DNA from: Candidatus Thorarchaeota archaeon | GTDB lineage: Archaea; Asgardarchaeota; Heimdallarchaeia; Hodarchaeales; Hodarchaeaceae | DNA: 32,000 nt | Reading direction: 5' to 3' | Assembly (NCBI GenBank): GCA_048882505.1 | Contig: JBHLRO010000011.1 | Location: forward strand, 30,001 to 62,000 | Shown here: positions 1 through 32,000 of the stretch, in pieces | Layout of the letters: every line of letters starts with the position of its first letter | How positions within the stretch are numbered: the stretch's first letter is position 1 | The notes under the pieces: model-generated | What the model was told of the DNA's origin: nothing | The model's database searches: none | What the model saw: the letters and a program-made list of their open reading frames with translations, nothing else | Position numbers and translations under genes: made by a program

Positions 1-1
1 T

Positions 2-316
2 AGCTCCAAAAGAGATTTTGCGCGTGATGAAAGATGGCTGAGCGATGCTTTGGAACTGATTTCAATTCGAACTCCAATACTAGTTATCGCCAACAAACAG
101 GATCTTCCCTCCGCATTGTCTCCAGATTTTCTAGATGAAAATCTGTTCAAACCTACACTCAAAGCAGACTATAACTATTCTATTTTTGGTACCGTGGCTT
201 CTGACCCAGGCGGAATTCGTAGTGGTGAAAACATCGAACTCGCCTTTCATCATCTAATTGTACAGATGCAAGAGAATCGCGAGCTACTCACTGAGCAGGG
301 GGGGATCCGTGCTTAA
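2..316 (+). CDS. Small GTPase (Arf/Ras-like), C-terminal part, 5'-truncated by the window edge
   Basis: Frame is open from base 2 (SSKRDFARDERWLSDALELISIRTPILVIANKQDLP); G4 motif NKQD in an Arf-like ANKQDLP context. Confidence 0.8.
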   Translation, partial: SSKRDFARDERWLSDALELISIRTPILVIANKQDLPSALSPDFLDENLFKPTLKADYNYSIFGTVASDPGGIRSGENIELAFHHLIVQMQENRELLTEQGGIRA

Positions 317-444
317 CACGCTCCCCTCCTTTCCTCTTACTTCATATTATGTTGTTAATCGTTTATCGTGGGATATCTGATGTATAGGAAAATTGGGGTA
401 ACCACTACAATTCCTTATACTTGTTTTCCATCAAATTTGGGTAG

Positions 445-1242
445 TTGATTAACTTGTTTGAGAAGACTCGTGTTACAACAGGTATTCCTCACCTCGATGC
501 CCTTTGTGAAGGTGGATTTATCAAAGGGTCAACAAATCTGGTTCTTGGTCCCGCAGGGGCGGGTAAAACGATTTTTGGACTTCAGTTCCTTGCCGAGGGA
601 GCACGACACCAGGAAAACGGTCTCTTGGTCGCCATGCAGGAAGGACCTTTTGCTGTCCGAAGAGACGCATCAAATTTCACCTTTTATGACGAGTCTCACT
701 TTGTAGAACCTGAGAAGATTGTAATACTGGATTTTACGCCTAGCGGTTGGGAACTTTGGGATCCCGATAGTTTGACGTTTGCGGAAGAGTCTGAAATGAT
801 TTTTGAAACCGAAGGGGTTCCGTATGATGAAACTTCGCTTCCTACGTTCTTACACAAGGTCTTCTATAGTATTAGTCAAGTAGTAGAAGAAAAGAAAATA
901 GAACGCATAGTCATTGATCCTTTAGCAGCGTTCCGTTTCTACGATTTTGGGAACGACTTGGGTTTCTTACGAAAGCTTACAACAGGATTTCTGACGAACA
1001 TTGCAGCTCTCAATGTGACCACAGTCGCCATTTCGGAATTTTCTAACGGGGGTGAAAAAACCCTGTTTGGAGAAGAATACATCACTGATTCAATAATACA
1101 TCTCGATATGCTTTCTGTTCGGGGAGAAATGCTGAGAATTCTCAGAATCACCAAAATGCGAGGTACAAATCATACCCGAAAGACTCTTAGCTTTGAGATA
1201 ACAAACCACGGGCTTACGTTTTTGGAAAACGAGGATTCCTGA
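445..1242 (+). CDS. KaiC/RAD55-like RecA-superfamily ATPase (single domain)
   Basis: TTGIPHLD..GGF..GS..LV.GPAGAGKT Walker A, IVIDP Walker B, EEYITDSIIHL, LRITKMRGTNH. Confidence 0.9.
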   Translation: MINLFEKTRVTTGIPHLDALCEGGFIKGSTNLVLGPAGAGKTIFGLQFLAEGARHQENGLLVAMQEGPFAVRRDASNFTFYDESHFVEPEKIVILDFTPSGWELWDPDSLTFAEESEMIFETEGVPYDETSLPTFLHKVFYSISQVVEEKKIERIVIDPLAAFRFYDFGNDLGFLRKLTTGFLTNIAALNVTTVAISEFSNGGEKTLFGEEYITDSIIHLDMLSVRGEMLRILRITKMRGTNHTRKTLSFEITNHGLTFLENEDS

Positions 1243-1503
1243 TTCTTTAGAACATGATTTCGGAGGGTGAAGTTATCGTTTGCGTCAAACGAGACGGTTT
1301 ATTTTTGACCCGGATTTCAAAAGCTTGAACGACGTCAAAGAGAGTTTTTTTTTGGAAAAGATATTTTGAGTGGTACTTCAAATATAGTCTAACAAAACCG
1401 AGTAACGGTTTGAGGACTGTGATTTCTTGACTCTTCTTATGTGTCGCTGCCAAAATTGACATCTCGGAGTTTTTTAGTAGCAGTTGACCTTGGGTGAAAG
1501 TTA

Positions 1504-3009
1504 GTGAAAAAACGCTATCTAACAATTCTTCTCATAATCTTCCTACAACAATCTATCATTCTTCCTGTTACCAATTACGATTTTGATTTTCAAACCCCCA
1601 CTCCTGGCATCCCCAGTAGTTTAGATAATCCCTATGACTTCACATTCAACGTTTTACTCTCAGTCGATGATTCAAAATGGGCCCATCATGTTGAACCCAC
1701 CATGGCGATTGGGGATAATAACACAATATTTGTAGGATGGAAAAATGCGATTGAGCACGATGGAGGAGGAAGAGGAGTCTCATTTACATATTCAAAGGAC
1801 AGCTTGAATTGGAGTTACCCCGACGATATGGCTCCAGCCTGGTCGACAGGGAGTGGTCAATCAGACCCTTGGATGGTTTATTTCAATCACACACTGTATT
1901 ACTCCTATTTAGAGTTTTCCACAGGAACCCAGGATCCAGGACGAATTTCTTTTGCTCAAACTTCTGATTTAGGATTACATTGGAAACAAGTCAGGGCATC
2001 TTATGGCACAGGTGACTATGCAGATAAAGAAACCTTTGCAATTGGACATGATGGAGTAATTTATCTTGTCTATTCCGATGTTCATTCAAGTGGTAGCACA
2101 TCGAATGCCTGGGTCAGATTAACTCGCTCGTTTGACGGAGGTAATACCTTTGTCGATAATGTCACAATTTCTGACACCAAAGGGATTGATATTAGTGCCA
2201 ATGTGCTTCCAGGTAGGTCTGGCAACGTTTATTGTGTTTGGACACACTATAGCTGGGAAGAAGGAGAAGTTTCTCCTAATCCCGAGTTAAGTACATTAGT
2301 ATACGATAACTCAACAGATTCTGGAAATACGTTTGGAAGAGATCGAGATTTTATCCCCGAATATAACGCCACTTGGTCAATGAGAAATCCTGAGAATAAT
2401 AGGTCTGCAAAACATACAATCGCAATAATAAAACAAGAACCGATTACAGAAAGGCTGTATGTTACATGGGCTGATGTTTCCACTAATGTCAAGGTTCCTG
2501 AAAGCAACTGGGATGTGTTTTTTCGATATTCGGATGATCTTGGGATCACTTGGAGCGATATTGTTAGAGTGAACAGCCAGCTGGGCGCCAACCAATGGAA
2601 TCCTGACATGGAATTTGATTCTAAAGGAAACGTGCACTTTGTTTATTATGATGAATCGTCTCCACAGGGAAGACACGTGAGACATAGAATCTTTTATCCA
2701 GATCTTAATGAATTTTCTTCCGAAGCACAAGTGACAACAGAAGCGTCTTCTCCTGACTTTACAAGGCCTGGAGAGTACATGTCCATTCGGATTGACTCAG
2801 ACGATATCCCCCACATTGTTTGGACTGATGCAAGGAGCAATGCCTTGGACATATATTATACCAGTCCCAATTTAAGCGGCCCCGAATCAAAAAGCCCCTC
2901 ATTTGCATCGTTACCTCTCTATCTTGCCTTTTTATTGATAGTTACAGTTGTTCTTAGGATAAGAAGATCAAAACGGAAAAATGTAAAACGGCGGCTCTTG
3001 CACAAATGA
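1504..3009 (+). CDS. Secreted, membrane-anchored BNR/Asp-box (sialidase-like beta-propeller) protein
   Basis: N-terminal signal peptide; Asp-boxes TSDLGLHW, SFDGGNTF, STDSGNTF, SDDLGITW; C-terminal TM helix followed by a basic tail. Confidence 0.8.
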   Translation: MKKRYLTILLIIFLQQSIILPVTNYDFDFQTPTPGIPSSLDNPYDFTFNVLLSVDDSKWAHHVEPTMAIGDNNTIFVGWKNAIEHDGGGRGVSFTYSKDSLNWSYPDDMAPAWSTGSGQSDPWMVYFNHTLYYSYLEFSTGTQDPGRISFAQTSDLGLHWKQVRASYGTGDYADKETFAIGHDGVIYLVYSDVHSSGSTSNAWVRLTRSFDGGNTFVDNVTISDTKGIDISANVLPGRSGNVYCVWTHYSWEEGEVSPNPELSTLVYDNSTDSGNTFGRDRDFIPEYNATWSMRNPENNRSAKHTIAIIKQEPITERLYVTWADVSTNVKVPESNWDVFFRYSDDLGITWSDIVRVNSQLGANQWNPDMEFDSKGNVHFVYYDESSPQGRHVRHRIFYPDLNEFSSEAQVTTEASSPDFTRPGEYMSIRIDSDDIPHIVWTDARSNALDIYYTSPNLSGPESKSPSFASLPLYLAFLLIVTVVLRIRRSKRKNVKRRLLHK

Positions 3010-3406
3010 ATTAGACTATGTAAGCCCGAGCCATACGCTAGAGTTCGTAGTCATAATCAATTCCATGAAAAAGGATTTAGATACTAGTCTCGGGTAAAAA
3101 ATTCTGCTTCCCTCCGACCTAAGGCGTGTTTCCTGATAAAAGAATTAATTTTTGAATAGCTTACCAAGAGATTGTTTTTATGGAAAAAAATAAATTACAG
3201 TCTTTTTGACTTGGAAAAATCCCATGTGTGGTTTTAAAATTACGTTTTTTGGTCGTCCTTCTTTTTCGAACTTGTTTCTCGTTATTACGGGGGAGCACTT
3301 CACCTGGGAATCTCATTCCACGATTACAGCGTTCCAAGAAACCAACATTTTAAAAACCTCCAGAACCATATTGCATCATAGGTTAAACCAGAAAACATCA
3401 AGTAGG

Positions 3407-3415
3407 TTAAATATA
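3407..3415 (+). promoter_or_regulatory. Candidate TATA box of the ubiquitin gene
   Basis: TTAAATATA about 26 nt upstream of the ATG at 3441; TAGGTTAAA is repeated at ~3379 and ~3403. Confidence 0.4.
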
Positions 3416-3440
3416 CCCATTCTTACAGGTTTGGTTTGAG

Positions 3441-3674
3441 ATGGAACTTCAAATAGTATCGGCTATTGGAGGAGGAGCTATTCTGATTGAGTGTGAAAAG
3501 AGTGACTCGATTGCAGCCATTAAAAATCGAGTAGCTACGCAAAAGAAAATTCCGCCCAGGTCAGTTATCTTGGTTTTTCAAGGTAAGCAGCTAGATGAAG
3601 GTGAGACTTTGAAATCAGTCGGGATTGAGGATCATGATAAGCTTTATATGATTACACGGACTACAGGGGGATAA
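3441..3674 (+). CDS. Eukaryote-type ubiquitin-like protein
   Basis: 77 aa beta-grasp pattern (LVFQGKQLDEGETLKSVGIED..LYMITRTTGG) ending in a free Gly-Gly; adjacent to E1. Confidence 0.92.
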   Translation: MELQIVSAIGGGAILIECEKSDSIAAIKNRVATQKKIPPRSVILVFQGKQLDEGETLKSVGIEDHDKLYMITRTTGG

Positions 3675-3812
3675 GGGACAAGATTTCCTCCTCTATGTCA
3701 AATTTCTTTTGAAGTTTTGATTGGCATCATCACATATAACAACCTACGAACCTTCTAGCGGTTACTTGGCTTTGAGCCTTAGAATGGACCTAATTCTCGT
3801 AGGGTTATATCC

Positions 3813-4808
3813 ATGACCAAAGACCGCTATCTTCGCCAAATTCTTATACAAAATTGGGATCAAGAAAAAATTCAGGACAGTACTGCTGCATTAGTTGGTC
3901 TGGGAGCCCTTGGGAGCGTTGTTGCCGCATCGCTCGCCCTCGCTGGCGTCGGTCACCTCATCCTAATTGATTATGATACAGTCGAACTCAGTAACCTTAA
4001 CCGTCAGTTATTATTCGGGCCCGCTGACGTTGGCCGATCTAAAGTTACTGTAGCAGCCCAAACAATCCGAAAAATGAACAAGGAAATCCAAATCGAGGCC
4101 TTCAACAAGCCTATTGAAAAAATTCCCAAGCTTAAGTTACGTTCATCAACGGTTCTGGTTGAAGGATTAGATACTTTTTCTTCTAGGCGGTGGGTTAATG
4201 CATTTGCGGTATCCTCCAAAATTCCTCTCGTCTCCGGGGGGATCTACGGATTTCTTGGCAATGTACAAGTCATCATTCCCTTTCAGACTGCATGCTTGGA
4301 TTGCCAGTCATTGATCCCCGAGGAAGAGCTACAAAAAGCCTGTACACCATTTGGATCAGAACGGAAGGTAACCCGCAAAGAGGAAGATGTAGAAGACGTT
4401 CCCTCTGTATCTAGCGTGGCCTTTGTCATTGGAGGTTTAATGGCACAAGAGGCATTAAAAATAATCCTTGGTATTCCTCCAATGGCAGCTTACTTTTTCT
4501 GGGATGGTCGTGTAGGAGCGTTTACTAGTGTACCACTTGAACGAAGACCTGATTGTTTTATTTGCTCTACCAGGTTCCAATTAGATATAATTCCTGTTAG
4601 GAGTCCTGCTAATCAATCGCTTCGTGATTTTGTCCACCAACTCCGGTACTCCTTTAATCTAGGGGAGAAAAGTATTATCATGGTTCAATCTTCAACGATT
4701 CCAATATCTGATTTACCTATCGTAGAGGTGTTCGAATCTGGGGATATTTTCCGTGTGATCGATCCCGTATTGGCATCCCCGCTGAAATTCAGAATACAGC
4801 TGGATTAG
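3813..4808 (+). CDS. Ubiquitin-activating enzyme E1 (ThiF/UBA type) with probable C-terminal ubiquitin-fold domain
   Basis: GLGALG nucleotide loop, DYDTVELSNLNRQ, CLDC and CFIC Zn pairs, candidate catalytic Cys in KACTP, ~75-aa C-terminal extension. Confidence 0.9.
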   Translation: MTKDRYLRQILIQNWDQEKIQDSTAALVGLGALGSVVAASLALAGVGHLILIDYDTVELSNLNRQLLFGPADVGRSKVTVAAQTIRKMNKEIQIEAFNKPIEKIPKLKLRSSTVLVEGLDTFSSRRWVNAFAVSSKIPLVSGGIYGFLGNVQVIIPFQTACLDCQSLIPEEELQKACTPFGSERKVTRKEEDVEDVPSVSSVAFVIGGLMAQEALKIILGIPPMAAYFFWDGRVGAFTSVPLERRPDCFICSTRFQLDIIPVRSPANQSLRDFVHQLRYSFNLGEKSIIMVQSSTIPISDLPIVEVFESGDIFRVIDPVLASPLKFRIQLD

Positions 4809-4822
4809 GCCATTTGAATAAA

Positions 4823-5578
4823 TCAGAGAAAGAAGTACAAAATCACGTAAACTAAAGCAACAAGCCCGCTGATGGCATAGCTATACAGATTACTTAGCAG
4901 ATGTGCTGCCCTGATGCCGTTCCCACAGTTGTACGCTGTCCATCCGAAGAAGGGGATGTAGAGATATTCAAAAATAACGTAGCTCTCGCTAGTTAACGGG
5001 GTTATAGAAGTTATGGGAGAGCCCAAGGGAGCTCCTTGACCTAGAATTATGATTAACACGCTTATCAATAAGGATGCCGGGATGAGGGGCCCAAAAGAAT
5101 ACCCTACAATCCCCATCGTGTCTCTTAGACTTGCTTTTCCTCCTAATGTTTTCGCACTCAACCATACGACGATTCCACTCACAATCCAGGCGAAAAGGGC
5201 GAAGAAGATGAATGCGAAACCCACGATCCACGGGGCAATGATGAAAAACCATAATGCCAGATCATGCCAGCTGGGGGTACTTGCTTTAATGACAAAAGCT
5301 CCCATGCGTAATGCGTACGCAACAGAAACAAGATACAGAACCATAATAGCACCAAGACGATCTGGATTTACTCCAATCTCCGCAAACAGGGTTTCACTCA
5401 GTCTAGGATCAGAAAAACTTCGCCAGATCCTGCTAAAGCGTTCTCGAAACGTGACCCGAACGCGATGAGTTTCTCGGACAATTTTCGTGAGATCAAATCC
5501 GCAGTACGGACAAAGTACATATCCTGCGGGACTTCGTTCTCCGCAATTTGGGCAAACGATCGACTCGGCCTCGGACAT
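4823..5578 (-). CDS. Zinc-ribbon + YIP1-family membrane protein
   Basis: N-terminal CPNCG...CPYCG double zinc ribbon; ~5 TM helices with the YIP1-like GGKASLRDTMGIVGYSFGP motif. Confidence 0.75.
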   Translation of the reverse strand: MSEAESIVCPNCGERSPAGYVLCPYCGFDLTKIVRETHRVRVTFRERFSRIWRSFSDPRLSETLFAEIGVNPDRLGAIMVLYLVSVAYALRMGAFVIKASTPSWHDLALWFFIIAPWIVGFAFIFFALFAWIVSGIVVWLSAKTLGGKASLRDTMGIVGYSFGPLIPASLLISVLIIILGQGAPLGSPITSITPLTSESYVIFEYLYIPFFGWTAYNCGNGIRAAHLLSNLYSYAISGLVALVYVILYFFL

Positions 5579-5770
5579 CAAGTTACCTCAGAATGGCCGC
5601 TAATAGAAAGCGGTTCGCTACTCGCTGAATGCCGTTTAATATCGTTTTTTGTATTTTTTAAACAAACCCTTTTAAGGTTTTTAAGACAAGGGTTTTTCCA
5701 GAGAGGATGTAATTATTCCTTTTCTGTAGTTATATCGTTATCCAGGTACGATTCGGAGCCCATTCAGCCA

Positions 5771-7000
5771 ATGGCTAGCGAAAAACCGTCTCCTCAAGAT
5801 GAATCCCAAGAAGAATCGATTCAGCGGCCAAAACGGGACGTTGATTATGCTGATTTAGCAACCAAGTTGGCAAACAATGCTGCTGCAAAGGATATTGAGG
5901 AATTTCATCTTAAGGTAAAAGGCGATCTTGAAGAGGCCCTATCAGGCAAAACTGATTATATGAGTATACTTGAGCAAGCGTATTCTTTAGAATCCAAATA
6001 TCCGGAAGGTTTCCTCCGCTTTGGTTTAGATAAGAGACCTCCACAGACAGAGGATGTTTTTCTACTCGCTTGCTTTCGGAAGAGCGGTTATCCCCTGTTT
6101 ACGTATCGTTTGGTCGATTCCATAGACATTCAAACTTCACTCTCATTTGTGTTAAATACCATAAAAAACTATACTCAGTATAAACTAGGCGAACTGCTCG
6201 AAGTTCTCGCTTTGGAAAGCCAAACTATCCAGTTTTTCGTGGTAGAAGATGCCTACATCATCGCAATTGTAACTTCTAGGGGCGTTCAACGAGATCAAGT
6301 TGGAGCTCTTGCCCTTGATTTGAGTCACCTCATCAGGATGCACCCAAATCAAACTCCAGAGTCTAATCCTTCCTTTCGGGAGGCAATCGATCAAGTAATT
6401 GAAGCTACAAGAGCATCATTTGTTCGTGAGCACTATGCAGTCAAGATCGTTTTGGCAGGGGATGGAGCTGTTGGCAAAACATCAATCCGAAGACAATACC
6501 TTGGCGAGGGATTCCAAGAAGATTATCAAATGACCATTGGGGCAGATTTGGCAACCAAAAATTCTTCAACAATATATCCAGGCGGGAAACAAATCAAATT
6601 TGTCATTTGGGATTTGGCTGGCCAACCCCGATTCGATGTCGTACGAAAAGCTTACTATAATAGTGCAGTTGGAGCCCTTGTTGTTTTTGACGTAACTCGT
6701 TTAGAATCCTTCCAAAATATCGTTGCTTGGATGAACGAGCTATGGAAGAATAATGGGAGGGGTCCTGTTCCGATAATCATTTTAGGTAATAAAGCTGATT
6801 TGCGCTCTAGTGAGATCTTGAGTGTAGAGGACAAGAAGGCTCAGGTATTTGTGGAACGCTTGTCTCAGATATCAAGACGATATAGAGGATTTCGTATTCA
6901 TTATCTTCCTACAAGCGCAAAAACGGGGAAGAACATCGAAACTGCCTTTGAATTGCTTGGAGAGGCCATTATGGACTTTTTTGCGTCAGCAAAATTCTAA
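5771..7000 (+). CDS. Longin-like domain fused to a Rab-like small GTPase
   Basis: Likely start at ATG 5771 (MASEKPS). GDGAVGKT, TIGAD, IWDLAGQPRF, YYNSAVGALVVFDVT, GNKADL, TSAKTG. The upstream ~110-aa domain has a longin-type bb-a-bb(b)-a pattern. Confidence 0.85.
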   Translation: MASEKPSPQDESQEESIQRPKRDVDYADLATKLANNAAAKDIEEFHLKVKGDLEEALSGKTDYMSILEQAYSLESKYPEGFLRFGLDKRPPQTEDVFLLACFRKSGYPLFTYRLVDSIDIQTSLSFVLNTIKNYTQYKLGELLEVLALESQTIQFFVVEDAYIIAIVTSRGVQRDQVGALALDLSHLIRMHPNQTPESNPSFREAIDQVIEATRASFVREHYAVKIVLAGDGAVGKTSIRRQYLGEGFQEDYQMTIGADLATKNSSTIYPGGKQIKFVIWDLAGQPRFDVVRKAYYNSAVGALVVFDVTRLESFQNIVAWMNELWKNNGRGPVPIIILGNKADLRSSEILSVEDKKAQVFVERLSQISRRYRGFRIHYLPTSAKTGKNIETAFELLGEAIMDFFASAKF

Positions 7001-7161
7001 ATAAAGTCGTGATAATCGTGAAAACACCATTCCTCACTGGTTGGGCCATGGTCTCCTGATTCATTAGCTTAGAAAAGCCGAGTCTTTCCGATTCTGATGG
7101 ATTTTTAAATCGGGAATTAGAGGCATATAATTAGATTCAGTAGCCGTTCGGTGTATTTAAT

Positions 7162-7905
7162 ATGGATCGTGATTTTATTCTAGCAAGGGAAGCCCAGCTT
7201 GTATATTCTAATTCTGCTGCAGCCGGTTTTGATCCTGTAGGCGATACTTTGGACAGGTGGCAAGGCACCTTGACATACACAACAAGTCAAGGGCGGGCAC
7301 GCTTCGTGTTTGAAATTTTTCTGCCAGAATATTACCCGAATGTTCCTCCCGTGGTTACTGCACCAGGGTTTATGGATCATCCTAATGTGGATGAAGATGG
7401 TTTTGTTCAGCTACGCATCATGGATAACTGGCGAGCTGAATTCCACCTATACCAGGTAATAATCGCACTCAAAAATCTCATGTCTCGTGTTCCTCCCAGA
7501 CCTAAGGGTGAAGCGGCCAAAGATGCCAAAACTGTAAGAGAAACGATGGCTAGATTAGCCCCTATAACCCCCGCCACCCCCGCGCAACAAGAATCCGTAG
7601 AAACTCGAGTTCTCCGAACAGAACTAAATAGTTTGTCTGATCAACTACGAGAAAAAGAAGAAGAGCTTTCTCGGTTGAGGGCCCAACATACTGTTCAAGC
7701 TAGTTCTCCGGAGCCATCTAGATCTACATCTCTCTCTGAAAGAGAAAGATTAGAATCTGAACGTCTTGCAATCTCGGATTTGCTGTCCTCTTTAGAAGAC
7801 CGCTATTCTCGCGGAGACATTTCCATTTTCGAGTATTCACGATTATTTCGTCAATACATGAAGGAGCTTTATGTCGTTAGAAAACAACTAGGATATCTGA
7901 GCTGA
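7162..7905 (+). CDS. vps23: ESCRT-I Vps23/Tsg101-like: UEV + coiled coil + steadiness box
   Basis: UBC fold (LPEYYPNVPP, HPNVDEDGFVQL) with Gln in place of the catalytic Cys; Pro-rich linker; coiled coil; C-terminal DLL..LEDRYSRGDISIFEYSRLFRQY steadiness box. Confidence 0.88.
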   Translation: MDRDFILAREAQLVYSNSAAAGFDPVGDTLDRWQGTLTYTTSQGRARFVFEIFLPEYYPNVPPVVTAPGFMDHPNVDEDGFVQLRIMDNWRAEFHLYQVIIALKNLMSRVPPRPKGEAAKDAKTVRETMARLAPITPATPAQQESVETRVLRTELNSLSDQLREKEEELSRLRAQHTVQASSPEPSRSTSLSERERLESERLAISDLLSSLEDRYSRGDISIFEYSRLFRQYMKELYVVRKQLGYLS

Positions 7906-7911
7906 TCACAA

Positions 7912-8535
7912 GTGATAACGTTTCCATCTAATCTATCTCAAAGGTGGGATTTGGAGGGGCGACTATTTGCCTGTATAAGTACCCTCGATCTCTTATCCCG
8001 AACTTACGAACGAGGGGAACTTGAGCCTAATATTTTTCACAAACAGTATAAGAGTTTGTTAACGACAATTGTGGAAGTTAGGGCTTCTCTTGAACCATAT
8101 CACTTTGATTTGGACGCTTTTATTAAAGAAGAACAAGTTGACCAATTATACCCATTCGGATTAGAAAAACTCCGTAGGACCGAAGGTACAGATGACACGG
8201 TTCAAAACCGCATAGATTACAAGCGTATCACCCAACTCCCGTCACAAGTGGCTGAATTTGTAGCTCACGCTATTGAGCTTCTAGATTTGCTAAAATTGGA
8301 GGCTATTGCGACCGTAGATCGTATCCTTCCATACTTAGATGAACTATATGCCATTTTATCCAGTTCCGCCATCTACGGCGAAGATCATTGGGTAACCAAA
8401 GATATCACAGAATGGATTGCATGGATGGACAAACAGAAAGCGGGAATTCTTCTAAAAAAGGATGAACTCGAAAAATTAGAGCTTCAAGCCGCGCGCTGGC
8501 TCTCGGACTTTCGTCGCGAACTTAAGAATCTTTGA
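7912..8535 (+). CDS. vps28: ESCRT-I Vps28-like
   Basis: N-terminal LFACISTLDLLSRTYERGEL...YKSLL hairpin; C-terminal helical bundle (FVAHAIELLDLLKL...ILPYLDEL); directly follows vps23. Confidence 0.85.
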   Translation: MITFPSNLSQRWDLEGRLFACISTLDLLSRTYERGELEPNIFHKQYKSLLTTIVEVRASLEPYHFDLDAFIKEEQVDQLYPFGLEKLRRTEGTDDTVQNRIDYKRITQLPSQVAEFVAHAIELLDLLKLEAIATVDRILPYLDELYAILSSSAIYGEDHWVTKDITEWIAWMDKQKAGILLKKDELEKLELQAARWLSDFRRELKNL

Positions 8536-8558
8536 TCCTTAAAAGAGTGATTCCTAGA

Positions 8559-9905
8559 TTAGAAATGATCGAACAGGTTTGTTTTTCCGGATCGAATCAA
8601 AAGATCAGTTATCCTTTCATTGATTTTAGCTAAATCCAATTCGAATTGTTTTACTAGATCAAAATAATCTCGATTTGTCACTTTTCGACCTCCGGTCTTG
8701 AGTTCTTCTAAGGCTTTTATGGTTGCCATTTTTTGGATACGAAGATCACGAAGATGTTCATCTACCACTTCTGAAACGTAATTAGGTGTTCTTTCAGGAA
8801 ATAATGGGGAAGCAGAATCAAGCACTGTATGATCTTCCTTTGTATTCATTGAGAAGTTTAAGGCTGAGAGAATTTCCTCCTGATACACCTCGGAAGACCA
8901 ATCCCGGAGTGGTTTATGCGTGTAATTATTGTTAGGTTCTCCGTAATAGCCTATCTGGAGACTTTTTACAATTTGATCTAGTGTGCCGCTATCCGAATAC
9001 AGCCCATACTCGCGTTTCATTGCTTGAATCATTAATTTACGACGTTTAAGAAGGCCTTCCTCGACAATTTTTACATCGACAAGATCCCCAGTCCCAAATT
9101 CGTCATAAAGGACAATTTCATTACCTAATACGTTTTTTCTTTTATTTTGCAGAAACATAATACGGTTGGTAGTGATTAACATATTTACTCTTGTCTTACG
9201 AACACTTTCACCGTTCAATTCAACTTTTGGGAACAGACCGATCCCTAGTTCTCCTGGGCCAAAACCAAAAACATCCGAAAATTGGCGTAGTTCCCTTTCC
9301 ATCTTATGAATGGCTGTATATTCGGAGGATAAATCATCTAATAGGTCCTCAATAGATCCAAGCCTCATTTGAACGGTTTGATCAAACGTTTGGACCTGTT
9401 TTTGAAAAAGGGTTAATTGGAGGGCAAGGTCGGAAGAACTGCTTGCCAATCCCTTTACTTCACTGATATTTTGATAGTATCGATGTAGTTTGGTTGAAAA
9501 CTCCTTGAATTCCTCTAGGATAAATTCCTCAATCTCCTTGGTGTCAGAGAACATGCGGTCTATCTGTTCTATGGGAATTAGGAATTTTGTCATCAATGGA
9601 CGTAGCTGGGACTCTAAATGACCCAATCTCTTTAAAAGAACAACAGGACGGTAGGCTACCTGCTTTAAAGCCTTCTTCAAGACAAATAGATGCTCTAAAA
9701 GTTCAGTTTTCAAATCTAAATTAGATTCTTCTCTGTTAACAATACCTGAACCACATTTACACGTTATAAGAAAACCTTGGTCTCCTCGTTTGACTCCACA
9801 CAAGGCACAAAAAATTGCTTGACAGTCTTGGCACTTATACCCCTTCCCCTTCTGGATCTGAACCCCACAAAAGGAACAAAAAAGCTCATTAGCAGAGGAT
9901 GACAT
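8559..9905 (-). CDS. Uncharacterised ESCRT-cluster protein: FYVE-like 8-Cys Zn finger, coiled coil, PH/GLUE-like domain, C-terminal helical hairpin
   Basis: Cx2C-x11-Cx2C-x4-Cx2C-x12-CxC; heptad-rich middle; MLITTNRIMF beta-strand motif typical of PH/GRAM/GLUE folds. The ORF is secure; the domain calls are inferred. Confidence 0.7.
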   Translation of the reverse strand: MSSSANELFCSFCGVQIQKGKGYKCQDCQAIFCALCGVKRGDQGFLITCKCGSGIVNREESNLDLKTELLEHLFVLKKALKQVAYRPVVLLKRLGHLESQLRPLMTKFLIPIEQIDRMFSDTKEIEEFILEEFKEFSTKLHRYYQNISEVKGLASSSSDLALQLTLFQKQVQTFDQTVQMRLGSIEDLLDDLSSEYTAIHKMERELRQFSDVFGFGPGELGIGLFPKVELNGESVRKTRVNMLITTNRIMFLQNKRKNVLGNEIVLYDEFGTGDLVDVKIVEEGLLKRRKLMIQAMKREYGLYSDSGTLDQIVKSLQIGYYGEPNNNYTHKPLRDWSSEVYQEEILSALNFSMNTKEDHTVLDSASPLFPERTPNYVSEVVDEHLRDLRIQKMATIKALEELKTGGRKVTNRDYFDLVKQFELDLAKINERITDLLIRSGKTNLFDHF

Positions 9906-10106
9906 TCTCGAGAACCAGGCCGGTGTATAGCGATCCAGACTTCCTCCACTAAGCCACCCTTAAAAAGGAAGAAACTTCGGACATGTCATGATCCCCCGTT
10001 GGTTATTGTTTCTAAAACATTTTAAGTCGATCAACTTGAGTCTTTATTGCCTGTGATCAGAGAAATAAAACATGATTTAACTGAATTTCATAACGGGTGC
10101 ATTTTG

Positions 10107-10823
10107 ATGGGCTTAAGACGAATTGAAGAAAAGCTCCTTCGTGAAAAAGAGATGAAAAAGAAAGGAGCCGAAATGGCGTTAACATCTCTCGAGAAAATGA
10201 GCCAACAGATTCATTCTCTACATAGGGATCTCCAAGATCTTGAAAAGAAATACGAAACTGATTTTAAAAAGAATCCTGCTTTGAGTAAACAACTCATGAA
10301 TCTACGGGAGGAGTTAGGCCTTCCCCGCGCCATTGGAATTTATGACGTGGGTGAAAAGCCCTCATTCATTCAACGCTTAAAAGGAAAGGATGAATATCTG
10401 AATTTCCTTGCGTTACGGATCTTGAAAATCGGAAAGAATGAACGACACAGGACCGGCGGGCTTCTAAGTACCACCGAGATTATCCTAAAACTAAATGATG
10501 AGAGTCAAGGCATAACTGTGGCTATTTCTGATATTTCGCAGGCCTTAGATCTTCTTGTCTCGAATGGATTGGTTCATGATATTCGGGAGCTAGGTGGAAT
10601 GCAGGTAGTTGAATTCATTGATCCAAACCTAAGCCAAGACCATCATACAATCCTGAACCTAGCGGCTCGATATAACGGGGAAATAAATCTTACAGATTTG
10701 ATCAAAGAAACAGAATGGAGTATTGAGCGCATAAATCAGACTCTGTCACCGTTAATACAGAAAAAAATTGTACTACGCTCCGAAACATTAGATGGGGTAG
10801 TTCTGTCATTCCCTGGCATGTAA
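10107..10823 (+). CDS. vps22: ESCRT-II Vps22/36 (EAP30)-like
   Basis: Likely start at ATG 10107 (MGLRRIEEK). KKNPAL..QL..LREELG, GGLLS, ISDISQALDLL, LSQDHHTILNLA, WSIERI match the EAP30/Vps22 pattern. Confidence 0.88.
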   Translation: MGLRRIEEKLLREKEMKKKGAEMALTSLEKMSQQIHSLHRDLQDLEKKYETDFKKNPALSKQLMNLREELGLPRAIGIYDVGEKPSFIQRLKGKDEYLNFLALRILKIGKNERHRTGGLLSTTEIILKLNDESQGITVAISDISQALDLLVSNGLVHDIRELGGMQVVEFIDPNLSQDHHTILNLAARYNGEINLTDLIKETEWSIERINQTLSPLIQKKIVLRSETLDGVVLSFPGM

Positions 10824-11055
10824 AAAACATCTTCGAGGGAGTTTGATCGTAACAAATCATCCCAAGAAAGTGAAACCGTTTCCCGTTTCCTTAGATGCTC
10901 TTGATGAGGTACTCATAGGAAAGTCTTAAATTCTAAAGACAATTATGCATAAACAATCTCTTATTCGTAGAGGATGTATGGATTAAGAGCAGTTTCAAAA
11001 CGCTCTGTCCAGCAATAATCATAAGTATATTGTTATATAAAGGGTTGAAACTTAT

Positions 11056-11727
11056 TTGAAACGCCTAAGAGGGTTTTTAACGAAGAACAAACCGAGTTCA
11101 TCGACTGAAACCAAGGCAAAGCTCAAACGTACTATCAATCAGATGGAAGTAAAGATACGCAACTATCAACGGCAAGCAGATGAGCAGTATGAGCTGGCTC
11201 GTACCCTGTTAAAAGCGGGAAACAAGCCTGGGGCTCATGAGGCCTTGAAACGGAGAGAACTATATCTCACCCAGGTCACTCGGACTCATTCTAAAATCGC
11301 TAATCTTCAACGCACAATAGATACTCTGGATATTTCTGCGGATAACGTAACATTAACGGAGACCTTAGCATCCGCACAAACTGCAATCGATTCAAACATA
11401 GCATCGGCCTCTCCCGAGCGAACTGAAGAAGTTATGATGGGCCTAGAGAGTTCTATGGAAATGGTAGCTGATATGGAAGATGCCCTTACGGACACAACCA
11501 TTACAGAAATCGGCATGGATGTAGAGGCTGATGATCGGATCTCTCAACAAATGGCGGAACTCGAAGCCGAGCTTGCCTCTGGGGTTCCCGCATCCGATAC
11601 TCCTGTAACCTCCTCCCCAGACATGGCTTCCGCTCAAACCGAAGAAGGCACCACTACCAGTCGCGAAGTGGACAAAAAGAAGCTTGATGAGATGCGAAAG
11701 CAAATTGAAGAAGGATTGAGGTCCTAA
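11056..11727 (+). CDS. ESCRT-III, Vps20/32/60 (Snf7) class
   Basis: Basic N-terminal hairpin (A..LLKAGNK..A.EALKRR), acidic C-terminal half, Snf7 pattern. Confidence 0.88.
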   Translation: MKRLRGFLTKNKPSSSTETKAKLKRTINQMEVKIRNYQRQADEQYELARTLLKAGNKPGAHEALKRRELYLTQVTRTHSKIANLQRTIDTLDISADNVTLTETLASAQTAIDSNIASASPERTEEVMMGLESSMEMVADMEDALTDTTITEIGMDVEADDRISQQMAELEAELASGVPASDTPVTSSPDMASAQTEEGTTTSREVDKKKLDEMRKQIEEGLRS

Positions 11728-11731
11728 ACCG

Positions 11732-12346
11732 ATGGTATTCGACAAGTTCGGTAACTGGCTTAAGGGTGGAGGCAATGAAGCACAGGCAACACGTAAATGG
11801 ATTGTCCGCCTCCGTATGGTCGAAAAGCGAATGCTTCGTCAGCGTAGCAAGCTGATCAAAGAGGAGAAGCGGATGATGAAGGAAGTGGAACGCGCCATTG
11901 AAGACGGCGACGTTTCTACCGCTCGACTCCTGGCCAAGGACGTTGCCAAAAATCGGGCAATGGCGCGTGGTTGTCAGCAAATGGCAAGCCGGGTCAAAGG
12001 GATTAAATTCAAGCTGGAACAAGCGGCAGCGACTCAGGCGATCGGCCAAGATTTAAAGGGATTAGTGAGAACTTTACACTCAATGAACGCGCAGTTAAGA
12101 ATTCCACAGTTGGAGGGGGTTTTAAATCAGATGGAAATTGAAACAGAACGTATAGATCTTGCTACCGAGGCAATGGACGAAGGTTTTGACCTTATGACCT
12201 CTGACGTTGAAGAAGATGAAATGGTAGACAAAATAATTGGAGAAATTAGCGCATCCAAAGCTGCTGCGGCAGATTTTGGGCTTCCCTCTCCGGATATTCG
12301 GTCACAAGAGCTTCAAAAAGAGCTGGAGAAAATCAAGAAAAGCTAA
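11732..12346 (+). CDS. ESCRT-III, Vps2/24/46 class
   Basis: N-terminal amphipathic MVFDKFGNW; ARLLAKDVAKNR; C-terminal MIM1-like ELQKELEKIKK. Confidence 0.88.
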   Translation: MVFDKFGNWLKGGGNEAQATRKWIVRLRMVEKRMLRQRSKLIKEEKRMMKEVERAIEDGDVSTARLLAKDVAKNRAMARGCQQMASRVKGIKFKLEQAAATQAIGQDLKGLVRTLHSMNAQLRIPQLEGVLNQMEIETERIDLATEAMDEGFDLMTSDVEEDEMVDKIIGEISASKAAAADFGLPSPDIRSQELQKELEKIKKS

Positions 12347-12411
12347 TTCCCCACTTCCCCCCCTCTCCTTCCCTGGCTCCCCTTCCAGTTTCAATCATTG
12401 GTGTCCAGATT

Positions 12412-13557
12412 ATGAGTCTATTTGAACAGGCCAAAAAAAACGCGGCTCGTGCCTATCAGTTGGATCAAAGTGGTCAGTCTCATCAGGCAGTTCGGCACTA
12501 CGTGAACGCCGCGGAACAACTTCAAAAGCTTATTAATTTCACAGACGACCCAAATATGAAAGAACTGTATTATCGCAAAGCCATGGAGTACATTTTTCGT
12601 GTTAAGGAAATCCGCGGAATTATAGAACCCTCCGAGAGTAAACCCTCCTCTTCAGCCCGAAGCGCTCCACGAGAGCAAGATGACGAAATTTCTGATGCTA
12701 TCTCAGGTGTCATCGTTCGTGAAAAACCGAATGTTAAATGGGATGATGTTGCTGGGATGGAGGGGGCGAAAAGAGCTCTCCGTGAGGCTATTATCCTTCC
12801 CATGTCTCGGCCTGACCTGTTTAAAGGTGCAAGACGTCCTTGGCGCGGAATTCTGATGTTTGGACCGCCAGGCTGTGGCAAAACTTATCTTTGTAAGGCG
12901 GTAGCCTCGGAAGTGGACTCTACTTTTTTTTCGGTTTCAGCCGCTAATCTGGTGTCGAAATGGCTTGGCGAATCCGAGAAGCTCGTACAAGAACTTTATG
13001 AGCGGGCTACTGAGGAAGCCCCTTCCATTATTTTCTTCGACGAAATCGATGCCCTGGGCGGGGCGAGGGGCGGCGGAACGGAAAACGAAGCCATGAGACG
13101 CATTAAAACCCAATTACTACAGGCTGTGGAAGGATTCGATACTGGAGACGAACTCCTGGTGACAATCGGGGCCACGAATACTCCATGGGATATCGATGCT
13201 GCCATGCGTCGCCGCTTTGAACGACGAGTATACATTACCTTACCGACGACTGCAGCTCGTGAAAAGATGTTTGAAATTCATACACGCGGGGTAGAGCTCG
13301 ATCCCGATGTTAGCTTCAAGGAGATGTCAAAATATACTGCGGGGTATACCGCCGCAGATATTGCATTGCTGTGCCGAGAAGCTTTGATGATCCCCATTAG
13401 GGAATTGGATGCCGACGGGGCTCTAAAAAATCGCGAAATTAAGCCGCGAAGTCCGAATACAGACGATTTCTTATCTAGTATGGAACACATCAGACCCTCC
13501 GTCTCTCCCAAGGAGCTCTCTCGATTTGAAGAATGGAGAGACCAATTTGGTGGCTAG
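12412..13557 (+). CDS. vps4: Vps4 AAA+ ATPase (MIT + AAA)
   Basis: N-terminal MIT domain; GPPGCGKT; SKWLGESEK pore loop; IIFFDEID; GATNTPWDIDAAMRRRFERRVYI. Confidence 0.95.
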   Translation: MSLFEQAKKNAARAYQLDQSGQSHQAVRHYVNAAEQLQKLINFTDDPNMKELYYRKAMEYIFRVKEIRGIIEPSESKPSSSARSAPREQDDEISDAISGVIVREKPNVKWDDVAGMEGAKRALREAIILPMSRPDLFKGARRPWRGILMFGPPGCGKTYLCKAVASEVDSTFFSVSAANLVSKWLGESEKLVQELYERATEEAPSIIFFDEIDALGGARGGGTENEAMRRIKTQLLQAVEGFDTGDELLVTIGATNTPWDIDAAMRRRFERRVYITLPTTAAREKMFEIHTRGVELDPDVSFKEMSKYTAGYTAADIALLCREALMIPIRELDADGALKNREIKPRSPNTDDFLSSMEHIRPSVSPKELSRFEEWRDQFGG

Positions 13558-13615
13558 TTGTAAATATATATGACACTCTTACCAGGAGAGGCAAGTAATA
13601 CAGACGTGACCTTGT

Positions 13616-14377
13616 ATGGCTGAGATGCAGCGCAAACGTCCTAAGAAAAAACAGGATCAGGATTCAGTTGATGCGCTTGAAAATGTTCTCGATCAGGTCA
13701 CTCAACCCCAAACCACCACACCCACTCCTACAGCTCCGAAAATTACATCCCCTACTCCCAAACCGCCAGTTTTGCAACCCACTAAAACTGTGGCTTCACA
13801 AGCCCAGACTTCGGTTACACGCCCCAGCTCATTAAAGTTAAGTCCGGGAACAGTAGATCCACGAATTAAACCTATTCTTCCACCGTGGGTACAAAAACCT
13901 TGGCGGTGGATGGTTCCTGAGGATCCTCAACTCAAAAACCAATGGTTATTAACCTGGGGGGACTTCCTTTTTGATTTTGCTAGGGTCCTAAACATACACA
14001 TTATTGATCTGCAAGAGATCAGTCTTATTTACCCTTTTCATAATCCTGTCTTGCGTAAAAAGCTCACTACCCAACAGCTGATCTTAATCTCTGAATTTTT
14101 AATCGAGAAAGGAAAAGCCAAATGGTGGGATGACCAAAAGAATCGGTTACGTGTGTATTGGAAAACCCTCCAAAGCTATGCTGAAGATTTATTCGATTTT
14201 GCCTTTCAAAACGGGTATGACATGGTCACCGCGTTCGATATCGTCAAAATGAAACAATCTTGGTCAAATCTCCCGCCGCGCGACATACGGGAGCTCATGA
14301 AAATCATGGTACTCACGAAAAAGGCCTTTTGGGCTGATGGTTCCGATCAAAAAACTATCCAATTCCTGTATGAGTAA
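13616..14377 (+). CDS. vps25: ESCRT-II Vps25 with Pro/Thr-rich N-terminal extension
   Basis: LPPW...QW...W..F; PFHN...KKL; GKAKWWD..K.RLRVYWKT...AE.LFDFA..NG tandem winged-helix pattern. Confidence 0.88.
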   Translation: MAEMQRKRPKKKQDQDSVDALENVLDQVTQPQTTTPTPTAPKITSPTPKPPVLQPTKTVASQAQTSVTRPSSLKLSPGTVDPRIKPILPPWVQKPWRWMVPEDPQLKNQWLLTWGDFLFDFARVLNIHIIDLQEISLIYPFHNPVLRKKLTTQQLILISEFLIEKGKAKWWDDQKNRLRVYWKTLQSYAEDLFDFAFQNGYDMVTAFDIVKMKQSWSNLPPRDIRELMKIMVLTKKAFWADGSDQKTIQFLYE

Positions 14378-14553
14378 GGAAGGAGGATTTGGGACTCCGA
14401 TTTGATTTTCCTCAATTCTGGCAATCTCCCGCAAAACTTCTTAACCCCCGCAAAAACTAGCCCTTAACGAGTTCTAAGGATTATTTGGAACTAGAACGCC
14501 AGGTAGTTAGAATCAACGCTGAAATAATATATTATCTGAGGTATCCGTGTCCA

Positions 14554-15204
14554 ATGTCAAGTCTGGAATCTGAAGGAGATCTTCTCGCCCCCTTAGAAGA
14601 TTATTTGAAAGCAGGTGTCCATATCGGGACGAGTAGTGGTATGGAGTCCATGCGCTGGGCCATATATCGGACACGAAATGATGGTTTGTATGTACTGGAT
14701 GTCCATCAAACCGATCAACGGATTCGTGTAGCTGCCAAATTCCTGGCACGACAAGTAGCGTCACGAATCGTTGCTTGTAGCGTCCGAGCGTATGGAGTTT
14801 ACCCTGTCGAAACTTTTTGTCGTGTCATTGGGGCTACAGCGGTTACCGGACGATTCATTCCTGGCATCTTCACCAATCCCAACATCAAGGGCCGATACGA
14901 ATATCTGGAACCGACAACCGTCCTGATTACTGACCCCCATTTCGACCGCCAGGCACTTAAAGAAGCTGCGCGCGTAGGTGTGCCCGTGGTATCATTGGTT
15001 GATACTGATAATGTCACCCGAAACATTGATCTTGCCATTCCATGTAATAATAAAGGCCGCAATTCCTTGGCGATGATCTTCTGGCTTTTAACTAAAGAAG
15101 TTCTCAGAGAAAAGGGGGAATTGACTCCTGAAAAAGATGCGGAACTCCGAGTAGAAACGTTTAGGGCGCCCCGAGGACGGCGTCCAACCCCCGCTGGCGA
15201 GTAA
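14554..15204 (+). CDS. rps2: 30S ribosomal protein uS2
   Basis: YLKAGVHIG, RTRNDGLYVLDV, GRFIPGIFTN, TDPHFDRQALKEA, IPCNNKGRNSLA; likely start at ATG 14554. Confidence 0.97.
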   Translation: MSSLESEGDLLAPLEDYLKAGVHIGTSSGMESMRWAIYRTRNDGLYVLDVHQTDQRIRVAAKFLARQVASRIVACSVRAYGVYPVETFCRVIGATAVTGRFIPGIFTNPNIKGRYEYLEPTTVLITDPHFDRQALKEAARVGVPVVSLVDTDNVTRNIDLAIPCNNKGRNSLAMIFWLLTKEVLREKGELTPEKDAELRVETFRAPRGRRPTPAGE

Positions 15205-15230
15205 CATCCCCCAAGGTGATCCAAACCGTG

Positions 15231-15431
15231 ATGATCCCAATTCGTTGTTATACCTGTGGAAAAATCATTGCTCAGTATTATGAGGATTTTCTAGAAGGAT
15301 TGAAAGAAGGGAAAGAGACGAAAGAGCTACTTGACAGCTTTGGGCTGACCAGATACTGTTGTCGGCGCATGTTAATAACCCATGTAGAACTCATTGATGA
15401 TATCCTGACTTTTTCGAGTCCCACCCGTTAG
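15231..15431 (+). CDS. rpoN: RNA polymerase subunit Rpo10 (N)
   Basis: MIPIRCYTCGK...GLTRYCCRRMLITHV; AGGTGAT SD at 15214-15220; start at ATG 15231 or GTG 15228/15216. Confidence 0.97.
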   Translation: MIPIRCYTCGKIIAQYYEDFLEGLKEGKETKELLDSFGLTRYCCRRMLITHVELIDDILTFSSPTR

Positions 15432-15434
15432 GAA

Positions 15435-15534
15435 AGCCCCGTAGTGTAGCGGTCCATCATGGAGGGTTCTGGACAGGAACTCGATAGGTTCTGGGAAAAT
15501 CCCTCTGACCCCAGTTCGAATCTGGGCGGGGCTA
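15435..15534 (+). tRNA. tRNA-Gln(CTG) with a 27-nt canonical intron (15473-15499), CCA not encoded
   Basis: Acceptor AGCCCCG/CGGGGCT; anticodon stem GAGGG/CCCTC; CTG at 15469-15471; T arm CCCAG-TTCGAAT-CTGGG; bulge-helix-bulge TTCT/GGAA with 3-nt bulges GGA and AAT. Confidence 0.95.
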
Positions 15535-15621
15535 TTCTCCTTTCCAGCTTCTGTTCTTCCATTGACGTAAGTTATCGTCTCTCGATCCTCTTGAAAGTCG
15601 AGACAGTACTGGAGATCTTAT

Positions 15622-16533
15622 ATGAGTCCCGTCTTAGGTGTTCTTAGCAAAAATCGTGAATATCATCCCACACAGGAACTTCTTACCGCCATAGACAAGA
15701 TGGCAGATATATCAGGGATTTTTCTATCAACGCAGCATGTCATCCCCTTCATTGATGGATCAAGATCGGACATTTATCTAGGCGGGCAGTCACTAAGGTC
15801 GCTTGCAGGTATCATTCCTCGTATAGGTTTTACTCAAACTGCATTTGGGCTCATTTGTCTTCGCCAGTTCGAAATCATGGGTATTCCCTCCACTCTCTCC
15901 TCTCAAGCTTTGCATCTAGTTCGAAATAAATTCCGGTGTTATCAAGTATTAACCCACCTCCCTAACTTACTTCTACCGACTACGGCCATAATCGATTCCT
16001 CTGGTATGCTCGACAAGGCCTTGCAACCCTTTCAGTTCCCCATAGTAATCAAAATTCCTTCTGCTACACAAGGCGTCGGAACTATTCTGGCTTCAAACCA
16101 ACAATCCGCTCGTGAGATTATCGAAGCGCTTTTCCTTAACTTTCAGTTCCCTATCATCCTTCAAGAATACCTTACTCCTCCGTTGTTCAGGCGGAATGGT
16201 GCTATTGAAGATATGCGAGTGCTGGTGGTAGGTGATGAAGTTCTCGGGGCCATGCGCCGCGTCGCTCCCCAAGGGCAATGGCGTACCAACTACGCCCAAG
16301 GTGCCCAATGTGAACCCACACGCTTAACTTCCGAGGAAGAGGAGTTGGTATCCCAAATCGTAACCCTAACGGGCATTGAAATCGCAGGAATTGACCTTTA
16401 TCCTACTGATGCTGGATTGGCACTCCTCGAGGTGAATGCCTGCCCTGGATGGAAGGCATTTGAACAAACCTATCCCCAAATTAAGGTAGCCAAAAAGATC
16501 ATTGACTATCTCCTATTAAAGATCCGTCGTTGA
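15622..16533 (+). CDS. RimK/LysX-family ATP-grasp ligase
   Basis: RNKFRCYQ, PIVIK..S.TQG.G, ILQEY, EDMRVLVVG, WRTNYAQG, GIDL, LEVNACPGW. Confidence 0.9.
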   Translation: MSPVLGVLSKNREYHPTQELLTAIDKMADISGIFLSTQHVIPFIDGSRSDIYLGGQSLRSLAGIIPRIGFTQTAFGLICLRQFEIMGIPSTLSSQALHLVRNKFRCYQVLTHLPNLLLPTTAIIDSSGMLDKALQPFQFPIVIKIPSATQGVGTILASNQQSAREIIEALFLNFQFPIILQEYLTPPLFRRNGAIEDMRVLVVGDEVLGAMRRVAPQGQWRTNYAQGAQCEPTRLTSEEEELVSQIVTLTGIEIAGIDLYPTDAGLALLEVNACPGWKAFEQTYPQIKVAKKIIDYLLLKIRR

Positions 16534-16587
16534 AACCTTTTTGTCAGGCATCCTTATAACCTCAGAACGTAGAATTTCCACCTGGAT

Positions 16588-17568
16588 GTGGGTTCGCTGG
16601 CCTCAGATGATAAAAAAAATGATTTTTCCGCCTTAAAAGTCTCAGAGGATATCCAAGACCGTCTCCAAGAACATTTCCCTACCCTCTTGGCGCTAGCGAC
16701 GACCTCTCCCGCCGAAATTGTGCGATCTTGTGAGATTAATCGGTCATCTGCAGAGCGGATTGTCAAAAAAGCACGAAAATTGGCAGGAATCGGTAATCCT
16801 GTCACCGCTGCCGAATTACTCGAAAAGCGGATGGCTAGTCCGCGAATAACGACATCCTCCCAGCAATTGGATGAGGTTTTGGGTGGCGGGATCTCCGTTG
16901 GTGCCCTTACCGAATTCAGTGGGGCATTTGCCACTGGAAAAACCCAATTGGCATTCCAGCTTTGCATTAACGTCCAACGTCCCGTCGAAGAAGGCGGTTT
17001 GGATGCCAGGGCTCTCTTCGTTGACACCGAAAATACGTTCGCTCCAGCCCGTATTGCGGAAATGTGTTATCCCTTCACCTCGGAACCCCGAGATTTCCTT
17101 CAGAATATCTACGTCAGCCGTGCATTCAATGCTGATCATCAGATTCAAATAGCTCGAAAGGCTGACAAATTGATCGAAGCTAACAAAATCCGACTCATCA
17201 TCGTAGACAGCATGGCTTCCCACTTCCGTGCGGAATTTCCTGGTACGGATAATCTTCCCAGACGCCAACAGCTTCTCATGGCCCACGCCGAAACCCTTCA
17301 ACGACTTGCAGAGTCCTATGGTCTAGCAGTAATGACCACAAACCAAATTCTGGGTAACCCTGATAACCTCTTCTCAGGAACTGGTAATGTTGAACCTGCT
17401 CTTGGCTTTGCCTGGGGGCACAGGCCGACCCACCGTATTCTTCTTCGTAAATCACGCGGAACTGCCCGTATCGCCCGTGTTTTCGATTCCCCTGAATTAG
17501 CTGAACGTGAAGCCGTGTTTCATATTACAGCCCAGGGTATTCGGGATGGGCCCCCTCTCGATTACTGA
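16588..17568 (+). CDS. radA: RadA (Rad51/Dmc1-like) recombinase or close paralog
   Basis: N-terminal HhH-like domain; ITTSS..LDEVLGGGI; GAFATGKTQ; VDTENTF; IIVDSMASHFRAEF; RIARVFDSPELAEREAVF.IT..GI.D. Confidence 0.88.
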   Translation: MGSLASDDKKNDFSALKVSEDIQDRLQEHFPTLLALATTSPAEIVRSCEINRSSAERIVKKARKLAGIGNPVTAAELLEKRMASPRITTSSQQLDEVLGGGISVGALTEFSGAFATGKTQLAFQLCINVQRPVEEGGLDARALFVDTENTFAPARIAEMCYPFTSEPRDFLQNIYVSRAFNADHQIQIARKADKLIEANKIRLIIVDSMASHFRAEFPGTDNLPRRQQLLMAHAETLQRLAESYGLAVMTTNQILGNPDNLFSGTGNVEPALGFAWGHRPTHRILLRKSRGTARIARVFDSPELAEREAVFHITAQGIRDGPPLDY

Positions 17569-17816
17569 TATTCCAAAAATCTTCTTCTAATCCCTTTCTT
17601 GGTAGATTGCTGAACCCCCCCTCAGTTTCGGTATGAATTATGAGGCCGACACGGATATCTAGGAGGTATCATGGAGAAATTCCGTCGAATACAGCATGTT
17701 TCAACCACATTAGTCACTGAGAGGCCCATCTCCGCATAATGTGTAGGATGACCACAGTTTTTCATAACCTAGTCATTATCTTATTCACCTAAAACCTAAT
17801 CCTTGAGACGTTTCTG

Positions 17817-18602
17817 GTGACTCAACTTAATCATTCCCGCCCAAACACGTTTACCTCCATCCATCCAGTTGCAGACATTACCCTAACCCCGCCCGTGATC
17901 GTTATCCAGGGTCTCCCGGGAATGGGGCTCATCGGTAAAATTGCAGCTCAATTCCTCATCAGCTATTATGATGCCCAGGAGATTGCACGGATTTACAGCT
18001 CCTTTTTCCCACCAGTTGTCCAAATCGACAGCGAGACTAGTCTTGGGCGCCTCACTCGAATGGAAATCTTCGCAGTTACCGACTCGAAACCCAACATGCT
18101 CATCATTACAGGCGATGCTCAACCCCATGATATCGGAATCGTCCAGGTTCTTAATGATGTCCTTGACTATGTTGCCACGCTCCATGCCGAAACTGTCATC
18201 TGTCTTGGCGGTCTTCGGGTCCACGATGAAGGTCCCGATGTAGCCGCATTTGGATACAGTTCCAAAACCCTTGATTGGCTAACCCAGTATGACATTGAAC
18301 CCCTCCGTGGGGGTGAAGTCACTGGTGCCGTGGGGGTTCTCTCCGCTCTCGCAGCTGAACGAAACATGACCAGCTTCGGTCTCCTAGGTAAACTCACCTT
18401 GGCCGGTACCGATCCGCTGGCTTCCAAAGTGTTACTTTCTCGTATCAACGATATTTATGATCTGGGCATTGATCTGGATGGTTTAGATATTACTATTAAA
18501 GAAGCCCAAGCCAAGAATGAACGCATCTCCAGTCTTGCTCGCGAAGTCCTCGAAAAGAACGATGACGAAGAATCCGGAAAGGATCCTGGTTATTATATCT
18601 GA
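17817..18602 (+). CDS. PAC2-family proteasome assembly chaperone
   Basis: GLPGMGLIGKIAAQFL, YSSFFPP, ITGDAQP, CLGG, GEVTGAVG. Confidence 0.9.
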   Translation: MTQLNHSRPNTFTSIHPVADITLTPPVIVIQGLPGMGLIGKIAAQFLISYYDAQEIARIYSSFFPPVVQIDSETSLGRLTRMEIFAVTDSKPNMLIITGDAQPHDIGIVQVLNDVLDYVATLHAETVICLGGLRVHDEGPDVAAFGYSSKTLDWLTQYDIEPLRGGEVTGAVGVLSALAAERNMTSFGLLGKLTLAGTDPLASKVLLSRINDIYDLGIDLDGLDITIKEAQAKNERISSLAREVLEKNDDEESGKDPGYYI

Positions 18603-18833
18603 TTTTCATTGTAGTTCACAGCACGTGGTTAATCCCATAATTTCTTCAGGTATTGCCATCCAATGGCTCCTCCCTCCAGAACAAGTAAAATAGCTTCAAA
18701 TCCTTGTCTCTTCCATGGTAGTCCACATCAACCCCTCATCACCTCCCCCTCCGGACTTCAAGTCAAAGCCTTTACATCATAAGTACCCCCTCACTACATC
18801 TTTTCCTGTCCGAATGGAAAAAGCGCCTTCGCC

Positions 18834-18848
18834 GGAAAGGTTTAAAAA
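18834..18848 (+). promoter_or_regulatory. Candidate BRE+TATA promoter upstream of tfb
   Basis: GGAAAGG immediately followed by TTTAAAAA; would give a ~200-nt leader. Confidence 0.5.
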
Positions 18849-19076
18849 CCCTGCGGCACCATTTATATTTAGGAATTAGATGAGTAGGTGATTGCCACAG
18901 GTGGTTCGATCCTTTTTCCTGTGGCTTCGGATTTGCTTACAGTGCGCTCCATCGTTGTAGGTTCTCATTCCAGATGAGACTCCGTACGTGCACTTAGGCT
19001 ACCCCGTTTAGCCCCCCCTCCGACCCGCCTCAGCCGTCTACCACTCACTTCACTTATTAGAGGAGAATCCTCAGGA

Positions 19077-20045
19077 ATGGCAACCATGAAAGGGGATAAA
19101 GCAAGACCCCAAAAAAAGACCCAAGTCGAGGACGAAGAAGAAATCCTCGAATGTAAAAATTGCGGCTCTAATGATATCGTCGCCGACGAAAACCGCGGTG
19201 AACTCATCTGCGAAAAATGCGGCTATGTCCTCGAGACCCGCCTCATCGATGAAGGCCCCGAATGGCGCGCCTTCAACTCCGAAGAACGCGATAAACGCTC
19301 CCGCGTCGGCTCCCCCTCCACCTTCTCAGTTCACGATAAAGGGCTCTCTACCATTATTGGGTATGAGAACCGCGACACCTTCGGCAATAAACTCACCGCC
19401 TCCCGTCGCGCCCAGATTTACCGTCTCCGGAAATGGCAGATCCGTACCCGTGTCCATTCTTCCATGGACCGCAACCTCGCCTTCGCGATGTCCGAAATGG
19501 ACCGCCTGGCATCTCAACTCGGTATCCCCCGGAACGTCAAGGAAACCGCCGCCATCATCTACCGCAAAGCCATCGAAAAACGCCTCGTTCGCGGCCGCTC
19601 CATCGAAGCCATGGTCGCTGCGACCATCTACGCCTCAGCCCGCGTCCGTCGCGTCCCCCGTACCCTCGATGAAATCGCGAAAGAAAGCCGTATCACCAAA
19701 AAAGAACTCGGCCGCTGCTACCGCCTCCTCCTCCGCGAACTCTATCTTAATATCCCTCTCGCGTCCCCCATCGACTATCTCGTCCGCTTCGGCACCGAAC
19801 TCCGCCTCTCTGGCGTCTGTCAACGGAACGCCGCCGATACCCTCAAACGCGCTAAAGCCGCTGGCCTTACCGCAGGCAAAGACCCCACTGGCCTGGCCGC
19901 TGCTGCTATCTACATTTCTGGTATTATCCACGGTGAACGGCGTACTCAACGCGAGATTTCAGAAGTGGCGCATGTGACAGAGGTAACTGTCAGAAACCGA
20001 TATAAAGAGCTGGTACGAAAGCTTAACATTGAGATTACGATTTAA
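19077..20045 (+). CDS. tfb: Transcription initiation factor IIB (TFB)
   Basis: Zn ribbon CKNCG...CEKCG, IDEGPEWRAF, two cyclin repeats, GKDPTGLAAAAIY, TEVTVRNRYKEL. Confidence 0.98.
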   Translation: MATMKGDKARPQKKTQVEDEEEILECKNCGSNDIVADENRGELICEKCGYVLETRLIDEGPEWRAFNSEERDKRSRVGSPSTFSVHDKGLSTIIGYENRDTFGNKLTASRRAQIYRLRKWQIRTRVHSSMDRNLAFAMSEMDRLASQLGIPRNVKETAAIIYRKAIEKRLVRGRSIEAMVAATIYASARVRRVPRTLDEIAKESRITKKELGRCYRLLLRELYLNIPLASPIDYLVRFGTELRLSGVCQRNAADTLKRAKAAGLTAGKDPTGLAAAAIYISGIIHGERRTQREISEVAHVTEVTVRNRYKELVRKLNIEITI

Positions 20046-20205
20046 AACAAGTTTCATCTGACTAGGATCGAATTCTAGTCATTTTAAGAGCCTATTGCCC
20101 GATCAGAAGATCGGGCTTTTTTTTTTCAGATTCATTTACGAAAAAAATCCTGAGATCTTTCCGAGCGTACAGTTGCTTTTTGGAGCGCCCAATCTCACGT
20201 GCTCC
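19977..20205 (+). repeat. tfb-3' repeat unit, copy 1 (the live tfb end + two inverted repeats + HTH remnant)
   Basis: Reference copy: stop at 20043-45, IR1 20060-20080, IR2 20097-20116, T run, conserved tail. Confidence 0.9.
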
Positions 20206-20235
20206 ATCGGTTGCTTTATCAATATTGCGTTCCAT
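20092..20235 (-). pseudogene. 3' remnant of a TnpC/DUF6262-like HTH gene (module 1)
   Basis: ERNIDKA..AREIGRSKKQLYARKDLRIFFVN, homologous to the remnants after copies 2, 3 and 4. Confidence 0.6.
20097..20126 (+). terminator. Hairpin + T10 terminator after tfb
   Basis: GCCCGATC-AGAA-GATCGGGC followed by a T run. Confidence 0.75.
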
Positions 20236-20424
20236 TTTTTGTGGATTTTGATCGATTAAGAGCGATCTAAAGGAATTAATTGGAGATCTCTCCTGCATCT
20301 CGGCGCAAGAATTGTAAAATTTATTGGAAACTCCACAATACTTAAACATACATGACCGCATGTTAATGGGAATAGCTTCTAATCCGTATCTATTCAAATT
20401 CCACATTATGGTTCAACCATTGAG

Positions 20425-21387
20425 ATGGGAGAACAGAAATTGAATCAAATAAGTAACCAAACAGGAGCAATGAAATCCATTGTACTTGGATTTATCCTTA
20501 TTTTCAATCTTATCGGGATTTATATGGGAGTGGAGCTTGCAGGCGTGCCATTTAGCCAGCAGACTAGTTTTACAATCGACAAACAAACTCAATACGGATA
20601 TATTAGAAAATATCCCGCGTTGTATGAATTACTTGTAATGGCAAATGCTTCTAATACCGAAATTATTAATTGTACAGCTTGGGTTGGTGTAAGTGACGTT
20701 CCCCTGACACAAGCATTTCAACTCGGCCCCGGAGATAATTTCTCAACTAGTAAGAGCCTCAATTATTTCTGGTATAGTATTTCTTTCTTCTTTAAGAATA
20801 CCTCGGAACCCCAACGTGTGGATATTAGGATGGAGGGACACTCAGGAACCTTTGAAGAACTTCTTGCTAGTCCTGGTACATTTTATGGAGCGGGAGGTAT
20901 TTTTTATCTCGTTCAGTATATCATTCCAGCTTTAATATCGATAGTCATTCTGGGTCCTATTCACTTTATTAATGCCATGTATAAGTTCACAGAGAGTAAG
21001 CAGGAAGTAGCGAGGTATCTTAGTCAAAATTTCCTTCCTCCATTTATATCATTGATTTTATTCTGGATTACGGGATTTGGGATATTGTTATTGGCAGTTG
21101 GGTATTATTTCGGGGTATTAGTAATAACTAGAATTATAGAAACAGTCCAACCGTTGAAGTCAACCGTAATGGCAACGGGTGGTGTGACATTCTTAGTTAC
21201 TGCCTTCATTTTGGATCGGCTTTATCAACCCTTGACTCCCCAAATCTTTAATGAGCAGGTAATCTGGGGTTTTTTTCCTATCTATCCGCTCATAATCACA
21301 ATAACGGTTTCAGGTATGTTGTTGCTCTTTGTAGGCCTCCCAAGAGGGCAAAACCGAAGCCATAAAACGAGGTTGCATGAAGACTAA
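20425..21387 (+). CDS. Hypothetical polytopic membrane protein with an extracellular domain (cargo)
   Basis: N-terminal hydrophobic segment, soluble domain, ~5 C-terminal TM helices; the 3' end reads into repeat copy 2. Confidence 0.75.
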   Translation: MGEQKLNQISNQTGAMKSIVLGFILIFNLIGIYMGVELAGVPFSQQTSFTIDKQTQYGYIRKYPALYELLVMANASNTEIINCTAWVGVSDVPLTQAFQLGPGDNFSTSKSLNYFWYSISFFFKNTSEPQRVDIRMEGHSGTFEELLASPGTFYGAGGIFYLVQYIIPALISIVILGPIHFINAMYKFTESKQEVARYLSQNFLPPFISLILFWITGFGILLLAVGYYFGVLVITRIIETVQPLKSTVMATGGVTFLVTAFILDRLYQPLTPQIFNEQVIWGFFPIYPLIITITVSGMLLLFVGLPRGQNRSHKTRLHED

Positions 21388-21560
21388 ACATCGCGATTAC
21401 GATTTAGAATGCATCTCATCAGGTTAGATATAATTTCTAACCATCAAAAGGGCCTATTGCCTGACCGAAAAGTCAGGCTTTTTTTTCTCTATTCTTTTAC
21501 GAAGAAGATTCTAAGATCTTTCCGAGACACCAGTAGTTTTTGGAATCAATGATTTCATAC
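21347..21560 (+). repeat. tfb-3' repeat unit, copy 2 (coding part degraded)
   Basis: CTAAACATCGCGATTACGATTTAG (LNIAITI*); IR1 21422-21442; IR2 21459-21478; minus-strand RKDLRIFFVKE. Confidence 0.85.
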
Positions 21561-21619
21561 GGAAGCACAGTGAAGAAAAGCTAATATACCAGATTGGTTA
21601 GCTAAATGTCGCGATCGAT

Positions 21620-21856
21620 TTGGTAAAATGGTCTAGGGACAAGAAGGGCTACAAGCGGTATTCTGATTCAGGAAAAGCTGTTCATCGTCACGTCGCGGAA
21701 TGAAAGCTTGGAAGGAAGTTACAAAAGGGAGAAGTTGTTCATCATATTAACAGGAATAAATCAAACAACCGAAGAAAGAACCTATGGGTCTTTAAGAGCC
21801 AGAAACAACATCATCGAACACATAAACGAGACAAGAAGCGATATGGTCGATGGTAG
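21620..21856 (+). pseudogene. Small HNH endonuclease interrupted by an in-frame TGA at 21701-21703
   Basis: MVKWSRDKKGYKRYSDSGKAVHRHVAE*KLGRKLQKGEVVHHINRNKSNNRRKNLWVFKSQKQHHRTH...; HNH pattern VHR.VAE..LGR.L...EVVHH.N.NK.NN...NL. Confidence 0.8.
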
Positions 21857-21885
21857 AAGGGAGCTAGGGTTCAAAATAAAAGTTC

Positions 21886-23112
21886 TCAATAGACTTTAGC
21901 TGACCTTAATGAACCCTGACACACCGAACATTTGGTCAGGCCCGCCTGTTGGCTTTCTTGATAGCAGTTCTGACAGACTGCACGTTGACAAGACGCACAC
22001 ACCTGATGTGGATCCTTTTTCGGGTAGAACCTTAGGCATAGGCTGCAAAAAAACCGATCTTTTGCCTTTAGAATTTCCACTTGTTCCGCAGGCACATACT
22101 CAATGGTCTGGGAACCTACGGAATACAACGGCGCCAGTTCGACGTTTTGCTCCCGAATGGTTTGCAGAATACAGAGGATTTCCTGGGCATGGGAGAGAGT
22201 GGGATCGGGAATAGAATCCCCGAATACTTTTGTGATGGTGGGGGTGATGAAAGTATCGATTAAATTCTTTATGGTGTCACCTGCCAGCTGAAAAAGACCC
22301 ACAAGCGGATTTTCCGATGGAGGGTCGTAAGTTCGAACATAATTATCCGTGATTTTTGTCACATTCTCAATAGTTAGCTCGGGCGGATCAGGGATTGGCA
22401 ATTTCCAGTTATCATGGACTAGGATGTCTTCCAAAGAGATTTTTTCAGCTACCGGGAGGTCTGAAAGGTATTGACGGATTTCCGCATCTAGTTCCTTTTT
22501 CCGGATGTCATCGAGATCCGTGGTTTTGGGGAGATGCAGGCGTCTTTCCTTATAATAGGTCATGCCGACCCTTGTGGATAGGATTCCTAAACGACATTCC
22601 CTGGCGAGTTCGAGTAGGGAAACCGTTTCACTCGATGTCGGTTGATTCTTCAGTCTGTGATGCGTTTGGATAATTCGCACCACATTGATTTCGATCTCAG
22701 ATCTGTCAAAAAGATCATAATAATCGGAAATTTTCTTTTCGGATAACTGGATCACGGTATTACAGAAATTAACGAGCTCTCGCCCATTAGAGAGCGAATA
22801 ATTGAGTCTGATGACGATATCCGTTAAGTTCAATTGGTCATTCTTGATAAACGGGAGAATTAAGATGGATTGAGCATCTAATTGCTGGATTTGGTCTTGA
22901 GTATATTTTTTCAATTGTTTGGGTCTAGGCGGGTGATTGAAGTAATGGATTACCTCGTCTAAGGATGCAGAAGGTATTTTCAGGTCTAAAAACATTTCCT
23001 CATTGGTAGGCAACCGCTGGTGCTCATACACAAAGTGAAAAATACGGGTAGAGAATTCATCTAGCTCGTTACTAGGAAGAGAATACTGTTTCTCCCGTTT
23101 GAACAATCTCAT
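21886..23112 (-). CDS. Hypothetical protein with helical/winged-helix-like repeats and a C-terminal 8-Cys (RING/FYVE-like) Zn finger
   Basis: 408-aa ORF; CSLC-x12-CASC-x4-CQNC-x11-CSVC. Confidence 0.7.
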   Translation of the reverse strand: MRLFKREKQYSLPSNELDEFSTRIFHFVYEHQRLPTNEEMFLDLKIPSASLDEVIHYFNHPPRPKQLKKYTQDQIQQLDAQSILILPFIKNDQLNLTDIVIRLNYSLSNGRELVNFCNTVIQLSEKKISDYYDLFDRSEIEINVVRIIQTHHRLKNQPTSSETVSLLELARECRLGILSTRVGMTYYKERRLHLPKTTDLDDIRKKELDAEIRQYLSDLPVAEKISLEDILVHDNWKLPIPDPPELTIENVTKITDNYVRTYDPPSENPLVGLFQLAGDTIKNLIDTFITPTITKVFGDSIPDPTLSHAQEILCILQTIREQNVELAPLYSVGSQTIEYVPAEQVEILKAKDRFFCSLCLRFYPKKDPHQVCASCQRAVCQNCYQESQQAGLTKCSVCQGSLRSAKVY

Positions 23113-23256
23113 CGTGAACCCTCTCGTGGTTCATGAGTTACGAAAAATCGGTTTATTACTTTAACCACACTAGTAATACAAATCCAGGGGGCGAAACCAC
23201 TTTGATAGGAGCAGGTGAATTAGCAGTTTTATAAATGTAAAAATTGATATTGAGTT

Positions 23257-23712
23257 ATGGCATTGAGGGTGCGCATCGGGATTATCTTCCTTACTCTTGC
23301 CCTTCTTATTGGAGGATCACCCTATCCACTGGCAGGCGCCTTATCGGGGTCATATTCTACTACTCTCTTGCAAGGTACCGATCATGAATTTGAAATGACA
23401 TTCACCTGGGAGATTGATCATACCTTCTGGATGGGCGGGGATACGTATGATGTGCGTTTAGGACGGTACATGAAAAATATCGGGGGAAACAGCTTTCAGG
23501 GAACCTATGCCTTTTATTTAGGGGTGGAGAATATTACCGCCTTCTCCATGTTTATGGGAGGGTCAGTAATCGCAACAGAGCCCTCAATTATTACCAAACC
23601 TCTAACGCTTGGAAAAAAAGAATCAAATTTCTATCTAGAAACCTTCTTGCGTATTAAACTTGAGGTAAATGATGATGTGTATGGGATTTACCATGAGACG
23701 GAGGCTCATTGA
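23257..23712 (+). CDS. Hypothetical secreted protein
   Basis: Signal peptide, beta-rich body; same strand and 25 nt from the next gene. Confidence 0.6.
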   Translation: MALRVRIGIIFLTLALLIGGSPYPLAGALSGSYSTTLLQGTDHEFEMTFTWEIDHTFWMGGDTYDVRLGRYMKNIGGNSFQGTYAFYLGVENITAFSMFMGGSVIATEPSIITKPLTLGKKESNFYLETFLRIKLEVNDDVYGIYHETEAH

Positions 23713-23737
23713 GTATGGCTGATCGGAGGAAAGGTGA

Positions 23738-24769
23738 TTGAAACAAAAACTAGGGATCACTGGATTGGTTCTCTTAGGCATTATGGTCGTGATATTCGCG
23801 AATCAGGCAGTACTAGCCTCAGTTCATCGCGAAGAGGAACATAAAATTGTCATCACAGCGATGACGGGCACCCAGTATGATAAGAAGGCTATAAAACTCC
23901 AGAAAAATACATTGTATGAAATTACGTTTTGGAATAATGAGACTGGGGTATGGCATGATCTCATCATTGCCATGGATGGTCGGAGAATTGCCAATTATGA
24001 AGCAATGTATCCAAAAAATGGAGATATTGTGCTGGGTCCGCTTCCTGTTGAAGCCAGCGCAAACAACGCTGGGGGAACAGGCACAAGTGTTTGGACTGGT
24101 AATTTTACTACGCCAGATAGTAACGGGTATATTCGATTCTTCTGTTCGTATGCGGGCCACTTTGATGCAGGAATGAGGGGCTATTTCAAAATAGGTGAAC
24201 CTGCGGGGGAGCTTTCTCCAGAATTCGACTTTAAGTTTCAGTTACTTAATGACTCAGCAGCATGGCTCTCGGATTACGAAGGTAATCCCATAATACTAGA
24301 CTTTTTCAGTATGAACTGTCAAGATTGTTTAACTCAGTTCTCGTATTATCGGGAGGCCCAGAATGTTTACCCATATGTTCAGATAGTCTCCATTTCAATA
24401 GATCCGTATCAGGATTCCAGTGACTACAACGATTATCTCTCCAATATTAGCCAGTTCGTGTCTGATTATCAAATGACCTGGACAGTGGGTCATATCTTTG
24501 GCTATACACAGGGACTACCATTTCATCCTATTACGGCTCCAACAATAGTTTTTATCGACTCCAACGGGGAGACATTTCACGAAGCGCATGAGGTCACTCC
24601 TTACCCGATATTGGCGGAATGGATTGAAAGGGGGGATTCTGGAACTTCAAACGCTACAGCCAGTCTACCAAGTCAAGTTATAAGTCCAGGCTGGACGTTT
24701 CCATTGCTTCCACTGATTGTGCTAATCCCTCTTTTCGATAGATGGCTGAATCGCAACAAGGTAATTTAA
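23738..24769 (+). CDS. Exported cupredoxin + thioredoxin-like (TlpA/SCO-type) fusion with C-terminal anchor
   Basis: Signal peptide; WHD His plus CSYAGHFDAGM (C-x4-H-x4-M) type-1 Cu site; DFFSMNCQDC CxxC domain; hydrophobic C-terminus. Confidence 0.8.
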   Translation: MKQKLGITGLVLLGIMVVIFANQAVLASVHREEEHKIVITAMTGTQYDKKAIKLQKNTLYEITFWNNETGVWHDLIIAMDGRRIANYEAMYPKNGDIVLGPLPVEASANNAGGTGTSVWTGNFTTPDSNGYIRFFCSYAGHFDAGMRGYFKIGEPAGELSPEFDFKFQLLNDSAAWLSDYEGNPIILDFFSMNCQDCLTQFSYYREAQNVYPYVQIVSISIDPYQDSSDYNDYLSNISQFVSDYQMTWTVGHIFGYTQGLPFHPITAPTIVFIDSNGETFHEAHEVTPYPILAEWIERGDSGTSNATASLPSQVISPGWTFPLLPLIVLIPLFDRWLNRNKVI

Positions 24770-24775
24770 GCGCCT

Positions 24776-25000
24776 GCTGAGGTGACCGTCAGAAACAGAT
24801 ATAAAGAGCTAGTGAGGAAGTTAAATATCGAAATTATCATTTAACTCCATTCTAATCTGACTAGAGTGAATTTCTAGTTGATTGAAGAGCCTATGGCCCG
24901 AACGGAAGCTCGGGCCTTTTTTTGTTGACAAAATATTTCCTGAGATCCTTCTGAGTATAGATTTGTTTTTTGGAGCATCCGATTTCACGCGCTACTGCGG
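24776..25000 (+). repeat. tfb-3' repeat unit, copy 3 (best preserved)
   Basis: EVTVRNRYKELVRKLNIEIII* (24779-24844); IR1 24859-24879; IR2 24895-24916. Confidence 0.92.
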
Positions 25001-25130
25001 GTACGTTTGGTTTTCCCCTCGTCCCTCCAAAGTCTTAATTGCTTCTTTCACTATTTCAACAGTTCTCGATTTACAACCATAAGAATGTATTTTCAGTTTA
25101 TCGAGGTTTTTTAGGACCACAAGATCCAGA
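24890..25130 (-). pseudogene. Frameshifted TnpC/DUF6262-like HTH gene remnant (module 3, longest)
   Basis: NLDKLKIHSYGCKSRTVEIVKEAIKTLEGRGE / KPNVPAVAREIGCSKKQIYTQKDLRKYFVNKK, with a 1-nt frameshift near 25010-25015. Confidence 0.65.
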
Positions 25131-25158
25131 ATTTGGCCTAGCAGTAATAGGGAAAAAT

Positions 25159-27618
25159 TCAGTTAATTCTATGACCTCGTTTTTCTATCACTTCTCTGAT
25201 TCCCTTTATTGTTACACTTTCTTTATTAAAAGCTATGACCATCGTTTTTGTCTGAGAGTCACCTTCCACACTGTTTATTCCTGAAACTTTCAGAAGGGCA
25301 TTTGTAAGACCATTCACACACCCTTGGCAATGAATAGTTGGAATTGAGAAGGATATTGATCCCATTTCTGGTACTGAGGCTCCTTGCTCCTCTTCAAGTG
25401 CTGTTACCTCCTGATTGGAGAGAATTTTGCCACCAAAAGAATTCAAGAGAACAGTTGTAACACTAGCCGCCATCGCAAGCATTGCAAAGACTGGATGAAG
25501 CAAGCCCGTGACTGCCAGTGGGACACCGATCCCATTAAACGAAAACGCGAGACCAACGTTTTGTTTAGTTTTGCTATAACTGGTTTTCCCGATCTCATAA
25601 GCATCAACCACACCTGAGATGTTGTCATGAACTAAAATGACATCTGCTGATTCAATCGCAATATCGGTGCCTGCCCCAATGGCGATCCCAACATTCGCTT
25701 GCATTAACGCTGGGGCATCATTAATACCATCACCCACCATCGCTACTCTTTTTCCCTGCTTTTGGAGGTTACGGATCTGTTCCGCTTTTTCTTGAGGCAG
25801 GACTTCGGCAATAACTTGGTCAATGCCCGCCTGTTTGGCAATAGCTTCAGCAGTGCGTTTATTATCGCCAGTGATCATTACTGACTCCAGTCCAACACGT
25901 TTCATTCTTAGTATACCCTCCTTAGCAGAAGGCTTGAGTGTATCAGCAATACCAATGAGCCCTATCAGATTAAAACCTTGTGCTACTCCAACCACAGTTT
26001 GTCCTTCTTTTTCTAGGGTATAGATATTTTCTTTCAGATGGTGAAGGGCAATCCCTTTTTCCATCAAAAAACGAGGGCTACCTACCCTAACTTCCGAAGA
26101 CCCAACAGACCCGATTACGCCAAACCCTGGTTTAATTTCAAAATCCTCTATTTTATTGGAAGTAAGAGCATAATTTTTTGCGTGAGCATAGTCCATGATA
26201 GCTCGGGCTAAGGGGTGCTCAGAATTTTGTTCAATACTAGCTGCCAATGAAATAACCTCATTTTCATCGTACCCGCCCATTGGATAAACAGTAACGACGC
26301 GGGGTTTCCCTTCTGTGATGGTCCCAGTTTTATCAAGTGCTACCACAGTGACATCTTTAAAAACCTGAAATGCTTCTCCCGAACGCATTAGAATGCCATG
26401 CTGAGCTGCCAGGCCGCCGCCGCGAATCATGGCTAAAGGCGTGGCCATTCCAAGAGCACAAGGATAACCCATGACCAAGACAGCTAAAGTGGTAAAAATC
26501 GCGGTCTGAAATTGAACTTCTCCAGAGACAAGCCACGCCCCTCCTGTCCAAAGGAGGAACGCAAAAGCGGCGAAGAGTAATACACCTGGGACAAAAATCT
26601 TTAAGACTTTTTCTACCGTTTGAAGAATACTTGGTTTCAAGGCCCGAGCTTCTTGAATGGATCTAGAGACTTGTTGCAGAAAACTGTCTTGGCCTACTTT
26701 AGTAGTTTCAATGACCAATGCACCATACTGGTTTAATGAACCCCCAATCACCTCATCGCCTTTTTCTTTAATAACGGGCATGGATTCACCTGTCACGAGA
26801 CTCTGATCAATCGTGGATTTACCTTCTTTGACCAAACCATCGATGGGAATACTCTCCCCAGGACGAACACGGACAAGGTCTCCTGTTTGAACCTGTTCGA
26901 TTGGAATTTCCTCTTCAATTCCGTTTCTAATTACCCGTGCTGTAGCAGGTTGTAGATTCATCAATTTCCGAATGGCCTGAGAGCTGTTAGTCCTAACTAG
27001 CAGTGAAATATATCCCGAAAGGATATGATAGGCCGTGATATAGATCGCCGCGCCCATAAAATCGGCCATCGGCCAAGGTTGAACAAAAAACCCGATCAGG
27101 CCGCCAAACAACCCTCCTAAGGCTCCAAATTCCATTAGGACATGCTGATTCAAAATCCCTCTTCTGAGTGACGCATAAGCCATCCTTAAGATAGGCCCGC
27201 CCACAATGAAGATCATGGTTAATGTTAACCCGAGGATGGCCCATGGAAACCAGGCTGGCTTTATCCCAAACCAGATCAAGGCCATAAAACCAAGAGTAAG
27301 AACACCGATTAGAGTGGTAACACTGAGTTGCCGACGATGACGCCGTAGTTCTTCCTCATCTTCCTCAAAGCTCTTAGGTTTGGTGGGATCACGGATGGAG
27401 TAACCAATACTCCGAATGGTTTCTCTGAGTTCTGCGGGAGTCGCTTTCGTGGGATCGTACTCAATTAAGGTTTCTTCGTGGGACAGATTGACCCCAACAT
27501 GGGAGACTCCTTCGATTCTTCGAAATGCTTTCTTAATACTTTCAACACAAAACGAACATTGCATTCCACCAATTTTCAAAAGCAGATTTGCCTTTCGTTT
27601 CACCGATTTTTCGGCCAT
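25159..27618 (-). CDS. copA: Copper-translocating P1B-type ATPase
   Basis: N-terminal GMQCSFC HMA; TGES; CPC; DKTGT; GDGINDAPAL; C-terminal HCQGC HMA; likely start at ATG 27618. Confidence 0.95.
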   Translation of the reverse strand: MAEKSVKRKANLLLKIGGMQCSFCVESIKKAFRRIEGVSHVGVNLSHEETLIEYDPTKATPAELRETIRSIGYSIRDPTKPKSFEEDEEELRRHRRQLSVTTLIGVLTLGFMALIWFGIKPAWFPWAILGLTLTMIFIVGGPILRMAYASLRRGILNQHVLMEFGALGGLFGGLIGFFVQPWPMADFMGAAIYITAYHILSGYISLLVRTNSSQAIRKLMNLQPATARVIRNGIEEEIPIEQVQTGDLVRVRPGESIPIDGLVKEGKSTIDQSLVTGESMPVIKEKGDEVIGGSLNQYGALVIETTKVGQDSFLQQVSRSIQEARALKPSILQTVEKVLKIFVPGVLLFAAFAFLLWTGGAWLVSGEVQFQTAIFTTLAVLVMGYPCALGMATPLAMIRGGGLAAQHGILMRSGEAFQVFKDVTVVALDKTGTITEGKPRVVTVYPMGGYDENEVISLAASIEQNSEHPLARAIMDYAHAKNYALTSNKIEDFEIKPGFGVIGSVGSSEVRVGSPRFLMEKGIALHHLKENIYTLEKEGQTVVGVAQGFNLIGLIGIADTLKPSAKEGILRMKRVGLESVMITGDNKRTAEAIAKQAGIDQVIAEVLPQEKAEQIRNLQKQGKRVAMVGDGINDAPALMQANVGIAIGAGTDIAIESADVILVHDNISGVVDAYEIGKTSYSKTKQNVGLAFSFNGIGVPLAVTGLLHPVFAMLAMAASVTTVLLNSFGGKILSNQEVTALEEEQGASVPEMGSISFSIPTIHCQGCVNGLTNALLKVSGINSVEGDSQTKTMVIAFNKESVTIKGIREVIEKRGHRIN

Positions 27619-27775
27619 ATTTCTTTCGACTCTAAAATAAAATTTCAAAGAAGGGTTTTAAATTCTCTAGTATGAATTTCCTAAACGCTGTAAATAAGAA
27701 TACAAAGAAGATGGCTCCTAAACTCCTTTTAGAAATCACTTCAAAGATATCGTACATCAAAAAAGGAAAAATTGA

Positions 27776-28000
27776 ACTGAATTTACGGTCAGAAATCTCT
27801 ACAAAGAGCTGGTACTGAAGCTAAACATTGAGATTACAATTTAAATTGGATTTGATCAAACTTGAATGAAAATCAAGTCGTTTAATGAGTTTACTTCCCG
27901 ATCAAGTGATCGGGCGTTTCTTTTTCTTATTTATTGACAGAAAACTGCCGTAATTCCTTTCTAGTATAGAGCTGCTTTTTGGAACAAACGTTTTCATAGG
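27776..28000 (+). repeat. tfb-3' repeat unit, copy 4
   Basis: TEFTVRNLYKELVLKLNIEITI* (27776-27844); IR1 27859-27879; IR2 27897-27914; minus-strand VAYENVCSKKQLYTRKELRQF. Confidence 0.9.
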
Positions 28001-28055
28001 CGACTTTTTAGGCGCTATCGAACTCATCCATAGTTTGTTGCCATCCTAGATTGAT

Positions 28056-28592
28056 CTAATTCATTATCCTAAGATTGATTTCTTGGAGGAATGAATCAAG
28101 AAATTGCTGCAGCTCAGGTCTAGGCTCAGGTTGCGTAATATCAATTCCTAATGGTTGAAATCGATGTGTTTGGACGGAAGTCTCTACTATGAGGTATACA
28201 AAGTACTCAGATCTTTTTCCTTGGATTTCCCATCGAATATCAGTGATTTCAGGCCTATAAATAGTTTTAATACGTTTTATATTCCAAAACCACCATCCAA
28301 TCTGAATTTTATCGTTTTCTGCTACTATCCCAAATCGAGAGAGAAAAAAGCTTGTCATCAAGGTAGCAAGCAAACATCCAAATGCACTGAAGAAGAGACC
28401 AAAGGTTATTGTAAAATTGCTCAGAAGAAAGCCAATCAGCTCTGATACAAAAAAGACGAAAAAGGCAATAACGACAATATAAGGACCTTTTCTTGGTATG
28501 ACGCTTTTGTGAATAGGGGAGATAATAGAGATTTTAGTTTGATTTCCAAATTTAATTGTTTCAAAAGAAAATGTCCGATCCAAGTCAATCAT
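28056..28592 (-). CDS. Hypothetical membrane protein (2 TM + possible PH-like domain)
   Basis: 178-aa ORF with two hydrophobic helices and a beta-rich C-terminus. Confidence 0.65.
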   Translation of the reverse strand: MIDLDRTFSFETIKFGNQTKISIISPIHKSVIPRKGPYIVVIAFFVFFVSELIGFLLSNFTITFGLFFSAFGCLLATLMTSFFLSRFGIVAENDKIQIGWWFWNIKRIKTIYRPEITDIRWEIQGKRSEYFVYLIVETSVQTHRFQPLGIDITQPEPRPELQQFLDSFLQEINLRIMN

Positions 28593-28596
28593 CCTT

Positions 28597-29529
28597 TTAC
28601 ATTGGGTTGTAAGAGCTGTCGGGATAGGGTGTCAAGAGGATTTGTGAATCGTTCCCCGTATTCCCATCAATCTTTTCATTTCCCAAGTAAATGGAAGTTG
28701 TCCCTAGAGTCTTCCACTCCCCTAATCCGCCAGAATGGACAAGCCAGGTGACTTCATCAAGGAGAACAAATCTTTTCAGGCTTTTTATCGCAAACTGATT
28801 ATGGTAAACCGTCTTAATACCCTCAAAGGAAGTATATACTGGTGAATTCACATAATCTATGAAAACCATATTGTATCCCCAAATATCCTTACCTGAAGAC
28901 GCGCCTAGCCATATTTCACCTAAATCTAAAAATTCAGCTGTTTCCAGAGCACCAGATGACAGGATCAATTCTTTTGAGACATCTACGGAATCATGCCCTC
29001 CATCTACCCGAAAAAAGAACATGGGTTCATTAGGGGATTCCCAGGCATATTCGCTATGAGAGGCATTCCACCCCTGTTCATCTTCCAAGAGAATTGAATA
29101 CTCATAAAGCGCAATTACGTAAAAATGATGGGCAATTGCAATGGCTTGATAAGCTGATTTGGGGTCAAAGTAACTGTACACCACGAGACGCGCCTCATTC
29201 AATCTGCCTTGAGTATCTGGGCAGAAATGGAACTCAGGACGACAATATAATCTCATCGCCATGTCCCCATCCATTGTCTCAATACCTTCGTACAAATAGG
29301 ATTTGCTTCGATTAAAGCTTAGGTATGGGAATGATGATCCTCCATAAAGCCTCAATCCATCTGAAGGAGCACTCGGTTGCAGGTTTGTTAGACTTACAAT
29401 AACTGAGGCCACCAGAATAAATCCTAATAGTAAAACAAGTGGCACCTTATCTTCTCTAACAATTCTTCGAATCTCATCATACATTGCCGAAGCCCCTCTC
29501 GATTTACGGAACCTGTATCCTCCAGGCAC
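28597..29529 (-). CDS. Hypothetical membrane-anchored/secreted protein
   Basis: 310-aa ORF with an N-terminal TM segment; 4 nt from the next gene; the start may be the later ATG (MYDEIRR). Confidence 0.65.
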   Translation of the reverse strand: MPGGYRFRKSRGASAMYDEIRRIVREDKVPLVLLLGFILVASVIVSLTNLQPSAPSDGLRLYGGSSFPYLSFNRSKSYLYEGIETMDGDMAMRLYCRPEFHFCPDTQGRLNEARLVVYSYFDPKSAYQAIAIAHHFYVIALYEYSILLEDEQGWNASHSEYAWESPNEPMFFFRVDGGHDSVDVSKELILSSGALETAEFLDLGEIWLGASSGKDIWGYNMVFIDYVNSPVYTSFEGIKTVYHNQFAIKSLKRFVLLDEVTWLVHSGGLGEWKTLGTTSIYLGNEKIDGNTGNDSQILLTPYPDSSYNPM

Positions 29530-29630
29530 AGTTTGTAATAGTGATGAGGAGAAGTGATATCAGATCACAATTAAAACGTTTCCCACCTTTATTATTCGTA
29601 CTCAGTCTCCCCAGTTGTTTCCTTAAAGGC

Positions 29631-29800
29631 CAAGCTACGGCCAGAAACCGATATAGAGAGTTAGTACGGAACCTGAATATCGAGATTACCATTTAAAACA
29701 ACTTTCATGGGACTAGGAGTAAATTCTAGTTATTCTAAGAGTCTATTGCCTGATCGAAATCTCAGGCTTTCTTTTTTCTATCCTCTCGTGAAATCTTCAG
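29631..29800 (+). repeat. tfb-3' repeat unit, copy 5
   Basis: QATARNRYRELVRNLNIEITI* (29631-29696); IR1 29711-29731; IR2 29748-29767. Confidence 0.9.
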
Positions 29801-30093
29801 GATTTTTTTAGTTCGAGGAAAATCATAGTGATTAAGCCTTGCCACCAGTTACTTCCGAATTTGGTGGCATATTGTTTATTGGAAAGCCATAGACGTTCCA
29901 TATACCCGTCAAAGACATCCGAGACGGTCATTACGATAATAATGACGAAAAACAAGCCTGGAACAGTAGTCACAAATTGATGTAAGGGACTATGTTCGGC
30001 CAAATGTGACCACAAAAGGACTAATCCAATATAGAAATGTCTTCTTTTTAGGGAATAATTCCGTTCTAGGGAAAGCAACGTTGGCGGATTCAT
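29797..30093 (-). CDS. Small hypothetical membrane protein
   Basis: 98 aa with 2-3 hydrophobic segments; ends against repeat 5. Confidence 0.45.
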   Translation of the reverse strand: MNPPTLLSLERNYSLKRRHFYIGLVLLWSHLAEHSPLHQFVTTVPGLFFVIIIVMTVSDVFDGYMERLWLSNKQYATKFGSNWWQGLITMIFLELKKS

Positions 30094-30263
30094 TTTTGGA
30101 AAACCTCCGACTCATTTTGATAGCTGTTTTAGGTATCATAATTCGCGATACAATATTTTTTTGTTTTATGAACTCTAATCTATAGTATATCCTACCAGAA
30201 GCTCACTGTTAGATTCAGCAGGTTACTGGGGGCCAATTCCAGGTATTCTATTCAGCCTTTGAG

Positions 30264-30473
30264 TTAGGATCTTGTTCCTCTTATCAGGAGCACTCCAACG
30301 ATTAAAAAGCCAACCCCCCAAACTGACCAGGGGATCATCGCTGTTGGATCGAAAGGTAACTTAAGCATCAATCCTCTCGTTGTAAATAAGAATAGGAATA
30401 AAGCAATGCTAATTAGTCCCCATCCCAGAATCATGGTATAGGTGAGCTGAAATTCCTCCTTTGGTTCTTTCAC
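30264..30473 (-). CDS. Small two-TM hypothetical protein
   Basis: 69 aa with two clear TM helices. Confidence 0.55.
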   Translation of the reverse strand: MKEPKEEFQLTYTMILGWGLISIALFLFLFTTRGLMLKLPFDPTAMIPWSVWGVGFLIVGVLLIRGTRS

Positions 30474-30573
30474 CGCAATCCCTGCAATCCTTGATCTTAG
30501 GTATAGGGAATTAGACCTTTAAAAATTCATGCATTTTTTCATCTGTTGTTTCTTTTTGGAATCTGATTCAATT

Positions 30574-30685
30574 CTTAAATATCAAGGTTCGGGTTGTGTG
30601 CGTTCCAACAAGAGTTCCTACAGTTATCTGAGAAGCCTATTGCCTGATTGAAGAAAAAGCACTCTCTTTTATCTTCCTCAGATCT
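30574..30685 (+). repeat. Possible highly degraded repeat copy 6
   Basis: TTAAATATCAAGGTT (LNIKV vs LNIEI); GAAGCCTATTGCCTGAT matches the IR2 left flank; minus-strand DLRK; IR1 and the right arm of IR2 are lost. Confidence 0.5.
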
Positions 30686-30912
30686 GGGTAGTGGGGGGGA
30701 GTGAAGGTTGGGAGACGATTCGTTTTTGGCCAAAGATTTTTAAATCAGATTTAGCTACCATGGGACTAAATCTTTTCACCGTGAGAAGGAGGATTGTTGA
30801 GTGTGGCGGATCTAAAGACAGAAATCCATGATAACCTCCTGTACAATCTTGGTATTCCCTTATTGAGCCTGATTGCTGTTTTGAAATCGGTCTTCGGAGG
30901 GGATGCGTAAAA

Positions 30913-32000
30913 ATGAAAAGGAAAGCGTTCTTTCTATTACTAGGACTGAACATTCTTTTTCTTTTACTTCCTATAAGTCTAATGAATATCTCAGATACTA
31001 ATCCTGAATCTGTTTTGGCTGCGCCTACAGCGCCTACTATCGATTCCCTAGTTATTATCCACACCCAATCGACCGATTTTGTGGGCTACGTGATTGGGGC
31101 CTTTCGAAACTGGTATAATGCTAAGTACGGGATTTCCATCATAGTCGATAACATTGAAATGACCTCTTCTGCTGCCTCAGCTCAGGTTTCGACCTGGGGT
31201 GGTGCTCCACTTGCCGACGTTTGGTGGGGGGGAGGAGAGTTTGAGTTTGAGATACGTCGGAACGAAGGAGGTCTTTTAGAACCTTACCGCGTTTTGGAAG
31301 ATGTGAATATCGCTTCATATTTATCCGGATGGCATTTGAAAGATGATTCGGGTGACTTTAGCGATCCTGTCTGGTATGGCGCGGCCCTTTCAGGATTTGG
31401 AATCATGTATAATACCGAATACCTGGCTGCCAACGGATTGGAGATTCCGAGAACGTGGGGCGATTTAACTAACCACTCGTACAAAGGACACATTACGATG
31501 GCTAGTCCACAGTTTAGTGGCTTAACTACCGCGACAGTGAAAATGCTACTTCAAGAGTTTAACACTCAAGCAGATAGTGGTAAGCTGGATTATAGCGGAA
31601 ATGCATCAGAAGGGTGGAGTTTCTGGGCGAAAATAGCAGGAAACATGGGAGAATTTGCATCATCTAGCTCCAAGGTTCCCCGAAACGTGTTTGAAGGAAC
31701 TTATGGGATTGGCATTACGATTGATTATTTCGCCTGGGATTATATCGCGTTGAGCTCAGCGATCGGATTCACATATGGTGGGGTATCCACCTTCAGCCCA
31801 GACCCTGCGGCTGTGCTTACTGGTGCACCAAACATGGTTCAAGGGAAACGGTTCATGGATTATCTTACGAGTACCGAAGGACAGGTCAAGCTAGGTAAAT
31901 ATCGAATTCCTGTCAATAGAGAAGCGGTCCCTGAAAGTACTCGGATCCCGCGAGCGTGGGATGCCACAGGAAACATTAATCCGATGTTTCCATTGCTTGA
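30913..32000 (+). CDS. ABC transporter substrate-binding protein (Fe3+/thiamine AfuA-like), 3'-truncated; absent from the ORF track
   Basis: MKRKAFFLLLGL signal; ADVWWGGG; GFGIMYN; IPRTWGDL..HSYKGHITMASPQFSG; GITIDYF; PDPAAVLTGAPN; frame stays open to the window end. Confidence 0.9.
   Translation, partial: MKRKAFFLLLGLNILFLLLPISLMNISDTNPESVLAAPTAPTIDSLVIIHTQSTDFVGYVIGAFRNWYNAKYGISIIVDNIEMTSSAASAQVSTWGGAPLADVWWGGGEFEFEIRRNEGGLLEPYRVLEDVNIASYLSGWHLKDDSGDFSDPVWYGAALSGFGIMYNTEYLAANGLEIPRTWGDLTNHSYKGHITMASPQFSGLTTATVKMLLQEFNTQADSGKLDYSGNASEGWSFWAKIAGNMGEFASSSSKVPRNVFEGTYGIGITIDYFAWDYIALSSAIGFTYGGVSTFSPDPAAVLTGAPNMVQGKRFMDYLTSTEGQVKLGKYRIPVNREAVPESTRIPRAWDATGNINPMFPLL

Follow-up and report, generated by a model that had tools for sequence, protein, structure and literature searches.

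Direct repeats of the 3' end of a target gene, together with tandem stacking, are the classic picture of islands inserted in tRNA genes. In fungal mitochondria, mobile endonuclease ORFs, the so-called mORFs, bring a replacement C-terminus to a gene, and the native one is left downstream (PMC3630166). Gene hybrids with such a C-terminal duplication have been described for atp6 of Allomyces macrogynus and for atp6, atp9, cox2 and nad3 of Glomus (PMC3630166), and partial C-terminal duplications of cob and atp6 are accompanied by degenerate LAGLIDADG/GIY-YIG ORFs (PMC6279837). A second precedent is the intronless homing of phage T4 (PMC2988022). Among Asgard archaea, the mobile element HeimM2 of Candidatus Heimdallarchaeum has a homing-endonuclease homologue, for which its authors suggest a co-option for site-specific integration next to a conserved gene, 16S rRNA/tRNA (PMC8813620).

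The locus described here belongs to a member of the Hodarchaeales (Asgard). In a 32,000-nt stretch of its DNA (the window), the end of tfb, the gene for transcription factor B, is repeated in an array that is probably the decayed record of serial homing into the tfb 3' end, by modules made of a LAGLIDADG endonuclease-like gene (HEG) plus cargo. As with the fungal mORFs, a conserved essential gene has a LAGLIDADG endonuclease gene (here a predicted one) at its 3' end, the C-terminus in use is a replacement, foreign in the mORFs and putatively so in tfb, while the native C-terminus stays downstream as an untranslated remnant, and the distribution is patchy among close relatives, with endonuclease ORFs that degenerate with time. 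Unlike the mORFs, the tfb case is found in a cellular archaeal chromosome and not in an organelle, its HEG is on the opposite strand with no in-frame fusion and has additional N- and C-terminal HTH domains, the modules hold up to 6 kb of cargo each, and the invasions are stacked up to around ten deep, in a 19-kb accessory island. With the phage systems it shares a HEG that is free-standing between genes and whose product would cut a conserved gene close by where genomes lack the HEG; its spread would presumably depend on break repair, flanking markers being co-converted, and polymorphism of the host allele is the likely protection. The phage enzymes are of the GIY-YIG and HNH types, in contrast to LAGLIDADG at tfb, and the phage cases have no duplication of the target gene end, stacking or cargo cassettes, whereas the tfb arrays have all three. 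Tandem islands in tRNA genes, which depend on tyrosine recombinases, are alike in their direct repeats of the target 3' end, tandem build-up and accessory cargo, but the integrase, their defining feature, was sought at the tfb arrays and not found. HeimM2 is similar in being from an Asgard archaeon and in having a homing-endonuclease homologue beside a conserved gene, but its target, genus and protein are different, and the passages on HeimM2 report neither repeated gene ends nor cassette arrays (PMC8813620).

Repeats of the tfb end and their cargo

The repeat unit spans the final ~66 nt of tfb and ~150 nt located 3' of the gene, and was established as a direct repeat through repeat finding, MAFFT, whole-genome BLAST and nhmmer. 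An earlier note on this DNA had claimed such repeats, which turned out to be real and more extensive than proposed, with 5-6 copies in the window and 4 more past its end (window-equivalent positions 32758, 34602, 36819 and 38694), around 10 in total over 19 kb. They are confined to the tfb locus, and neither BLAST nor nhmmer detected scattered copies elsewhere in the 4.3-Mb genome. The displaced copies share 61-82% identity with the live one (D0), and their nhmmer E-values range between 1e-52 and 1e-58. The features are:

19077-20045, plus strand: tfb, live transcription factor B gene, 322 aa (Pfam TFIIB 5.7e-43, Zn_Ribbon_TF 1.6e-19)
19932-20045, plus strand: last 37 codons of tfb, candidate conversion tract with foreign-looking codon usage
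19980-20217, plus strand: D0, live repeat copy, reference of the repeat family (MAFFT, nhmmer)
19980-20045, plus strand: tfb tail within D0
20059-20081: hairpin 1 within D0
20097-20126: hairpin 2, with a T-run, within D0
20425-21387, plus strand: cargo of cassette 1, a 320-aa ORF of no Pfam family, its 3' end running into D1
21342-21556, plus strand: D1, displaced copy with decayed coding part, stops in the tail reading frame (nhmmer E 1.2e-52)
21886-24769: cargo of cassette 2, a 408-aa ORF (minus strand), a 151-aa ORF (plus strand) and a 343-aa thioredoxin-like AhpC/TSA protein (plus strand)
24779-25013, plus strand: D2, displaced copy (nhmmer E 2.8e-58)
25159-27648, minus strand: cargo of cassette 3, a heavy-metal (CopA-type) P-type ATPase, 829 aa (Pfam E1-E2_ATPase 2.3e-51, HMA 2.1e-24, Hydrolase 3.2e-35)
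27779-28007, plus strand: D3, displaced copy (nhmmer E 3.6e-57)
28056-29529, minus strand: cargo of cassette 4, 178-aa and 310-aa ORFs of no Pfam family
29631-29845, plus strand: D4, displaced copy (nhmmer E 4.7e-56)
30574-30652, plus strand: degraded D-like fragment, hairpin-2 region only, of a 31-nt repeat family (nhmmer E 0.05)
30913-32000, plus strand: next cargo, a solute-binding protein gene (Pfam SBP_bac_6 4.9e-15) that runs off the window

The common left edge that had been noticed for the copies was confirmed at or near the EVTV codons, ~66 nt before the tfb stop, and it recurs in other species. The compact layout was also as described, with the gene at 20425-21387 reading into D1 and the stop at 24769 abutting D2. 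The fragment at 30574-30652 sits within a second repeat family ('U'), so its role as a module border is doubtful. Cargo genes occur in both orientations, and the 408-aa gene of cassette 2 has a copy in a related genome (G016) with 93% identity and different neighbours. The 320-aa ORF of cassette 1 is unrelated to TFB.

An assembly artefact is an unlikely source of this layout. The order of the array, for which the note had called for an assembly check, was upheld in two ways: the probable source run, assembled independently, gave one 15.9-kb contig across 19488-32000, and a run from a different study has pieces at least 99% identical that connect cassette 1 with D1, CopA with D3 and cassette 4 with D4. 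The same architecture was present in at least 8 genomes from different projects. Contigs of relatives do break at the repeats (C137 of G016, C101 of G021) and variant junctions were found in samples of the same study, as a mixture of strains would produce; against the single contig, the junctions of the other study and the shared architecture, we give that origin of the array hardly any credence.

An endonuclease-like gene family behind tfb

Read on the minus strand, the right-hand ~65 nt of D0, D2 and D3 code for the C-terminal HTH of a protein family limited to the genus (HEG), whose remnants are:

20125-20217, minus strand: C-terminal HEG remnant (HTH tail) in D0, profile positions 597-627 (family-profile hmmsearch, i-E 4.1e-5)
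21477-21542: weak HEG-tail remnant in D1
24918-25013, minus strand: HEG remnant in D2 (i-E 1.5e-8)
27939-28007, minus strand: HEG remnant in D3 (i-E 0.0011)

A family-profile search found no intact member in this genome, so the mechanism has to be read from its relatives. Of 14 tfb loci of the genus, defined by a TFB at least 94% identical, 7 have the gene intact and convergent, at 100-2000 nt behind tfb, at least 5 have a remnant of it and at least 2 lack it, which is a presence/absence polymorphism with degenerate copies; C-terminal remnants are present in this genome (G000) and in G013, G007, G021 and G012. The family was detected in 10 of the 21 genomes of the genus and in none of 62 from other genera of the class, a patchy, genus-restricted spread that resembles that of selfish HEGs.

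The Pfam profile LAGLIDADG_3 matches 12 of 27 family members (best 5.9e-6), and residues G131-D132-G133 and D225-D226 (P0001:265-737) are invariant in the 27 sequences. In an AF2 model of the family (pLDDT 85) the GDG and DD motifs close helices 120-132 and 209-226, with a strand after each, in such a way that these conserved acids at the ends of the LAGLIDADG helices are candidate catalytic residues. Foldseek matched the model to I-DmoI (target TM 0.5-0.58, probability 1.0), PI-TkoII, PI-SceI and PI-PfuI. With two motifs in a predicted, I-DmoI-like double-domain fold of the order alpha-beta-beta-alpha-beta-beta-alpha, and with invariant acids, the family looks like a LAGLIDADG endonuclease, to which extra N- and C-terminal HTH domains are added. 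A shorter paralogue shows conserved synteny elsewhere, so the family members need not all be selfish. The remnants of several lineages end at nearly the same profile position (591-600), a common break-point that independent decay does not predict and that hints at an extra step, either site-specific or bounded by homology.

A probably replaced end of tfb and the search for recombinases

TFB is 94-96% identical to its orthologues across the genus, and four more distant paralogues of the gene are on other contigs of the genome. Within tfb, the fraction of C-ending codons falls from 0.58 to 0.11 after codon 285 (Fisher p = 2.4e-8), a change-point whose score was matched by 0 of 2000 permutations. 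This break is 111 nt from the end of the gene and precedes the repeat border by 45 nt, as a conversion tract would predict. The displaced tails keep a three-base periodic, coding-type conservation, and their differences from the live tail are mostly synonymous (13 synonymous and 1 non-synonymous changes in D2, 9 and 3 in D3, and 10 and 5 in D4). Judging from the overall values (pS 0.76 vs pN 0.15), the displaced tails are former coding ends. A donor lineage for the replacement end was sought and none was identified. Taken with the layout of a related locus (L137, below), the codon-usage break and the tail divergence fit a replacement of the gene end by recombination.

The earlier note had explained the array through successive integrations of elements whose recombinase genes would have eroded. 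In such a model, each element would bring a replacement end, and a tyrosine or serine recombinase would act on an att site within the 3' end of tfb. Repeats of a gene 3' end that delimit cargo, in the manner of attL/attR sites restoring the target gene, agree with this proposal, as do the tandem stack of modules and the fairly constant left border. We consider it improbable, since the recombinase families that the note had proposed to look for beside tfb-3' fragments are not in the arrays: PF00589 has a single match in the genome, on another contig (C5) outside the array, and none in the arrays of five relatives, PF00239 has none in the genome, array contigs included, and the array contigs of G003, G018, G016, G021, G007 and G012 have no match to either, save one 14 kb upstream of tfb in G007. 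In ~35 modules there are remnants of HEGs, and none of an integrase was seen; the gene that did erode within the repeat is of the LAGLIDADG-like family, intact behind tfb in relatives. Moreover, repeat length and borders vary by species (left at -27, -54 or -66, right at +30 to +150), and the codon-usage break is outside the repeat, both pointing to homologous repair rather than to a crossover at a fixed core.

The two hairpins of the repeat, whose pairing is preserved by compensatory changes and whose spacing is constant, could suggest an integron-like platform, in which the repeat would be a folded attC-like site for a recombinase encoded elsewhere. Small cassettes with typical accessory genes (glyoxalase, DinB, GNAT, PIN, methyltransferase) and some junctions at the right edge of the repeat are in line with it. 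Nevertheless, this platform is very improbable, since cargo is found on both strands, in contrast to the one-orientation cassettes of integrons, the PF00589 and PF00239 searches returned no integron integrase or candidate recombinase, and the tails are conserved as coding sequence. Besides, the downstream part of the repeat is not the same in other species, where another hairpin overlaps the stop codon, so that inherited tfb terminators fit the hairpins better than a dedicated recombination site.

Cassettes in relatives and probable serial homing

Comparable arrays, with other cargo, follow tfb in sister species of the genus, and tail arrays were found in 5 of 14 same-genus tfb loci vs 0 of 33 other Asgard tfb loci. 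Comparison of the regions downstream of tfb, suggested in the note as a check, showed that they are not invariant: cargo varies by species, and the repeats bound cassette-level differences, such as an occupied/empty pair in which L054 has a PIN cassette and L056 an empty site, or an extra 580-nt cassette in G016. The proposal that insertions came one after another at a hotspot, the tfb 3' end, holds, with a spare gene end per insertion. In L137 a tail of variant B is followed by an intact HEG, 5.5 kb of cargo and a displaced tail of variant A, and the order of live tail, HEG, cargo and displaced tail, which is that of a mORF-type gene-end replacement, is shared by L137, L087 and L057; the window keeps the tail-cargo-tail order with the HEG reduced to remnants. 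Variant B is defined by clustered synonymous changes in YKELVRKL, and live variant-B tails are only found beside intact HEGs of one subfamily, another (L057, L087, L241) adjoining ordinary variant-A tails. This link between tail variant and HEG is confounded by phylogeny, with few independent contrasts. Site-specific cleavage of tfb tails that lack the HEG is predicted, the distinct tail variant beside intact genes being an indirect hint of it.

The repeats could alternatively provide portable homology only. Tail copies of one genome, or those in DNA from relatives, would then recombine by the ordinary homologous route and so add, remove or exchange cassettes, with no dedicated nuclease involved and the LAGLIDADG gene a passenger or a regulator. 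Apparent crossovers at various points inside the repeats that bound cassette differences speak for it, and so does the syntenic paralogue. The small cassettes of 0.6-2 kb (PIN, 580-nt unit) have no HEG and may indeed move by recombination between repeats alone; since the PIN cassette is common to L054 and L094 at genome-typical divergence, L056 could have lost it by deletion between repeats, rather than L054 having gained it. As an account of the whole array we find this rather unlikely, because it leaves unexplained the origin of the first tail duplication, the tie between HEG and tfb tail in seven loci, always convergent, the HEG remnants with tails in five lineages and the variant-B tail that accompanies intact HEGs.

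In serial homing, which we favor, the full module would be that seen in relatives: a live tfb tail, a short terminator region, an opposite-strand HEG converging on tfb, 1-6 kb of cargo and an older, displaced tfb tail. The endonuclease would cut a tfb tail that lacks the module, and the break would be repaired by homologous recombination from a module-bearing relative, with the conserved tfb body as the homology arm on the left and, on the right, the distal tail copy of the module as a portable arm. The recipient would acquire a new tail, probably resistant to the cut, plus HEG and cargo, its old tail being shifted downstream, and repeated rounds would stack modules with the newest nearest tfb. 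HEGs would decay later, and cassettes could be lost or rearranged when tail copies recombine; in this genome, the ~30 final codons that make up the right end of each repeat would be all that is left of the HEGs. Nuclease activity, cut site, homing as the insertion route and co-mobilization of cargo are all putative in this scheme. It is also possible, though we advance it tentatively, that the tail array is a working gene-capture platform of the Hodarchaeales, in which HEGs aimed at the essential, slowly evolving tfb would ferry arbitrary cassettes between species with the spare tails as universal homology arms; if true, it would be a functional counterpart of integrons and tRNA islands that works without a site-specific recombinase.

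A practical lesson is that gene-end repeats behind conserved genes, where no integrase is found, invite a look for decayed endonuclease genes. The family itself is a new, predicted one of LAGLIDADG enzymes flanked by HTH domains, for which the tfb tail is a defined candidate target. If serial homing holds, a mechanism of fungal mitochondria and phages would be extended to cellular chromosomes, where invasions could stack and carry cargo, a basal transcription factor would have been the target of a selfish endonuclease that built a 19-kb island with metal efflux, redox, transport and toxin genes, and the archaeal lineage closest to eukaryotes would have an integrase-free route for horizontal gene flow.

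The tfb tail array and its recurrence among relatives

The earlier note had proposed that direct repeats of the tfb 3' end each delimit unrelated cargo in either orientation, and this layout was indeed seen, with four added copies past the window end. As listed below, the repeats comprise the last ~66 nt of tfb and ~150 nt downstream; window-equivalent positions continue the window numbering past its end.

Features of the tfb region
Upstream of tfb: housekeeping genes RimK, RadA and PAC2
19077-20045: tfb, encoding TFB (Pfam TFIIB, 5.7e-43, and zinc ribbon), with the live repeat copy D0 at its end
21342, 24779, 27779, 29631: displaced repeat copies D1 to D4
30574: degraded repeat piece
Between copies, in the window, either strand: 320-aa ORF; 408-aa ORF, 151-aa ORF and thioredoxin-like protein; CopA-type ATPase; two ORFs without family; solute-binding protein (SBP)
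Window-equivalent 32758, 34602, 36819, 38694: four extra copies (BLAST, nhmmer)
Cargo past the window end: CpXC protein, methyltransferase and DUF3592 protein, then MFS, AHSA1, DinB, glyoxalase and HxlR genes

The array totals about ten copies over 19 kb, with copy scores declining with distance from tfb. When the repeat unit was searched by BLAST and nhmmer across the whole 4.3-Mb genome, all copies were found on the tfb contig alone and none was scattered elsewhere. Among the cargo, the 320-aa ORF of cassette 1 (20425-21387) was considered as a diverged TFB paralogue and discarded, similarity to TFB being absent in BLASTP. The 408-aa protein (21886-23112, minus strand) is without Pfam family, and its gene is 93% identical in the related genome G016, there adjoining the SBP gene. 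A further repeat family, named U, whose members are 73-85% identical and about 100-350 nt long, has copies at window 30454-30810 and window-equivalent 33757-33988 (L052 1757-1988) and 34856-34953 (L052 2856-2953) that precede three cargo genes in the distal array part; the degraded tail-like piece (30574-30652) is inside a ~130-nt insertion of the first of them.

The assembly was also checked. When the probable source run was assembled independently, a single contig spanned 19488-32000, and a run from a second study holds pieces at least 99% identical that span three cassette-to-repeat junctions, so that an assembly artefact is an unlikely origin of the array; this public-run evidence consists of contigs, which cannot reveal circles or excision. 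Contigs of two public-run assemblies, X1 and X3, match up to window 27770 (the left edge of D3) and continue with unrelated sequence, suggesting that in a population variant, or in a related organism, a different neighbour lies to the right of the CopA cassette. The "joints" listed for X1 are later repeat copies of one contig aligning to D2.

Across the genus, TFB is 94-96% identical, and the flanking genes are far less conserved. Extra tail copies were detected in the following loci, the tfb-bearing metagenome contigs (L134-L139) being mostly too short to reveal arrays.

Extra tail copies downstream of tfb in relatives
G003, L094: 3
YT2_065, L087: 2
G018, L057 and L043: at least 5
G021, L064: at least 1
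G013, L054: 1
G016: at least 6
G012: at least 4
Metagenome contig L137: 1

As a control, 144 archaeal tfb loci were each searched for their own tail. Downstream copies were found in 5 of the 14 loci whose TFB is 90% identical or more, against none of 33 from other Asgard archaea and 2 of 95 that are more distant. The comparison of downstream regions showed variable content and one site without an array: cargo varies by species (SBP_5, PIN toxin, beta-lactamase fold, MBL fold, GNAT, DUF998), and in one clade every array lies between tfb and one shared MBL-fold gene, which in B3_Heim (L056) directly follows tfb. L056 is ~94.5% identical to L054 and lacks its 0.98-kb PIN cassette, whose borders are formed by a 93-bp repeat that spans -27 to +66 relative to the stop; the L054 repeats give a mosaic pattern when resident and foreign copies are sorted, and the difference may be a gain or a loss. 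G016 carries an additional 580-nt unit exactly at the last copy of the present genome, and the two genomes, compared from the 408-aa gene to the SBP gene, have breakpoints at 23178 and about 31042, off the repeat borders.

Contents of the repeat and proposed replacement of the tfb end

The repeat has three parts, namely the tfb tail, two hairpins with a T-run, and a last stretch of ~65 nt. In 25 displaced tails from eight genomes, with the live tail of the present genome as reference, pS was 0.76 and pN 0.15, and the D2 tail alone showed 13 synonymous changes and one non-synonymous. Long-dead pseudocopies could not retain such a pattern, and the displaced tails therefore diverged while in use as gene ends. 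Several of them, in three species, have TGA or TAG two codons upstream of YKELVRKL (L094 13891, L087 17950, L043rc 3991, L094 15346), where live tfb has Arg.

In the hairpins 82% of cells pair, compared with 22-45% in slid controls, and 7 of 15 pairs carry compensatory changes, as many as were reached in 6 of 500 shuffles. Hairpins and T-run agree with inherited terminators lying between convergent genes. The downstream part of the repeat is different in other species, where a hairpin overlaps the stop codon. Rfam (E up to 1) and ARAGORN gave nothing in the array region, which rules out the repeat as a known RNA gene or tRNA-type target. Translated on the minus strand, the last ~65 nt of D0, D2 and D3 yield a conserved peptide of HTH-like type that ends near the T-run; D1 and the copy at 32758 encode it more weakly.

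The live gene shows a clear discontinuity: codons ending in C make up 0.58 of the total through codon 285 and 0.11 beyond it (Fisher p = 2.4e-8; 0 of 2000 permutations). The change point is located 45 nt upstream of the border of the repeat, a position that would be expected of a conversion tract and not of a crossover at a fixed att core. The share in the body (window 19077-19931) is itself unusually high, neighbouring housekeeping genes having 0.26-0.35 and the tfb orthologues of other species 0.1-0.4. Comparison of body and tail identity over 13 orthologues gave zero signal as to the donor of the tail.

Live tails are of two synonymous variants, A and B, within YKELVRKL..EITV. Where the flank is known, which leaves aside L139, live variant B was found only beside intact putative homing-endonuclease genes (HEGs) of one subfamily (L058, L134, L135, L137, L138 and L230). 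It also occurs in displaced tails of G012 that adjoin HEG remnants, the remaining live and displaced tails being variant A or intermediate. In two clades defined by the TFB N-terminus, which provide few independent contrasts, the HEG-remnant genome has variant A and the HEG-bearing relatives B. One HEG subfamily adjoins variant-A tails. In L137 the order is live B tail, HEG, 5.5 kb of cargo and displaced A tail, which is the full product predicted by homing.

A LAGLIDADG-like family behind tfb

The minus-strand peptide of the repeat corresponds to the C-terminus of 500-750-aa ORFs that follow tfb closely on the other strand in G018, YT2_065, G010, G020 (two contigs) and the metagenome contigs L134, L135, L137 and L138. 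The family makes up 30 clusters in a collection of 5.8 billion proteins, where all source-named clusters are labelled Hodarchaeales or Heimdallarchaeota, and within the genus 10 of 21 genomes have it, against none of 62 from the other genera of the class. One member, P0001, gave by itself only a weak HTH_26 match in Pfam (E up to 10) and zero phmmer matches in the PDB. Across the family, 12 of 27 members match LAGLIDADG_3 and several match HTH families, two helices end in residues that are invariant in the alignment, GDG and DD, and an AF2 model (pLDDT 85) resembles PI-TkoII, I-DmoI, PI-SceI and PI-PfuI. Based on these LAGLIDADG_3 matches, invariant residues and fold matches, the family is predicted to be a LAGLIDADG protein of the double-motif type with HTH domains on both sides, an assignment for which single sequences are insufficient and which rests on family alignment and fold search.

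C-terminal HEG remnants lie alongside tfb tails in the present genome, from which an intact HEG is absent, and in G013, G007, G021 and G012; in several lineages they end at nearly one position (profile positions 591-600). The earlier note had read the array as integrative elements with eroded recombinase genes, a view that the gene content speaks against: no PF00589 or PF00239 gene was found on any array contig, except for one PF00589 match 14 kb upstream of tfb in G007, and the remnants beside the tails, where recombinases had been sought, are of the LAGLIDADG family. The present genome has one Xer-like gene, located elsewhere, and no resolvase-type gene.

In two species, the modules with an intact HEG (L087 11142-16802 and L057 11122-16774) also encode a KaiC/AAA_25-like ATPase, an XPD/DinG-like protein (Helicase_C_2) and, from an ORF located between tfb and the HEG, a product of 176-195 aa; these may be cargo or may belong to the machinery of the element itself. 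A shorter paralogue of 409-426 aa, without the C-terminal HTH tail, occurs in conserved synteny beside an LPG-synthase-like gene (LPG_synthase_TM) in two species, at L236 1522-2751 (minus strand; G001:C96) and L234 1474-2754 (minus strand; G007:C52), and also in G014:C411. One in-frame stop was read in two of its three copies in the genome search. The paralogue may have been domesticated at its separate site or be decaying there.

Proposed mechanism and known systems

By analogy with the mORFs of fungal mitochondria (PMC3630166, PMC6279837) and intronless homing (PMC2988022), we infer that the tfb end is replaced by HEG homing, with both nuclease and target predicted. The putative endonuclease would cut a tail without the module, and repair would copy tail, HEG and cargo from the donor. 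The sequence to the right of the break would pair with the copy of the tail that ends the donor module, and the old tail would be pushed downstream. Repeated invasions would stack modules while their HEGs decay, and recombination between tails would delete or reshuffle cassettes. For small cassettes without a HEG, homologous recombination by itself may suffice for movement. The left border near -66, common to many copies in several species, could be a founder junction or the cut. Weak points of the homing scheme are the lack of an intact HEG in the present genome, the similar position at which remnants break, the one subfamily beside variant-A tails, the small cassettes that have no HEG, and the possible loss in L056.

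No description of this system was found in the literature on Asgard or TFB with integrase or LAGLIDADG. The portions of Wu et al. (PMC8813620) consulted present HeimM2, an element of Heimdallarchaeum whose homologue of homing endonucleases may have been co-opted for integration, and do not describe the tfb-tail system. The mechanism has clear precedent, the closest known system being the fungal mitochondrial mORF with C-terminal duplication; in contrast to it, the present one is found on a cellular archaeal chromosome, with a convergent free-standing gene bearing extra HTH domains, multi-gene cargo and stacking up to about ten deep.

Follow-up and report, generated by a model that had tools for sequence, protein, structure and literature searches.

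What could set several copies of the end of a basal transcription factor gene in a row behind the gene itself? The question is raised by a stretch of 32,000 nt, here called the window, from contig JBHLRO010000011.1 of assembly GCA_048882505.1 (G000:C11:30001-62000, where G000 is the source genome, placed in the Hodarchaeales of the Asgard archaea by the source names of the homologs, with 4.3 Mb and 41% GC). The window contains a live tfb paralog on the plus strand (19077-20045, 322 aa). Behind it stand further copies of its last 21 codons and of about 140 nt beyond them, all of them direct repeats with a single orientation (repeat family D1; alignment A2). The 66 bases at 24779-24844, the fragment under study, are one of these displaced tails, and a preliminary description had proposed that the TFB tail was swapped repeatedly.

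The live tfb gene and the tails behind it

The live TFB consists of a TFIIB Zn-ribbon (Pfam, 1.6e-19) and two TFIIB repeats (Pfam, 5.7e-43), and is 95-96% identical to its orthologs in six congeners. The gene is one of five TFB paralogs in the G000 genome and is missing from some congeners, a single-contig genome included, and may thus be dispensable. The gene upstream of tfb, at 17817-18602, encodes a protein of the PAC2 family (proteasome assembly chaperone). When the flanks of tfb were compared with the congeners' tfb flanks by tblastx, no similarity was seen on either side, and a comparison of empty and occupied sites by their flanks was therefore impossible in G000.

Five or six tail copies (W1-W6), all on the plus strand, form a row at tfb. 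W1 (19980-20045) is the live tail, consisting of the last 21 codons and the stop (..EITI, stop), and was the reference for all comparisons. W2 (21342-21407) can be read in its 3' half (RLNIAITI, stop) and is degenerate in its 5' half, while its counterpart in genome G016 is intact (YKELVRKLNIEITI, stop). W3 (24779-24844) is a complete displaced tail that translates as EVTVRNRYKELVRKLNIEIII followed by a stop. W4 (27779-27844) and W5 (29631-29696) follow, and the region 30550-30660 holds a strongly degenerate sixth tail, W6, together with a hairpin remnant (repeat family D3; alignment A2). Immediately behind W1, at 20046-20126, we observed a terminator-like unit in which a GC hairpin with a T-run accompanies another hairpin (repeat families D1 and D3; alignment A2). 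This unit recurs after each of W1-W5 and is degenerate after W6.

In the whole G000 genome the repeat unit was found at this locus only, and a degenerate pattern for VTVRNRYK had four matches in the window against 0 expected. The direct repeats are only 61-84% identical, with no long core common to all copies, although age could have erased one. Decay along the array is not monotonic with distance from tfb, as W2 is worse kept than W3-W5. Rows of two to six tails per contig were present in 9 of the 22 genomes of the genus (G000 counted), and displaced tails stand behind the genomes' own tfb in G003 (three) and G018 (four), where the displaced copies start with stops or junk.

The open reading frames around W3-W5 were also inspected. 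W3 starts 9 nt past the TAA of an ORF at 23738-24769, which encodes a 343-aa thioredoxin-like protein, and is in the same frame. Readthrough of this TAA and three codons (24767-24844) would add a TFB tail peptide to the thioredoxin-like protein; the frame match is probably a coincidence. W4 sits in the region upstream of a divergent copA-like ATPase gene, and W5 lies inside an implausible 70-aa ORF with a TTG start that overlaps a 310-aa ORF on the opposite strand. These displaced tails do not belong to evident independent genes; had they been translated parts of such genes, this would have told against the preliminary description.

The displaced tails differ from the live tail mainly at synonymous sites

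The preliminary description had counted the codon differences between three displaced tails and the live end, and we repeated the comparison with W1. Of the 21 codons of W3, 11 are changed; 10 of these changes are synonymous, and ACG>ATC (T>I) is the sole one to alter a residue, exactly as had been stated. For W4 the three nonsynonymous changes were recovered, two of them being Arg>Leu, but the synonymous changes number six and not seven. W5 has seven synonymous and five nonsynonymous changes, in agreement with the earlier counts (about 7 and 4-5). In W4 and W5, codons 1 and 2 fall on the boundary of the repeat and should be read with doubt.

Using the Nei-Gojobori method, pS was 0.57-0.93 and pN 0.05-0.17 for W3-W5 against W1. 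The dN/dS estimate, proposed earlier as a check, was about 0.07-0.16. In a Monte Carlo procedure, the same number of transitions and transversions was placed at random and the residue changes were counted. The synonymous excess was beyond random expectation in each case (P<2e-5 for W3, 0.002 for W4 and 0.004 for W5). The bias was also seen in a set of 10 displaced tails from three genomes (W3-W5 of G000 and seven displaced tails of G003 and G018), which had 54 synonymous and 14 nonsynonymous changes, each copy at P<0.04.

Between species of the genus, the tfb bodies have a pS of 0.77-0.88 at 95-96% protein identity, and synonymous sites among the tails are as saturated as among tfb genes of different species. 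Low dN/dS together with species-level pS indicates that almost all of this divergence arose under purifying selection, with each tail at work as a TFB C-terminus in a lineage of its own, and that import and displacement came later. The view that each tail was once a working TFB C-terminus is supported by the dN/dS of 0.05-0.16 at near-saturated synonymous sites, and that of repeated swapping by the five or six tails in a row here and similar rows in about eight other genomes. Judged from sequence comparison alone, W3 is a former, once functional 3' end of a tfb gene, and the displacement of the tails is recent relative to the divergence between them.

Nearest-neighbour assignment of the tails resolved no donor, as only 45-63 saturated nt were available: over 45 nt the best identities were 76-84%, and own and foreign tails were tied. 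All G000 tails from W1 to W5 have Asn where the congeners have Ser (..LNIE.. versus ..LSIE..), and all end in Ile where the congeners end in Val. These common residues suggest that the exchange may have taken place within an unsampled subclade. In G016, a tail unit is 93% like W1, and an island on one contig (G016:C137) has 88% nucleotide identity to island 2 of G000, which suggests that G016 belongs to that subclade.

The live gene itself has an unusual composition. Its GC3 is 0.62 overall, compared with a genome median of 0.38, and ranks second of 1491 long ORFs. It falls from ~0.73 in codons 37-256 to ~0.44 in the last 66 codons (from codon ~257), while tfb orthologs in relatives have a GC3 of 0.19-0.48 without a comparable 3' drop. 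Because of this rank and of the composition change ~200 nt before the stop, the live G000 tfb looks like a putative mosaic with a break at that point. The tfb genes of G013 and G001 are 97.0% identical in the body and 90.5% in the tail. Both this tail divergence and the composition change in G000 would be expected if 3' ends had been converted. When tfb was compared segment by segment, third-position identity was saturated everywhere. The high GC3 of tfb does not look like expression-linked codon bias, which was rejected: the other ORFs with top GC3 resemble, by eye, a multi-pass membrane transporter, a zinc-type alcohol dehydrogenase and an AAA ATPase, none of them a classic case of high expression.

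The gene X beside the tfb tails

Each of the tails W1-W4 is followed by the terminator and then by a minus-strand C-terminal stump of a protein that we call X. Remnant 1 (20110-20310, inside the ORF 20092-20406) retains ~70 C-terminal codons without internal stops and ends in ..AREIGRSKKQLYARKDLRIFFVNE; it was related by tblastn to X of G018 and G031. Remnant 2, after W2 (21480-21542), has ~21 codons (..SRKDLRIFFVKE, stop), remnant 3, after W3 (24909-25169), ~85 codons with 4 stops (..AREIGCSKKQIYTQKDLRKYFVNK), and remnant 4, after W4 (27894-28040), ~46 codons with 2 stops (..CSKKQLYTRKELRQFSVNK). Like the tails, the stumps differ from one another to a large extent in synonymous positions (10 synonymous and 7 nonsynonymous changes between stumps 1 and 3). 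W5 is followed by the hairpins, with no recognisable X stump. The minus-strand stumps had been described earlier as TnpC/DUF6262-like. This identity was rejected, as they align to the C-terminus of a LAGLIDADG protein.

Full-length X genes were found in G018 and G031, convergent on the live tfb and ending in ..IGCSKKQLYKR.DLR.YFIGK. X points with its 3' end towards a tfb tail in G018, in G010, on two contigs of G031 and on four metagenome contigs, the X proteins of these four being only 43-66% identical to that of G031. Stumps of X stand beside tails in G012 (three times), G007, G016 and G000. In all, an X match was obtained in 12 of 24 genomes of the order, with stop-free, near-full-length copies in only three (G031, L034:1501-3048; G018, L026:16007-18115; and G010, L045:1471-3051); the remaining copies have stops, are truncated or are stumps. 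No intact X was found in G000, and in G001 and G013 no X adjoins tfb. This distribution looks like a homing-endonuclease life cycle, with patchy presence and absence and apparent decay after fixation.

The linkage to tails is not complete. The distal cassettes of G003 and G018 have tails with no detectable X stump, and some X copies are not beside a recognisable tail (truncated copies at G001:C96, G007:C52 and G014:C411, and one Promethearchaeota homolog). Where the far end is visible (G018 and G031), the intact X is in the tfb-proximal cassette and is followed by cargo and then by displaced tails. The order in these two genomes is tail, X, (cargo), displaced tail; in the window it is tail, X stump, cargo, four times.

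Two contigs of G031 (C49 and C137; L042 and L054) each combine the 3' end of tfb with an X of another subtype: type A, which ends in ..SKKQLYKRQDLRGYFIGK, and type B, which ends in ..SRKLFYERADLRALFEDD. The presence of two subtypes in one MAG suggests either polymorphism between strains or endonuclease lineages that compete for one site. Three type-A cassettes carry, between the tfb stop and X, a conserved ORF of 176-199 aa of no known family (27-45% identity; L034:903-1433, L026:18152-18739 and L037:8225-8824), and G010 has a 135-aa ORF at this place. The 176-199-aa ORF may be a cassette accessory gene.

X is predicted to have a double-motif LAGLIDADG fold

From its likely start Met, full-length X has ~500-530 aa, and annotated ORFs reach about 700 aa. 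The motifs HIAGDGNV and FLAAFIVDDG lie ~95 residues apart, and G173, D174, G175, D267 and D268 are invariant in 24 X homologs. Among these 24 members, 11 had a match to Pfam LAGLIDADG_3 (best E 5.9e-6), and some had weak matches to Cro/C1-type HTH families in the N-terminal part. The C-terminal end is also HTH-like, judged only by eye. Profile and single-domain sequence searches of X against PDB chains gave no match with E up to 1-10, so that X is identified only by fold comparison and by the Pfam matches of family members.

An AF2 model of X (pLDDT 85) matched I-DmoI, PI-PfuI, PI-SceI and I-SceI in Foldseek (E ~1e-5). Superposition on I-DmoI and PI-PfuI gave VIA Z 13.9 and 13.4, with an rmsd of 2.9 A over 164-175 residues (160-354), and the model meets the criterion of a pseudo-dimeric alpha-beta-beta-alpha-beta-beta-alpha fold. 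The LAGLIDADG fold is also present in WhiA, a non-cutting regulator (Z 11.2 versus X). Unlike X, WhiA is not known to keep both catalytic Asp residues. On the strength of its motifs, the Pfam matches and the model, X is a homolog of monomeric double-motif LAGLIDADG homing endonucleases with both catalytic acidic residues kept; its cleavage activity is inferred. In a set of 5.8 billion proteins we found 41 homologs, and every one with a source name came from a MAG of the Hodarchaeales or the Promethearchaeota. The viral contigs searched did not contain X.

Genes carried between the tails

The cassettes contain genes in both orientations, and many are small (0.7-3 kb), with cargo reaching up to 11 kb. 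The first cargo in the window is a 320-aa hydrophobic ORF without a Pfam family (20425-21387, plus strand), probably a membrane protein, whose 3' end runs into W2. The second (21886-24769) comprises a 408-aa Cys-rich ORF on the minus strand, and a 151-aa ORF and the 343-aa thioredoxin-like/AhpC-TSA ORF on the plus strand. The third is a heavy-metal P-type ATPase of 829 aa (25159-27648, minus strand; Pfam E1-E2_ATPase 2.3e-51, HMA 2.1e-24, Hydrolase 3.2e-35). The fourth consists of two minus-strand ORFs of 178 and 310 aa (28056-29529), with no Pfam family.

Directly after W2 and X stump 2 there is an HNH_3 endonuclease pseudogene with one TGA (21620-21856, plus strand), a second nuclease type at a cassette head. 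The pseudogene opens island 2 and is a lesser observation in keeping with the route proposed below. Its ortholog in G016 is intact (82 aa; L032:1201-1449, minus strand; Pfam HNH_3 1.1e-11).

Other cargo was seen behind X elsewhere. In G018 (L026:7900-18900) it includes RmuC, a DinG/XPD-like helicase, an AAA ATPase and an RNase III-like protein with a dsRBD. The contig of P0016 (L038:1-6000) has a Piwi (pAgo) gene and a helicase, and that of P0022 (L040:1-6000) a DEAD_2 helicase together with a nuclease of the RNase_Zc3h12a type. Behind intact copies of X, then, the cargo has the look of defence genes.

A proposed route for tail displacement

The explanation that we favour, with moderate confidence, is an invasion of the tfb 3' end by free-standing LAGLIDADG cassettes, each of which brings a replacement tail and leaves the old one stranded. 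X would reside convergently just behind tfb, and its product would cut tfb alleles that lack X or are differently recoded, ~60-72 nt before the stop. Such a cut would fall in the conserved codons ..VTEVTVRNRYKEL.. of the C-terminal helix-turn-helix, which encode its recognition helix. Repair would copy the donor cassette, consisting of a replacement tail that keeps TFB intact, the two-way terminator, X and the cargo behind X, and the resident tail, variably resected, would end up downstream. Repeated invasions would stack the cassettes. X would later decay to C-terminal stumps, as homing endonuclease genes do once fixed, and the metal ATPase, nuclease and defence cargo would persist.

Within this mechanism, the cleavage of tfb by X, the position of the cut and the repair route are inferred. 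A site-specific break is suggested by the left ends of ~20 displaced tails, none of which falls outside the stretch 42-72 nt before the stop, in these same codons. The weaknesses are that there are no cleavage data, that G000 has no intact X, that some tails are without an X stump and that some X copies are without a tail; moreover, a homing element would not be expected to carry as much as 11 kb of cargo, decay is not monotonic along the array, this tfb may be dispensable, and the fold is shared with WhiA. These weaknesses keep alive the models in which an integrase acts in trans or the tail serves as a homology anchor.

Other explanations for the array

Integrase-type elements would use the tfb 3' end as their att site, with an attP that carries a gene-restoring tail. 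The enzyme could be a tyrosine recombinase, a host Xer acting in trans or a casposase; the site would be re-used in tandem, the integrases would later be lost, and X would be a passenger. Phage 21 and e14 integrate in E. coli icd. With integrase elements, as with the tails, DNA of the element restores the end of the gene, the former end remains as a downstream direct repeat and the site can be used again, and direct repeats with fairly fixed left ends suit att sites. Archaeal elements are known to integrate into 3'-distal parts of protein genes and to form tandem arrays (PMC6563490). The distal cassettes of G003 and G018 that lack X stumps also fit this explanation.

What is missing is the enzyme, of which there is not even a detectable relic, while a homing endonuclease gene stands at the junction. 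The island ORFs of G000, G003 and G018 gave no integrase, resolvase or Cas1 match in Pfam, and a six-frame search of the whole G000 genome gave a single Phage_integrase match (PF00589), on another contig (C5), and no resolvase (PF00239). Integrase-type elements would also leave unexplained why a LAGLIDADG gene remains attached to the tail across X lineages of 43-66% identity. Many cassettes of 0.7-3 kb are too small for autonomous elements, and X did not occur in the viral contigs. We therefore regard integrase-type elements as unlikely, without excluding them. Two specific systems were rejected. An integron does not fit, as there is no IntI match, the repeats are gene tails and not attC, and the cassette genes are in both orientations; a casposon was dismissed in the absence of a Cas1 match.

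The array might also have arisen with no dedicated enzyme. The conserved tail would then be a homology anchor for homologous or homology-facilitated illegitimate recombination with related strains, and X a conserved neighbour, for example a WhiA-like regulator. The tail is indeed highly conserved, the poor flanking synteny makes one-sided homology events plausible, and X and WhiA have a fold in common. However, the junctions are confined to a 30-nt stretch and are not spread over the equally conserved tfb body. Both catalytic Asp residues of X are invariant, and a gene that is patchy and often pseudogenised does not fit a housekeeping regulator. We give this explanation little weight.

It is highly improbable that selection still acts on the displaced tails where they stand, whether because they are translated within other genes or because they form a reservoir of silent cassettes for conversion of the TFB C-terminus. 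W3 alone could argue for this, being nearly without nonsynonymous decay and in frame with the upstream ORF with a single TAA between; the frame match, however, has a chance expectation of 1 in 3. The tails encode nearly the same peptide, so that nothing varied could be drawn from a reservoir. Decay is evident in W2 and W6, W4 has its two Arg>Leu changes, and the G003 and G018 copies begin with the stops or junk noted above.

Local tandem duplication of the tfb end with neutral drift, the synonymous excess being due to chance, has in its favour only that the copies are direct repeats in one orientation, and it is hardly credible. The preliminary description had argued against it, and it is ruled out by a dN/dS of ~0.07 where ~0.5 is predicted for one live and one dead copy, by the Monte Carlo P values (<2e-5 to 0.004) and by the replication of the bias in 10 copies from 3 genomes.

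Relation to known systems

Invasion by LAGLIDADG cassettes has its closest likeness in the mORFs of fungal mitochondria, described in Allomyces macrogynus atp6 and in Glomus sp. atp6, atp9, cox2 and nad3 (PMC3630166). The mORFs insert at the 3' end of a gene, bring a foreign C-terminus and strand the native one downstream (PMC3630166). In both cases a LAGLIDADG ORF (in mORFs also GIY-YIG) is found at the 3' end of a conserved gene along with a replacement C-terminus. The inserted and displaced ends of mORFs differ mostly in DNA and little in protein, a criterion that the tfb tails meet. The differences are that the present locus is on an Asgard archaeal chromosome and that the target is a basal transcription factor. 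The X gene is convergent, with a terminator between it and the tail and no in-frame fusion, the predicted enzyme is large with additional HTH-like regions at both ends, and the tfb cassettes are stacked five or six deep with kilobases of cargo.

The Seg and Mob endonucleases of T4-like phages are also encoded by stand-alone genes between other genes, and the logic of intronless homing is the same (PMC2988022, PMC2790892). They cut a conserved neighbouring gene in genomes lacking the endonuclease and spread with flanking DNA by repair (PMC2988022, PMC2790892). Unlike X, they are GIY-YIG or HNH enzymes, leave no duplicated gene end and work during phage co-infection, not on a cellular chromosome. 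X shares with the archaeal enzymes I-DmoI and PI-PfuI the monomeric double-LAGLIDADG fold and the acidic residue that ends each motif. I-DmoI is encoded in an intron and PI-PfuI in an intein, whereas X is in neither, has only 14-18% identity to them and carries ~160 extra N-terminal and ~160 extra C-terminal residues.

In the literature on Asgard mobile elements we found no description of tfb-targeting endonuclease cassettes. What appears to be new here, and we hold this to be probable though by no means settled, is mORF-like end replacement on an Asgard chromosome, with a basal transcription factor as target, in a stacked and cargo-bearing form. A bolder proposal is possible but doubtful. The tail stack would be an endonuclease-driven platform for gene capture, and the LAGLIDADG cassettes a natural gene drive that moves defence and metal-resistance cargo between Hodarchaeales lineages. 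Synonymous recoding would itself be selected, giving the carrier allele immunity to its own and rival endonucleases in an arms race with at least two X subtypes (A and B).

Asgard archaea are the closest prokaryotic relatives of eukaryotes. If the invasion of tfb by LAGLIDADG cassettes is true, gene-end swapping of the mORF type would extend from fungal mitochondria to Asgard archaeal chromosomes, and a new family of endonucleases with long recognition sites would be predicted, with their target in the tfb 3' region. It would also be a warning that conserved marker genes can carry mosaic 3' ends that came from foreign DNA. For these archaea it would mean that endonuclease cassettes can pile into islands with metal-resistance and defence genes, and that horizontal gene flow and island building can proceed without an integrase.
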